Positions 1-44,262 of a stretch of 44,262 nucleotides of DNA are shown here, one piece after another. Numbering within the stretch: position 1 is the stretch's first letter; the number at the start of each line of letters is the position of its first letter. The notes beneath the pieces are model-generated. The model was not told where the DNA came from, did not search any database, and worked only from the letters and a program-made list of their open reading frames with translations. Position numbers and translations under genes: made by a program. The stretch is from Oscillospiraceae bacterium (GTDB lineage: Bacteria; Bacillota; Clostridia; Lachnospirales; Lachnospiraceae): NCBI GenBank assembly GCA_963607995.1, contig CAVDGK010000001.1, positions 1-44,262 on the forward strand. Reading direction: 5' to 3'.

Positions 1-85
1 CGAGGAGCAGCAAACGTAGCATGTTGCGGGAACTGTACCTCTGGCGAGACGTACGTTGTAAAATACCTATAGGTTTTTACCACTA
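1..85 (+). ncRNA. ssrS: Probable 3' part of 6S RNA, truncated by the window edge
   Basis: GAGGAGCAGC...GTTGCGGGAACTGTACCT resembles the 3' strand of clostridial 6S RNAs as I recall them; non-coding. Boundaries approximate, needs Rfam check. Confidence 0.4.
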
Positions 86-157
86 AGGCTTGCATCCGGT
101 TATAAAAAACATATAGAATATTTTAATAAGATTTATAAGTGAAAAGAGGTAAAAGTT

Positions 158-433
158 ATGACGTTTACATATCCGGCTATATTTACAAAGAAAGAAAATG
201 GTTACGAGGGTTATTTTCCGGATCTTGAAGGTATACAAGTCTTTGGCGAAACCATCGAACTGGCCGTTCGGGAGGCAAGAGATGAAGCTTTCAACTGGAT
301 CACCGTTGAATTGGAAGAAGATGATCCCAAGATGCCTAACATTACAGATATTGCAGACATAAAACTGGAAGAAAACCAGACAGCCCGGGAAATCGAAGTT
401 CATTACCGCTTCTATGAAGGATGGGATGAATAA
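158..433 (+). CDS. HicB-family (antitoxin-like) small acidic protein
   Basis: YPAIF...YFPDLEG...GETIELAVREARDEA matches the HicB N-terminal pattern; AGAGGT RBS; no hicA neighbour. Confidence 0.8.
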   Translation: MTFTYPAIFTKKENGYEGYFPDLEGIQVFGETIELAVREARDEAFNWITVELEEDDPKMPNITDIADIKLEENQTAREIEVHYRFYEGWDE

Positions 434-500
434 AAGTAATAGAAACGACACCATAATTTTGGTATGTATCAATAAAAAAAGATTGTCTTTATATTAGAAC

Positions 501-529
501 TTTACAGCTTTGGGTGCGAATGCTATTAT
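501..529 (+). promoter_or_regulatory. Sigma-A promoter for the THF riboswitch/folT leader
   Basis: TTTACA (501-506), 17 bp spacer, TATTAT (524-529) with TGn extension. Confidence 0.55.
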
Positions 530-547
530 CTTGTTAAAATCATAACA

Positions 548-643
548 AGCAGAGTAGAACCAGCGCGTTAAGTGCCGCCAGTATAGGGAGTTGACAGGCG
601 GACGAAGGGTAAGACCCCACGATGCTGGGACGCACCCGCTGCT
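548..643 (+). promoter_or_regulatory. THF (tetrahydrofolate) riboswitch
   Basis: GCAGAGTAG...CGCGTTAAGTG...GGGAGTTG...ACGAAG...GCACCCGCTGC follows the THF aptamer consensus and lies directly upstream of folT; CCTCC (657-661) could pair with the GGAGG RBS (701-705). Confidence 0.92.
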
Positions 644-714
644 AATATAAAGAATGCCTCCGCGCAGCTCTTTATGATAGTAAAGGGAAAAACTGCGAAA
701 GGAGGAATTTTTTT

Positions 715-1266
715 ATGTTTATCAAATCTTTAAACGAACTGAAAAATGTTAAGTCCATTGCCATATGCGGTATTATGGCAGCCCTGGCCCTTATCCTTAA
801 TTATGTGGCCTCCATTTCCATTGGTCAGTACCTGCGCATCGGCTTTTCATTCCTGCCGAACATGATGGTGGATTTCCTTTTCGGGCCCACGGTAGGTGGA
901 TTATTTGGGGCAGCATTGGATGTGATCAAGTGGTTTCTTAAGCCAACAGGACCTTATTTCCCGGGATTTACCTTAAGTGCCGCTTTAGGCGCTGTTATTT
1001 ATGGCATGTTTTTCTACAAAAAGAAAGTATCGCTGCCGCGCTGCATTATTGCTCATGTCATTGTCAAAGCTTTCGTTAACTGCGGCTTGAATACTTTGTG
1101 GCTGAATCTGCTTTACGGACAGGCTATTGCCGTTATTCTGCCTACACGTATACTTTCAAATGCCATTAATCTTCCGGTAGATGTGGCGCTTACATATTTT
1201 GCCATGAAGCTGCTCCAGAAAACGGTCATGCCTATGCTGAGAGCGGATCGCAGGGAAGTGGCCTGA
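715..1266 (+). CDS. folT: Folate ECF transporter S component
   Basis: 183-aa hydrophobic protein with LRIGFSFLP, LFGP, PYFPGFTLSA and LNTLWL motifs; THF riboswitch upstream. Confidence 0.92.
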   Translation: MFIKSLNELKNVKSIAICGIMAALALILNYVASISIGQYLRIGFSFLPNMMVDFLFGPTVGGLFGAALDVIKWFLKPTGPYFPGFTLSAALGAVIYGMFFYKKKVSLPRCIIAHVIVKAFVNCGLNTLWLNLLYGQAIAVILPTRILSNAINLPVDVALTYFAMKLLQKTVMPMLRADRREVA

Positions 1267-1396
1267 GCCTGAAATGAAAATCGGGTGTTAAGGATAATGA
1301 AATTAATACAGGTGATGGGGCAGAGGGCAGCGTTCAAGAGGGCGTTTTGCACCTGATGCAGAATCTGTTTCCTGTCATTTTATAAAACTTTAATAT

Positions 1397-1460
1397 GAAA
1401 AGGTAATACATGGAGGGCTGTCGGTTTGACTAATGTCCCTCGGTGTGTTACCTTTCTTAT
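1397..1460 (+). terminator. Long hairpin after folT, probable terminator
   Basis: AAAGGTAATACA..GAGGG pairs with CCCTC..TGTGTTACCTTT, followed by a T-rich tract. Confidence 0.5.
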
Positions 1461-1724
1461 TATATTAGAAAATGCTTTATGTTTTCTTAAATGGTAAGAC
1501 GAGCCATTTCATGGCTCTATTATTCTATAAGTGCTTTGGGCTTTCAAATAGGCAGCATGATAGAAGCAGATTATGAGGTTTCCGTAAGTTACGGTTACAC
1601 GGAGCAACGGACCAACGGACCAAGATACGTGCTTGTATGATACTTTGGCGACTGCTGTGATGATATGAGAAACGCGCGAAGCATGAATTTTATAGCAGAG
1701 CCTTTGGCTGTAAAGGAGAAAAAT

Positions 1725-3578
1725 ATGTGCGGAATCGTTGGATATATAGGAAGTAAACAGGCAGCTCCGGTTCTTTTGAATGGTTTGTCGCGTCTTGAAT
1801 ACAGAGGTTATGATTCTTCAGGTCTTGCCGTGAGAGACGGCGACGGGAAAACTGTGGTAGTTAAGGCAGAAGGCCGTCTTGAAGAACTGAAGAAAAAAAC
1901 GGATAATGGCAGAACTGTTAAAGGTAATTGCGGTATCGGTCATACCCGCTGGGCAACTCACGGGGCTCCATCCGAGAGAAATGCCCATCCTCATGTGTCA
2001 AATGACGAGAGTGTGGTGGCTGTGCACAATGGCATTATTGAAAATTATGCAGAGCTTAAGGAAAAATTGTCTCATCACGGCTATGAATTCCACAGCGATA
2101 CCGATACGGAAGTCGTGGTTAATCTGATCGATTACTATTATAAAAAATATAAAGTAGGTCCTATCGATGCCCTGGCAAAAACCATCGTCCGTGTCCGCGG
2201 ATCATATGCTTTAGCCATTATGTTTAAGGATTATCCGAATGAGATCTATGTGGCCCGTAAAGACAGTCCAATGATTATTGGTACCACAGCGGATGAAGCT
2301 TTCGTGGCTTCAGATGTTCCGGCTATTCTGAATTACACTCGTAAGGTTTATTATATCGGCAATCTGGAAATGGCCAGACTGACGGCAGGTTCAGTGGAAT
2401 TCTACAATCTGGACGGCGATATTATTGAAAAGCCGGTAACAGAGATTGAATGGGATACCAAGTCAGCTGAAAAAGGTGGCTATGAGCATTTCATGATGAA
2501 GGAAATCCATGAACAGCCTAAGGCTATCCGCGATACGCTGAAAGCCTATGTGAAGGAAGATGATGATGGCTGCCGCGTTATCGATCTCTCTGCCGTTGGT
2601 CTTAATGCAGATACTTTTAAAGATATCAGTCAGATTTATTTTGTAGCCTGTGGATCGGCCAGCCATGTCGCTTATGCGGCTCAGTATATGATCGAGGATC
2701 TGGTTCGCGTGCCGGTGAGAGTGGAGGTGGCATCGGAGTTCCGTTATAGAAATCCGATTCTGGACCCCAAAGGTCTGGCTATTATTATCAGCCAGTCCGG
2801 TGAAACGGCGGATTCTTTGGCTGCTTTGAGAGAAGCAAAGGCAAATGGGGTTAAGACCCTGGCTATTGTCAATGTTCAGGGAAGTTCCATTGCCCGTGAA
2901 GCAGATTATGTCTTCTATACCTATGCCGGACCGGAGATTGCGGTAGCGACGACAAAGGCTTATTCCTGCCAGCTCATTGCCTGCTATCTCTTTACGCTGA
3001 GTTTTGCAGCAAGCATTGGTAAGATCAGCAAGAAGGAAGTTTCAGATTATTTGGATGAAATGCAGACTCTGCCAAGCAAGATTGAGAGGATCCTTGAAGA
3101 TAAAGAACGGATTCAGTGGTTTGCCAGCAAGTTTTCAGGTGCAACGGATGCTTTCTTTGTGGGAAGAGGCATCGATTACGCCATCTGTATGGAAGGCAGC
3201 CTTAAGATGAAAGAGGTCAGCTACATCCATTCTGAAGCTTATGCAGCCGGTGAACTGAAGCATGGAACCATCAGCCTTATCGAAGAAAATACACTGGTTA
3301 TCGGTGTGTTGACCCAGAGCAAGATATACGAAAAGACTCTTTCCAATATGCAGGAAGTTAAGAGCCGTGGCGGTTATCTGATGGGTCTGACAACGGCGGG
3401 CAATTTTAGTCTTGAGGAAACAACAGACTTTACAGTCTTCGTTCCAAAGACTAATGAGTATTTCACCCCGTCCCTGGCGGTTATTCCCCTTCAGCTTCTG
3501 GGTTACTACAGTGCTGTAACCCGTGGTGAGGACGTAGATAAGCCACGTAATCTGGCAAAATCGGTAACGGTTGAATAA
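1725..3578 (+). CDS. glmS: Glutamine-fructose-6-phosphate aminotransferase
   Basis: N-terminal MCGIVG, GHTRWATHG, SQSGETAD, C-terminal DKPRNLAKSVTVE; AAGGAG RBS before ATG 1725. Confidence 0.98.
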   Translation: MCGIVGYIGSKQAAPVLLNGLSRLEYRGYDSSGLAVRDGDGKTVVVKAEGRLEELKKKTDNGRTVKGNCGIGHTRWATHGAPSERNAHPHVSNDESVVAVHNGIIENYAELKEKLSHHGYEFHSDTDTEVVVNLIDYYYKKYKVGPIDALAKTIVRVRGSYALAIMFKDYPNEIYVARKDSPMIIGTTADEAFVASDVPAILNYTRKVYYIGNLEMARLTAGSVEFYNLDGDIIEKPVTEIEWDTKSAEKGGYEHFMMKEIHEQPKAIRDTLKAYVKEDDDGCRVIDLSAVGLNADTFKDISQIYFVACGSASHVAYAAQYMIEDLVRVPVRVEVASEFRYRNPILDPKGLAIIISQSGETADSLAALREAKANGVKTLAIVNVQGSSIAREADYVFYTYAGPEIAVATTKAYSCQLIACYLFTLSFAASIGKISKKEVSDYLDEMQTLPSKIERILEDKERIQWFASKFSGATDAFFVGRGIDYAICMEGSLKMKEVSYIHSEAYAAGELKHGTISLIEENTLVIGVLTQSKIYEKTLSNMQEVKSRGGYLMGLTTAGNFSLEETTDFTVFVPKTNEYFTPSLAVIPLQLLGYYSAVTRGEDVDKPRNLAKSVTVE

Positions 3579-3712
3579 GAGGATGCCCTGTTAAAAGGTT
3601 AAAGCCAGGTAACGCAGTGCTGCTTTTATATGAGCAAGCAGAAAAGCGAATTGCAAAAATTGTTGGATATGGCATAATTGGCAGGCATTATAATAAAAAA
3701 ATATGATAGTAG

Positions 3713-3743
3713 AGAGGCGGCTCGGAATGAGCTGCCTCTTTGT
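3713..3743 (+). terminator. Terminator-like hairpin downstream of glmS
   Basis: AGAGGCGGCTC-GGAAT-GAGCTGCCTCT then TTGT. Confidence 0.6.
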
Positions 3744-3794
3744 GTTAATAAAAAATTTATACCCTTCTCAGATCACTTCATATAAAATTGAAAG

Positions 3795-3831
3795 AAAAAA
3801 AGGACCGGTTGCGGAAGATCGGTCCTTTTTT
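3795..3831. terminator. Bidirectional intrinsic terminator between glmS and the convergent Crp/Fnr gene
   Basis: A-tract, GGACCG stem / CGGTCC, T-tract. Confidence 0.75.
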
Positions 3832-3906
3832 GTCATACATATTCGAATTGTCATGCGTTATGCTTTTTAGCATCGTCGGAGTTTTTGCCTTTTTAACCCA
3901 GATGTC

Positions 3907-4614
3907 TTAATATTCATCCTCCAATTTATCCTGGAGGGCATCGTAGTTGAGGATTCTTATTTTTCCACGGCCGGCCCGTTCAATGAGGCCTTCCTTCATC
4001 AGCTTATGCAGTTTGCGGCTGACGGTCTCAGGCCGCAGGCTTAGAGAAGCAGCAATGTCATTGAGTTTAAGCTGAACCAGGGTATTTTCCGTGCGTTTTC
4101 CATAGTAGAGAAGAAGTCGGATTAGTCTGGATTCAGGGCTTTTGCTGGAAAGCATGGTGTTCCGACGGTTGGCATCCCTAAGTTTGGCACTAAGCAGGGT
4201 AATGATATTAAAGGAAATATCGGGATCCTCCAGAATACGTCGAAAGTCCGTGACGGGGATGGCACAGACAGTAACCGGTGTCAGACAAATGCCGGAATAA
4301 GGATAGCGGCTGTCCGGAAGAAAGAGGCTCTCCCAGATAACTTCCATATCAGAGAAAATGCCCAGAATCTGCTCATTTCCATCGTTATCCGTGACAGAAA
4401 GTTTTACCTGACCGCTGACAATGATCCAGATACTTTTAACCGGTGTGGCATCCATGAAAAGCAGACTATCCGTCTTTTTATAGAGAATAATTCCCTTGGC
4501 CAGCAGCGCACGCCTCTTTTCCTCAGGCAGACCCTGAAGGAAAGAGAGGTTGGCATGAACCAGAGTTTCCCGGATGTTGGCAACACGGTTGGAATAAAAA
4601 TTCTTTTTGGACAT
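3907..4614 (-). CDS. Crp/Fnr family transcriptional regulator
   Basis: cNMP-binding-like N-domain (IIVSGQVKLS...GNEQILGI) and C-terminal HTH (IAASLSLRPETVSRKL); start at ATG 4614 is uncertain. Confidence 0.88.
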   Translation of the reverse strand: MSKKNFYSNRVANIRETLVHANLSFLQGLPEEKRRALLAKGIILYKKTDSLLFMDATPVKSIWIIVSGQVKLSVTDNDGNEQILGIFSDMEVIWESLFLPDSRYPYSGICLTPVTVCAIPVTDFRRILEDPDISFNIITLLSAKLRDANRRNTMLSSKSPESRLIRLLLYYGKRTENTLVQLKLNDIAASLSLRPETVSRKLHKLMKEGLIERAGRGKIRILNYDALQDKLEDEY

Positions 4615-4724
4615 AATGAAAATACACTCAACTTGCGAAACTGTTCCGCGAAATTGTGCATTCGCGGGTAGAAAAATAGGTCTCCCCACCTTCGCGAAAG
4701 CTTAGAGGTGGGGCTCCGACTGCG

Positions 4725-5762
4725 TTAAAGCATACCCTGGGCTCTTTCGAATAAGATGACACCAAGAGCGACAAGGACAACCAGGGCGGAAATAATAAAG
4801 CCATGGAGCATGGGAGCCGGACCGGCTTTCTTCATATCCCTGAAGCTGGTATTAAGACCGATGGCAGCCAGAGCAGCTACCATAAGGAATTTGCTGATGT
4901 TCTTTAATGCTGAGCTGACAGCGGTGGGAATGACACCCACGCTGTTCAAAGCAGCCAAAGCCAAAAAGCCAAGGATGAACCAGGGAAAAAGGGTTTTGAA
5001 ATTGACATTGATTTTTTCGTTTCCGGCGGTCTGGGCAGCTTTCTTTTTAAGGTGAATGTTGATCAGGGCGAAAATGATAACCGTAGGAATAATGGCCAGG
5101 GTACGGGTTAGCTTCACCATGGTGGCGTAATCACCGGCCACATCGCTGAAGGCAAAACCGGCAGCGCCCACACTGGAAGTATCGTTAACAGCTGTGCCGG
5201 CCCAAAGTCCGTACATAATATCGGAAAGTCCGATAGCCCGTCCGATGATGGGGAAAAGAACTACCATAGCCATATCGAAAAGAAAAGTGGCGGAAAGTCC
5301 AAAAGCAATATCTAAGTCATCCGCATCGATAACCGGGGCAATGGCGGCAATGGCGGATCCGCCGCAAATACCGGTACCGGCAGAAATCAGATTGGACATT
5401 TTCCAGTTAAGGCCAAGAGCTTTTCCTGTGAAGTGGCCAATGCCGAAGCAGGTGGCCAGGGTAAAGAGCATAACCAAAAGAGAATTACGGCCAACACTGA
5501 GGATAGTGGTGATATTAAGGCTTGCCCCTAAAAGAATGATGGCAAACTTTAGTATTTTCTTTGAAGTGAATTTAATACCGGGAGCCAGGGTGCTGCCGGG
5601 CTGGTGAAAACCGTTAATGATCATGCCAATGAACATGGCGATGACGGAAGCTCCGATTACCTTGGAAGGCAGAAGGCTTTCCAGAAATTTAGCTGCCACG
5701 GCAATAATGAGGGCAGCCACAAGACCCGGCAGGTAGCCGGTCCATTTTCGTAAAAGTGTCAT
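4725..5762 (-). CDS. YeiH family membrane protein (putative sulfate exporter)
   Basis: GTGICGGSAIAA, WAGTAVNDTSSV, MVKLTRTLAIIP, ALAAIGL motifs; GAGGAGG RBS. Confidence 0.92.
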   Translation of the reverse strand: MTLLRKWTGYLPGLVAALIIAVAAKFLESLLPSKVIGASVIAMFIGMIINGFHQPGSTLAPGIKFTSKKILKFAIILLGASLNITTILSVGRNSLLVMLFTLATCFGIGHFTGKALGLNWKMSNLISAGTGICGGSAIAAIAPVIDADDLDIAFGLSATFLFDMAMVVLFPIIGRAIGLSDIMYGLWAGTAVNDTSSVGAAGFAFSDVAGDYATMVKLTRTLAIIPTVIIFALINIHLKKKAAQTAGNEKINVNFKTLFPWFILGFLALAALNSVGVIPTAVSSALKNISKFLMVAALAAIGLNTSFRDMKKAGPAPMLHGFIISALVVLVALGVILFERAQGML

Positions 5763-5923
5763 AAATCCTCCTCTTGTACGGGTGCAGTATTCATCAGGTA
5801 TCGGAATGCTGCAGGCGTGATATTGCTATAATAGAACGAAATGGGAATGAAATAAAGATGTTTCTAAAATGTGTGTGTTGAGACGGGGATAGCAGTCCGG
5901 TATTATTTGGAGAATGTGGACAT

Positions 5924-5957
5924 GAAAAAGAGATGGCATATCTGCCATCTCTTTTTC
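5924..5957. terminator. Perfect bidirectional terminator-like hairpin
   Basis: GAAAAAGAGATGGCA-TATC-TGCCATCTCTTTTTC. Confidence 0.7.
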
Positions 5958-6332
5958 GATAAGAGGGGGATTACAAATTATGAATGAACCTTCTCCGTAA
6001 GGAGAAGTTGGAAAATGTCGAATTTGTTCTGCATTAAGTCATCTCTCCGCTGTAATCATCACCCAACTGAATAAGTGATTTATTTCTTCTTCAGTTATTT
6101 ATTTATACGAAACGCAGGAAGGGGAGGACTAAAAAATCAGAAAAATTCTGAAAATTAAAAGATAGTGCGAAAGCGGCCGGGACATGTATAATAAAAAAGG
6201 TTCCTGGAAAATTTTGAAAGCAGGATTAAACAGAATATCCCGGATATTTGCGACAAACAACTCAAAGTCATGATAGGTGGATATCGGGCAGTAAAAAGCA
6301 ATTCCGGTTATTATTTAAGGAGGATTTATCAT

Positions 6333-6914
6333 ATGAAGGTTTTAATGATCAATGGAAGCCGCAATGAAAAAGGCTGCACCTATACGGCCCTTTCTGTTAT
6401 TGCAGAAGAATTAAAAGCAAATGGCATTGACAGTGAGATTTTCCATGTGGGAATGGATGTCGTCAGCGGAAAGGTTAATGACCTTGTTAGGGAAGCACAG
6501 GGCAAAATGAAGGAGTCGGATGCCCTTATCATCGGTTCACCGGTTTATTATGCATCTCCATCAGGCGAAGTGCTTGCTTTTCTTGACCGGTTCTTCGGTG
6601 TTGCCAAGAAGGAACTGCGCATGAAGCCGGCAGCGGTTGTGGCATCAGCCAGACGGGCTGGTACAACCGCAACACTGGATGTTTTAAGTAAATATCCCGG
6701 CATTACGGAAATGCCTATTATTTCTTCCAGCTACTGGAATATGGTTCATGGCAATAAGCCGGAAGAAGTTCTTCAGGATGAGGAAGGTCTTCAGGTTATG
6801 AAGGGAATCGGACGTAATATGGCCTGGATTTTAAAATGCATCGAAGCCGGAAAGGCTGCAGGCATTGAAGTTCCGGCTGAGATGGAGAAGGTTAAGACAA
6901 ACTTTATCCGTTGA
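6333..6914 (+). CDS. Flavodoxin-like / NADPH-dependent FMN reductase family protein
   Basis: MKVLMINGS..GCT, GSPVYYAS, SARRAGTT, YWNMVHG, QDEEGLQ motifs; AAGGAGG RBS before ATG 6333. Confidence 0.9.
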   Translation: MKVLMINGSRNEKGCTYTALSVIAEELKANGIDSEIFHVGMDVVSGKVNDLVREAQGKMKESDALIIGSPVYYASPSGEVLAFLDRFFGVAKKELRMKPAAVVASARRAGTTATLDVLSKYPGITEMPIISSSYWNMVHGNKPEEVLQDEEGLQVMKGIGRNMAWILKCIEAGKAAGIEVPAEMEKVKTNFIR

Positions 6915-7220
6915 TAAAGGATAGGCATTTGAAATAAAATATTTTCAAATGACGTACCATGACGGGAAGGGGAGTTTACTTTATATAAAATTTTGTTTCT
7001 ATAATGATAAGAACGCCCTGCGAGAATGCACATTCATTTGAAGGTGAAATAGGCTGCATACGAAAGAGCATTTTACGAATGCTTCAGAATTTTTATAATT
7101 TATTTTGTAAGAGGACAAACTTTCATCACAATTTCCGATTATAGTAACAATCAGCAAAGGAAATAAAACCTTTTGCAAAAATAATTTTCTATCTCTCCCC
7201 CCTCAAAAAAAGAAAATTAG

Positions 7221-7258
7221 AAAAAAGAAGAGGTTCGCAAGAACCCCTTCTTTTTTTT
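7221..7258 (+). terminator. Intrinsic terminator with GCAA tetraloop
   Basis: GAAGAGGTTC-GCAA-GAACCCCTTC then T8. Confidence 0.7.
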
Positions 7259-7461
7259 ACAAAAAATGAGCCGGGGCCCTGGATTAATGAAATTTTGGTT
7301 TTGCTCTATGCAGGAAAATAGAGTAGTATCTTTTTGTGGTCAATCATGGTGCTATTGACCATATAAAGATATAAATTCAGCTTCCCCATAAATAGCTGGA
7401 TTAGGGACGGGGCGAAGCGATTCTTATAAAGCAGCAAAAGTTTCAGAAAAGAGGAATTGAG

Positions 7462-8820
7462 ATGGGAACGACGCGGGTTGGTTCAATGACGGAGGGAGCT
7501 CCGTGGAAACATATATTGAAGTTTGCTATGCCAGTGCTGGCAGGGTCATTTTTGCAGCAGCTTTACAGCACGGTGGATGCCATTGTTGTGGGAAACTTTT
7601 CCGGTGAGGCTGCCTTGTCTGCCGTTGGTACCACCAATAGCTTCACATTTTTATTTTTAGCCCTGGCTATGGGATTTTCATCAGGCAATGGCGTTCTGGT
7701 GGCCCAGTTTTACGGGGCAGGGGATAAGGAAAATGTCCGCAAAAGTGCATCCAGCGGTATTTTATTTCTTTTTCTCATCGGTATTGGGGCTACTATTGTC
7801 AGCATTCTGGTTTCGAGACCGGCCTTTACCTATCTGATCAATGTTCAGGAAAGCTACCTGGACATGACACTTCAGTATTTTAGAATTTACGCCCTGGGTC
7901 TTATTTTCCAGTATGGATATAATATTTTCTCTGCTATCCTGCGGGCTGTGGGAGACAGTGCGGCGATGATGTATTTTCTTCTTATTGCATCAGTTGCCAA
8001 TATTGGCCTGGATCTTCTCTTTGTGGCAGGATTCCATTGGGGCGTTGTGGGAGCGGCTGTGGCGACAGATATTTCCCAGGCGGCATCCTTTGTGGCAGCC
8101 TATTTCTATATGGTGAAAAAATATCCGGTGTTCCGCTTCAAATTGGGAGATTATAAGTGGCATACGGATTGTATCAGCAAGACGACCCAGATTGGATTCC
8201 CCATTGCTCTGCAGCTGGTGATTGTTTCGGTAGGTCTGACCTTTATTCAGAGAGCGGTTAATAGTTTTGGGCAGGCCATGACGGCTTCTTTTACGGTTGG
8301 ACAGAGAATTGAAATGTATTTAAATCTCCCCTGCAGTGCGTTCCAAACAACCATGGCTACCTATACAGGCCAGAATATTGGGGCCGGCAAGGTGGATCGG
8401 GTAAAAAAAGGCGTTGCCCAGGGATATATCGTTTCCATGACCTTGACATTTATAGTCAGTCTTCTGGTGTGGATTTTTGCCGGAAATATTCTGGATGCCT
8501 TTGCTCTTAGTGATCAGGCGGCGGTCTATTGTCTGCAGCATTTACGGGCGATTGCCATCGTTAATATTATCCTGGCAACTTATATGCCGCTTTTTGGTGT
8601 ATTCCAGGGAGCTAATCACAGTGCCGTGCCTACCTGTGTGGCGACAGTGGCTCTGACTTTACGTGTCCTGACGACTTATCTTTTCTGCAACAGCAGCTTT
8701 TTCGGATATACCATTATCTGGTGGAATGGTCTATTTGGTTTTGGTGCCGGTGCCATCATTGCATGGAGTTATTTCCTCAGTGGAAAATGGAAGAAAAATT
8801 CCAGAGTATTGGAGAAATAG
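7462..8820 (+). CDS. MATE family efflux transporter
   Basis: MTEG..WKHILKFAMP, QQLYSTVDAIVVG, LRAVGDS, GQNIGAG; about 12 hydrophobic segments. Confidence 0.95.
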   Translation: MGTTRVGSMTEGAPWKHILKFAMPVLAGSFLQQLYSTVDAIVVGNFSGEAALSAVGTTNSFTFLFLALAMGFSSGNGVLVAQFYGAGDKENVRKSASSGILFLFLIGIGATIVSILVSRPAFTYLINVQESYLDMTLQYFRIYALGLIFQYGYNIFSAILRAVGDSAAMMYFLLIASVANIGLDLLFVAGFHWGVVGAAVATDISQAASFVAAYFYMVKKYPVFRFKLGDYKWHTDCISKTTQIGFPIALQLVIVSVGLTFIQRAVNSFGQAMTASFTVGQRIEMYLNLPCSAFQTTMATYTGQNIGAGKVDRVKKGVAQGYIVSMTLTFIVSLLVWIFAGNILDAFALSDQAAVYCLQHLRAIAIVNIILATYMPLFGVFQGANHSAVPTCVATVALTLRVLTTYLFCNSSFFGYTIIWWNGLFGFGAGAIIAWSYFLSGKWKKNSRVLEK

Positions 8821-8839
8821 GATAATATCAGGGGGATTT

Positions 8840-9913
8840 ATGCTTCAGTCCATTCAGTACCAGTTTAAAAATATGTTCCAAACCCGGATTCAGTCTCAGA
8901 ACGGCAGGCGTAAGACATACCTTGATATGGTCAAGGGAATCTGTATCATTCTGGTGGTTTTGGGACATAGCGAATATGTATCCCATTATACGAATATCTG
9001 GCTTTCCACTTTTCATCTGCCGGCATTCTTCATCGTCTCCGGCTATTTAACGGAAATGAAGATGGAATTCCAAAAGAACTTTAGAGAGATTTTAATAAAA
9101 AAGGTTCGCTCCCTTCTGGTTCCTTATTTTATCTTTTCTTTTGGGGCACTGCTGGTGGAACTGGCGTTGGGGCATGGCACGAAAGACCTGATCAGTGAAA
9201 TTCTTCTTAAAACTATTTTTCTTAGGGGCTATTCTGTCTTTTGGTTTTTGTCGGCTGCTTTTTTCGGGGAATTGATCTTCCTTGCTTTTCGGAAGAAATT
9301 GCAGCTTAAGGCGGCCCTTCCTGTGCTGGTTCTTATTGCAGTGGTCTTATACAAAGTTTATGATTTGGCATCACTCCCGGATCCGGCAAATATTGTTTTG
9401 CAGACTATTGCCAAATTTTTCATTGCCGCGGCATTTATGGCAATGGGGGCTTTGATCTGCCGCATCATAGCAAAGAGGGAGAAATTTTCAGCAATAGAGC
9501 TGGTGGCGGGCCTTCTCCTTGTGGTGGGAAATTATTTTCTCATCCGTTTTACAGCTCTTGGGACTTATAATCGTGATCTTAATTTTGCTTCTGTTGGCAG
9601 TGTGATCATTTATCTGCTTCAGGGAACCATTGTTTCGATGGGACTTTTTCTTGTATGCAAAAATATTAAAAATATTCCCATCATCACGTTTTTCGGACAG
9701 AATTCTTTGATAATCATGAGCACGCATTTGAATTATTATGTGCTTTATTGTGGGTATCTTCTTTATAAGAAAATAAATCCGCCAATGATTTTTGGAGAGA
9801 CTTTCGCTGTTAATTTTTATTCTGTTTTGCTGACCATGATCATGGAGATTTTCATTATCGTGATCATTAACTGCTTCTTTCCTTTTGTTTTGGGAAAAAG
9901 AAGGCGGGAGTGA
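8840..9913 (+). CDS. Acyltransferase family 3 membrane O-acyltransferase
   Basis: R..YLDMVKGICIILVVLGH, FHLPAFFIVSG, LLVPY, WFL and FGQNSLIIM..H motifs; GGGGG RBS. Confidence 0.88.
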   Translation: MLQSIQYQFKNMFQTRIQSQNGRRKTYLDMVKGICIILVVLGHSEYVSHYTNIWLSTFHLPAFFIVSGYLTEMKMEFQKNFREILIKKVRSLLVPYFIFSFGALLVELALGHGTKDLISEILLKTIFLRGYSVFWFLSAAFFGELIFLAFRKKLQLKAALPVLVLIAVVLYKVYDLASLPDPANIVLQTIAKFFIAAAFMAMGALICRIIAKREKFSAIELVAGLLLVVGNYFLIRFTALGTYNRDLNFASVGSVIIYLLQGTIVSMGLFLVCKNIKNIPIITFFGQNSLIIMSTHLNYYVLYCGYLLYKKINPPMIFGETFAVNFYSVLLTMIMEIFIIVIINCFFPFVLGKRRRE

Positions 9914-10042
9914 AATATTTTGGCTTTTTGTGAAATTTCAAGAGGCTTCGTTCACATCCGCAAGTACCCGTGATAAAATACCAACGCGTAATTTTGTAGA
10001 GGCAATGAATGTAGGCATTGGATGCGTACGAGCAGACTTTTA

Positions 10043-10224
10043 GCACTCCTGCACGTAAGACACGCTTCCGCGACCCTCGTCGAGCACACATGCTCACACT
10101 TAGCGAAGTCGAGTGCTTGCACGATGACTGAGCTTAGTGAAGCAGCGGTTCCTTCGAACGAAGTGAGAATGGAACTACCTCGTTAAGTGCCGGCTTCCTC
10201 GATGGTCTTTCTTAGCAGGTGTGC
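10043..10224 (+). repeat. Structured ~180-bp intergenic repeat, copy 1 (REP/MITE-like or ncRNA)
   Basis: Highly similar to 25511-25683; terminal inverted repeat GCACTCCTGC/GCAGGTGTGC and nested hairpins. Confidence 0.85.
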
Positions 10225-10292
10225 ATAGGCCGTGCTCTGTATAGCAAAATGGATGATTCTATCGATATGATATGAAAGGAAAATTTTATAAT

Positions 10293-10910
10293 ATGAAGAA
10301 AAAATTATTAGCTCTTATGACCGCGACAGCTCTTACTGTTTCACTTTTTGCCATGACAGGCTGCGGAAGCTCTTCAAGTGAAAGCAGCACTTCTGAAGAT
10401 GGCGAACTTCTCAGCGGCATTCATCATGTAGAAATCAATGTGAAAGATTATGGCACCATCAAGGTTGAACTGGATGCGGATACAGCCCCCATCACGGTTA
10501 CCAATTTTGTTAAGCTGGCTGATTCCGGATTTTATGATGATCTGACATTCCATCGTGTCCTCAGTGGTTTCATGATCCAGGGTGGTGACCCTAATGGAAA
10601 TGGAACCGGTGGTTCAGATGAGACCATTAAAGGTGAATTTTCAGATAATGGTGTAGAAAATAATATTTCCCACGAGAGAGGTGTTATTTCCATGGCCCGT
10701 GCTACTGATTATGACAGCGCCAGCTCCCAGTTCTTCATTATGCATGCGGATGCAACTTATCTTGATGGTCAGTATGCCGCTTTTGGTCATGTTACCGATG
10801 GTATGGGAATCGTAGATAATATCTGCAATGATACACCGACTCAGGACAGCAACGGATCCGTTGCTTCCGAGGATCAGCCGGTTATTGAAAGCATCATTGT
10901 AACTGATTAA
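10293..10910 (+). CDS. Cyclophilin-type peptidyl-prolyl isomerase, lipoprotein
   Basis: Signal peptide with MTGC lipobox; APITVTNF, FHRV..GFMIQGGDP, SMARA, SQFFIMH, LDGQYAAFG. An alternative start exists at 10272. Confidence 0.95.
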   Translation: MKKKLLALMTATALTVSLFAMTGCGSSSSESSTSEDGELLSGIHHVEINVKDYGTIKVELDADTAPITVTNFVKLADSGFYDDLTFHRVLSGFMIQGGDPNGNGTGGSDETIKGEFSDNGVENNISHERGVISMARATDYDSASSQFFIMHADATYLDGQYAAFGHVTDGMGIVDNICNDTPTQDSNGSVASEDQPVIESIIVTD

Positions 10911-11025
10911 GGGAAATATGACTGTTGCAGAGTCCTGACGATATAGGCAAAAACTTCAAAGAAGAGATTTTTCAGATAGATACTGAAGGGTCGCAATTAA
11001 ATAATGTCTTTAGGATGAATACGAG

Positions 11026-11060
11026 AAATCCGCCGATACATGAGGTACCGGCGGATTTTT
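11026..11060. terminator. Bidirectional terminator between the PPIase and NUDIX genes
   Basis: AAATCCGCCG...CGGCGGATTTTT. Confidence 0.75.
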
Positions 11061-11065
11061 ATTCT

Positions 11066-11563
11066 TTATAACTGTGACTCTTTCAGGTAAGCAATGAGGA
11101 ATTGTTCGGCAAGGCTTCCCTTGCGGATATTTTCGCAGGCTTCCTTTGGGGTAAACCACTGGAAGGAGTCGATTTCACGATTGACGTGAAGATCCTCGTC
11201 ATTTTTTACAAAAACAGTATAGTTACACATCAGGGTATTTGATGGTTCAAAAAACTGGGAACGGTTGTATTCCAGCCTTTCTACATTCATGCCTGTTTCT
11301 TCACGAAGTTCACGGATGGCTGTTTCTTCCAGGGATTCGCCACGGTTGACATAACCGGCAACCAGGATATAAGTGGGTCGGCCGTATTGTTTAACCAGCA
11401 GGATCTTATTATTTTCTTCGTTGGTTACGATCATGCTGACGGCCACGTTGAACATATGAAAGCGGTATTCCTTGCAAACCGGGCAGTAGGGGATGATGCC
11501 CTCGTGCTCCAGCTCCTTCTGAATCAGCAGGCTTCCGCATTCAGTGCAGTGAGTAAAATTCAT
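11066..11563 (-). CDS. NUDIX hydrolase with N-terminal Zn ribbon (NudC/NADH pyrophosphatase-like)
   Basis: CTECG...CPVC and Nudix box AGYVNRGESLEETAIRELREETG followed by SQ; AAGGAGG RBS. Confidence 0.9.
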   Translation of the reverse strand: MNFTHCTECGSLLIQKELEHEGIIPYCPVCKEYRFHMFNVAVSMIVTNEENNKILLVKQYGRPTYILVAGYVNRGESLEETAIRELREETGMNVERLEYNRSQFFEPSNTLMCNYTVFVKNDEDLHVNREIDSFQWFTPKEACENIRKGSLAEQFLIAYLKESQL

Positions 11564-11839
11564 AACAGTACCTCCTTAACTCGCTCTCTGTAGGAAATGC
11601 TTCCGTCGTTGACATGTTTCCGCCATTTTATAGGAAAAAAGAGAAACAGGCAATAGTCAAAATCTGAAAAATGTTTCAGGTTTGAGCGGACAGATTGTAA
11701 GATGCAGCTTCTTAAAATTTTGAAAGAAGCCTTTTTACTTGATGGAAGTTTTATTGAATATTCAGAAATAAGCGCAGATGCCGTCTTTGCAGAGATGCGT
11801 GAAAATCCCCACGTTTTGAAGTTTGTGAAAGAAATAGCA

Positions 11840-11868
11840 TTGAATGCGCGTGGTAAATGTGTTATGTT
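11840..11868 (+). promoter_or_regulatory. Sigma-A promoter of the cobalamin cluster
   Basis: TTGAAT (11840-45), 17 bp spacer, TATGTT (11863-68) with TGn; lies just upstream of the riboswitch. Confidence 0.55.
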
Positions 11869-11884
11869 AAATGCAATGAAAAAG

Positions 11885-11997
11885 CACAAGCAGATGGAAT
11901 GTGGTTTGTTTCCGCAGCGGCGTCCTTGCCACCGTAAAGTCGGGTCTTTTTGTTTGTGACTCATAGTCTTGGGAAGAGCTCAGGGGCGCTCTTTTTT
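11885..11997 (+). promoter_or_regulatory. Cobalamin riboswitch, compact variant with terminator expression platform
   Basis: Closing stem CACAAGCAGA/TTTGTTTGTG; core GGAA-TGTGG..CCGCA-GCGG..GCCACCGTA-AAGTCGG; loop CGTCCT complementary to GGGGCG in the downstream AAGAGC..GCTCTT-T hairpin; upstream of B12 uptake and synthesis genes. Confidence 0.75.
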
Positions 11998-12028
11998 AGA
12001 CAGAAATGATTAACTACTCATGATATTG

Positions 12029-12060
12029 AACGTCCCAGGTTTTGAATCTGGGACGTTTTT
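12029..12060 (+). terminator. Second leader hairpin/attenuator before the giant gene
   Basis: AACGTCCCAG-GTTTTGAAT-CTGGGACGTT-TTT just upstream of the AAGGAG RBS. Confidence 0.6.
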
Positions 12061-12086
12061 CGTGTGAAAAGGAGAATGAAGCTAGT

Positions 12087-15000
12087 ATGAGAAAGCGTTT
12101 TTTTAGACCTTTATCCATATTGCTTACAGCCAGTATGCTGGCAGGTTCAGCCCCGTGTGCCTACGCAGCAGAAACAGATCCGGCAGCAGAGGCTTCGGTA
12201 GTCGATGAAACTTCCGAAACACCTCAGACGGAACAGGTAAGCAATGAGGAAAACCAGGTTAGTGAAGAAAGCTCTTTGGCAGTGATTCCGGAAGCCACCG
12301 AAACCACAGAGCAGGATACATCGGATGAGAATTCAGAAGTATCTGAAGAGAGTGAAGTAGAACCCCAGGAAAATAAAGATGAAAGCAAAGCTGAGGCTTC
12401 TGAAAATGCAGAAGAGTCCAAGGCTGAAGCTGAATCGGAGGAAGCTTCTGAAAATAATGAGGCTGTCAACGCTGAGCCAGAGAGCACGGCAACGCAGATT
12501 ACGACTCAGCCTGTATCAACAGCCGTAAAGGCAGGTGAAACAGCCAAACTGAGTGTTGTGGCAGAAGGAGATGCCCTCACCTATCAGTGGCAGTATAGCA
12601 GTGATGGTACAACCTATACAGACTGTACAGGGGAAGCAGCTGCGCAGGCAGAGTATAGTTTTACAATGAGCACGTCAACGGTGGGATATTATCGTTGTGT
12701 TGTTAAGGGAACAAATGGGACTGTAACAAGTGATGCGGTCAAGGTTAAACTTGATCTTGGCTCGAAGGATGGCCCAACAACAGAAATTAGTGGTGTCATG
12801 GTGGCGAGAGCTGATGGCAGTGAATATGGCATGGTTCCCGTAAAATCAGCAACCTATGCCATAGAGGGCGATAAGATAAAAATAACATTTACCACTAATA
12901 AAAAGAAAATCTGGACAAGACTGTATCTGGGTTACTGTGACGATGAAACTAAGGAACCCTATGTAGATGGAACTGTTGAAGGAAAATCAACAACATTTAC
13001 CATAGAACTTCCTATTTCTGCAGCTAACACCTGGCAGCCGGTATCTTTCTGGAGACCGGACAAGACAGACACTTCCGGTAATGTAACAGAAGCTGCTCAT
13101 TGGAAGACTGATGAGTATCTCTGGATCAGCATTCCGGATGTAACACGTATCACGACCGAGCCTGCGGCAACAGAAGTTAAGAGTGGCGAAACCGCAAAGC
13201 TGAGCGTCGTGGCAGAGGGTGCCGGTCTTACTTATCAGTGGCAGTACAGCAGCGATGGTACAACTTATACAGATTGTACAGGGGATACAGCAACCCAGGC
13301 AGAATACAGCTTCGAAATGAGCGAAGCCACCGAAGGCACTTATCGCTGTGTTGTCAATGGCGATTATGGATCAGATACCAGTAATGAAGTCAAGGCATCC
13401 ATTGAGCCTGATCGTGAAGGTTACACCTACAATAGTCTGATTACAGCTATTTATTCCAATAATTTGGCTGTCAATAAGGCAAACAAGGTGGGAACGGCTT
13501 ATGGTATGTTCAAAATCGCGGAATCGTCCATGACGATTACGGGAGACAATATTGAAATCACGGTTGGTGTCAGCCCGGCTTCAAGCGGAAATTTCTCATA
13601 CAGTGATATTGCCATTTATACGACGGCAGCAACAGATGCTGCAGATTTAAAGGCAAAACCGGAATCCGCTGCGGTTGTAAGTGGTACAACAGATACAACC
13701 AAAAATCTTCAGTTCTATACTTTCACCATTCCCAAATCTTATGCGGGAAGCGAAGTTTACTTTCTTCCAAAGAGTGCAAGCAAAGGAACCTGGTCTACAT
13801 CATCAGAACTTGCTTTTGCAATTCCGGCTCTTTCGGAATTTAATGCACCGAAGACGGTTACCATTACAACACAGCCTGCTGATGTTAAAGTGGCAGAGGG
13901 TGGAACAGCAACACTTTCTGTAGAAGCAACAGAAAAAAATAGTGCAGCCCTTACCTATCAGTGGCAGTACAGTGCAGATGGCGAAAACTGGAGTGATTGC
14001 ACTGATGGAACGGAGAGCCGTTATTCCTTTACTATGAAAGAAGCTCTGGCAGGAAACTATCGCTGTGTGATTACTTCAGCAAACGGCTCAAGTGAAACAT
14101 CAGAAAGTGCAGCTGTCAGCCTTCCAAAAGCACCTGTTGTCACTGGTGAAAATGTTCAGGTTGTTAAGGATGATGCCTCAAACTTCAAGATGTTTACGGT
14201 TGACAGCTCTGAAGTAAAACAGGATGGCGATAACCTTGAAATTACCATCACAACAAAGAATTATTCCTTTGATAAAATTTATTTCGGCTATAAAGATAAT
14301 GCCGCATCGGCCACAAGCGATATCGTAAGTGGCACACAGACAGAAGATGGCGGTTATACCTTTACTTTCACAAGACCGGCTTCGGAAAAGGGAAGTGTTA
14401 TTCCGATCTCTCTCGGAAAGCCAGCCGGTACCTGGTATAGCAATTACTATCTGTGGATGTATATTCCGGATGAAGGTATTACGGAAGTCGTTGATGCTGA
14501 TATTGCCGCTGTTTATGGTGGAACCGGAGCATCAGCTAAATCTGCATTTAATATTGAATCTTCAAAGGTAATTGAAAAGAGCGACAGCCTGGTTATTACC
14601 TTAAATGTGACGGGAAATACCTACAATAAGCTTTATCTTGGTACCCAGGAGGAAGCGAAGGGACAGGAAGCAACCTGCAGCGGCTCTTACGATTCTGAAA
14701 AGAATATAACCTCTTACACATTCGAGGTTGCCAAGAGCAAGCAGGGTATGTATATAGCTGTAACGCCAGGAAATGACAGCGGCTATTATACAAATGCCCG
14801 GGATATTTTCATTAATATTCCGAACCTGGATAATCTGGAAGCAACATCTGAAAATGGTGTTTACGATCTCTATGGATCAGCTTTCCCCACCAATAATGTA
14901 GCGGCGCTTTGCTTTGAAAGAGAAAGCCAGCTGACTATTGAGGATGGCAAAGTTAAGGTGACGCTTGTTACTCAGGCAAGTAACTATGACAAGATTTACA

Positions 15001-17741
15001 TTGGAAGCGTTACGGATAATGATCTTTTGAAAGAGACAAATGCTGTTTCCTTTACGGAAAGAACCGATATTGGTGCAGCTTATAAGAGTGCAACTTTTGA
15101 GATTTCCTTATCTGATCTTGGAAAAGATATCAATTATGTTGTAAAGAATAGCAAGACGGATTCCTGGAATACGAAGCAGAGTACATTCAAGATTAATGCA
15201 AGACTTGCAAAAACCTCTGACCTTCCCACAGTGACACCAACGACTACCCCGACAGTTACCCCGACGACGACACCGTCTACCACACCGGCAGATGGTATTT
15301 ACAGCACAACAGCAGAGACCGGAGCTGATATGTTTAAGGTAGTTGCTACCGAACTGACTGTTAAGAATGGCGAAATGACCGCCAAGATTACCTTAAGCGG
15401 TACAGGTAATAAGCTTCTTTACATGGGAACCAAGGAAGAAGCTGCCAATGATGAAGCAAATGCCATCAGCCCCTGCGCAACAGTGAAATACACCACAGAA
15501 GAAGGGGAAGAAAAAGATGTCTACCAGTTTGAAATTCCGGTCAGTGCCCTGGATACACCGCTGACAATGGCATCAAAGGGAAGATCAAAGTGGTACGACA
15601 GAACAGTTACCATCAGCTCTGCCGATCTTAAAAAGACCGGAGATGTAACAACACCGACTCCCACGCCATCCACCACACCGGCAGATGGTATTTACAGCAC
15701 AACAGCAGAGACCGGAGCTGATATGTTTAAGGTAGTTGCTACCGAACTGACTGTTAAGAATGGCGAAATGACCGCCAAGATTACCTTAAGCGGTACAGGT
15801 AATAAGCTTCTTTACATGGGAACCAAGGAAGAAGCTGCCAATGATGAAGCAAATGCCATCAGCCCCTGCGCAACAGTGAAATACACCACAGAAGAAGGGG
15901 AAGAAAAAGATGTCTACCAGTTTGAAATTCCGGTCAGTGCCCTGGATACACCGCTGACAATGGCATCAAAGGGAAGATCAAAGTGGTACGACAGAACCGT
16001 TACCATCAGCTCTGCTAATCTTGAAAAGATAGGTGATGTTGAGAAGGATGATTCTAAAGATGATTCCAAGGTAACACCGACGCCAACAGTTAAGCCGACA
16101 GCTGTACCCACAGCAACACCCACAAAGACACCGGATACTACACCGGATAAAGAGTCACAGTACAAAACAGATACAAGTGGTTCAACTTCAGCTGTCAACA
16201 GCTCAACCACCCTTGCAGACGGTGTTTATACACCGGATTCATTCACCTTCTCCGGTGGTACCGGTAAGGTTACCATTACCTGCCCGAAGATCACGGTTAC
16301 AAATGGCCAGGCCTATGCAACCATCGTCTTCAACAGTGCCAAGTATGGTTATGTCAAAGCCAACGGAAATACCTATTATCCGACAGTTTCAGGAAAAACC
16401 TCAACCTTTACGATTCCGGTGGAACTGAACAAAAATAATACCATCATCGGTATGACGACAGCTATGTCAACGCCTCATGAGGTTGAGTACAAGCTCTTTA
16501 TCTATCTGGCAGCTGCAGCAAACGGAACCACGGGAAATTCAAATTCTGGTCTTGTCAGCACATCAAGCAGCACACTGGATGAAACTGCTCCGGAAATTGT
16601 AGGTCTTACCTATGAGTCCGAGGTTAAGCTTGAGAATGCCGAATACTTTAAGATCTACAATTATGAAGATGGTATCGTTCTTCTTGAAATCGATACAACG
16701 AAAGACACAGCTGAAGATCCGGATCTGAAGAAAGAAGATGATTCTTCTGAAAGTGAAGAATCCGAGACGGAAGATGCAAGCGGGGAATCCTCTGAAAGCT
16801 CCAAGGAAGAAGTTATCCTGGAAGAGGAAGAAGCTTCCTATGATGCTCAGGTTACAACAGAAGATAAGGCTAAGCTTTATACTGAAAATGTTGTGAAATA
16901 CCTGATTGTTCCGGAAAATGTCGATGTTCCGGTAGGCCTTGATAAAGATATGATCGTTATCCACAGAACGGACGATGAAGAATTTTCAGCCTTCGTTTCA
17001 TCCTGCGAAGCTCTTGGCTTTATGGATGAATTGGACAGCCTGGATGCATTATCAGCACTGGGCATGACAGAAGATGAACTGAAGGATGGCACGGACCTTT
17101 CCGAGGAACTGACGGTTAAGGAACCGGAAAAGACCACAAAGAAAAACAGCAAGAAGAGTGAAGATTCTGAAGAAAGCTCAGTAGAAGAATCCACAGAAGA
17201 GAATGCATCGACTGAGAGCACAACGTCTGACAGCACCACGGATATCGAAAAGGATGCCTCAATCTACTTTGCAGGCAGCCAGAGTGAACCGGACTTCAAG
17301 CAGATCGTTAAGTCTAAAGTTGACCTTGCTATCTTAAGCAGCTCAATTCTTCCTCAGGAAGTAGAAGATGCTGATGATGAGACTTCAAAGGAAGACTCTA
17401 AATCAGAATCAAACGAAGAATCTGAGAAAGTAAACGAAGAAACTTCTGAGGATGAAACGACAAGTGAGGAATCAAAGGATACGACGGATGATGAAGATAA
17501 GGTTCTGACCGTGGAAGAACAGGAAGAACTTTATGCCGATATCACGGAAAAGATGACGACTCTTGGTATCCCGGTTATCATTGACCGTTCGGCTGATGAA
17601 AAGAGTGAACTTGCCCGTTACGAATGGATCAAGGTTTACGGTGCAATCTTTGGAAAGAGTGATGAAGCAGATAAGCTCTATAATGCAAAGGTAACTGAGC
17701 TTCAGAAGGAAACAACAAATGAAAAAACGACTAACAAATAA
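12087..17741 (+). CDS. Giant secreted multi-domain protein: 3 Ig-like domains, repeated putative cofactor-binding domains, C-terminal degenerate substrate-binding-protein lobe
   Basis: Sec signal peptide (MRKRFF...AYA); three ITTxP...YQWQYS.DG...YRCV Ig repeats; repeated MF..Y.G domains; PT linkers; C-terminus aligns by eye with the next gene's N-half. Confidence 0.85.
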   Translation: MRKRFFRPLSILLTASMLAGSAPCAYAAETDPAAEASVVDETSETPQTEQVSNEENQVSEESSLAVIPEATETTEQDTSDENSEVSEESEVEPQENKDESKAEASENAEESKAEAESEEASENNEAVNAEPESTATQITTQPVSTAVKAGETAKLSVVAEGDALTYQWQYSSDGTTYTDCTGEAAAQAEYSFTMSTSTVGYYRCVVKGTNGTVTSDAVKVKLDLGSKDGPTTEISGVMVARADGSEYGMVPVKSATYAIEGDKIKITFTTNKKKIWTRLYLGYCDDETKEPYVDGTVEGKSTTFTIELPISAANTWQPVSFWRPDKTDTSGNVTEAAHWKTDEYLWISIPDVTRITTEPAATEVKSGETAKLSVVAEGAGLTYQWQYSSDGTTYTDCTGDTATQAEYSFEMSEATEGTYRCVVNGDYGSDTSNEVKASIEPDREGYTYNSLITAIYSNNLAVNKANKVGTAYGMFKIAESSMTITGDNIEITVGVSPASSGNFSYSDIAIYTTAATDAADLKAKPESAAVVSGTTDTTKNLQFYTFTIPKSYAGSEVYFLPKSASKGTWSTSSELAFAIPALSEFNAPKTVTITTQPADVKVAEGGTATLSVEATEKNSAALTYQWQYSADGENWSDCTDGTESRYSFTMKEALAGNYRCVITSANGSSETSESAAVSLPKAPVVTGENVQVVKDDASNFKMFTVDSSEVKQDGDNLEITITTKNYSFDKIYFGYKDNAASATSDIVSGTQTEDGGYTFTFTRPASEKGSVIPISLGKPAGTWYSNYYLWMYIPDEGITEVVDADIAAVYGGTGASAKSAFNIESSKVIEKSDSLVITLNVTGNTYNKLYLGTQEEAKGQEATCSGSYDSEKNITSYTFEVAKSKQGMYIAVTPGNDSGYYTNARDIFINIPNLDNLEATSENGVYDLYGSAFPTNNVAALCFERESQLTIEDGKVKVTLVTQASNYDKIYIGSVTDNDLLKETNAVSFTERTDIGAAYKSATFEISLSDLGKDINYVVKNSKTDSWNTKQSTFKINARLAKTSDLPTVTPTTTPTVTPTTTPSTTPADGIYSTTAETGADMFKVVATELTVKNGEMTAKITLSGTGNKLLYMGTKEEAANDEANAISPCATVKYTTEEGEEKDVYQFEIPVSALDTPLTMASKGRSKWYDRTVTISSADLKKTGDVTTPTPTPSTTPADGIYSTTAETGADMFKVVATELTVKNGEMTAKITLSGTGNKLLYMGTKEEAANDEANAISPCATVKYTTEEGEEKDVYQFEIPVSALDTPLTMASKGRSKWYDRTVTISSANLEKIGDVEKDDSKDDSKVTPTPTVKPTAVPTATPTKTPDTTPDKESQYKTDTSGSTSAVNSSTTLADGVYTPDSFTFSGGTGKVTITCPKITVTNGQAYATIVFNSAKYGYVKANGNTYYPTVSGKTSTFTIPVELNKNNTIIGMTTAMSTPHEVEYKLFIYLAAAANGTTGNSNSGLVSTSSSTLDETAPEIVGLTYESEVKLENAEYFKIYNYEDGIVLLEIDTTKDTAEDPDLKKEDDSSESEESETEDASGESSESSKEEVILEEEEASYDAQVTTEDKAKLYTENVVKYLIVPENVDVPVGLDKDMIVIHRTDDEEFSAFVSSCEALGFMDELDSLDALSALGMTEDELKDGTDLSEELTVKEPEKTTKKNSKKSEDSEESSVEESTEENASTESTTSDSTTDIEKDASIYFAGSQSEPDFKQIVKSKVDLAILSSSILPQEVEDADDETSKEDSKSESNEESEKVNEETSEDETTSEESKDTTDDEDKVLTVEEQEELYADITEKMTTLGIPVIIDRSADEKSELARYEWIKVYGAIFGKSDEADKLYNAKVTELQKETTNEKTTNK
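15279..16015 (+). repeat. Intragenic near-identical duplication (15279-15622 and 15672-16015, period 393 bp)
   Basis: 344 bp identical by eye except one synonymous mismatch (15605/15998). Confidence 0.95.
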
Positions 17742-19002
17742 AATGACTAAAGTTTTGGCTGTCATCCTGGCAGCCGGACTTCTGGTAACCGGCTGCGGCA
17801 GTGGAAGCTCGAGTGCTTCCTCTGCTGATGAGACGGAAAGCAGTACACAGGACGTGACTTCATCTGAAACATCGACAGAGAATACTGAAAGTGAAGAGTC
17901 AGATGAGTCTGCAAGCGAAAGCGCCGGAGAGGTGGAGAAGGTTCAGGATGATTCCGCTCCCACCATCGATGGCCTGACCTATGAAGGCAGTCTGTCCCTT
18001 AAGTATGCCGAGAAATTTAAGGTTCATTATTATGAAGGCGGTTACAAGCTCATCGAGGTGGTGGATGATGCGTCCTACCTCATCGTGCCGGAAGATGGTG
18101 AGGCACCGGATGGTCTGGATTCATCAATCCAGGTTATTTACCAGCCCCTTGAAAATGTATACCTGGCAGCTACTTCAGCTATGTCGCTTTTTAGTGCCAT
18201 TGACGGCATTGACTGCATTAAATATTCAGGAACTAAGGCAGACGGCTGGTATGTGGATGCAGCCAAGACGGCTATGGAAAATGGTGAAATGACCTATGCC
18301 GGAAAATACAACGAGCCGGATTACGAGCTGCTGCTGGACGGTAACTGCGATCTGGCTATTGAATCCACAATGATCCTTCATACACCGAAGGTTCAGGAAA
18401 TGCTGGAAGAACTGGGAATCCCTGTGTTTACCGACCGGTCCAGTTACGAATCAAGTCCCATGGGCCGGACTGAATGGGTAAAATGCTATGCAGCCATGCT
18501 CAATAAGGAAGCAGATGCAGAAGCTTTCTTTGATGAACGGGAAAAGGCTATGGAAGAAGCAGATACCTATGAAAAGACAGATCTGAAGGTAGCTTTCTTC
18601 TATGTGGATACCAGCGGTTCCATTGTCGTTAGAAATAATACGGATTACATTGCCAAGATGATTGAGATGGCCGGTGCTGATTATACTTACAGCGATGTCT
18701 TTGATGACAGTGATGGCAAGGCAAACATTACCGTATCCATGGAACAGTTCTATGATGTGGCTCTGGATGCCGATTATCTCATTTATAACGCTTCTATCAA
18801 TCAGGCCCTGACAAGCGTGGATGATTTGCTTTCCAAGAGCGATCTTTTCGCTGATTTCAAGGCTGTAAAGGAAGGTCATGTTTACACCACAGGCAAGAGC
18901 CTTTACCAGGCAACGGATCATATCACGGACTTCGTTAAGGATGTTCATAAGATGATCAGCGGTGATGACTCTGACTACACATTCATCAGTAAGGTTGAAT
19001 AA
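17719..19002 (+). CDS. ABC transporter substrate-binding lipoprotein (BtuF/FecB class, likely corrinoid)
   Basis: VTGC lipobox, acidic linker, PDYELL...DLAI, GIPV..DRSSYE..PMGRTEWVK, FKAVKEGHVY; start may instead be 17743. Confidence 0.9.
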   Translation: MKKRLTNKMTKVLAVILAAGLLVTGCGSGSSSASSADETESSTQDVTSSETSTENTESEESDESASESAGEVEKVQDDSAPTIDGLTYEGSLSLKYAEKFKVHYYEGGYKLIEVVDDASYLIVPEDGEAPDGLDSSIQVIYQPLENVYLAATSAMSLFSAIDGIDCIKYSGTKADGWYVDAAKTAMENGEMTYAGKYNEPDYELLLDGNCDLAIESTMILHTPKVQEMLEELGIPVFTDRSSYESSPMGRTEWVKCYAAMLNKEADAEAFFDEREKAMEEADTYEKTDLKVAFFYVDTSGSIVVRNNTDYIAKMIEMAGADYTYSDVFDDSDGKANITVSMEQFYDVALDADYLIYNASINQALTSVDDLLSKSDLFADFKAVKEGHVYTTGKSLYQATDHITDFVKDVHKMISGDDSDYTFISKVE

Positions 19003-19138
19003 AAAGGAGCAGAAGGGTGTCAAATAAAGTAAGAATTCCGTTTAGAGAAAAGATGACAGGATTGTGCTTTAGGCTTTTGACACCTGCACACTGTGGTTTG
19101 TTGGAAACATTTGTAGTAAAATAAGATAGTAAAAAACA

Positions 19139-19172
19139 AAAGAACCCATCCAGTTTATCGGATGGGTTCTTT
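19139..19172 (+). terminator. Hairpin/terminator between the binding-protein and permease genes
   Basis: AAAGAACCCATCC-AGTTTATC-GGATGGGTTCTTT. Confidence 0.65.
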
Positions 19173-19329
19173 AAGTCAGAAAATAAGCAACGGCCGAAAA
19201 GGTGATGCCGCAAATCATGTGATATAAGGAATAAAGAACACTGCTGAAAAATTGTGCTGTAGAGTGTTTTAATCCTAATGCCGTGAATATAAGGGGCACA
19301 TCTTTTGGGCCGTTGGTTGGGAAAAATGC

Positions 19330-20370
19330 ATGAAAACATCAGCTTTTGATACAGAAAGTTTAAAAAGACGAACACGGTTTGCTATCGTTTTCGTGGTACT
19401 GGCCGTGACCTTCATCTTCATTGCCGTTCTTAATATTAATACCGGTAATGTTCATATTTCCCTGAAGGATATTGCAAAAATCATTTTCCTTCAGGATGGC
19501 AGTTTTAAGGAATACAGCATTATCTGGAAGATTCGTCTGCCCCGTATCATTATGGGCGCTTTGCTGGGGGGAGCTTTATCCCTTTCCGGCTTCCTGCTTC
19601 AGACTTTCTTCGAAAATCCTATCGCCGGTCCCTTTGTGCTGGGTATTTCATCCGGTGCTAAGATGATGGTGGCCTTTACCATGATCGGTTTTCTGCAGAT
19701 TTCCGCCAATGTTTCGTCCTGGGCCCTGATCATTGCCGCATTTGCGGGATCCATGATTTCCATCGGCTTTATTTTATTATTTGCCAGAAGAATCAAAAAT
19801 ATGGCGATCCTTCTGGTGGCCGGTATCATGATCGGATACATCTGTTCTGCCGTGACAGATTTCGTGGTTACCTTTGCAGACGATTCGGATATTGTCAATC
19901 TTCATGGCTGGTCCCAGGGAAGTTTTTCCGGTATGAGCTGGGATAATGTTTATATTGCCTTTATTATCATTGCCATTACTTTTGTCATTGTATTTATGAT
20001 GTCAAAGCCCATTGCAGCTTATCAGCTGGGGGAGGCTTACGCCCGGAGCATGGGTGTCAATATCAAGCGTTTCCGAGTCATGCTCATCGTTTTGTCCAGC
20101 ATTTTATCGGCAACGGTTACGGCTTTCGCCGGTCCTATTTCTTTCGTGGGTATTGCGGTGCCTTTCCTTATTAAGAGGGCACTGGGCAGTTCGAAACCCA
20201 TCGTGGTTATTCCGGCGGTCTTTTTAGGGGGAGCGGTTTTCTGTATGGGGTGTGATCTTATTGCCAGAATGGCATTTTCACCGGTGGAACTTAATATCAG
20301 CACGGTTACGTCCCTTTTTGGTGCTCCCATTGTTATTATCATGATGCTTAAAAGAAAGAGAGGTCACTAA
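19330..20370 (+). CDS. FecCD/BtuC family ABC permease
   Basis: IRLPR, LQTFFENPIAGPFVLGISSGA, LGEAYARSMG, GPISFVGIAVP motifs. Confidence 0.95.
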   Translation: MKTSAFDTESLKRRTRFAIVFVVLAVTFIFIAVLNINTGNVHISLKDIAKIIFLQDGSFKEYSIIWKIRLPRIIMGALLGGALSLSGFLLQTFFENPIAGPFVLGISSGAKMMVAFTMIGFLQISANVSSWALIIAAFAGSMISIGFILLFARRIKNMAILLVAGIMIGYICSAVTDFVVTFADDSDIVNLHGWSQGSFSGMSWDNVYIAFIIIAITFVIVFMMSKPIAAYQLGEAYARSMGVNIKRFRVMLIVLSSILSATVTAFAGPISFVGIAVPFLIKRALGSSKPIVVIPAVFLGGAVFCMGCDLIARMAFSPVELNISTVTSLFGAPIVIIMMLKRKRGH

Positions 20371-21476
20371 TGGATGCTTATCTGGAACTGAGAAACCTCT
20401 CGGTAGGATACGGAAAAAAAGAAATCGTATCCGATATGAATCTGAGCATAAAAAAGGGGGAAGTTATAGCCCTTATCGGTCCTAACGGTGCTGGAAAATC
20501 CACTCTTTTGAAAACGATTTCCCGGGAAATTGATGAAATCAGAGGTGATATTTTCTTTGATGGAAAAAATATTCGGGATTATACCTATCAGGAGCTTTCT
20601 ACAAAAATGGCGGTTATTTTGACGGACCGCATAAAAGTTGAACTTATGACCTGCCGGGATATCGTGGCAACGGGCCGTTATCCTTATACCGGCCGGCTGG
20701 GACTTCTGACGGAGGCGGATGAGGAAAAGGTTACGGAGGCTCTTCGCCGGGTGCATTCGGAAGATATTGCCTATAAGGATTTCAATAATATTTCTGACGG
20801 GCAGCGGCAGCGGATTCTTCTGGCCCGGGCAATCTGTCAGGAGCCGGAGCTGATCCTTTTGGATGAGCCGACATCCTATTTGGATATTCGTCACAAGCTG
20901 GAGCTTCTTTCTATTTTGGGAGAGATGGCACGGGAGAAAAATATTACCGTTATTACGTCCCTTCATGAGATCGATCTGGCGGAGAAAATGGCGGATCGGA
21001 TCATTACCGTAAAGGGTCAGGAAATATTTTCCATTGGCGAGCCGATGGAGGTATTTGAAGAGGAGAATATCCGAAAACTTTATGATATTGATAATGGTTT
21101 CTTTGATACGCTTTTTGGCAGTATTGAAATGAAGAAGCCGGAGGGCAATGAGCCGGCGGTTTTCGTTATTGCCGGGAGCGGATCGGGAATTCCTGTTTAC
21201 CGCGAACTGCAAAAGAGAGGCATTCCTTTTGCTACTGGCATTATTCATGAAAATGATATGGATTATCGCATTGCAAAGAAGCTGGCGGCATGGGTTGTCA
21301 GTGAAAAAGCTTTTGATCCTGTTTCCGACAGGGCTATGGATGAGGCAAAGATGGTTATGGGTAAATGTAGTAAAGTTCTTTGTCCATTGAAAGATTTCGG
21401 AGCTTTAAATGAACGGGTGAAAGAGCTGATCACGTTGGCTGAAAATGAGGGTAAGCTGGAAATGATGCCGGAATAA
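20370..21476 (+). CDS. ABC ATPase (FecE/BtuD class) with C-terminal extension
   Basis: GPNGAGKST, ISDGQRQR, LLDEPTSYLD, LHE; TAATG coupling to the permease. Confidence 0.95.
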   Translation: MDAYLELRNLSVGYGKKEIVSDMNLSIKKGEVIALIGPNGAGKSTLLKTISREIDEIRGDIFFDGKNIRDYTYQELSTKMAVILTDRIKVELMTCRDIVATGRYPYTGRLGLLTEADEEKVTEALRRVHSEDIAYKDFNNISDGQRQRILLARAICQEPELILLDEPTSYLDIRHKLELLSILGEMAREKNITVITSLHEIDLAEKMADRIITVKGQEIFSIGEPMEVFEEENIRKLYDIDNGFFDTLFGSIEMKKPEGNEPAVFVIAGSGSGIPVYRELQKRGIPFATGIIHENDMDYRIAKKLAAWVVSEKAFDPVSDRAMDEAKMVMGKCSKVLCPLKDFGALNERVKELITLAENEGKLEMMPE

Positions 21477-21656
21477 GCAGAAATTTGAGTATTGCAGAAG
21501 TGCAGTTCGGTTGGAGCTCAATTTTTGTCTGAGATAAACGATCTGCGAGGATGTGCAAGGATTCGGATTTGTACAGGTCTGCTGACGCAGCCCCGAATCC
21601 GGAGCAAGACTTGCGAGCAAGTCTTGACAATATATTTAGAAAAAAGGAGGAAAACG

Positions 21657-23003
21657 ATGGCATTTGAGCATTATGTTAATGCCGGTGGCAAGAGGCTCCG
21701 GTGCGGATTTACCACGGGAACTTGTGCGGCCCTGGCATCCCAGGCGGCACTGCGTTTCCTTCTGACAGGGCACTGGCCGGAAAAAGTGTCCATTATGACC
21801 CCTAAGGGATGGGAAGTCAGCGTCTCACCGGAGGCTTGCCAAAGTTCATCTGAATTAGAATTAATAAAGAGTGGAACGGGTTCGCTGAAAGATAAAGAAA
21901 AGAGTGGAACGGGTTCCCTGGAAGAAAAGGAAAAGAAAGAAAAAGGTTCACCGGACGATAAAGATAAAAGTGAAACAAATTCACTGGCAGATAAAAAGAC
22001 GGAAAAAAATCTGACAGAATCGAATAAGGAAGCCGCTTTAACAGTACCGGGTGATGAATCCGGCAAGTGGGCATCCTGCGGCATTCGCAAGGATGGTGGT
22101 GATGATATCGACAAAACCACCGGAGCCCTTATTATGGCGCAGGTTTCCTTGACAGATGAATCGGGAATTGTGATTGACGGCGGTTTTGGTGTGGGCCGGG
22201 TGACACGGCCGGGTTTGGACCAGAGTGTCGGCAATGCAGCCATCAACTCCGTTCCCCGGAAAATGATACGGGAAACCCTTGAGGATGTCTGCAAAAAAAT
22301 GGATTATCATGGTGGGGTAAAGGCCCTGATTTATGTGCCGGAAGGGGAAGAAATCGCCAAAAAAACCTTTAATCCTCATCTTGGTATTGAAGGGGGGATT
22401 TCCATCCTGGGAACTTCGGGCATTGTGGAACCTATGAGCACCCAGGCTCTGATCGATACGATTTGCGTGGAAATTCGTCAGGCAAAGGCTGTCGGACACA
22501 AAAGTCTTATTCTGACGCCGGGAAATTATGGACAGGATTTCCTGAATGCTCATCGGATTTATCCGGAGGGGACGGCTATCGTGCAATGCTCCAATTTCAT
22601 TGGTGAGGCTTTGGATGAATGTGGACGGCAGGGGTTTGAGGCTGTTCTTCTGGTAGGCCATGTGGGCAAGCTGGTGAAACTGGCGGGTGGTATCATGAAT
22701 ACCCATTCCCATCAGGCGGACTGCCGGGCGGAACTTTTTACGGCTCATGCTGCTCTATGCGGAGCAGACCGGGAGACAGTGAAGGCCCTGATGGATTCCG
22801 TTTCCACCGATGCCTGTCTTGAGATCTTGGATAAGGCAGGGCTTAAGGATGAGGTGGCTGCGAGCCTCCTTCAGGCTATAGAGAAACATTTAAAGAGACG
22901 GGCTGAAGATAAATATAAAATAGGTGCCTTGATGTTTTCCAACGTATATGGCGAGTTGGGATATACAAAGGAGGCTGGGGAGATTATCGATAAATGGAAA
23001 TAA
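21657..23003 (+). CDS. cbiD: Cobalt-precorrin-5B C1-methyltransferase with low-complexity insertion
   Basis: LRCGFTTGTCAA, KDGGDD.D.T, GVGRVTRPGL, TFNPHLGIEGGISILGTSGIVEPMS; AAGGAGG RBS. Confidence 0.96.
   Translation: MAFEHYVNAGGKRLRCGFTTGTCAALASQAALRFLLTGHWPEKVSIMTPKGWEVSVSPEACQSSSELELIKSGTGSLKDKEKSGTGSLEEKEKKEKGSPDDKDKSETNSLADKKTEKNLTESNKEAALTVPGDESGKWASCGIRKDGGDDIDKTTGALIMAQVSLTDESGIVIDGGFGVGRVTRPGLDQSVGNAAINSVPRKMIRETLEDVCKKMDYHGGVKALIYVPEGEEIAKKTFNPHLGIEGGISILGTSGIVEPMSTQALIDTICVEIRQAKAVGHKSLILTPGNYGQDFLNAHRIYPEGTAIVQCSNFIGEALDECGRQGFEAVLLVGHVGKLVKLAGGIMNTHSHQADCRAELFTAHAALCGADRETVKALMDSVSTDACLEILDKAGLKDEVAASLLQAIEKHLKRRAEDKYKIGALMFSNVYGELGYTKEAGEIIDKWK
21867..21998 (+). repeat. Degenerate in-frame 33-bp tandem repeat (4 units) inside cbiD
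   Basis: KSGTGSLKDKE / KSGTGSLEEKE / KKEKGSPDDKD / KSETNSLADKK. Confidence 0.8.
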
Positions 23004-23698
23004 AAAAAGGTAAGTTTTATGCGGTGAGCACAGGGGTGGGGGATTCAGAACTGATAACCCTAAAGGCTCTTCGCATTTTGAAAGAGACAAAAGTCTGGGC
23101 TGTACCGGTGTCTCCAAATGGAAGCTCAACAGTTTTGCATATTGTAGAGGGCCTTGTGGACTGCTCAGAAAAGAAAATGCTCATGCTCAAGACCGCTATG
23201 TCTACAGATAAGGATGTGCTTCAGTATTTTCATGATGAGCAGGCAAATGAAATTGAGCAGGCACTTGGTCAGGGAGAGGATGTTGCCATGATTTCCCTGG
23301 GAGATGTGTCCCTTTATTCCACGGCGGCTTACATCGTTGAAAAGCTGATGGCAAAGGGCTATGAATGTGCCATGATTCCGGGAGTAACCAGTGCCTGCGC
23401 TGCAGCCTGTGCCCTGAATCTGTCTCTGGCAGATATGAAGGAAGCAGTGCATATTATACCGGCTGCTTATGGGGATATGGATGAGGCGCTGTCTCTGAAA
23501 GGCACTAAGGTGCTTATGAAATCCGGTAAATCATTGTCCGGCCTTTTGGATAAAATTCGGGAAAAAGGACTTTCTGAAAATGCAGCTCTTGTGGCAAACT
23601 GCGGCATGGAAAATGAGGTTTTGTGCCGTGACATAAATGAAATGGATAAAATGACAGGGTATTTCACTACCGTTGTAGTGAAAGATAAGGAGGTTTAA
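22994..23698 (+). CDS. cbiL: Cobalt-precorrin-2 C20-methyltransferase
   Basis: GVGDSELITLKA, LGDVSLYST, IPGVTS, VLMKSG; position in the cbi cluster. Confidence 0.92.
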   Translation: MEIKKGKFYAVSTGVGDSELITLKALRILKETKVWAVPVSPNGSSTVLHIVEGLVDCSEKKMLMLKTAMSTDKDVLQYFHDEQANEIEQALGQGEDVAMISLGDVSLYSTAAYIVEKLMAKGYECAMIPGVTSACAAACALNLSLADMKEAVHIIPAAYGDMDEALSLKGTKVLMKSGKSLSGLLDKIREKGLSENAALVANCGMENEVLCRDINEMDKMTGYFTTVVVKDKEV

Positions 23699-23699
23699 A

Positions 23700-24455
23700 A
23701 TGGTACATTTTGTAGGGGCCGGTCCGGGTGCACCGGATCTTATTACGTTAAGAGGTAAGGAACTTCTTGAGCAGGCAGATCAGGTTATCTATGCCGGAAG
23801 TCTGGTTAATCCGGTGCTTCTTGGTTTCTGTCATGAAAACTGCCGCATTTATAATAGCGCGGAGCTGACACTGGAAGAGGTAATTGACCTTATCGAAAAA
23901 GCGGAAAAAAATGGCGAGACAACGGTACGTCTCCATACGGGAGATCCCTGCCTTTACGGTGCTATCCGTGAGCAGATGGATGAATTAAAACCCCGGGGCA
24001 TCGACTATGATATTACACCAGGTGTTTCCAGTTTCTGTGGGGCAGCGGCAGCCGCTGAAGCCGAATATACATTGCCCGGTATCAGTCAGACCGTTATTAT
24101 TACCAGAATGGCAGGGCGGACCCCGGTGCCGGAGCGGGAAAGCATGGTGTCTCTTGCCCAGCATGGGGCAACCATGGTGGTGTTCCTTTCCTCCGGTCTC
24201 CTTCCTAAGGTTCAGGAGGCACTGCTGGAAGGCGCTTATACAGAAAAGACACCCTGTGCCCTGGTTTATAAAGCAACCTGGCCGGAACAGCGGGTGCTTT
24301 ACACCCGTCTGGGAACTTTGGCTGAAAAAGCAGCCGAGGCAGGTATTTCCAAGACAGCCCTTGTGCTGGTAGGGGATTTTCTTGGAGAAGGATATGAAAG
24401 AAGCAAGCTTTACGATCCGGAATTTACCACGGAATTCCGTGAGGCCAGTCGATGA
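23700..24455 (+). CDS. cbiF: Cobalt-precorrin-4 C11-methyltransferase
   Basis: VHFVGAGPGAPDLIT, RLHTGDP..YGAIREQ, GRTPVPERE, SKLYDPEF. Confidence 0.96.
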   Translation: MVHFVGAGPGAPDLITLRGKELLEQADQVIYAGSLVNPVLLGFCHENCRIYNSAELTLEEVIDLIEKAEKNGETTVRLHTGDPCLYGAIREQMDELKPRGIDYDITPGVSSFCGAAAAAEAEYTLPGISQTVIITRMAGRTPVPERESMVSLAQHGATMVVFLSSGLLPKVQEALLEGAYTEKTPCALVYKATWPEQRVLYTRLGTLAEKAAEAGISKTALVLVGDFLGEGYERSKLYDPEFTTEFREASR

Positions 24456-25489
24456 TCATTGAAGCAGCGGCTTTTACGGACCGGGGACTTGAACTGGCAC
24501 AGCGAATTCGGGATGAAATCCTGCCGGAGGAAGAGTGCAGGGTAAGTCGTCCCGGAAAAAGTCACAGGGAATGGACAAAACAAGCTTTTGAAAATGCAGA
24601 TGCTTTGATCTTTGTTGGAGCAGCGGGCATTGCGGTGCGGTCTATTGCACCCTTTATTCAAAGGAAAGACCAGGATCCGGCCGTTATCGTGATGGATGAG
24701 GGCGGCCGCTTTGTTATTCCCCTTCTATCCGGTCATATTGGCGGTGCCAATGAGCTGGCGGAAAAGATAGCCAAAAGGCTTGGAGCTATCTGTGTGACCA
24801 CCACGGCAACGGATGTTAATGGGCTCTTTGCAGTGGATGTGTGGGCCAAAAAGCAGGGGTTATTCATAACCGATATTTCGCGGATTAAAAATGTATCCGG
24901 AAAGCTTCTTCGTGGGGAGACGGTTTTCTGTGAGAGCGAATTTGAAATTAAAGGCACAGCACCTGCAATGGTTGAACTCCTTCAGGAGCAGAAAAATGAG
25001 GGAAAAGAAACATCCTGCGAGATGATGGAAAACAGGATTTCCCCGGACTTTCGCCTGACGGTTCATGCTCATACAGATCAGGCTCTAGATCTGGTTCCAC
25101 GAACGCTTATGCTTGGCATAGGATGTAAGAGGGATACACCGGAAGAGAAGATCGAGCATCTTTTTGAAAAAGTTTTTAAAGAAAATAATTTATACAAAGA
25201 AGCTGTCATTGGTGTTTCCTCCATTGATGTTAAGGCCAATGAGGCAGGACTTATTTCATTTTGCAAAAGGCATGGATTTTCATTTACCACATTTTCAGCG
25301 GAGGAGCTAAAAAATGTGCAGGGTGAATTTCATGGCTCCGGCTTTGTCAGTCAAACGGTGGGGGTGGATAATGTCTGTGAAAGAAGTGCTGTCTGTGGAT
25401 GCCAGGGAAATCTTTTGATTTCGAAGGCGGCTGAGGATGGTGTTACCATGGCTGTAGCTGAAAAGCTATATGAAGCGGAGTGGAAATAA
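24452..25489 (+). CDS. cbiG: Cobalt-precorrin-5A hydrolase
   Basis: GIAVRSIAP..KDQDPAV, LLSGHIGGAN, TTATD, LGIGCKR, VGVDNVCERSA. Confidence 0.95.
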   Translation: MIIEAAAFTDRGLELAQRIRDEILPEEECRVSRPGKSHREWTKQAFENADALIFVGAAGIAVRSIAPFIQRKDQDPAVIVMDEGGRFVIPLLSGHIGGANELAEKIAKRLGAICVTTTATDVNGLFAVDVWAKKQGLFITDISRIKNVSGKLLRGETVFCESEFEIKGTAPAMVELLQEQKNEGKETSCEMMENRISPDFRLTVHAHTDQALDLVPRTLMLGIGCKRDTPEEKIEHLFEKVFKENNLYKEAVIGVSSIDVKANEAGLISFCKRHGFSFTTFSAEELKNVQGEFHGSGFVSQTVGVDNVCERSAVCGCQGNLLISKAAEDGVTMAVAEKLYEAEWK

Positions 25490-25510
25490 TTGATATATAC
25501 ACCGGCTTTG

Positions 25511-25683
25511 GCACTCCTGCACGGTAAGACACGCTCGTCGAGCACACATGCTCATACTTAAAAGAGTCGAGTGCGTGCACGATGACTGAGTTTAGTGAAG
25601 CAGCGGTTCCTTCGAACGAAGTGAGAATGGAACTACCGCTTTTAAGTGCCGGCCTCCTCGAGGGTCTTTCTTAGCAGGAGTGC
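25511..25683 (+). repeat. Structured ~175-bp intergenic repeat, copy 2
   Basis: Highly similar to 10043-10224; perfect terminal IR GCACTCCTGC/GCAGGAGTGC; lies between cbiG and cbiH. Confidence 0.85.
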
Positions 25684-25718
25684 ACTAGTCGGTATAGGTA
25701 TAAATTTGAGGAGAATGT

Positions 25719-26453
25719 ATGGGAAAAATATATATAGTTGGAATTGGGCCGGGAGAGAAGGCACAGATGACAGGCCGGGCCATAGAGGCCATGAAAGAAG
25801 CTGACGTTCTGTGCGGATACACCGTCTATGTGGATCTTGTCAAAGACATCTTCCCGGGAAAAGAAATATTTTCAACTCCGATGCTTCGGGAAATCGAGCG
25901 TTGTGAGTGGGCTGTCAGTGAAGCAGAAAAAGGAAGAAGTGTCGCCATGATCTGCTCCGGGGATGCCGGTGTTTACGGTATGGCTGAACCGGTAATCCGT
26001 CTGGCAGAGGGAAAAAATATCGACATTGAAGTGGTAGCCGGTGTGACGGCAGCCCTTTCCGGAGCCGCCGTTTTGGGAGCTCCCATGAATCACGACTTCT
26101 GTGTCATTTCCCTTTCTGACCTTTTGACCCCCTGGGAAGTCATTGAGAAGAGACTTAAAGCGGCCGGCATGGGCGATTTCTGTGTCTGTCTTTATAATCC
26201 TATGTCAAAAAAGAGACGGGATCACCTCCAAAGAGCCTGTGATATTCTCCTTGAAGAAAAGGATAAAAATACGATCTGCGGCTGGGTAAGAAATATTGGC
26301 CGGGAAGGCCAGGAGTCGAAAATCCTGACCCTTGGTGAACTAAGGGATGAAGAGATTGATATGTTCACCACTGTATTTATTGGAAATATGCATACTCATG
26401 TGGTGGATGGACACATGATTACCCCAAGGGGATATGAAGGAAAATACAAATGA
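25719..26453 (+). CDS. cbiH: Cobalt-precorrin-3B C17-methyltransferase
   Basis: VGIGPG, SGDAGVYGMA, HDFCVISLSDLLTPW, LYNP.S, MITPRGY. Confidence 0.96.
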   Translation: MGKIYIVGIGPGEKAQMTGRAIEAMKEADVLCGYTVYVDLVKDIFPGKEIFSTPMLREIERCEWAVSEAEKGRSVAMICSGDAGVYGMAEPVIRLAEGKNIDIEVVAGVTAALSGAAVLGAPMNHDFCVISLSDLLTPWEVIEKRLKAAGMGDFCVCLYNPMSKKRRDHLQRACDILLEEKDKNTICGWVRNIGREGQESKILTLGELRDEEIDMFTTVFIGNMHTHVVDGHMITPRGYEGKYK

Positions 26454-27181
26454 AGCTTTTGATATTTGGCGGAACCAGCGAGGGCCGGATTTTGGCAGAG
26501 GCACTTTGCCGGAAAGAACACGATGTGACCGTCAGCTGTGCCACGGCTCTTGGCTGCGAGGAACTGGGAGATATTCCCTGTCGGAAATTATGCGGCCGCA
26601 TGGACGTGGAGGAGATAAGGCAGGTGGCTTCTGACTTCGATATGGTCATTGATGACACGCATCCCTATGCAGCTATCGTAACAGCCAACATAAAAGAGGC
26701 TTGTGGTAATGAGATTCCTCTGCGGCGAATTCAGCGTCAAAGCGGTGAAGCAGAAGGCGTGATCCTGGTTAAAAGCTGCAGTGAGGCCGCATCCTTTCTT
26801 GAAAATAAAGAAGGAAATGTACTGCTGACCACCGGAGCCAAGGAACTTTCAGCTTTTGGTAATTTAAATCCGGAACGGATTTTTGCCAGAATTCTGCCCA
26901 TGCATGAGGGTCTGGAAGCTTGTGAAAGGATTCATCTTCCTCATAAAAATATTATCGCCATGCAGGGACCGTTTTCAAAAAAAATGAATGAAGCCCTGAT
27001 GGAACAGTTTAATATTGCCTGGATGGTGACGAAAAATAGTGGTCGGGCCGGTGGCTTTGAAGAAAAAATCGAAGCGGCAAAAAAAGAAAATGTCTCTGTG
27101 GTTTTGGTGGAAAGACCGGAGGATGCCGGCATTTCCATGGAAGAATTCCTTGATGAATTGGATGCTCAGGTGAATAAATGA
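26450..27181 (+). CDS. cbiJ: Cobalt-precorrin-6A reductase
   Basis: FGGTSEG, ID.THPYA, IIAMQGPFS..MN, VTKNSG..GG..EK. Confidence 0.95.
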   Translation: MKLLIFGGTSEGRILAEALCRKEHDVTVSCATALGCEELGDIPCRKLCGRMDVEEIRQVASDFDMVIDDTHPYAAIVTANIKEACGNEIPLRRIQRQSGEAEGVILVKSCSEAASFLENKEGNVLLTTGAKELSAFGNLNPERIFARILPMHEGLEACERIHLPHKNIIAMQGPFSKKMNEALMEQFNIAWMVTKNSGRAGGFEEKIEAAKKENVSVVLVERPEDAGISMEEFLDELDAQVNK

Positions 27182-27366
27182 GCATGCTCAGAAAATGGAA
27201 GCGAATTGAAAAGCACAAAGCCGAATAGATAATCGAATAAGCTTTGCAAAGAATATCAAATTGCAAAGTTATATCTTTTTGCAGGAAGTAGTTCCGGAGA
27301 ATGATATTAAGGCTACGAAGATGTTTTGAAAAGTCGGAAATGTAAGAAAAAAGAGGATTGGATACT

Positions 27367-28554
27367 ATGTCAGTTGATTTAGTCGGCATCGGAGAGGGAA
27401 GCGAAGCAAGTCTTACCGGTGCGGCGGAAAAAGCCATTAAAGAAGCGGATATTTTGATCGGGGCGCAGCGGATGCTTTCCACCCTTCCGAAGAATGAGGC
27501 AAAGACTTTCTTTGAATATAAATCTGAAAAAATAGCTGAGATTATCAAGGAAAACCTGGATAAGAAAATTGCGGTTCTCTATAGCGGTGACGTGGGTTTT
27601 TATTCCGGTGCCAAGACTCTTTATGCCATTTTGTGTGAGAGTGGCATTAAGGCCAGACTCATTCCCGGTATTTCCAGCGTGCAGGCTATGGCTGCAAAAG
27701 CAGGCCTTCCCTGGCAGGACTGGAGACTTGTGTCCGCTCATGGCTTAAGCTGTGATCCGGTTCATGAAGTTATGCAGGGATCTCCTGTATTTTTCTTAAC
27801 GGGCGGTAATTATATGCCTAAAGATATTGGTCGGGAATTGACAGAGGCAGGCCTTGGAGATCTTAAGGTTTACATTGGCGAAAATCTTTCCTATCCGGAT
27901 GAGAAGGTAAGCTGCATGTCTGCCAGAGAAGCATCGGAGTATGAAAGTGCACCTTTAAGTGTCTTTCTTTCCATGCCGGCACCCGTTTATACCAGGCGTG
28001 TTTCTGGAATTCCGGATGAAGAATTTATTCGCACGAAAGTGCCTATGACGAAACAGGAAGTAAGAGCTGCCGTTCTTGCAAAACTCGGCATTCAGGAAAA
28101 TGACGTGTGCTGGGATATTGGAGCAGGAACAGGAAGCGTCAGCATCGAAATGGCTCTCCATGCCAAAAGTGTCTGGGCCATTGAGCAGAAAACGGAAGCT
28201 ATTGAGCTGATCCATGAAAACAGAAAGAGGTTCTGTGCCTGGAATCTTCGTGTCTTTGAAGGTAAGGCACCGGATGGAATGGAAAAATTTCCCCGGCCGG
28301 ATGCAGTTTTCATTGGGGGAAGCAGCGGTAATATGCCGGAGATTATTGATTTTATTTTGGAAAAAAATCCGAAAGCACGGATTTGCATTTCGGCTATTGC
28401 AGTGGAATCCCTGGGAACGGCCCTTTCATGTTTTAAGGAAAAGGGTCTTACCTATTCCGTGACACAGCTTTCCGTGAGTCGGACGAAGGAAATCGGGGAT
28501 CTTCATCTTTTGATGGCACAGAATCCTATATTCCTGATTTCCACGGAAGAATGA
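27367..28554 (+). CDS. cbiET: Bifunctional cobalt-precorrin-7 C5-methyltransferase / precorrin-6B C15-methyltransferase (CbiE-CbiT fusion)
   Basis: N-domain SGDVGFYSG, PGISS, GENLSY; C-domain PMTKQEVR, WDIGAGTGSVSIE, VFIGGS.G, AQNPI. Confidence 0.93.
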   Translation: MSVDLVGIGEGSEASLTGAAEKAIKEADILIGAQRMLSTLPKNEAKTFFEYKSEKIAEIIKENLDKKIAVLYSGDVGFYSGAKTLYAILCESGIKARLIPGISSVQAMAAKAGLPWQDWRLVSAHGLSCDPVHEVMQGSPVFFLTGGNYMPKDIGRELTEAGLGDLKVYIGENLSYPDEKVSCMSAREASEYESAPLSVFLSMPAPVYTRRVSGIPDEEFIRTKVPMTKQEVRAAVLAKLGIQENDVCWDIGAGTGSVSIEMALHAKSVWAIEQKTEAIELIHENRKRFCAWNLRVFEGKAPDGMEKFPRPDAVFIGGSSGNMPEIIDFILEKNPKARICISAIAVESLGTALSCFKEKGLTYSVTQLSVSRTKEIGDLHLLMAQNPIFLISTEE

Positions 28555-28589
28555 AGTTGCGAAAGTTTCGCAAGCGAAACTCTTTGCTT

Positions 28590-28638
28590 TCGTATAGGAA
28601 ACTTCGTTCCAACATGGTTAAAACGCTCTGTGAGGATG
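28590..28638 (+). repeat. Short intergenic repeat, copy 1
   Basis: TCGTATAGGAAACTTCGTTCC...TTAAAACGCTCTG shared with 31154-31202. Confidence 0.75.
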
Positions 28639-28670
28639 GAATTGTTTAAGATTGATAAAGGGATTATTTT

Positions 28671-30110
28671 ATGAAGAGAATCATGATTTCGGCCATGAGC
28701 AGCGGCAGTGGAAAAACCACTGTGACTTGTGCTCTTTTACGGGCATTATCCAAAAGAGGCCTTCAGATGGAAGGCTTTAAATGTGGGCCGGATTATATCG
28801 ATCCCATGTTTCAAAGACGAGTGCTGGGGATTCCCTGTCGGAATCTTGATATTTTCCTGCAAGGCGAGAAGGGAGTTTTGAGAACCCTCGCCGGGCAGAA
28901 GGGCGAAGTGGCGGTGTTGGAAGGAGCTATGGGGCTTTTTGATGGCATTAATGGTACCGAAAAAGACAGCGCCTACCATGTGGCGACTTTGACGGATACG
29001 CCCATCATTCTCGTTATAAAGCCTTCCGGCGTTGGCCTGACCCTGGCAGCTCAGGTGAAGGGGATGCAGGAATTTAGAAAGCCGAATCTCATTGCCGGTA
29101 TTATTTTAAATGACTGCAAGGAGTCACTTTTTCATTATCTGAAGGATCTTTTGGAGAGGGAATGCCACATTCCGGTGCTGGGTTATCTGCCGAAAATACA
29201 GGAGGCGGCTTTTGAAAGCCGGCATCTGGGCTTGGTGACTGCAGATGAGATTTCTGATTTTGATCAGAGAATGGATGCGTTGGCGGAGGCTCTGGAAAAG
29301 GGATGTGACCTGACAGCACTGCTTAAACTTTGCAGAGAGGGCAGGGTATGTGACGATCAAAAGAGAGGATCTAAGGCTGTTCAAAAAATAGAAGAAAAGA
29401 AATCCTCTGACGGAGTTTCTTTGAAACAAGAAGGAAATTTTTCCGATAACCCGAAGGATTTACATCAATCAGGGGAAAGACGATTAAATGAAGCACAGTG
29501 TCGCATTGCTATTGCCCGGGATGAAGCCTTTTGCTTCTATTACGAGGAAAATATCGAGGCCTTGATAAATGCCGGGGCGGAGATCATTTACTTTAGTCCC
29601 TTGCGGGATAAGGAAGTGCCTGAAGCGGAGGGACTTTATCTTGGAGGCGGTTATCCGGAACTATATATTAAAGAATTGAGTGAAAATGTCTCCATGATGG
29701 AAAGTATTCGAAAGTGTCATGCAAAGGGCATGCCGCTTTTTGCGGAGTGCGGTGGTTTCTTAAGCCTTCAGAAGACACTGGGTGGTGAAAAAATGGCAGG
29801 TATTCTTCCTGGAGATGGCTTTAAAACAGATCACCTGCAGCGGTTTGGTTATGTGACTCTTACAGCTGAAAAGGAATCTTTTTTGTTTAAGGCGGGAGAG
29901 AAAATACCGGCCCATGAGTTTCATTATTGGGATTCTACGGACAATGGCAGCGACCTTTATGCCGAAAAATTAAATGGAAGAAACTGGAAATGTGCCTTCT
30001 GCACGGAAAATATGTATGCAGGATTTCCACATCTTCATTTTGGAGGGGAACTGCCATTGGCAGAGAGATTTGTTCAGGCTGCGGTTAAGTATAAAAAAGG
30101 GAAAATTTAA
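28671..30110 (+). CDS. cbiA: Cobyrinate a,c-diamide synthase
   Basis: SGSGKTT, FKCGPDYIDP, SRHLGL, DEAFCFYY, GGGYPE, AECGG, HEFHY. Confidence 0.96.
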   Translation: MKRIMISAMSSGSGKTTVTCALLRALSKRGLQMEGFKCGPDYIDPMFQRRVLGIPCRNLDIFLQGEKGVLRTLAGQKGEVAVLEGAMGLFDGINGTEKDSAYHVATLTDTPIILVIKPSGVGLTLAAQVKGMQEFRKPNLIAGIILNDCKESLFHYLKDLLERECHIPVLGYLPKIQEAAFESRHLGLVTADEISDFDQRMDALAEALEKGCDLTALLKLCREGRVCDDQKRGSKAVQKIEEKKSSDGVSLKQEGNFSDNPKDLHQSGERRLNEAQCRIAIARDEAFCFYYEENIEALINAGAEIIYFSPLRDKEVPEAEGLYLGGGYPELYIKELSENVSMMESIRKCHAKGMPLFAECGGFLSLQKTLGGEKMAGILPGDGFKTDHLQRFGYVTLTAEKESFLFKAGEKIPAHEFHYWDSTDNGSDLYAEKLNGRNWKCAFCTENMYAGFPHLHFGGELPLAERFVQAAVKYKKGKI

Positions 30111-30130
30111 AACGAAAGAATATTTGTCTT

Positions 30131-31102
30131 ATGGAGATTATTTACGCGGCCCTTTTGGGCTTTATTATAGATTTATTTCTGGGTGATCCCTCCTGGATCA
30201 TCCACCCGGTGGTTATGATGGGCCGGGCTATTTCGGCATTAGAAAAAATCCTGCGGAAAATATTTCCTAAAACGGAAATGGGAGAACTGATGGCAGGCCT
30301 GTGTCTGGCCATTATCCTGCCGGTGGGAACATTTTGCATTTCCGTGCTGGTTCTTTATTTACTGGGACTTATTCATCCGGTTCTGCGTTTCATTATGGAA
30401 GTGATCTGGAGTTGGCAGGTGCTGGCCCTTCACGGACTTTGGAGTGAGAGCATGAATGTGAGTCGTGCACTGGAGACGAAAACTCTGGATGATGCACGGA
30501 AGGCTGTTGGCCGCATTGTCGGCCGGGATACCCAAAATCTGACAAAGGAAGGGGTAGCAAAGGCTGCCGTTGAAACCGTGGCAGAGAATTTCTCGGATGG
30601 TGTTATGGCACCGCTTATTTACCTTATTATTGGCGGAGCTCCCCTGGCTCTTGCCTATAAAGCGGTCAATACCATGGACAGTATGGTAGGGTATAAAAAT
30701 GATAAATATCTCTATTTTGGCCGATGTGCGGCAAAACTGGATGATATCGTCAATTTCATTCCGGCCCGTCTTTCGGCGCTGATTCTTATTTTGTCGGCAG
30801 GTATCTGCAGACAGAATATGCCAAAGGCCTGGAAAATTTGGAGACGGGATCGGTTCAACCATGCCAGCCCCAATTCAGCCCAGACGGAGGCTGTTATGGC
30901 GGGGGCTTTAGGCGTACAGCTGGCAGGACCGGCCTATTATTTTGGAGAATTATATGAAAAACCCACTATCGGAGATGCAGAACGTCCTATCGAAACAAAG
31001 GACATTAAACGGGCCAATGTGATGATGGCAGCCGGCGGTGTGATAGGATTAGTAATTTTCTGCCTGATCAGGATGGTAGTTTGTCTAATATTGAAGGTTT
31101 GA
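30131..31102 (+). CDS. cbiB: Adenosylcobinamide-phosphate synthase
   Basis: GDP..HPV, IVGRDT, ETVAENFSDG, YKAVNTMDSMVGYKN, HASPNS. Confidence 0.96.
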   Translation: MEIIYAALLGFIIDLFLGDPSWIIHPVVMMGRAISALEKILRKIFPKTEMGELMAGLCLAIILPVGTFCISVLVLYLLGLIHPVLRFIMEVIWSWQVLALHGLWSESMNVSRALETKTLDDARKAVGRIVGRDTQNLTKEGVAKAAVETVAENFSDGVMAPLIYLIIGGAPLALAYKAVNTMDSMVGYKNDKYLYFGRCAAKLDDIVNFIPARLSALILILSAGICRQNMPKAWKIWRRDRFNHASPNSAQTEAVMAGALGVQLAGPAYYFGELYEKPTIGDAERPIETKDIKRANVMMAAGGVIGLVIFCLIRMVVCLILKV

Positions 31103-31123
31103 TAATTGAATATAAAAAGTATT

Positions 31124-31151
31124 TGCAGGCCATAACAGGCCTGCATTTTTT
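31124..31151 (+). terminator. Intrinsic terminator after cbiB
   Basis: TGCAGGCC-ATAACA-GGCCTGCA-TTTTTT. Confidence 0.75.
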
Positions 31152-31153
31152 AA

Positions 31154-31202
31154 TCGTATAGGAAACTTCGTTCCTATACAATTAAAACGCTCTGCGAGAA
31201 TG
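31154..31202 (+). repeat. Short intergenic repeat, copy 2, at the left edge of the insert
   Basis: Matches 28590-28638; contains hairpin GTATAGGAA..TTCCTATAC. Confidence 0.75.
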
Positions 31203-31359
31203 TATAATTGCACGAAAAAGAGATATGTCGCATGCGACATTGGTGACAGCTGCGATAACTTGAAAAACTCGCAAAGCGTGTTTCTTATAGTTACTGAAAT
31301 TACAAAAAGAGAAACGAATAAAAAAAAAGATATAAAATATGAGAAAAAAGAGCTTCACA

Positions 31360-31388
31360 TTGACTTGAACCTTGATAAATGGTATCAT
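31360..31388 (+). promoter_or_regulatory. Sigma-A promoter of the islet ATPase
   Basis: TTGACT (31360-65), 17 bp spacer, TATCAT (31383-88) with TGn; GGAGGTG RBS downstream. Confidence 0.7.
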
Positions 31389-31423
31389 CGTTATACTCAG
31401 TGCTGTACGGAGGTGATTTCTAC

Positions 31424-32845
31424 ATGGATACAATCGTAAGATTAAAGAATATTACTATTGAAAATTTCAAAAACGTTAAGTGCGGTCAGCTGAGTTTTAC
31501 TAATAACAGAAAGAATTATCACACCAGCATCCTCGGATTATATGGTCAAAATGGTTCTGGAAAGACGGCCTTGATTGATGCTCTTAATCTGTTACAAATG
31601 GCATTAAAAGGTCAGCCGGTTCCAATAAAGTTTGCTGATTATATTAATGTAGAGGCAGACTATGCTTTTCTTCGTTACGAGTTTTCAATTTCAGATAAAG
31701 AAGAGAAATATCAGGCTTTCTATGAATTTAAGCTGTCAGCCGAGAAGAGCGAAACAGCTCAAAATGTGGAAGCCACTGAGAGTAATGAGGCACACTTTAA
31801 ACCCGTTATAACAGATGAAATATTGAGTTACGCATATGAAAGTTCATTTGTGAAAGTACGGAAAAGTGTTTTGATTGATACGTCCACACAAAGGATTTTT
31901 ACACCAGCTGGAAAATATGCCTGTCTTGTTGGAAAAGACCGGGATGTTGCCATGAATCTTATGGTGGATAAAAAGATTATTAGAGGGGCATCTCGTTCCT
32001 TTATTTTTTCCAGGGAATTACTGTCGATTATAAGAAATAATAAAGTCGGTAAAGATGATGAAGAGTACCAACGGCATATGCGGTTGATTGAAAGTCTGGT
32101 TCATTATGGGAATTTTGAACTTTTTGTAATTAATACGACAAATTCCGGCATTATCAGTATGAATATGCTGCCTCTTTCCTTTAAATTTGAAGATGGTGCA
32201 AAGGGAGCAGTCGGAAATATTCTAATTCCATTGGAAGAGACTGTACCAATCCCAGAGGAAGCTGTTTCTATGGTGGAACGTGTTGTTCTGAATATGAATG
32301 TTGTTCTTTCCAAAATAGTGCCGGGGCTGACTATTAGTCTTGAAAATCTGGGAGAAATGATTTCGACTAATGGTAAAAAAAACGTACGGATTCAATTGAT
32401 GTCTTTAAAAAATAAGAAGGCAATTCCATTGAAATATGAATCTGAAGGCATCAAAAAAATTATATCAATCCTTCAGCTCCTTATCGTGGTTTACAACCGT
32501 TCTTCCATTACAGTTGCAATTGATGAACTGGATGCAGGTTTATTTGAATATCTCCTCGGCGAATTGCTTCGTATTATTTCTGAAAAGGGGAAAGGACAGT
32601 TGATTTTTACTGCTCATAATCTGCGCCCGCTGGAAACTCTGGATCGTGGATTTATTGCATTTACAACGACAAATCCTTCTAACAGATATATTCGAATGAG
32701 CAATCTCAAGGATACAAATAATCTCAGAGATTTTTACTTTCGGGATATTATTCACGGAGAACAAAGCGAAGAAGTATATGACATAACGAACAACTCAGAA
32801 ATCGCCCGCGCATTTGAAGAGGCAGGTGAGTTTAAGGGTTCGTAA
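31424..32845 (+). CDS. ABC-type/AAA_21 (AbiEii/RloA-like) ATPase
   Basis: ITIENFKN, Walker A GQNGSGKT, signature ESEGIKK, Walker B IDELDAG, FTAHN. Confidence 0.88.
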   Translation: MDTIVRLKNITIENFKNVKCGQLSFTNNRKNYHTSILGLYGQNGSGKTALIDALNLLQMALKGQPVPIKFADYINVEADYAFLRYEFSISDKEEKYQAFYEFKLSAEKSETAQNVEATESNEAHFKPVITDEILSYAYESSFVKVRKSVLIDTSTQRIFTPAGKYACLVGKDRDVAMNLMVDKKIIRGASRSFIFSRELLSIIRNNKVGKDDEEYQRHMRLIESLVHYGNFELFVINTTNSGIISMNMLPLSFKFEDGAKGAVGNILIPLEETVPIPEEAVSMVERVVLNMNVVLSKIVPGLTISLENLGEMISTNGKKNVRIQLMSLKNKKAIPLKYESEGIKKIISILQLLIVVYNRSSITVAIDELDAGLFEYLLGELLRIISEKGKGQLIFTAHNLRPLETLDRGFIAFTTTNPSNRYIRMSNLKDTNNLRDFYFRDIIHGEQSEEVYDITNNSEIARAFEEAGEFKGS

Positions 32846-32960
32846 AATTTGTTTTCTCATTGAGAAAACATTATTACCATATGAAGAATTTTGCATTGAC
32901 AAGCCGGAGTATGAATATGGCTTGGAAAGCTTCATTGAGAATAAAGAAGATCTTCAGTGA
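32826..32960 (+). pseudogene. Possible remnant of the ATPase partner gene (TOPRIM/RloB-like start)
   Basis: 44-codon frame overlapping the ATPase stop reads ..RVRKICFLIE.., resembling the basic-hydrophobic-Glu start of such partners, then stops. Confidence 0.35.
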
Positions 32961-33000
32961 AAGAGATATTAATGAGATTGAAATCTCTTTGATATAAATG

Positions 33001-33060
33001 AAAAAAGCACATAACACATGTGTTACGCGCTCATTTCAGAGTATGTTAGATACTCCCTAG
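33001..33060 (-). ncRNA. Candidate ~60-nt minus-strand small RNA upstream of the DUF4417-like gene
   Basis: Minus-strand TATAAT (33066-71), hairpin GAGTAT-CTAAC-ATACTC, then an 11-bp stem closed by G-U pairs only on the minus strand and U6. Confidence 0.5.
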
Positions 33061-33160
33061 ACACGATTATACTAACATACTCTCTGGAATACGAGCAAGC
33101 AAAACATACGTTTTGTGCATTGTTACCCAGGGAGGCTTAGCTATTATAGTAATCCTTCCG

Positions 33161-33190
33161 GTGCAGCTTATTATGGCTGCATTTGTTTTT
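33161..33190 (+). terminator. Leader terminator/attenuator upstream of the DUF4417-like gene
   Basis: GTGCAGC-TTATTATG-GCTGCAT-TTGTTTTT. Confidence 0.55.
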
Positions 33191-33253
33191 GTACAAGCGT
33201 ATAAAGTCCGCGCAGGTCAGATATGACGCAGTTTGTCTCGAAGGAGGGACACT

Positions 33254-34021
33254 ATGAAGAAATTTGAGTATCACATTAATGAATACGGGGAAAGAATAAA
33301 AGTTCCCAAAAATCTGAAAAAATTATTAAACCTTCAGTATTTGAGAATCACAAACAAAACATATTCAGCAGGTAGGCATGATTTGCCGGAACTAAAATGC
33401 AACACGACAGAATTTCCCGATTTTATAGCTTTATACAATCATCCGGCAGACTATAAGAAAACGCCGAAAACAGCTGTGTCATTTTATTTATATGATGAAG
33501 AATTTGACGGTAGAAACGGTCTATATAATGCCATTTATTATAATGATCAAAAGTTGCTTCAGAGATATAAAGAACGCTTTAAAGACGTTAAATATTTTAT
33601 TTCGCCTGATTATAGTCAGTTTGGAGATGTGGATGACATTGAAAATCATTATCGAATAAAGAAATCCCGAGTTGTTTCGATATGGCTGACATTGGAATTA
33701 GGGGCAATAGTGATTCCAAATATTACTTATCCAACAATAGATAGTTTGTGGTTTTCTTTAGATGGAATGGAATCTTGTACGGTAGTTGCTTTTAGTACAA
33801 TGGGATATGTGGATAATAAAATTGAAAGAGAATTTTTGATTGAGGCAGTTAAACTGACTGTAGATAAACTGCCGCTTAAAACAATTATTGTTTTTGATAT
33901 TTGTGGAGATAATAATGCGATAGAGGACATATTCGCATACGCCAGACAGCAAGGCGTGGATATAATTGTTCCGGATAATATAATGAAAATTCGCAACACA
34001 GCTAGGAAGAGAGGTGCTTGA
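33254..34021 (+). CDS. DUF4417-like protein
   Basis: SFYLYDEEF, ISPDYS, VIPNI, VAFST match the FY..D..F / PDFS / VIP / A.ST pattern I associate with DUF4417; AAGGAGG RBS. Confidence 0.75.
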   Translation: MKKFEYHINEYGERIKVPKNLKKLLNLQYLRITNKTYSAGRHDLPELKCNTTEFPDFIALYNHPADYKKTPKTAVSFYLYDEEFDGRNGLYNAIYYNDQKLLQRYKERFKDVKYFISPDYSQFGDVDDIENHYRIKKSRVVSIWLTLELGAIVIPNITYPTIDSLWFSLDGMESCTVVAFSTMGYVDNKIEREFLIEAVKLTVDKLPLKTIIVFDICGDNNAIEDIFAYARQQGVDIIVPDNIMKIRNTARKRGA

Positions 34022-34022
34022 A

Positions 34023-34532
34023 ATGCACGGATCGAATAGTGGACAGGCAAAAGGAACAAAAGGATCACCACAGATAACATTTGAACAGATGGAATATGCT
34101 AAGAGGGTAGAAGAAGCAGAAAATAATGAAAGGCTACGTCAACATTATTTGAAGGCAGAATTGCCCAAAACGTCTCCTATAAATGTGCCTGAGTCAGCGG
34201 TAGTAAAAGAAGAACAAAAACAGGGATATAAACAGGTGAAATATTCATGGGAAAAAGATGGATATAGATACTTAAGCAGGTGGCATAGCAGAACGCCAAA
34301 TGCACCGGAAAATCAGGGCGATTCATGGGTGGTTGAAAGGAAAACACCCGGTATCGGATATGGACCAAATGCAAGAAATGCAAAGACGGAGATACTTGTA
34401 GGTAAAACATCTGGTGGAAAAAATATCTGGATTGATAAAAAAATATGGGATGCGGCTATATATGCGAGAAAACATGGTATTTGCACCAAAGAACAGGAGG
34501 AAATCTTAAAGCATGGACATTGGGAAGCATGA
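34023..34532 (+). CDS. Putative polymorphic toxin-like protein: short Gly/Ser leader plus probable nuclease domain
   Basis: MHGSNSGQAKGTKGS leader; C-domain GY.QVKYSW...RWHSRTPNAP..QG.SWVVER...GHW resembles toxin tips of MuF/LXG proteins (recollection); starts right after the DUF4417 stop. Confidence 0.6.
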   Translation: MHGSNSGQAKGTKGSPQITFEQMEYAKRVEEAENNERLRQHYLKAELPKTSPINVPESAVVKEEQKQGYKQVKYSWEKDGYRYLSRWHSRTPNAPENQGDSWVVERKTPGIGYGPNARNAKTEILVGKTSGGKNIWIDKKIWDAAIYARKHGICTKEQEEILKHGHWEA

Positions 34533-34884
34533 AGATATTTATAGATTTTATGAAGGGTATGAAGGTGAAAAGGAAATTATTATTTCGCTTTCAGATACTA
34601 CATATCATTTTTGGGATGGATATTTTGAAGATATCTTTGGAAACCCGCAATCATCAGCAACAGGATGGACAGGATTTACTCGTGATTATAATGAATGTAT
34701 AAATGCTTTTGAGGATACCTGCATTGAATGCGCTCTCATACCGAATGAATATTTGAAAGATTTGAAATTATATCAAGGACATAACTTTATGTATCCGGAG
34801 ACAAAAGATGTGCTCGAATGTTTGATTAAAATAATGGAGAATTCAATTGAAAAAGGTGAGTACGTTTATGTAAAAGTGAATTGA
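34513..34884 (+). CDS. Putative cognate immunity protein
   Basis: Small acidic aromatic-rich protein (YEGYEGE, WDGYF, GWTG) overlapping the 3' end of the toxin-like gene. Confidence 0.6.
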   Translation: MDIGKHEDIYRFYEGYEGEKEIIISLSDTTYHFWDGYFEDIFGNPQSSATGWTGFTRDYNECINAFEDTCIECALIPNEYLKDLKLYQGHNFMYPETKDVLECLIKIMENSIEKGEYVYVKVN

Positions 34885-35028
34885 TTTATACATGTAATTC
34901 TCTGAGTAACCGAAATAATTATGCATACAATGAAAAATACATCTGTATGGCTTATAATAGTAGAAATCTTTTGAGTCAACATATTCTTTTGATTCGGAAA
35001 CTATGTGAAAAACAGGAGCAATGAAACT

Positions 35029-36090
35029 TTGAAGAAATACCAGCACGGTGGTGATTGGGCCGGATATAAAATAGAATATGGCAGCGAACCGCTGGATTTT
35101 TCAGCAAATATCAGCCCGCTCGGATTGCCGGAGAGCGTAAAAAAAGCTGCAATTGAAGCCCTGGATCAGGCTGATCGCTATCCGGATCCCCAGTGTCGGA
35201 AACTGCGGGAAAAGATTGCCGGACATTTGGATATTTTGCCGGAACAGATCCTTTGTGGAAATGGGGCAGCGGACCTTATTGATCGTCTGGTGCAGACAAT
35301 AAAACCCAAAAAGGCTCTGCTTACAGCCCCTACTTTTGGGGAATATAGAGTGGCCCTTGAAAGGTGTGACACTGAGATATCAGAATATATGCTTCAGGAG
35401 AAAAATGATTTTCGTCTTGATGAGGGGATTCTGGATGCGATAAAAGATGATACGGATATCATTTTTATCTGTGAACCCAATAACCCTACAGGGGTAACAG
35501 CCGGAAAAGATCTTCTTAAGAAAATACACGAGAAATGTCTGAAGACAGGAACTCTTTTATGCCTTGATGAGTGCTTTAATGATTTTCTGGATGAACCGGA
35601 AAAACATACACTTCTTAGTGAAATAGAAAAAGGCCATCTTATTATCTTAAGGGCTTTTACGAAATTTTATGCCATGGCGGGTCTTCGCCTTGGATTTTGC
35701 ATTTCAGGGGAAAGAAAGCTTTTGGAAGAAATGTCAATGGCAGGCCAGCCCTGGTCTGTTTCCCATATCGCCCAGGAAGCAGGATGTGCAGCCCTTGATG
35801 AAAAGAAATACGGTGAAAAACTGAGCAGGCTCATACGAAGGGAAAGATCTCTGCTCCGGGAAGGTCTTGAAACAATGGGATGCCGTGTGGTTTGCGGAGA
35901 AGCCAATTACCTTTTGTTTTTCCATGAAGATAAAGATTTGTGTGAAAAGTTAAGAAAGAAAGGAATTCTGCTTCGATCCTGTGCTAACTATAATGGCCTT
36001 GGAAAAGGCTGGTACAGAGCGGCGGTAAAGAATAAAGAAGATAACGAGAAATTTTTGCAGGTAATGAGAGGAATACTGGAACATGAGTAA
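35029..36090 (+). CDS. cobD: L-threonine-O-3-phosphate decarboxylase (PLP-dependent)
   Basis: HGG, DFSANISPLG, YPDP, GNGAA, PNNPTG, AFTKFYAMAGLRLG; TTG start 10 nt after AGGAG (frame open from 35005). Confidence 0.92.
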   Translation: MKKYQHGGDWAGYKIEYGSEPLDFSANISPLGLPESVKKAAIEALDQADRYPDPQCRKLREKIAGHLDILPEQILCGNGAADLIDRLVQTIKPKKALLTAPTFGEYRVALERCDTEISEYMLQEKNDFRLDEGILDAIKDDTDIIFICEPNNPTGVTAGKDLLKKIHEKCLKTGTLLCLDECFNDFLDEPEKHTLLSEIEKGHLIILRAFTKFYAMAGLRLGFCISGERKLLEEMSMAGQPWSVSHIAQEAGCAALDEKKYGEKLSRLIRRERSLLREGLETMGCRVVCGEANYLLFFHEDKDLCEKLRKKGILLRSCANYNGLGKGWYRAAVKNKEDNEKFLQVMRGILEHE

Positions 36091-37567
36091 GAGCATTATG
36101 GTACAGGGCACTATGTCGGGAGCCGGCAAAAGCCTTCTGACGGCAGCCCTTTGCCGTATTTTCAAAGAAGATGGTTATAAAGTAGCTCCTTTTAAAAGTC
36201 AGAATATGGCCCTTAACAGTTATATTACGGCAGATGGTTTGGAAATGGGACGTGCGCAGGTGGTTCAGGCTTATGCAGCCGGACTGGAGCCGGATGTCCG
36301 TATGAATCCCATTCTGCTCAAACCTTCCAGTGATGTGGGAAGCCAGCTGATCGTTGGAGGAAAAGTCAGAGGCGACTACTCCGCCAAGAATTATTTTAAA
36401 ATGAAGAAGAGCCTCATTCCGGAGATCATGGAGGCTTATAACAGTCTTGCTTCAGAAAATGACATTATGGTTATAGAAGGGGCCGGCTCACCTGCTGAGA
36501 TTAACCTGAAAGAGGATGATATCGTCAATATGGGTTTTGCCAAACTTTCAAATTCGCCGGTTATTCTTGTAGGGGACATCGACCGGGGTGGTGTATTTGC
36601 TCAGCTTTATGGAACGATTGCTCTTCTTGAAGAAGATGAAAGGAAACGTATCATCGGAACGGTTATCAATAAATTCCGGGGAGACGTGGATATTTTAAAG
36701 CCGGGGCTTTCCATGCTGGAAGAAAAAACGGGAATTCCGGTGTTGGGAGTTGTGCCTTATACGAAGGCAAAGATTGATGACGAGGATTCTCTGGCACCAT
36801 CCCTGGAAGAGACGAAGGTTCATAAGGTGATCGATATTGCAGTTATCCGTCTTCCGCGGATATCAAACTTTACGGATCTGACACCCCTTGAGCAGCATCC
36901 GGCTCTGGGAGTTCGGTATGTTTCGCATATGGAAGAACTTGGAAATCCGGATTTTATTATTCTTCCGGGAACAAAAAATACCATGGGTGATCTTGAGTGG
37001 CTTCGAGAAAATGGACTTGAAATGCGTATCCGCCAGCTTTATGCCAAAGGGACACCAGTCCTTGGAATCTGTGGTGGCTATCAGATGCTGGGAGAAAAAT
37101 TAAGCGATCCTGAAAATGTTGAGCATGGTGGTGAAATGACCGGCATAGGCATTCTTCCTATAGAAACGGTTTTTGCCGGACAGAAGGTGAGGACGCGGGT
37201 AAGCGGACAGGTGGCAGGTTCACCATTTGAGCATGCTCAGATAGAAGGTTATGAAATTCACATGGGAAAAAGCATAAGCACGAGAGAAGTTCAGCCATTT
37301 TGTATATTCCCGGATGGACATACAGACGGGGTATCCCTTGAAAATGCCTGGGGCACTTATCTCCATGGCCTCTTTGATACAGGAGAACTGGTAACGACTT
37401 TGGCAGATTTCCTTCTTACAAGGAAGGGTCTGAGTACAGGAAACTATGAAGCTGTCAGCCATAAAGCCTACCAGGAGGAACAGCTTGACATCCTGGCAAA
37501 AGAAGTCAGAAGCGGCCTTGATATGGAGGCCATTTATCGGGCGATGGATAAATTTAATTTGCATTAA
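36083..37567 (+). CDS. cbiP: Cobyric acid synthase (CobQ)
   Basis: QGTMSGAGKS, PFKSQNMALNS, EGAGSPAEINL, GICGGYQMLG, GYEIHMG, GTYLHG. Confidence 0.97.
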   Translation: MSKSIMVQGTMSGAGKSLLTAALCRIFKEDGYKVAPFKSQNMALNSYITADGLEMGRAQVVQAYAAGLEPDVRMNPILLKPSSDVGSQLIVGGKVRGDYSAKNYFKMKKSLIPEIMEAYNSLASENDIMVIEGAGSPAEINLKEDDIVNMGFAKLSNSPVILVGDIDRGGVFAQLYGTIALLEEDERKRIIGTVINKFRGDVDILKPGLSMLEEKTGIPVLGVVPYTKAKIDDEDSLAPSLEETKVHKVIDIAVIRLPRISNFTDLTPLEQHPALGVRYVSHMEELGNPDFIILPGTKNTMGDLEWLRENGLEMRIRQLYAKGTPVLGICGGYQMLGEKLSDPENVEHGGEMTGIGILPIETVFAGQKVRTRVSGQVAGSPFEHAQIEGYEIHMGKSISTREVQPFCIFPDGHTDGVSLENAWGTYLHGLFDTGELVTTLADFLLTRKGLSTGNYEAVSHKAYQEEQLDILAKEVRSGLDMEAIYRAMDKFNLH

Positions 37568-37683
37568 AAATTGACAAACAAAACGCTAGCCGTTGATATC
37601 TTTTTTTGATCGAAAATAAGGCAAAAAAGAAGTGAAATTGAAGTAATATTGAAGCAGGAGAACAAGACTGGAGGAAAATATAA

Positions 37684-38358
37684 ATGCAGTACACACATCT
37701 GACACCTTCGGATATTGAACGGACAAGCATGTCGATCATTTCGAAAGAGCTTGAAGAAATGGGCATTAAAATTCCGGAAGAAAATATGGCAGTGGTGAAA
37801 AGAGTTATTCATACCACGGCAGATTTTGAATTTGCAAAGACACTTAAATTTACTTCAAATGCGACGCAAAGAGCTGCCGAGGCTATTACCAAAGGCATTA
37901 CCATTGTGACAGATACCAATATGGCCAAGTCCGGTATCAGCCAGATTGGTCTTGATAAATTTGGCGGCAGGAAAGAGTGTTTTATGTCCGATGCGGACAT
38001 TGCGCAGGAAGCAAAAAATGAAGGCACAACCCGGGCGGCAGCATCCATGAAGAAAGCAGCAAAGCTTTACCCGGGATGTGGGATTGCCTGCGGCAATGCT
38101 CCAACAGCCCTTATTGAAATCTGCCGGCTGATTCGGGAGGAGGGTTTCCGACCGGCTTTTGTGGCAGCCATACCTGTTGGTTTTGTGAATGTAGTGGAAG
38201 CCAAGGAAGAAATCTTCGAACTTTGTGGAGAACGGGATATTCCCTGCATCGCAGCCATGGGAAGAAAAGGCGGCAGTACCATCGCAGCTACCATTTGCAA
38301 TGCTCTTATTTATTCCGCAGCTGACATGCTGGATCCGGCAAAACGCGGATGGAACTAA
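37684..38358 (+). CDS. cbiC: Cobalt-precorrin-8 methylmutase
   Basis: IE..SM.II, RVIHTTADF, TDTNM, GNAPTAL, PVGFVNVVEAK, GRKGGS. Confidence 0.96.
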   Translation: MQYTHLTPSDIERTSMSIISKELEEMGIKIPEENMAVVKRVIHTTADFEFAKTLKFTSNATQRAAEAITKGITIVTDTNMAKSGISQIGLDKFGGRKECFMSDADIAQEAKNEGTTRAAASMKKAAKLYPGCGIACGNAPTALIEICRLIREEGFRPAFVAAIPVGFVNVVEAKEEIFELCGERDIPCIAAMGRKGGSTIAATICNALIYSAADMLDPAKRGWN

Positions 38359-38408
38359 GTATATGACAGGTATCGGAAAGAAAAATATATTTCAAATAAC
38401 TATGCAAA

Positions 38409-38448
38409 AAAAGCCTGCTTCAGAATTGAGGTTCTGAAACAGGCTTTT
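38409..38448. terminator. Bidirectional terminator between cbiC and the LacI gene
   Basis: AAAAGCCTG.TTCAGAA-loop-TTCTGAA.CAGGCTTTT. Confidence 0.75.
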
Positions 38449-38515
38449 ACTGTTAGAGCAAAACGAGAGTCCTAATTTTATTCGAGCAAGCAGCGGTGCG
38501 GATTGCGAATGCCCT

Positions 38516-39571
38516 TTACTTTTTATTAAATGCAGCGGTAGTTTCCCTGAGCACAAGTTTGGCAGATACGGTGGCACGCACCGGGCTAAAATCATATTTA
38601 GGTGCATACATTTCATTTTGAGTGATTTTTTCCAGAAGGAAATTCACAGCTAAATGTCCAATTTGATCTTTATTAATGCAAACAGTGGTAAGGGGTGGCT
38701 CAGACATGGAACTAAAAGGCATGTCATCAAAGCCGATGATGGATATATCTTCCGGGATGCTGTAGCCGTGAGCTTTGAGAGCCCGCATGGCTGAAAGGGC
38801 GATGAAATCATTTTCTGCAAAGAGGGCAGAAGGCGGAACATTGCCATCATCCAGCCATTTATTCATATCGGCGAAAGCCTGCTCCGATGAAATGCCGACA
38901 TTGATGATGCAGGGGACTTTGTCATCTGGAAGATTGGCGGCATGACGGGCTTTTTCATAACCTGCCTGACGCTCATCAAAATTATCGATTCGTTCAACGG
39001 ATCGAAGGTAACCTACATCCGGATGTCCGAGGCTGAAGAGGTAAGAAACAGCCTTATAAGCACCATCCAGATTTCCGGTGACGACACAGTCTGCATCCAC
39101 CAGAGTGGTGGCATTATCCACCAGAACCACAGGCTGATGCAGTGATTTGATGGCCGGGCAGCTGAGAGCTTTTAAAATATGTTCGTCCCGAATATCTGTG
39201 GCCAGCACAATGAAACCGGCTGTATCTCGAATCATTATCTCCAGTTGGGAATTCCAGTCTTTTGATGCATCAAAATAAGTGATGACCACTTCACATCCAT
39301 ATTCGCTGGCCACATCTTCAATTCCTTTAAGAACCAGAGAGGAGAAGTTGGTTTCCTGAACAACGTGTTCGTTATTGTAGAAAACCACATAACGGATATG
39401 ACGTTTAATGGAAGGCACGGACTTCTTTTTTTTGTAACCGCATTTTTCGAGTTCGGCGAGAATTCGCTGCCTGGTTTCTTCACTGATACCGGATTTGCCA
39501 TTTATGGCAAAGGAGACGGCAGAGGGCGAGACTCCAAGTTTTTGGGCGATGGATTTTACGGTTGGTTTCAT
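38516..39571 (-). CDS. LacI family regulator, probable arabinose repressor
   Basis: HTH TVKSIAQKLGVSPSAVS..NGK.GIS..TR; IPEDISIIGFDD, PPLTTV; divergent from araA. Confidence 0.93.
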   Translation of the reverse strand: MKPTVKSIAQKLGVSPSAVSFAINGKSGISEETRQRILAELEKCGYKKKKSVPSIKRHIRYVVFYNNEHVVQETNFSSLVLKGIEDVASEYGCEVVITYFDASKDWNSQLEIMIRDTAGFIVLATDIRDEHILKALSCPAIKSLHQPVVLVDNATTLVDADCVVTGNLDGAYKAVSYLFSLGHPDVGYLRSVERIDNFDERQAGYEKARHAANLPDDKVPCIINVGISSEQAFADMNKWLDDGNVPPSALFAENDFIALSAMRALKAHGYSIPEDISIIGFDDMPFSSMSEPPLTTVCINKDQIGHLAVNFLLEKITQNEMYAPKYDFSPVRATVSAKLVLRETTAAFNKK

Positions 39572-39862
39572 GAGAGTTATTCCTTTATTGATTTTAAGGC
39601 TGATAATACCTGGATTGCTGCGCATCGTGTGTCTGCGTTAAGCGATTTGTACGTGTGACCTTGGTATCATTATATAAAAGGAAAAATAAAATACAAGCGC
39701 AACTAAAATATTTAGCTTATTTTCCGAAATAATTTTGTCAAATAGCATAAAAAACAGAGGGCTGAACTATCTATTCTTAACAAAAGTAAAAAAATACAGG
39801 GATTTTCGTTGACATTCGGCTAATTTAGAACTAAAAAGTAAGTAAATAAAACTTACACAGTG

Positions 39863-39878
39863 AACTAAAAGTTTAGTT
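39863..39878. promoter_or_regulatory. Candidate operator palindrome upstream of araA
   Basis: AACTAAA-AG-TTTAGTT; related sites at 39701-39717 and 39829-39843; TTGACA at 39809-14. Confidence 0.5.
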
Positions 39879-39906
39879 GCAAAAGCAAAAAATGGAGGAT
39901 AAATCA

Positions 39907-41337
39907 ATGAGCAAATTATATTTCATTCCCGGCAGCCAGGACCTTTACGGAGAAGAATGCCTGCGTCAGGTTAAGGCTGACTGCCAGCAGATGGTGGATT
40001 TCTTCAATGAGAAGTTGGGAGATACCATTACCTTCGAACTTCTTCCGACCGTTGAAACCTCTGCAATCTGCGTTGAGGATATGAAGAAAGTTATGACTGA
40101 TGATGACTGCGTTGGTGTTGTGACATGGATGCATACATTCTCACCGGCCAAAATGTGGATCAAAGGTCTGCAGCTCCTCAAGAAACCCCTCCTTCATCTT
40201 CATACACAGGCTAATGAAAAGCTTCCCTATTCTGAAATCGATATGGATTTCATGAACCTGAATCAGGCAGCTCACGGCGATCGTGAATATGGATATATCC
40301 TTGCCAGAATGAACATCCGTCACGAAGTTGTTGCAGGTTTCTATCAGCATGAAAGAGTTCTTGAGAAGATCCGCAAATTTGCTCAGGTTGCCAAGGCTAT
40401 TGACTGCTCACACAATATGAGAGTCGCTACTTTCGGAAACAACATGAGAGACGTTGCTGTTACAGACGGCAACAGACTGGAAGCTGAGATCAAATACGGT
40501 TGGGAAATCAAATACTGGGGTATTGGTGAGATCGTTAAACTGGCTGCTGAAGCAACAGATGCAGAAGTTGATGCCAAGATGGAAGAATATCTTTCCAAAT
40601 ACACCATGGATACAGATAATACAGATGCTGTCCGTGAACAGGCAAGATATGAAATCGCTTTCGAGAAATTCCTGGCTGAAAATAAATGCATGGCCTTTAC
40701 AGATACATTCCAGGATCTCTTCAATATGAACCAGCTGCCGGGTATCGCTGCTCAGAATCTGATGGCTAAGGGTGTTGGTTTTGGTCCGGAAGGCGATTAT
40801 AAGATCGCTGCTTTCTCAGCTGTTCTTATGAAGATGGCTGAAGGCCGTGAAGGTGCTACAGGCTTCATTGAAGACTATACATATGACCTGACACCAGGCA
40901 AGGAACTTGAACTGGCTTCCCATATGCTTGAAGTTCCGGCTTCCTTTGCAGCTACAAAGCCGAAGATCCAGGTTCATCCCCTTGGCATTGGCGGCAAAGC
41001 TGACCCGGCACGTCTGGTATTTGACTCTGTTACAGGCGATGGCATCCAGGTAACACTGGTTGATATGGGCGATCATTTCCGCATTATCTGCGCTGATATT
41101 GAACTGGTAGAGGTTCCGCAGCCAATGCCGAAGCTTCCGGTTGCTCAGATCATGTATCGCCATAAACCGAACTTCGAGATCGGTACAGCAGCTTGGTGCT
41201 ATGCAGGTGGTGCTCACCACTCAGTTGTTTCTACAACACTGACAAGAGCTGATATTGCTATGTTCGCTAAGCTGACTGGTACAGAACTCATCACCATTGG
41301 CGATGACACAACAGAAGCTGATCTGATGAAATTCTAA
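39907..41337 (+). CDS. araA: L-arabinose isomerase
   Basis: GSQDLYG, WMHTFSPAKMWI, MDFMNLNQAAHGDRE, GFGPEGD, EDYTY, SHMLEV, GGAHH. Confidence 0.97.
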   Translation: MSKLYFIPGSQDLYGEECLRQVKADCQQMVDFFNEKLGDTITFELLPTVETSAICVEDMKKVMTDDDCVGVVTWMHTFSPAKMWIKGLQLLKKPLLHLHTQANEKLPYSEIDMDFMNLNQAAHGDREYGYILARMNIRHEVVAGFYQHERVLEKIRKFAQVAKAIDCSHNMRVATFGNNMRDVAVTDGNRLEAEIKYGWEIKYWGIGEIVKLAAEATDAEVDAKMEEYLSKYTMDTDNTDAVREQARYEIAFEKFLAENKCMAFTDTFQDLFNMNQLPGIAAQNLMAKGVGFGPEGDYKIAAFSAVLMKMAEGREGATGFIEDYTYDLTPGKELELASHMLEVPASFAATKPKIQVHPLGIGGKADPARLVFDSVTGDGIQVTLVDMGDHFRIICADIELVEVPQPMPKLPVAQIMYRHKPNFEIGTAAWCYAGGAHHSVVSTTLTRADIAMFAKLTGTELITIGDDTTEADLMKF

Positions 41338-41568
41338 TAAAAGAGAATTGAAAATGGGCATTTTTCGAAAAATTGCAAAGAGTGATTTTTCACTGAAACG
41401 TGATGGGAAAAAGCTCATAAATTAAATGCAAAAAGATAGATAATGAGCTGTACATTTATGTTAAACTGATGTTATGAATGTACGGCTCATTGTTCGTAGA
41501 ATTGCGTAAGCAACAGGCAGTGAAGCAATTCGTAAGTCGTATTTTGTGCAAATACAGGAGGAATAAAA

Positions 41569-43173
41569 ATGGCAGGAACAAATGCAGCTGAGCTGATCGC
41601 AAACGGCCAGGCCGTTATCGGTATCGAATTTGGCTCAACCCGTATCAAGGCAGTTCTTATTGATGAAGAATGCAAGCCCATCGCTAATGGTGAGCATAGC
41701 TGGGAAAATCACCTGGAAGACGGATTCTGGACATATTCTCTGGAGGAAATCCATGCAGGTCTTAAAGATTGCTATGCTGATCTTAAAAAGAATGTTAAAG
41801 AACAGTATGGTGTTACTCTTAAGAAGGCAGCTGCCATCGGTTTCAGTGCTATGATGCATGGTTATCTGGCATTCGATGAAAATGATAACCTTCTGGTTCC
41901 GTTCCGTACCTGGAGAAATTCCACCACAGGTCCGGCAGCAGAGGAACTTTCCGCTCTTCTTAAATTCAACATTCCCCAGAGATGGAGTGTTTCTCATATT
42001 TATCAGGCAATCTTAAATGGTGAAGAGCATGTTGGCAAAGTCAGCTTCATGACCACCCTGGCAGGTTATGTGCATTATCTTCTGACAGGCAAGAAGGTTC
42101 TGGGTGTTGGCGATGCAGCCGGTATGTTCCCTATTGATTCTTCCATCTGCGATTTCGATGCAGCTATGCTGGAGAAATTTGATGCCCTGACCACCACAAA
42201 GGGATGGAATAAGAATCTTAAGGATGTTCTGCCGAAGGTTTTAAGCGCAGGTGAGGATGCAGGCTGTCTGACAGCAGAGGGCGCTGCTTTCCTTGATCCG
42301 GAAGGTGATCTGGAAGCTGGTATTCCTATGGCTCCGCCTGAAGGTGATGCCGGAACCGGTATGGCCGCAACCAACAGCGTTGGCGTCAGAACAGGTAACG
42401 TATCTGCCGGCACCAGTATTTTCTCCATGGTTGTTCTGGAGAAGCCGCTGTCAAATTATTATGAAGAAATCGATATGGTTACCACACCGTCAGGTGAACC
42501 GGTTGCCATGGTTCATTGCAATAACTGCACTTCCGATATTAACAGCTGGGTTGGCCTGCTGAAGGATGTGCTCAATACTTTCGGCGTTAATCCTTCCGGT
42601 AATGATCTTTACACCACACTTTACAAGACAGCACTGAAGGGTGATCCGGCATGCAAGGGTCTCATGGCTTACAATTATGTATCCGGTGAGCAGATCACAC
42701 ATATGGAAGAAGGTCGTCCGCTCTTTGTGAAGATGCCGGAATGTGATCTTTCCCTGGCTAACTTTATGAGAACCCATATCCAGAGTGCTATCGCTACTCT
42801 GAAGATTGGTAATGATATCCTGACCAAGTCTGAAAAGGTTAACGTTGATAAGATCTATGGTCATGGCGGTCTCTTCAAGACCGAGCTGGTAGGACAGAAG
42901 ATCATGGCCGGTGCCCTGAATATGCCGGTAGCTGTTATGCAGACAGCCGGAGAGGGTGGCCCATGGGGTATGGCTCTTCTGGCTTCCTATCTTGTTCGCA
43001 AGGAAGAGGGTGAAACCCTTGAAAAATATCTGGCAAATAAGGTGTTTAAGGGTGAAGAAGGCACCAAAGTTGATCCGGATCCGGTGGATGTGGAAGGCTT
43101 CGAAGAATTCATCGAACGTTATAAGAAGGGTCTTTCCATCGAAAGAGCTGCCGTTGACAGCATGAAAGGCTGA
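41569..43173 (+). CDS. FGGY-family pentulose kinase, probably L-ribulokinase by context
   Basis: [49 protein letters not shown]. Confidence 0.9.
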
Positions 43174-43227
43174 TCAAGATAGCTGAAATCAAAAACAGAT
43201 GAAAAACAGCAGTAAGTAAATAATATG

Positions 43228-43269
43228 ATCGAGTAGGAACTGGAGATTACCACTTCCTACTCGATTTTT
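43228..43269 (+). terminator. Terminator after the kinase gene
   Basis: ATCGAGTAGGAA...TTCCTACTCGAT-TTTT. Confidence 0.7.
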
Positions 43270-43457
43270 ATTTGAAATGGGTTAAAGTGTTTTACATAAA
43301 GTCAGTAACGGACTTTTTTGGAAAATTCGAATAAAAAGTTAGCAATCTTTTTGCCGGATTTCTATACAGAAAGTAGTAATGTGGCTAAGAGTTTGAATCT
43401 TTTGAAACGAATCAAATTTAATAATAAGTCCAATACGGATACGACAAAGTGATAACT

Positions 43458-44262
43458 TCACTTTGTCGTATCATCATTATCTATTTCTTTGACAAATTTT
43501 ATAAATCGCTGCACGGATTCTTCGATTTCATTCTCTTTTTTCCACACCAGGCCGATTTTGGAGGTAATGGTGGGTGTGATGGGAATGCGGACGATATCCT
43601 TATCATCGATAGGGATGCAGCCATACATGAAGGCACCGGCCAGATTGTCATGCACCATTTTAATAGTGGTCATAAGCTGGCTTGAGTACATAAGGACATG
43701 GGGCGTAAACCCGACAGAATTATAGCGGGAAAACATGGTCTGATTCTGGACCGAATCCCGATCAAAGAAAATGAGAGGCATATCTCCGATCATTTCCAGT
43801 GTCAGAGTCTTTTCTTTTGCCAATGGATTTTTCTTTGAAATACAGAAGACATAAGATTCTTCACTCATGACATGATAATTAAAACGGTCAACATTGTAGA
43901 AATCCAGATTGGCCAGGGCCAGATCCAGTTCCTTCGTGTCAACCAGGTTGCAGGCTCTCATGGATCCGTAACTGTAGAGCTGCATGGGAATATCATAAAT
44001 CTTTTGAAATTCCGTCATAAGACGGGGGAAATAAACGCTGCTGAGCATGGGTGGAATGCCGATCTTCAGCGGTTTTTTTGATGTAGAAGTCATGGAAAAT
44101 TCAGTATGCAGGTCGTAGCAGTTGTTAAGAATATGGGAAGCTTTTTTATAAAAAGCTTCGCCCTCCGGCGTTAATGTGATCTGGTTTTTTCCATGAATGA
44201 AAAGTCGGAGATGGAATTCATTTTCAAGATTTCGAAGGGCGACGGAAATCGTTGGCTGGGAG
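43458..44262 (-). CDS. LysR family transcriptional regulator, 5' end beyond the window
   Basis: Frame stays open to the edge: SQPTISVALRNLENEF...LF...ITLTPEGE (LysR HTH), then LKIGIPP substrate-binding domain. Confidence 0.92.
   Translation of the reverse strand, partial: SQPTISVALRNLENEFHLRLFIHGKNQITLTPEGEAFYKKASHILNNCYDLHTEFSMTSTSKKPLKIGIPPMLSSVYFPRLMTEFQKIYDIPMQLYSYGSMRACNLVDTKELDLALANLDFYNVDRFNYHVMSEESYVFCISKKNPLAKEKTLTLEMIGDMPLIFFDRDSVQNQTMFSRYNSVGFTPHVLMYSSQLMTTIKMVHDNLAGAFMYGCIPIDDKDIVRIPITPTITSKIGLVWKKENEIEESVQRFIKFVKEIDNDDTTK

Follow-up and report, generated by a model that had tools for sequence, protein, structure and literature searches.

The window, by which we mean the whole stretch of 44,262 nucleotides analyzed here, contains a trio of genes that on balance we interpret as a module of the polymorphic toxin type. 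It pairs a predicted nuclease-like toxin with a predicted immunity protein, and a short tag on the toxin is likely bound or modified by a DUF4417 protein, which would take the place of a secretion domain. The same trio was found again in many genomes. The features of the locus are as follows:

31103..35004, no strand: inserted island of low GC content that separates cbiB and cobD, recognized by its GC contrast with the flanks
31379..32845, + strand: ABC/OLD-type ATPase, AbiLi-like (Pfam AAA_21, 2.9e-11, and AAA_15, 7.1e-11; PADLOC AbiLi, 9.2e-29)
33254..34021, + strand: DUF4417 gene, 255 aa, long subfamily, Pfam PF14386, predicted TIM barrel, transglycosylase-like
34023..34532, + strand: predicted toxin gene, 169 aa
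34023..34079, + strand: Gly/Ser-rich N-terminal tag, toxin residues 1-19, MHGSNSGQAKGTKGSPQIT, disordered in the model
34155..34532, + strand: C-terminal toxin domain, residues 45-169
34513..34884, + strand: predicted immunity gene, 123 aa, acidic

The ATG of the DUF4417 gene is preceded by the ribosome-binding site GAAGGAGG, and its stop codon (34019-34021) is followed one base later by the ATG of the toxin gene (34023), for which the ribosome-binding site, AGGAAGAGAGG, is located within the 3' end of the DUF4417 gene. The third gene overlaps the toxin gene by 20 nt and has an AGGAGG sequence 11 nt upstream. With a 1-base gap followed by a 20-nt overlap, the tight coupling claimed in the preliminary description was borne out, and its assignment of the first gene to DUF4417 is firm; the protein matches positions 3-168 of the 183-position PF14386 profile with 67.9 bits (cut-off 28.9; E 1e-18) and scored 68.4 bits in the whole-genome search. 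DUF4417 is a widespread family of phages and mobile elements, and in an even sample of the phylum it was rare, being present in 10 of the 401 genomes. No role for DUF4417, and no paper on a system of tags and toxins, was found in our literature search, and none of the three gene products of the trio was matched by a PADLOC model.

The DUF4417 protein is modeled as a TIM barrel for which TGT-family proteins were the best structural matches, although the resemblance of the model to transglycosylases is weak. Residues D119, S121, W144 and P155 of DUF4417 are invariant. At the sequence level, TGT was not matched in a Pfam scan of DUF4417 at E<=1, no TGT was found in a DUF4417 profile search of the PDB, and a comparison with TGT (PF01702) by hhalign gave a probability of 1% in what is a weak test, with only 2 of the 14 loci on the TGT side. 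Proteins of the TGT family have a C-terminal zinc-binding subdomain with a cluster of Cys and His residues. This subdomain was not identified in DUF4417, where the barrel ends the 255-aa protein, the cysteines at positions 49, 175 and 217 are scattered, and the CxCxxC zinc motif is absent. Relatives of DUF4417 or of the toxin were not found by phmmer or profile searches of the PDB.

The toxin begins with MHGSNSGQAKGTKGSPQ, and the Gly/Ser leader that had been noted at this position corresponds to a 19-residue disordered tag, with pLDDT values of 48 and 69 for the first two 10-residue blocks of the predicted model, whereas residues 20-50 are modeled as a linker helix. In the long DUF4417 subfamily, the tag is conserved as MxxxNSGxxxGTSGSPQ. 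At residue 2, the subfamily of the window has His, Lys, Arg, Asn, Ala or Ser, so that its toxins should not expose a free N-terminal glycine, unlike tags of the MGG and MGAG types.

All 56 tag-bearing toxins have DUF4417 upstream, as compared to none of the 17 cases in which the same toxin domain is located behind another N-terminus, although relatedness among the loci means that such counts are higher than the number of independent events. The stop codon of DUF4417 and the start codon of the tagged toxin touch or overlap, with the end of DUF4417 located at -25 to +1 nt relative to the toxin start in 55 of the 56 loci; in the exception, L049, the toxin belongs to a second cassette, 906 nt downstream of DUF4417. 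A blind scan for the DNA pattern on viral contigs gave 17 matches. Four are at true N-termini, each preceded by DUF4417, while the other 13 are internal and have no DUF4417 within 4 kb.

Tags of a related kind were recovered when the search started from DUF4417. Among the metagenome DUF4417 loci with room downstream, the next gene (+1) starts with MG[AGT]G in 71 of 75 (motif MG[AGT]G..GGFGxTxG). The viral contigs were scanned for DUF4417 with alignments of each subfamily, a joint alignment of both being too diverse, and here the +1 gene starts with MGG or MGS in 9 of 11 loci and has the core motif only in one more. For the 8 other DUF4417 loci above the cut-off in the phylum sample, the +1 gene starts with MGG in five and MGT in one, while one has an internal motif and one has none. 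Likewise, gp27 of Streptococcus phage A1 begins with MGGRGASSG, and the ORF at position 1073 in mycobacteriophage SWU1 with MGGRGSKGG. The type of tag tracks the DUF4417 subfamily, and the tag persists across Firmicute and high-GC mycobacteriophage genomes and across DUF4417 proteins that are only about 25% identical. The conserved Gly positions use all four Gly codons, all synonymous Thr and Phe codons are used as well, and His6 (64/76) and Gly8 (63/76) are conserved with synonymous variation even though they were not fixed by the search pattern. Codon usage of this kind indicates that the tag is maintained at the peptide level despite variation in its DNA. Because the tag was found directly after DUF4417 wherever we looked, DUF4417 probably reads or modifies it, and its candidate role as a partner that recognizes or modifies the leader, in trafficking or activation, is based on the strict adjacency, the tracking of subfamily by tag type and the weakly transglycosylase-like fold.

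The domains behind the tag are exchanged. The 148 pairs of DUF4417 and +1 genes fell into 30 C-domain clusters, so that, as judged from the clusters, the same DUF4417 and tag precede at least 30 unrelated, exchanged C-domains, each with its own downstream gene. This agrees with the earlier suggestion that genes after DUF4417 carry Gly-rich leaders on variable C-termini. Of the 147 locus pairs whose DUF4417 proteins are at least 90% identical, 44 have different C-domains. The C-domains named in Pfam are Ntox50, Tox-REase-3, CdiA_C, ADPrib_exo_Tox, YwqJ-deaminase, LHH and DUF6883, the list comprising an ADP-ribosyltransferase and a deaminase. The expected covariation of the gene two positions downstream (+2) with the C-domain was recovered as a near one-to-one pairing of C-domain clusters with +2 clusters, and in the larger clusters in which a +2 gene was found it matches the C-domain in 14/14, 9/9, 6/6, 4/4 and 4/4 loci.

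The features that define polymorphic toxin systems reportedly go back to Zhang et al. in 2012. Such features were identified here in the form of a toxin domain common to different N-termini, a covarying immunity gene, and a conserved N-terminus with variable C-termini. In addition, two loci (L049 and L064) encode tagged toxins with a PT-TG-like pre-toxin segment and arrays of extra toxin-immunity cassettes.

The toxin of the window has a length identical to that of its closest homologs (169 aa) and is, as previously described, a basic protein that contains His and Trp (pI 9.28; 6 His, 6 Trp), with R86, H88, R106 and H166 as conserved residues of the toxin domain. A signal peptide and an LXG, RHS or MuF delivery domain had been said to be missing, and indeed the protein contains neither a hydrophobic segment (Kyte-Doolittle maximum 0.15 over 19 residues) nor a Pfam domain, with no match to Phage_Mu_F; no recognizable N-terminal secretion or trafficking domain was identified, only the tag. 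With a threshold of E<=1e-3, 301 cluster representatives of toxin-domain homologs were collected. They reach lengths of up to 2478 aa, and every one of them has the domain at the C-terminus. A scan of 74 longer homologs identified LXG (6), RHS (3), WXG100 (2), PT-HINT (2), PT-TG (2) and eCIS_core (1). The proposal that this domain forms the tip of MuF and LXG toxins therefore holds for LXG, as well as for WXG100 and RHS, while the MuF part was seen only as sub-threshold matches to Phage_Mu_F in other carriers of the domain (E 0.005-0.007). Judged by these architectures, the domain is a mobile polymorphic-toxin module that serves T7SS (LXG, WXG100) and RHS as well as further delivery architectures.

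A Foldseek search of the PDB with the toxin model returned nothing at E<=0.001. Membership in Ntox30 (PF15532) was considered and rejected, as 3 of 41 members match, with a best E of 0.038; the toxin domain is possibly linked to this family at a distance, with L079 matching Ntox30 at E 0.0013 and 19.4 bits (cut-off 25). In the ESM Atlas, which provides leads only, the neighborhood of the toxin includes clusters that contain Ntox30, Ntox17 and Tox-HNH-EHHH, and the immunity protein is near a cluster of the DNA mimic DMP12 (0.93).

The product of the third gene is the small acidic protein overlapping the toxin end that the preliminary description had reported, with 123 aa, a pI of 4.38 and 24 Asp and Glu versus 10 Lys and Arg residues. 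It has 56 homologs and no Pfam family. In 77 of the 79 loci, and irrespective of the N-terminus of the toxin, a homolog directly follows the toxin domain.

In the window, the cassette is part of a 3.9-kb insertion that separates cbiB from cobD within a vitamin B12 operon, with a GC content of 0.356 as compared to 0.454 in the left and 0.446 in the right flank (~0.45). The cbiB loci of 19 congeneric genomes lack the island, with neither the ATPase nor DUF4417 present, and in 14 of these 19 loci cbiB is followed by cobD. No notable direct or inverted repeats flank the island at its borders, and no integrase or secretion genes were identified among its ORFs or by Pfam. An origin as a prophage remnant was rejected, given that there are no phage genes near the locus and that 14 related cassettes are flanked by housekeeping genes. 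The AbiLi-like ATPase shares the island but is probably a transcription unit apart from the DUF4417 genes, with hairpins at 32999-33038 and 33160-33183 between them. It was also considered whether it forms part of an AbiL defense system, which was rejected since the AbiLii/RloB-type partner was not found in the window, either as an RloB-like ORF, as a tblastn match to the RloB of L043, or as a degraded gene between the ATPase and DUF4417. The ATPase shows no similarity to that of L043. In the window, it occupies the position taken in relatives by an HTH and ImmA/IrrE-type peptidase pair.

Elsewhere, the surroundings of DUF4417 are of several kinds. In Streptococcus phages A1 and Javan258, DUF4417 is located just before terS, terL and portal, and fusions of ParB_N to DUF4417 were found in phages, as also described in the accessible part of a preprint (bioRxiv 10.1101/2025.10.10.680097). 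DUF4417 in phages belongs to the packaging module, often as such a fusion. A cassette of the window type was found 3' of lysis genes on one viral contig. The 14 genomic cassettes with annotated flanks and the window island have housekeeping neighbors and no phage structural genes, and phage delivery of chromosomal cassettes would therefore need a helper. At many loci, Fic and wHTH genes or HTH and Peptidase_M78 genes are located upstream; AAA_21 and RloB precede DUF4417 in L043, and L011 has Schlafen-type helicase, MazG-like and HigB-like neighbors. In L084, the leader gene is preceded by an orphan 3' fragment of DUF4417, which resembles the displaced tails of rhs loci. No QueC/Cap9-like gene was identified in any annotated neighborhood, and the sole clear QueC of the genome is located on another contig.

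By analogy with type IV CBASS, the flexible tag may be held in the pocket of the DUF4417 TIM barrel in a manner similar to the binding of the Gly-rich CdnD N-terminus by Cap10, which is TGT-like. In the Cap10-CdnD structure, as far as it is described in the available text, the CdnD tail GGSGGSFGSGFDPR is lodged in the Cap10 pocket (bioRxiv 10.1101/2025.04.06.647259). Processing or coupling of the tag by DUF4417 would then load the toxin for delivery, most likely onto phage DNA or into phage particles, while the immunity protein would protect the carrier cell. In relatives of the cassette, the upstream HTH and ImmA/IrrE-type peptidase pair probably acts as the switch for expression. A more specific version, which we consider rather unlikely, is that DUF4417 is a transglycosylase-fold enzyme that would covalently couple the cargo tag to DNA or a nucleobase, such that toxins and other effectors enter phage heads together with the packaged DNA and reach the next cell by injection, and small chromosomal cassettes could make use of this by borrowing resident phages. 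Cap9/Cap10 chemistry cannot simply be carried over to DUF4417, because the CxCxxC motif and a neighboring QueC/Cap9-like gene are both missing.

The genes next to the cassettes would also fit an intracellular anti-phage switch, in which DUF4417 holds or modifies the tagged toxin until infection releases or activates it in abortive infection, with the third gene as antitoxin. We regard this explanation as possible but doubtful. Defense-type neighbors (the AbiLi-like ATPase, RloB in L043, Fic with wHTH, HTH with Peptidase_M78, and the L011 genes) are in its favor, as are the chromosomal location of cassettes devoid of phage genes and a layout exactly as in Cap10-CdnD, where a TGT-like protein is the partner of a Gly-rich N-terminal tail. 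However, exported LXG, WXG100 and RHS toxins bear the same C-domains, the PT-TG-like segment and toxin-immunity arrays of L049 and L064 follow the pattern of inter-cell conflict, the phage pairs are located in the packaging module rather than in defense islands, and the three proteins lack PADLOC matches.

It is unlikely that DUF4417 instead modifies or cleaves DNA, with its 3' end and the leader serving as a handle for recombination and for translational coupling, and with no recognition of the leader. The ParB_N fusions, the overlapping stop and start codons and the orphan 3' fragment in L084 could be taken this way, as could phage annotations such as “nuclease” or “DNA modification methylase”, but the latter are names only. 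A recombination handle is at odds with a peptide that is kept while its Gly, Thr and Phe codons vary, that is common to DUF4417 proteins of about 25% identity in Firmicutes and mycobacteriophages alike, and whose type goes with the DUF4417 subfamily. An ordinary toxin-antitoxin addiction pair that stabilizes the island, with DUF4417 as an unrelated passenger, would account for the overlapping genes with a small basic and a small acidic product in an island that contains no integrase or secretion genes. It is nevertheless very improbable, as DUF4417 adjoins the tagged toxins (56/56) and not the others (0/17), which is true for 30 unrelated C-domains, and as the toxin domain elsewhere is the tip of large exported toxins.

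We compared the proposed toxin module, with its DUF4417-handled tag, to known systems as these are described in the available parts of the cited sources. It resembles type IV CBASS Cap10/CdnD and QatB/QatC in that a TIM barrel of transglycosylase shape is combined with a partner whose Gly-rich N-terminus is the handle, which starts with MGGSGGSFGSGF in CdnD and MGTS in QatB (bioRxiv 10.1101/2025.04.06.647259; PMC13279940). Unlike in type IV CBASS, DUF4417 has no adjacent QueC/Cap9-like enzyme, no TGT sequence similarity and no PADLOC match; its partners are interchangeable toxins with immunity genes rather than a cyclase, and the tag of the window starts with MH and not with MG. With the MuF toxins of temperate phages (PMC5576092) it shares swappable C-domains, immunity genes and a link to the packaging module of Firmicute phages, and MuF-like regions (sub-threshold Phage_Mu_F) precede the toxin domain of the window in some of its other carriers. 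The carrier in MuF toxins is a fused head-protein domain, whereas here it is a tag of ~15-19 residues with a separate DUF4417 gene, and most of the cassettes that were found are located outside prophages.

S8-PTS, which like the present system was discovered from gene neighborhoods, has three parts, namely a gene for an accessory enzyme, a polymorphic toxin whose C-domains are numerous, and a matching immunity gene (PMC9424270). A signal peptide and a BetaH domain are found in its toxins, and a subtilase serves as its accessory protein (PMC9424270), whereas the toxin of the window has no signal peptide and its accessory protein is a DUF with a predicted cytoplasmic TIM barrel. The PT7(Bc) DNase with PIM7 (PDB 8owu) is likewise a small Firmicute toxin domain associated with LXG and an acidic immunity protein, but it has no sequence similarity to the present domain, which comprises ~125 residues as compared to 76 and has R86, H88, R106 and H166 in place of D37 and H47 (bioRxiv 10.1101/2021.10.19.465003).

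With these results, DUF4417 gains a concrete candidate partner, a short tag that marks swappable cargo from toxin families of which at least seven have names and many others do not, and the tag provides a simple means to discover toxin and immunity families. If the tag is coupled covalently, tag and enzyme would constitute a protein-delivery route in place of secretion systems. If DUF4417 binds or modifies the tag, tag and enzyme could serve as a portable pair for protein loading, the module would open a new class among the polymorphic toxin systems, with a hitherto undescribed handling of interchangeable toxins, and the action of transglycosylase-like barrels on protein N-termini would reach beyond CBASS.

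The four genes between cbiB and cobD all lie on the plus strand of a 3.9-kb island with a GC content of 0.356, as compared to about 0.45 on both flanks. The island splits a cobalamin operon (28671-38358), with the following gene order:

28671-30110: cbiA/cobB-like gene, cobalamin operon
30131-31102: cbiB, left border of the island
31379-32845, plus strand: ABC/OLD-type ATPase (Pfam AAA_21/AAA_15; PADLOC AbiLi, 9.2e-29)
33254-34021, plus strand: DUF4417 (PF14386, 67.9 bits against a cut-off of 28.9)
34023-34532, plus strand: toxin candidate, 169 aa, pI 9.28
34513-34884, plus strand: third gene, predicted immunity, 123 aa, pI 4.38
35005-36090: cobD, right border of the island
36083-37567: cobQ, cobalamin operon
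37684-38358: cbiC-like gene, cobalamin operon

The DUF4417, toxin and third genes are coupled, with one base between the DUF4417 stop and the toxin ATG and a 20-nt overlap between the toxin and third genes, and hairpins at 32999-33038 and 33160-33183 set the ATPase apart from this trio. The ATPase and DUF4417 were absent from the cbiB loci of all 19 congeneric genomes examined, 14 of which carry cbiB followed by cobD, and the island is therefore an insertion; a search for repeats at its borders found none. A strong bidirectional terminator-like hairpin (31124-31145) lies immediately 3' of cbiB, so the cob genes downstream may need a promoter of their own; a promoter-like site was seen at 34930-34958.

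We classified 79 loci encoding the toxin domain by the toxin N-terminus and the upstream DUF4417. All 56 loci with a short Gly/Ser-rich N-terminus, hereafter the tag, have DUF4417 upstream, as do both loci with degraded toxin genes (L067, L078) and none of the 17 with other N-termini; the remaining four are cut by a contig end. DUF4417 ends between -25 and +1 nt from the toxin start in 55 of the 56 tagged loci, the remaining one, L049, being a second cassette 906 nt downstream. When viral contigs were scanned blind for a degenerate DNA pattern encoding MGxGxxGxFGxTxG, 17 matches came up. The four at true N-termini (two near-identical) all start 2-3 nt after a DUF4417 ORF, and none of the 13 internal ones has DUF4417 within 4 kb. 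Among 80 metagenomic loci of the short DUF4417 subfamily, 75 leave enough sequence for a gene downstream, and this +1 gene begins MG[AGT]G in 71; L170 and L229 have a different start, and L163 and L195 no adjacent ORF. In 11 viral DUF4417 loci, the +1 product starts with MGG or MGS in nine, shows the core FTGTKG only in L106 and has nothing of the kind in one. Across the phylum DUF4417 is uncommon, occurring in 10 of 401 evenly drawn genomes, and at eight other loci from this draw above the cut-off the +1 start is MGG in five and MGT in one, with GGRGAS about 80 residues in at another and nothing similar in the last. The cultured Streptococcus phage A1 has the start MGGRGASSG in gp27. In mycobacteriophage SWU1 (L111), an ORF that opens at 1073, inside the 3' end of the DUF4417 gene (gene 1), starts MGGRGSKGG, the annotated start of ORF2 lying further downstream at 1298. 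It is likely that DUF4417 recognizes the tag directly, by a mechanism that we infer.

The longer SWU1 ORF (1073-2077) is in frame with ORF2 and has a sub-threshold DUF3626 match at its C-terminus; starts of this kind may be wrongly annotated in the cluster A mycobacteriophages. A ParB_N-DUF4417 fusion is followed by a gene (L113, 2070-2834) that has GGRGAS about 80 residues from its start, and the tag may there be exposed by cleavage of a pro-region. The DUF4417 genes of SWU1 (472-1092) and Javan258 (L112, 2938-3609) are named 'nuclease' and 'DNA modification methylase', respectively, and no domain backing these names was seen in them.

The long DUF4417 subfamily of about 255 aa, to which the window's protein belongs, is paired with the tag MxxxNSGxxxGTSGSPQ, and the short one of about 220 aa with MGxGxHGGFGxTxG; phage tags are mostly MGGRG. 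In 76 distinct leader DNAs, every conserved Gly uses all four Gly codons, and two positions not fixed by the search pattern, His6 (64/76) and Gly8 (63/76), are conserved with synonymous variation. Selection on the tag thus acts at the peptide level, and tag type goes with the DUF4417 subfamily. The synonymous variation disfavors the view that leader and junction serve merely as a DNA recombination handle, which we consider very unlikely. The viral contig L084 carries a complete DUF4417 gene and, about 1 kb further on, an orphan 3' piece of a DUF4417 gene (3807-3998, minus orientation) that is immediately followed by a tagged CdiA_C gene; this remnant looks like a cassette-insertion scar, and the junction is therefore also a site of cassette exchange.

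Full-length close homologs of the 169-aa protein have 146-173 aa. An exhaustive profile-free search gave 301 cluster representatives of its domain at E<=1e-3, and residues ~45-169 form the C-terminal end in all cases, the longest protein having 2478 aa. In 74 longer homologs searched against Pfam (threshold 1e-4), we identified LXG in six, WXG100 in two, RHS repeats in three (accompanied in one by SpvB and TcdB regions), PT-HINT in two, PT-TG in two, an eCIS core in one and a peptidoglycan-binding domain in two; 56 had no Pfam family at this threshold. Among genome loci, one RHS/PT-HINT carrier was found (L076). The preliminary description had placed the domain at the tips of LXG and MuF toxins; the former holds for the six homologs, and the latter is weakly suggested by sub-threshold Phage_Mu_F matches in three genome-locus carriers. 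Neither the toxin nor the third protein has a Pfam family. The toxin model is confident (pLDDT 92) and has disordered residues 1-19, a long helix at 20-50 and a six-stranded sheet with two helices, and Foldseek against the PDB (E<=0.001) gave no match. There are sub-threshold Ntox30 hints, and R86, W87, H88, R106 and H166 are invariant or nearly invariant. The domain is a predicted nuclease-like toxin.

A homolog of the third protein is encoded directly downstream of the toxin domain in 77 of the 79 loci, regardless of the toxin N-terminus, the exceptions being L075 and L079; for one 164-aa homolog, P0075, the precomputed annotation gives a fusion to PF11195. Beyond residue 20, the +1 proteins of 148 DUF4417/+1 pairs fall into 30 clusters, and 44 of 147 locus pairs with DUF4417 at least 90% identical carry different C-domains. 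These include Ntox50 (L049, L060, L100), Tox-REase-3 (L100), CdiA_C (L084), an ADP-ribosyltransferase (L107), a YwqJ-type deaminase (L106), an LHH nuclease (L230) and DUF6883 (L162, L236); most clusters lack a Pfam name. The 64 complete tagged proteins from the metagenomes group into 15 clusters by C-domain, and where a +2 ORF was found, its clusters match these almost one to one (14/14, 9/9, 6/6, 4/4, 4/4 and three times 2/2). The exceptions are a cluster of eight, seven of whose loci lack an adjacent +2 ORF, and five copies of the window's toxin that fall into two +2 clusters, probably an ORF-calling artefact. The conserved leader, variable C-domains and covarying +2 gene anticipated in the preliminary description were thus confirmed.

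Several tagged toxins and immunity-like genes lie behind one DUF4417 in L049 (1010-4120; DUF4417, tag-Ntox50, small gene, tag-toxin, immunity gene) and L064 (3488-10354; repeated toxin-immunity units), together with the small gene families c8, c9 and c23, which have no Pfam family. At L047 (7493-8388), a Tox-GHH nuclease gene and a small downstream gene follow the DUF4417-toxin-immunity cassette after about 0.5 kb. Several tagged toxins can be read as having a PT-TG-like segment between tag and toxin; Pfam does not call PT-TG in the short tagged forms.

The tags are much like the N-terminal tails of CdnD in type IV CBASS and of QatB. According to a preprint, the TGT-like Cap10 binds peptide 2-15 of the CdnD tail, GGSGGSFGSGFDPR, and Gly2 bears a 7-deazaguanine added by the QueC-like Cap9 (bioRxiv 10.1101/2025.04.06.647259); the MGTS start of QatB is described as essential and as the target of QatC (PMC13279940). 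The DUF4417 model is confident (pLDDT 89.5, pTM 0.85), and Foldseek matched it to TIM barrels only, at TM <=0.40. No TGT similarity was found by Pfam, by profile comparison (a weak test with two TGT sequences) or by profile against the PDB; the sequence has no zinc motif, annotated loci show no QueC-like neighbor, and the genome's QueC and TGT are encoded elsewhere. Together, these findings argue against TGT membership.

Several readings can be weighed. We somewhat favor a delivery-type polymorphic toxin module of DUF4417, tag, toxin and immunity. An intracellular defense switch appears unlikely, and a plain addiction pair highly improbable. The boldest version, in which DUF4417 would join the tag covalently to DNA or a nucleobase and the cargo would ride packaged DNA into phage heads, is distinctly doubtful; it is raised because the authors of the CdnD preprint speculate that the base, with its N9 free, could be inserted into nucleic acid (bioRxiv 10.1101/2025.04.06.647259), because ParB_N-DUF4417 fusions exist (found here; also in bioRxiv 10.1101/2025.10.10.680097), and because DUF4417 sits before terS, terL and portal in Streptococcus phages A1 and Javan258. 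Papers found in a literature search name DUF4417/PF14386 and none studies the family; a search on polymorphic toxins, N-terminal glycine and phage returned nothing relevant.

Upstream of DUF4417, relatives most commonly encode an XRE-type HTH and a Peptidase_M78 (ImmA/IrrE) domain, either in one fused protein or separately, and others Fic with wHTH or AAA_21 with RloB. In the window, the AbiLi-like ATPase stands alone in this position; it has no RloB/AbiLii-type partner, is unrelated to the ATPase preceding DUF4417 at L043, and may be an orphan defense gene or a cassette regulator. The flanks of 14 cassettes contain varied housekeeping genes and a single IS110 transposase; phage structural genes are absent from them. 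On one viral contig, a window-type cassette (HTH, M78, long-type DUF4417, MNHGNSGLAHGTSGS-DUF6883, DUF4926) lies downstream of tail and lysis genes. From the chromosomal flanks and this viral copy, the cassette is therefore a small mobile unit that occurs both as phage cargo and standalone.
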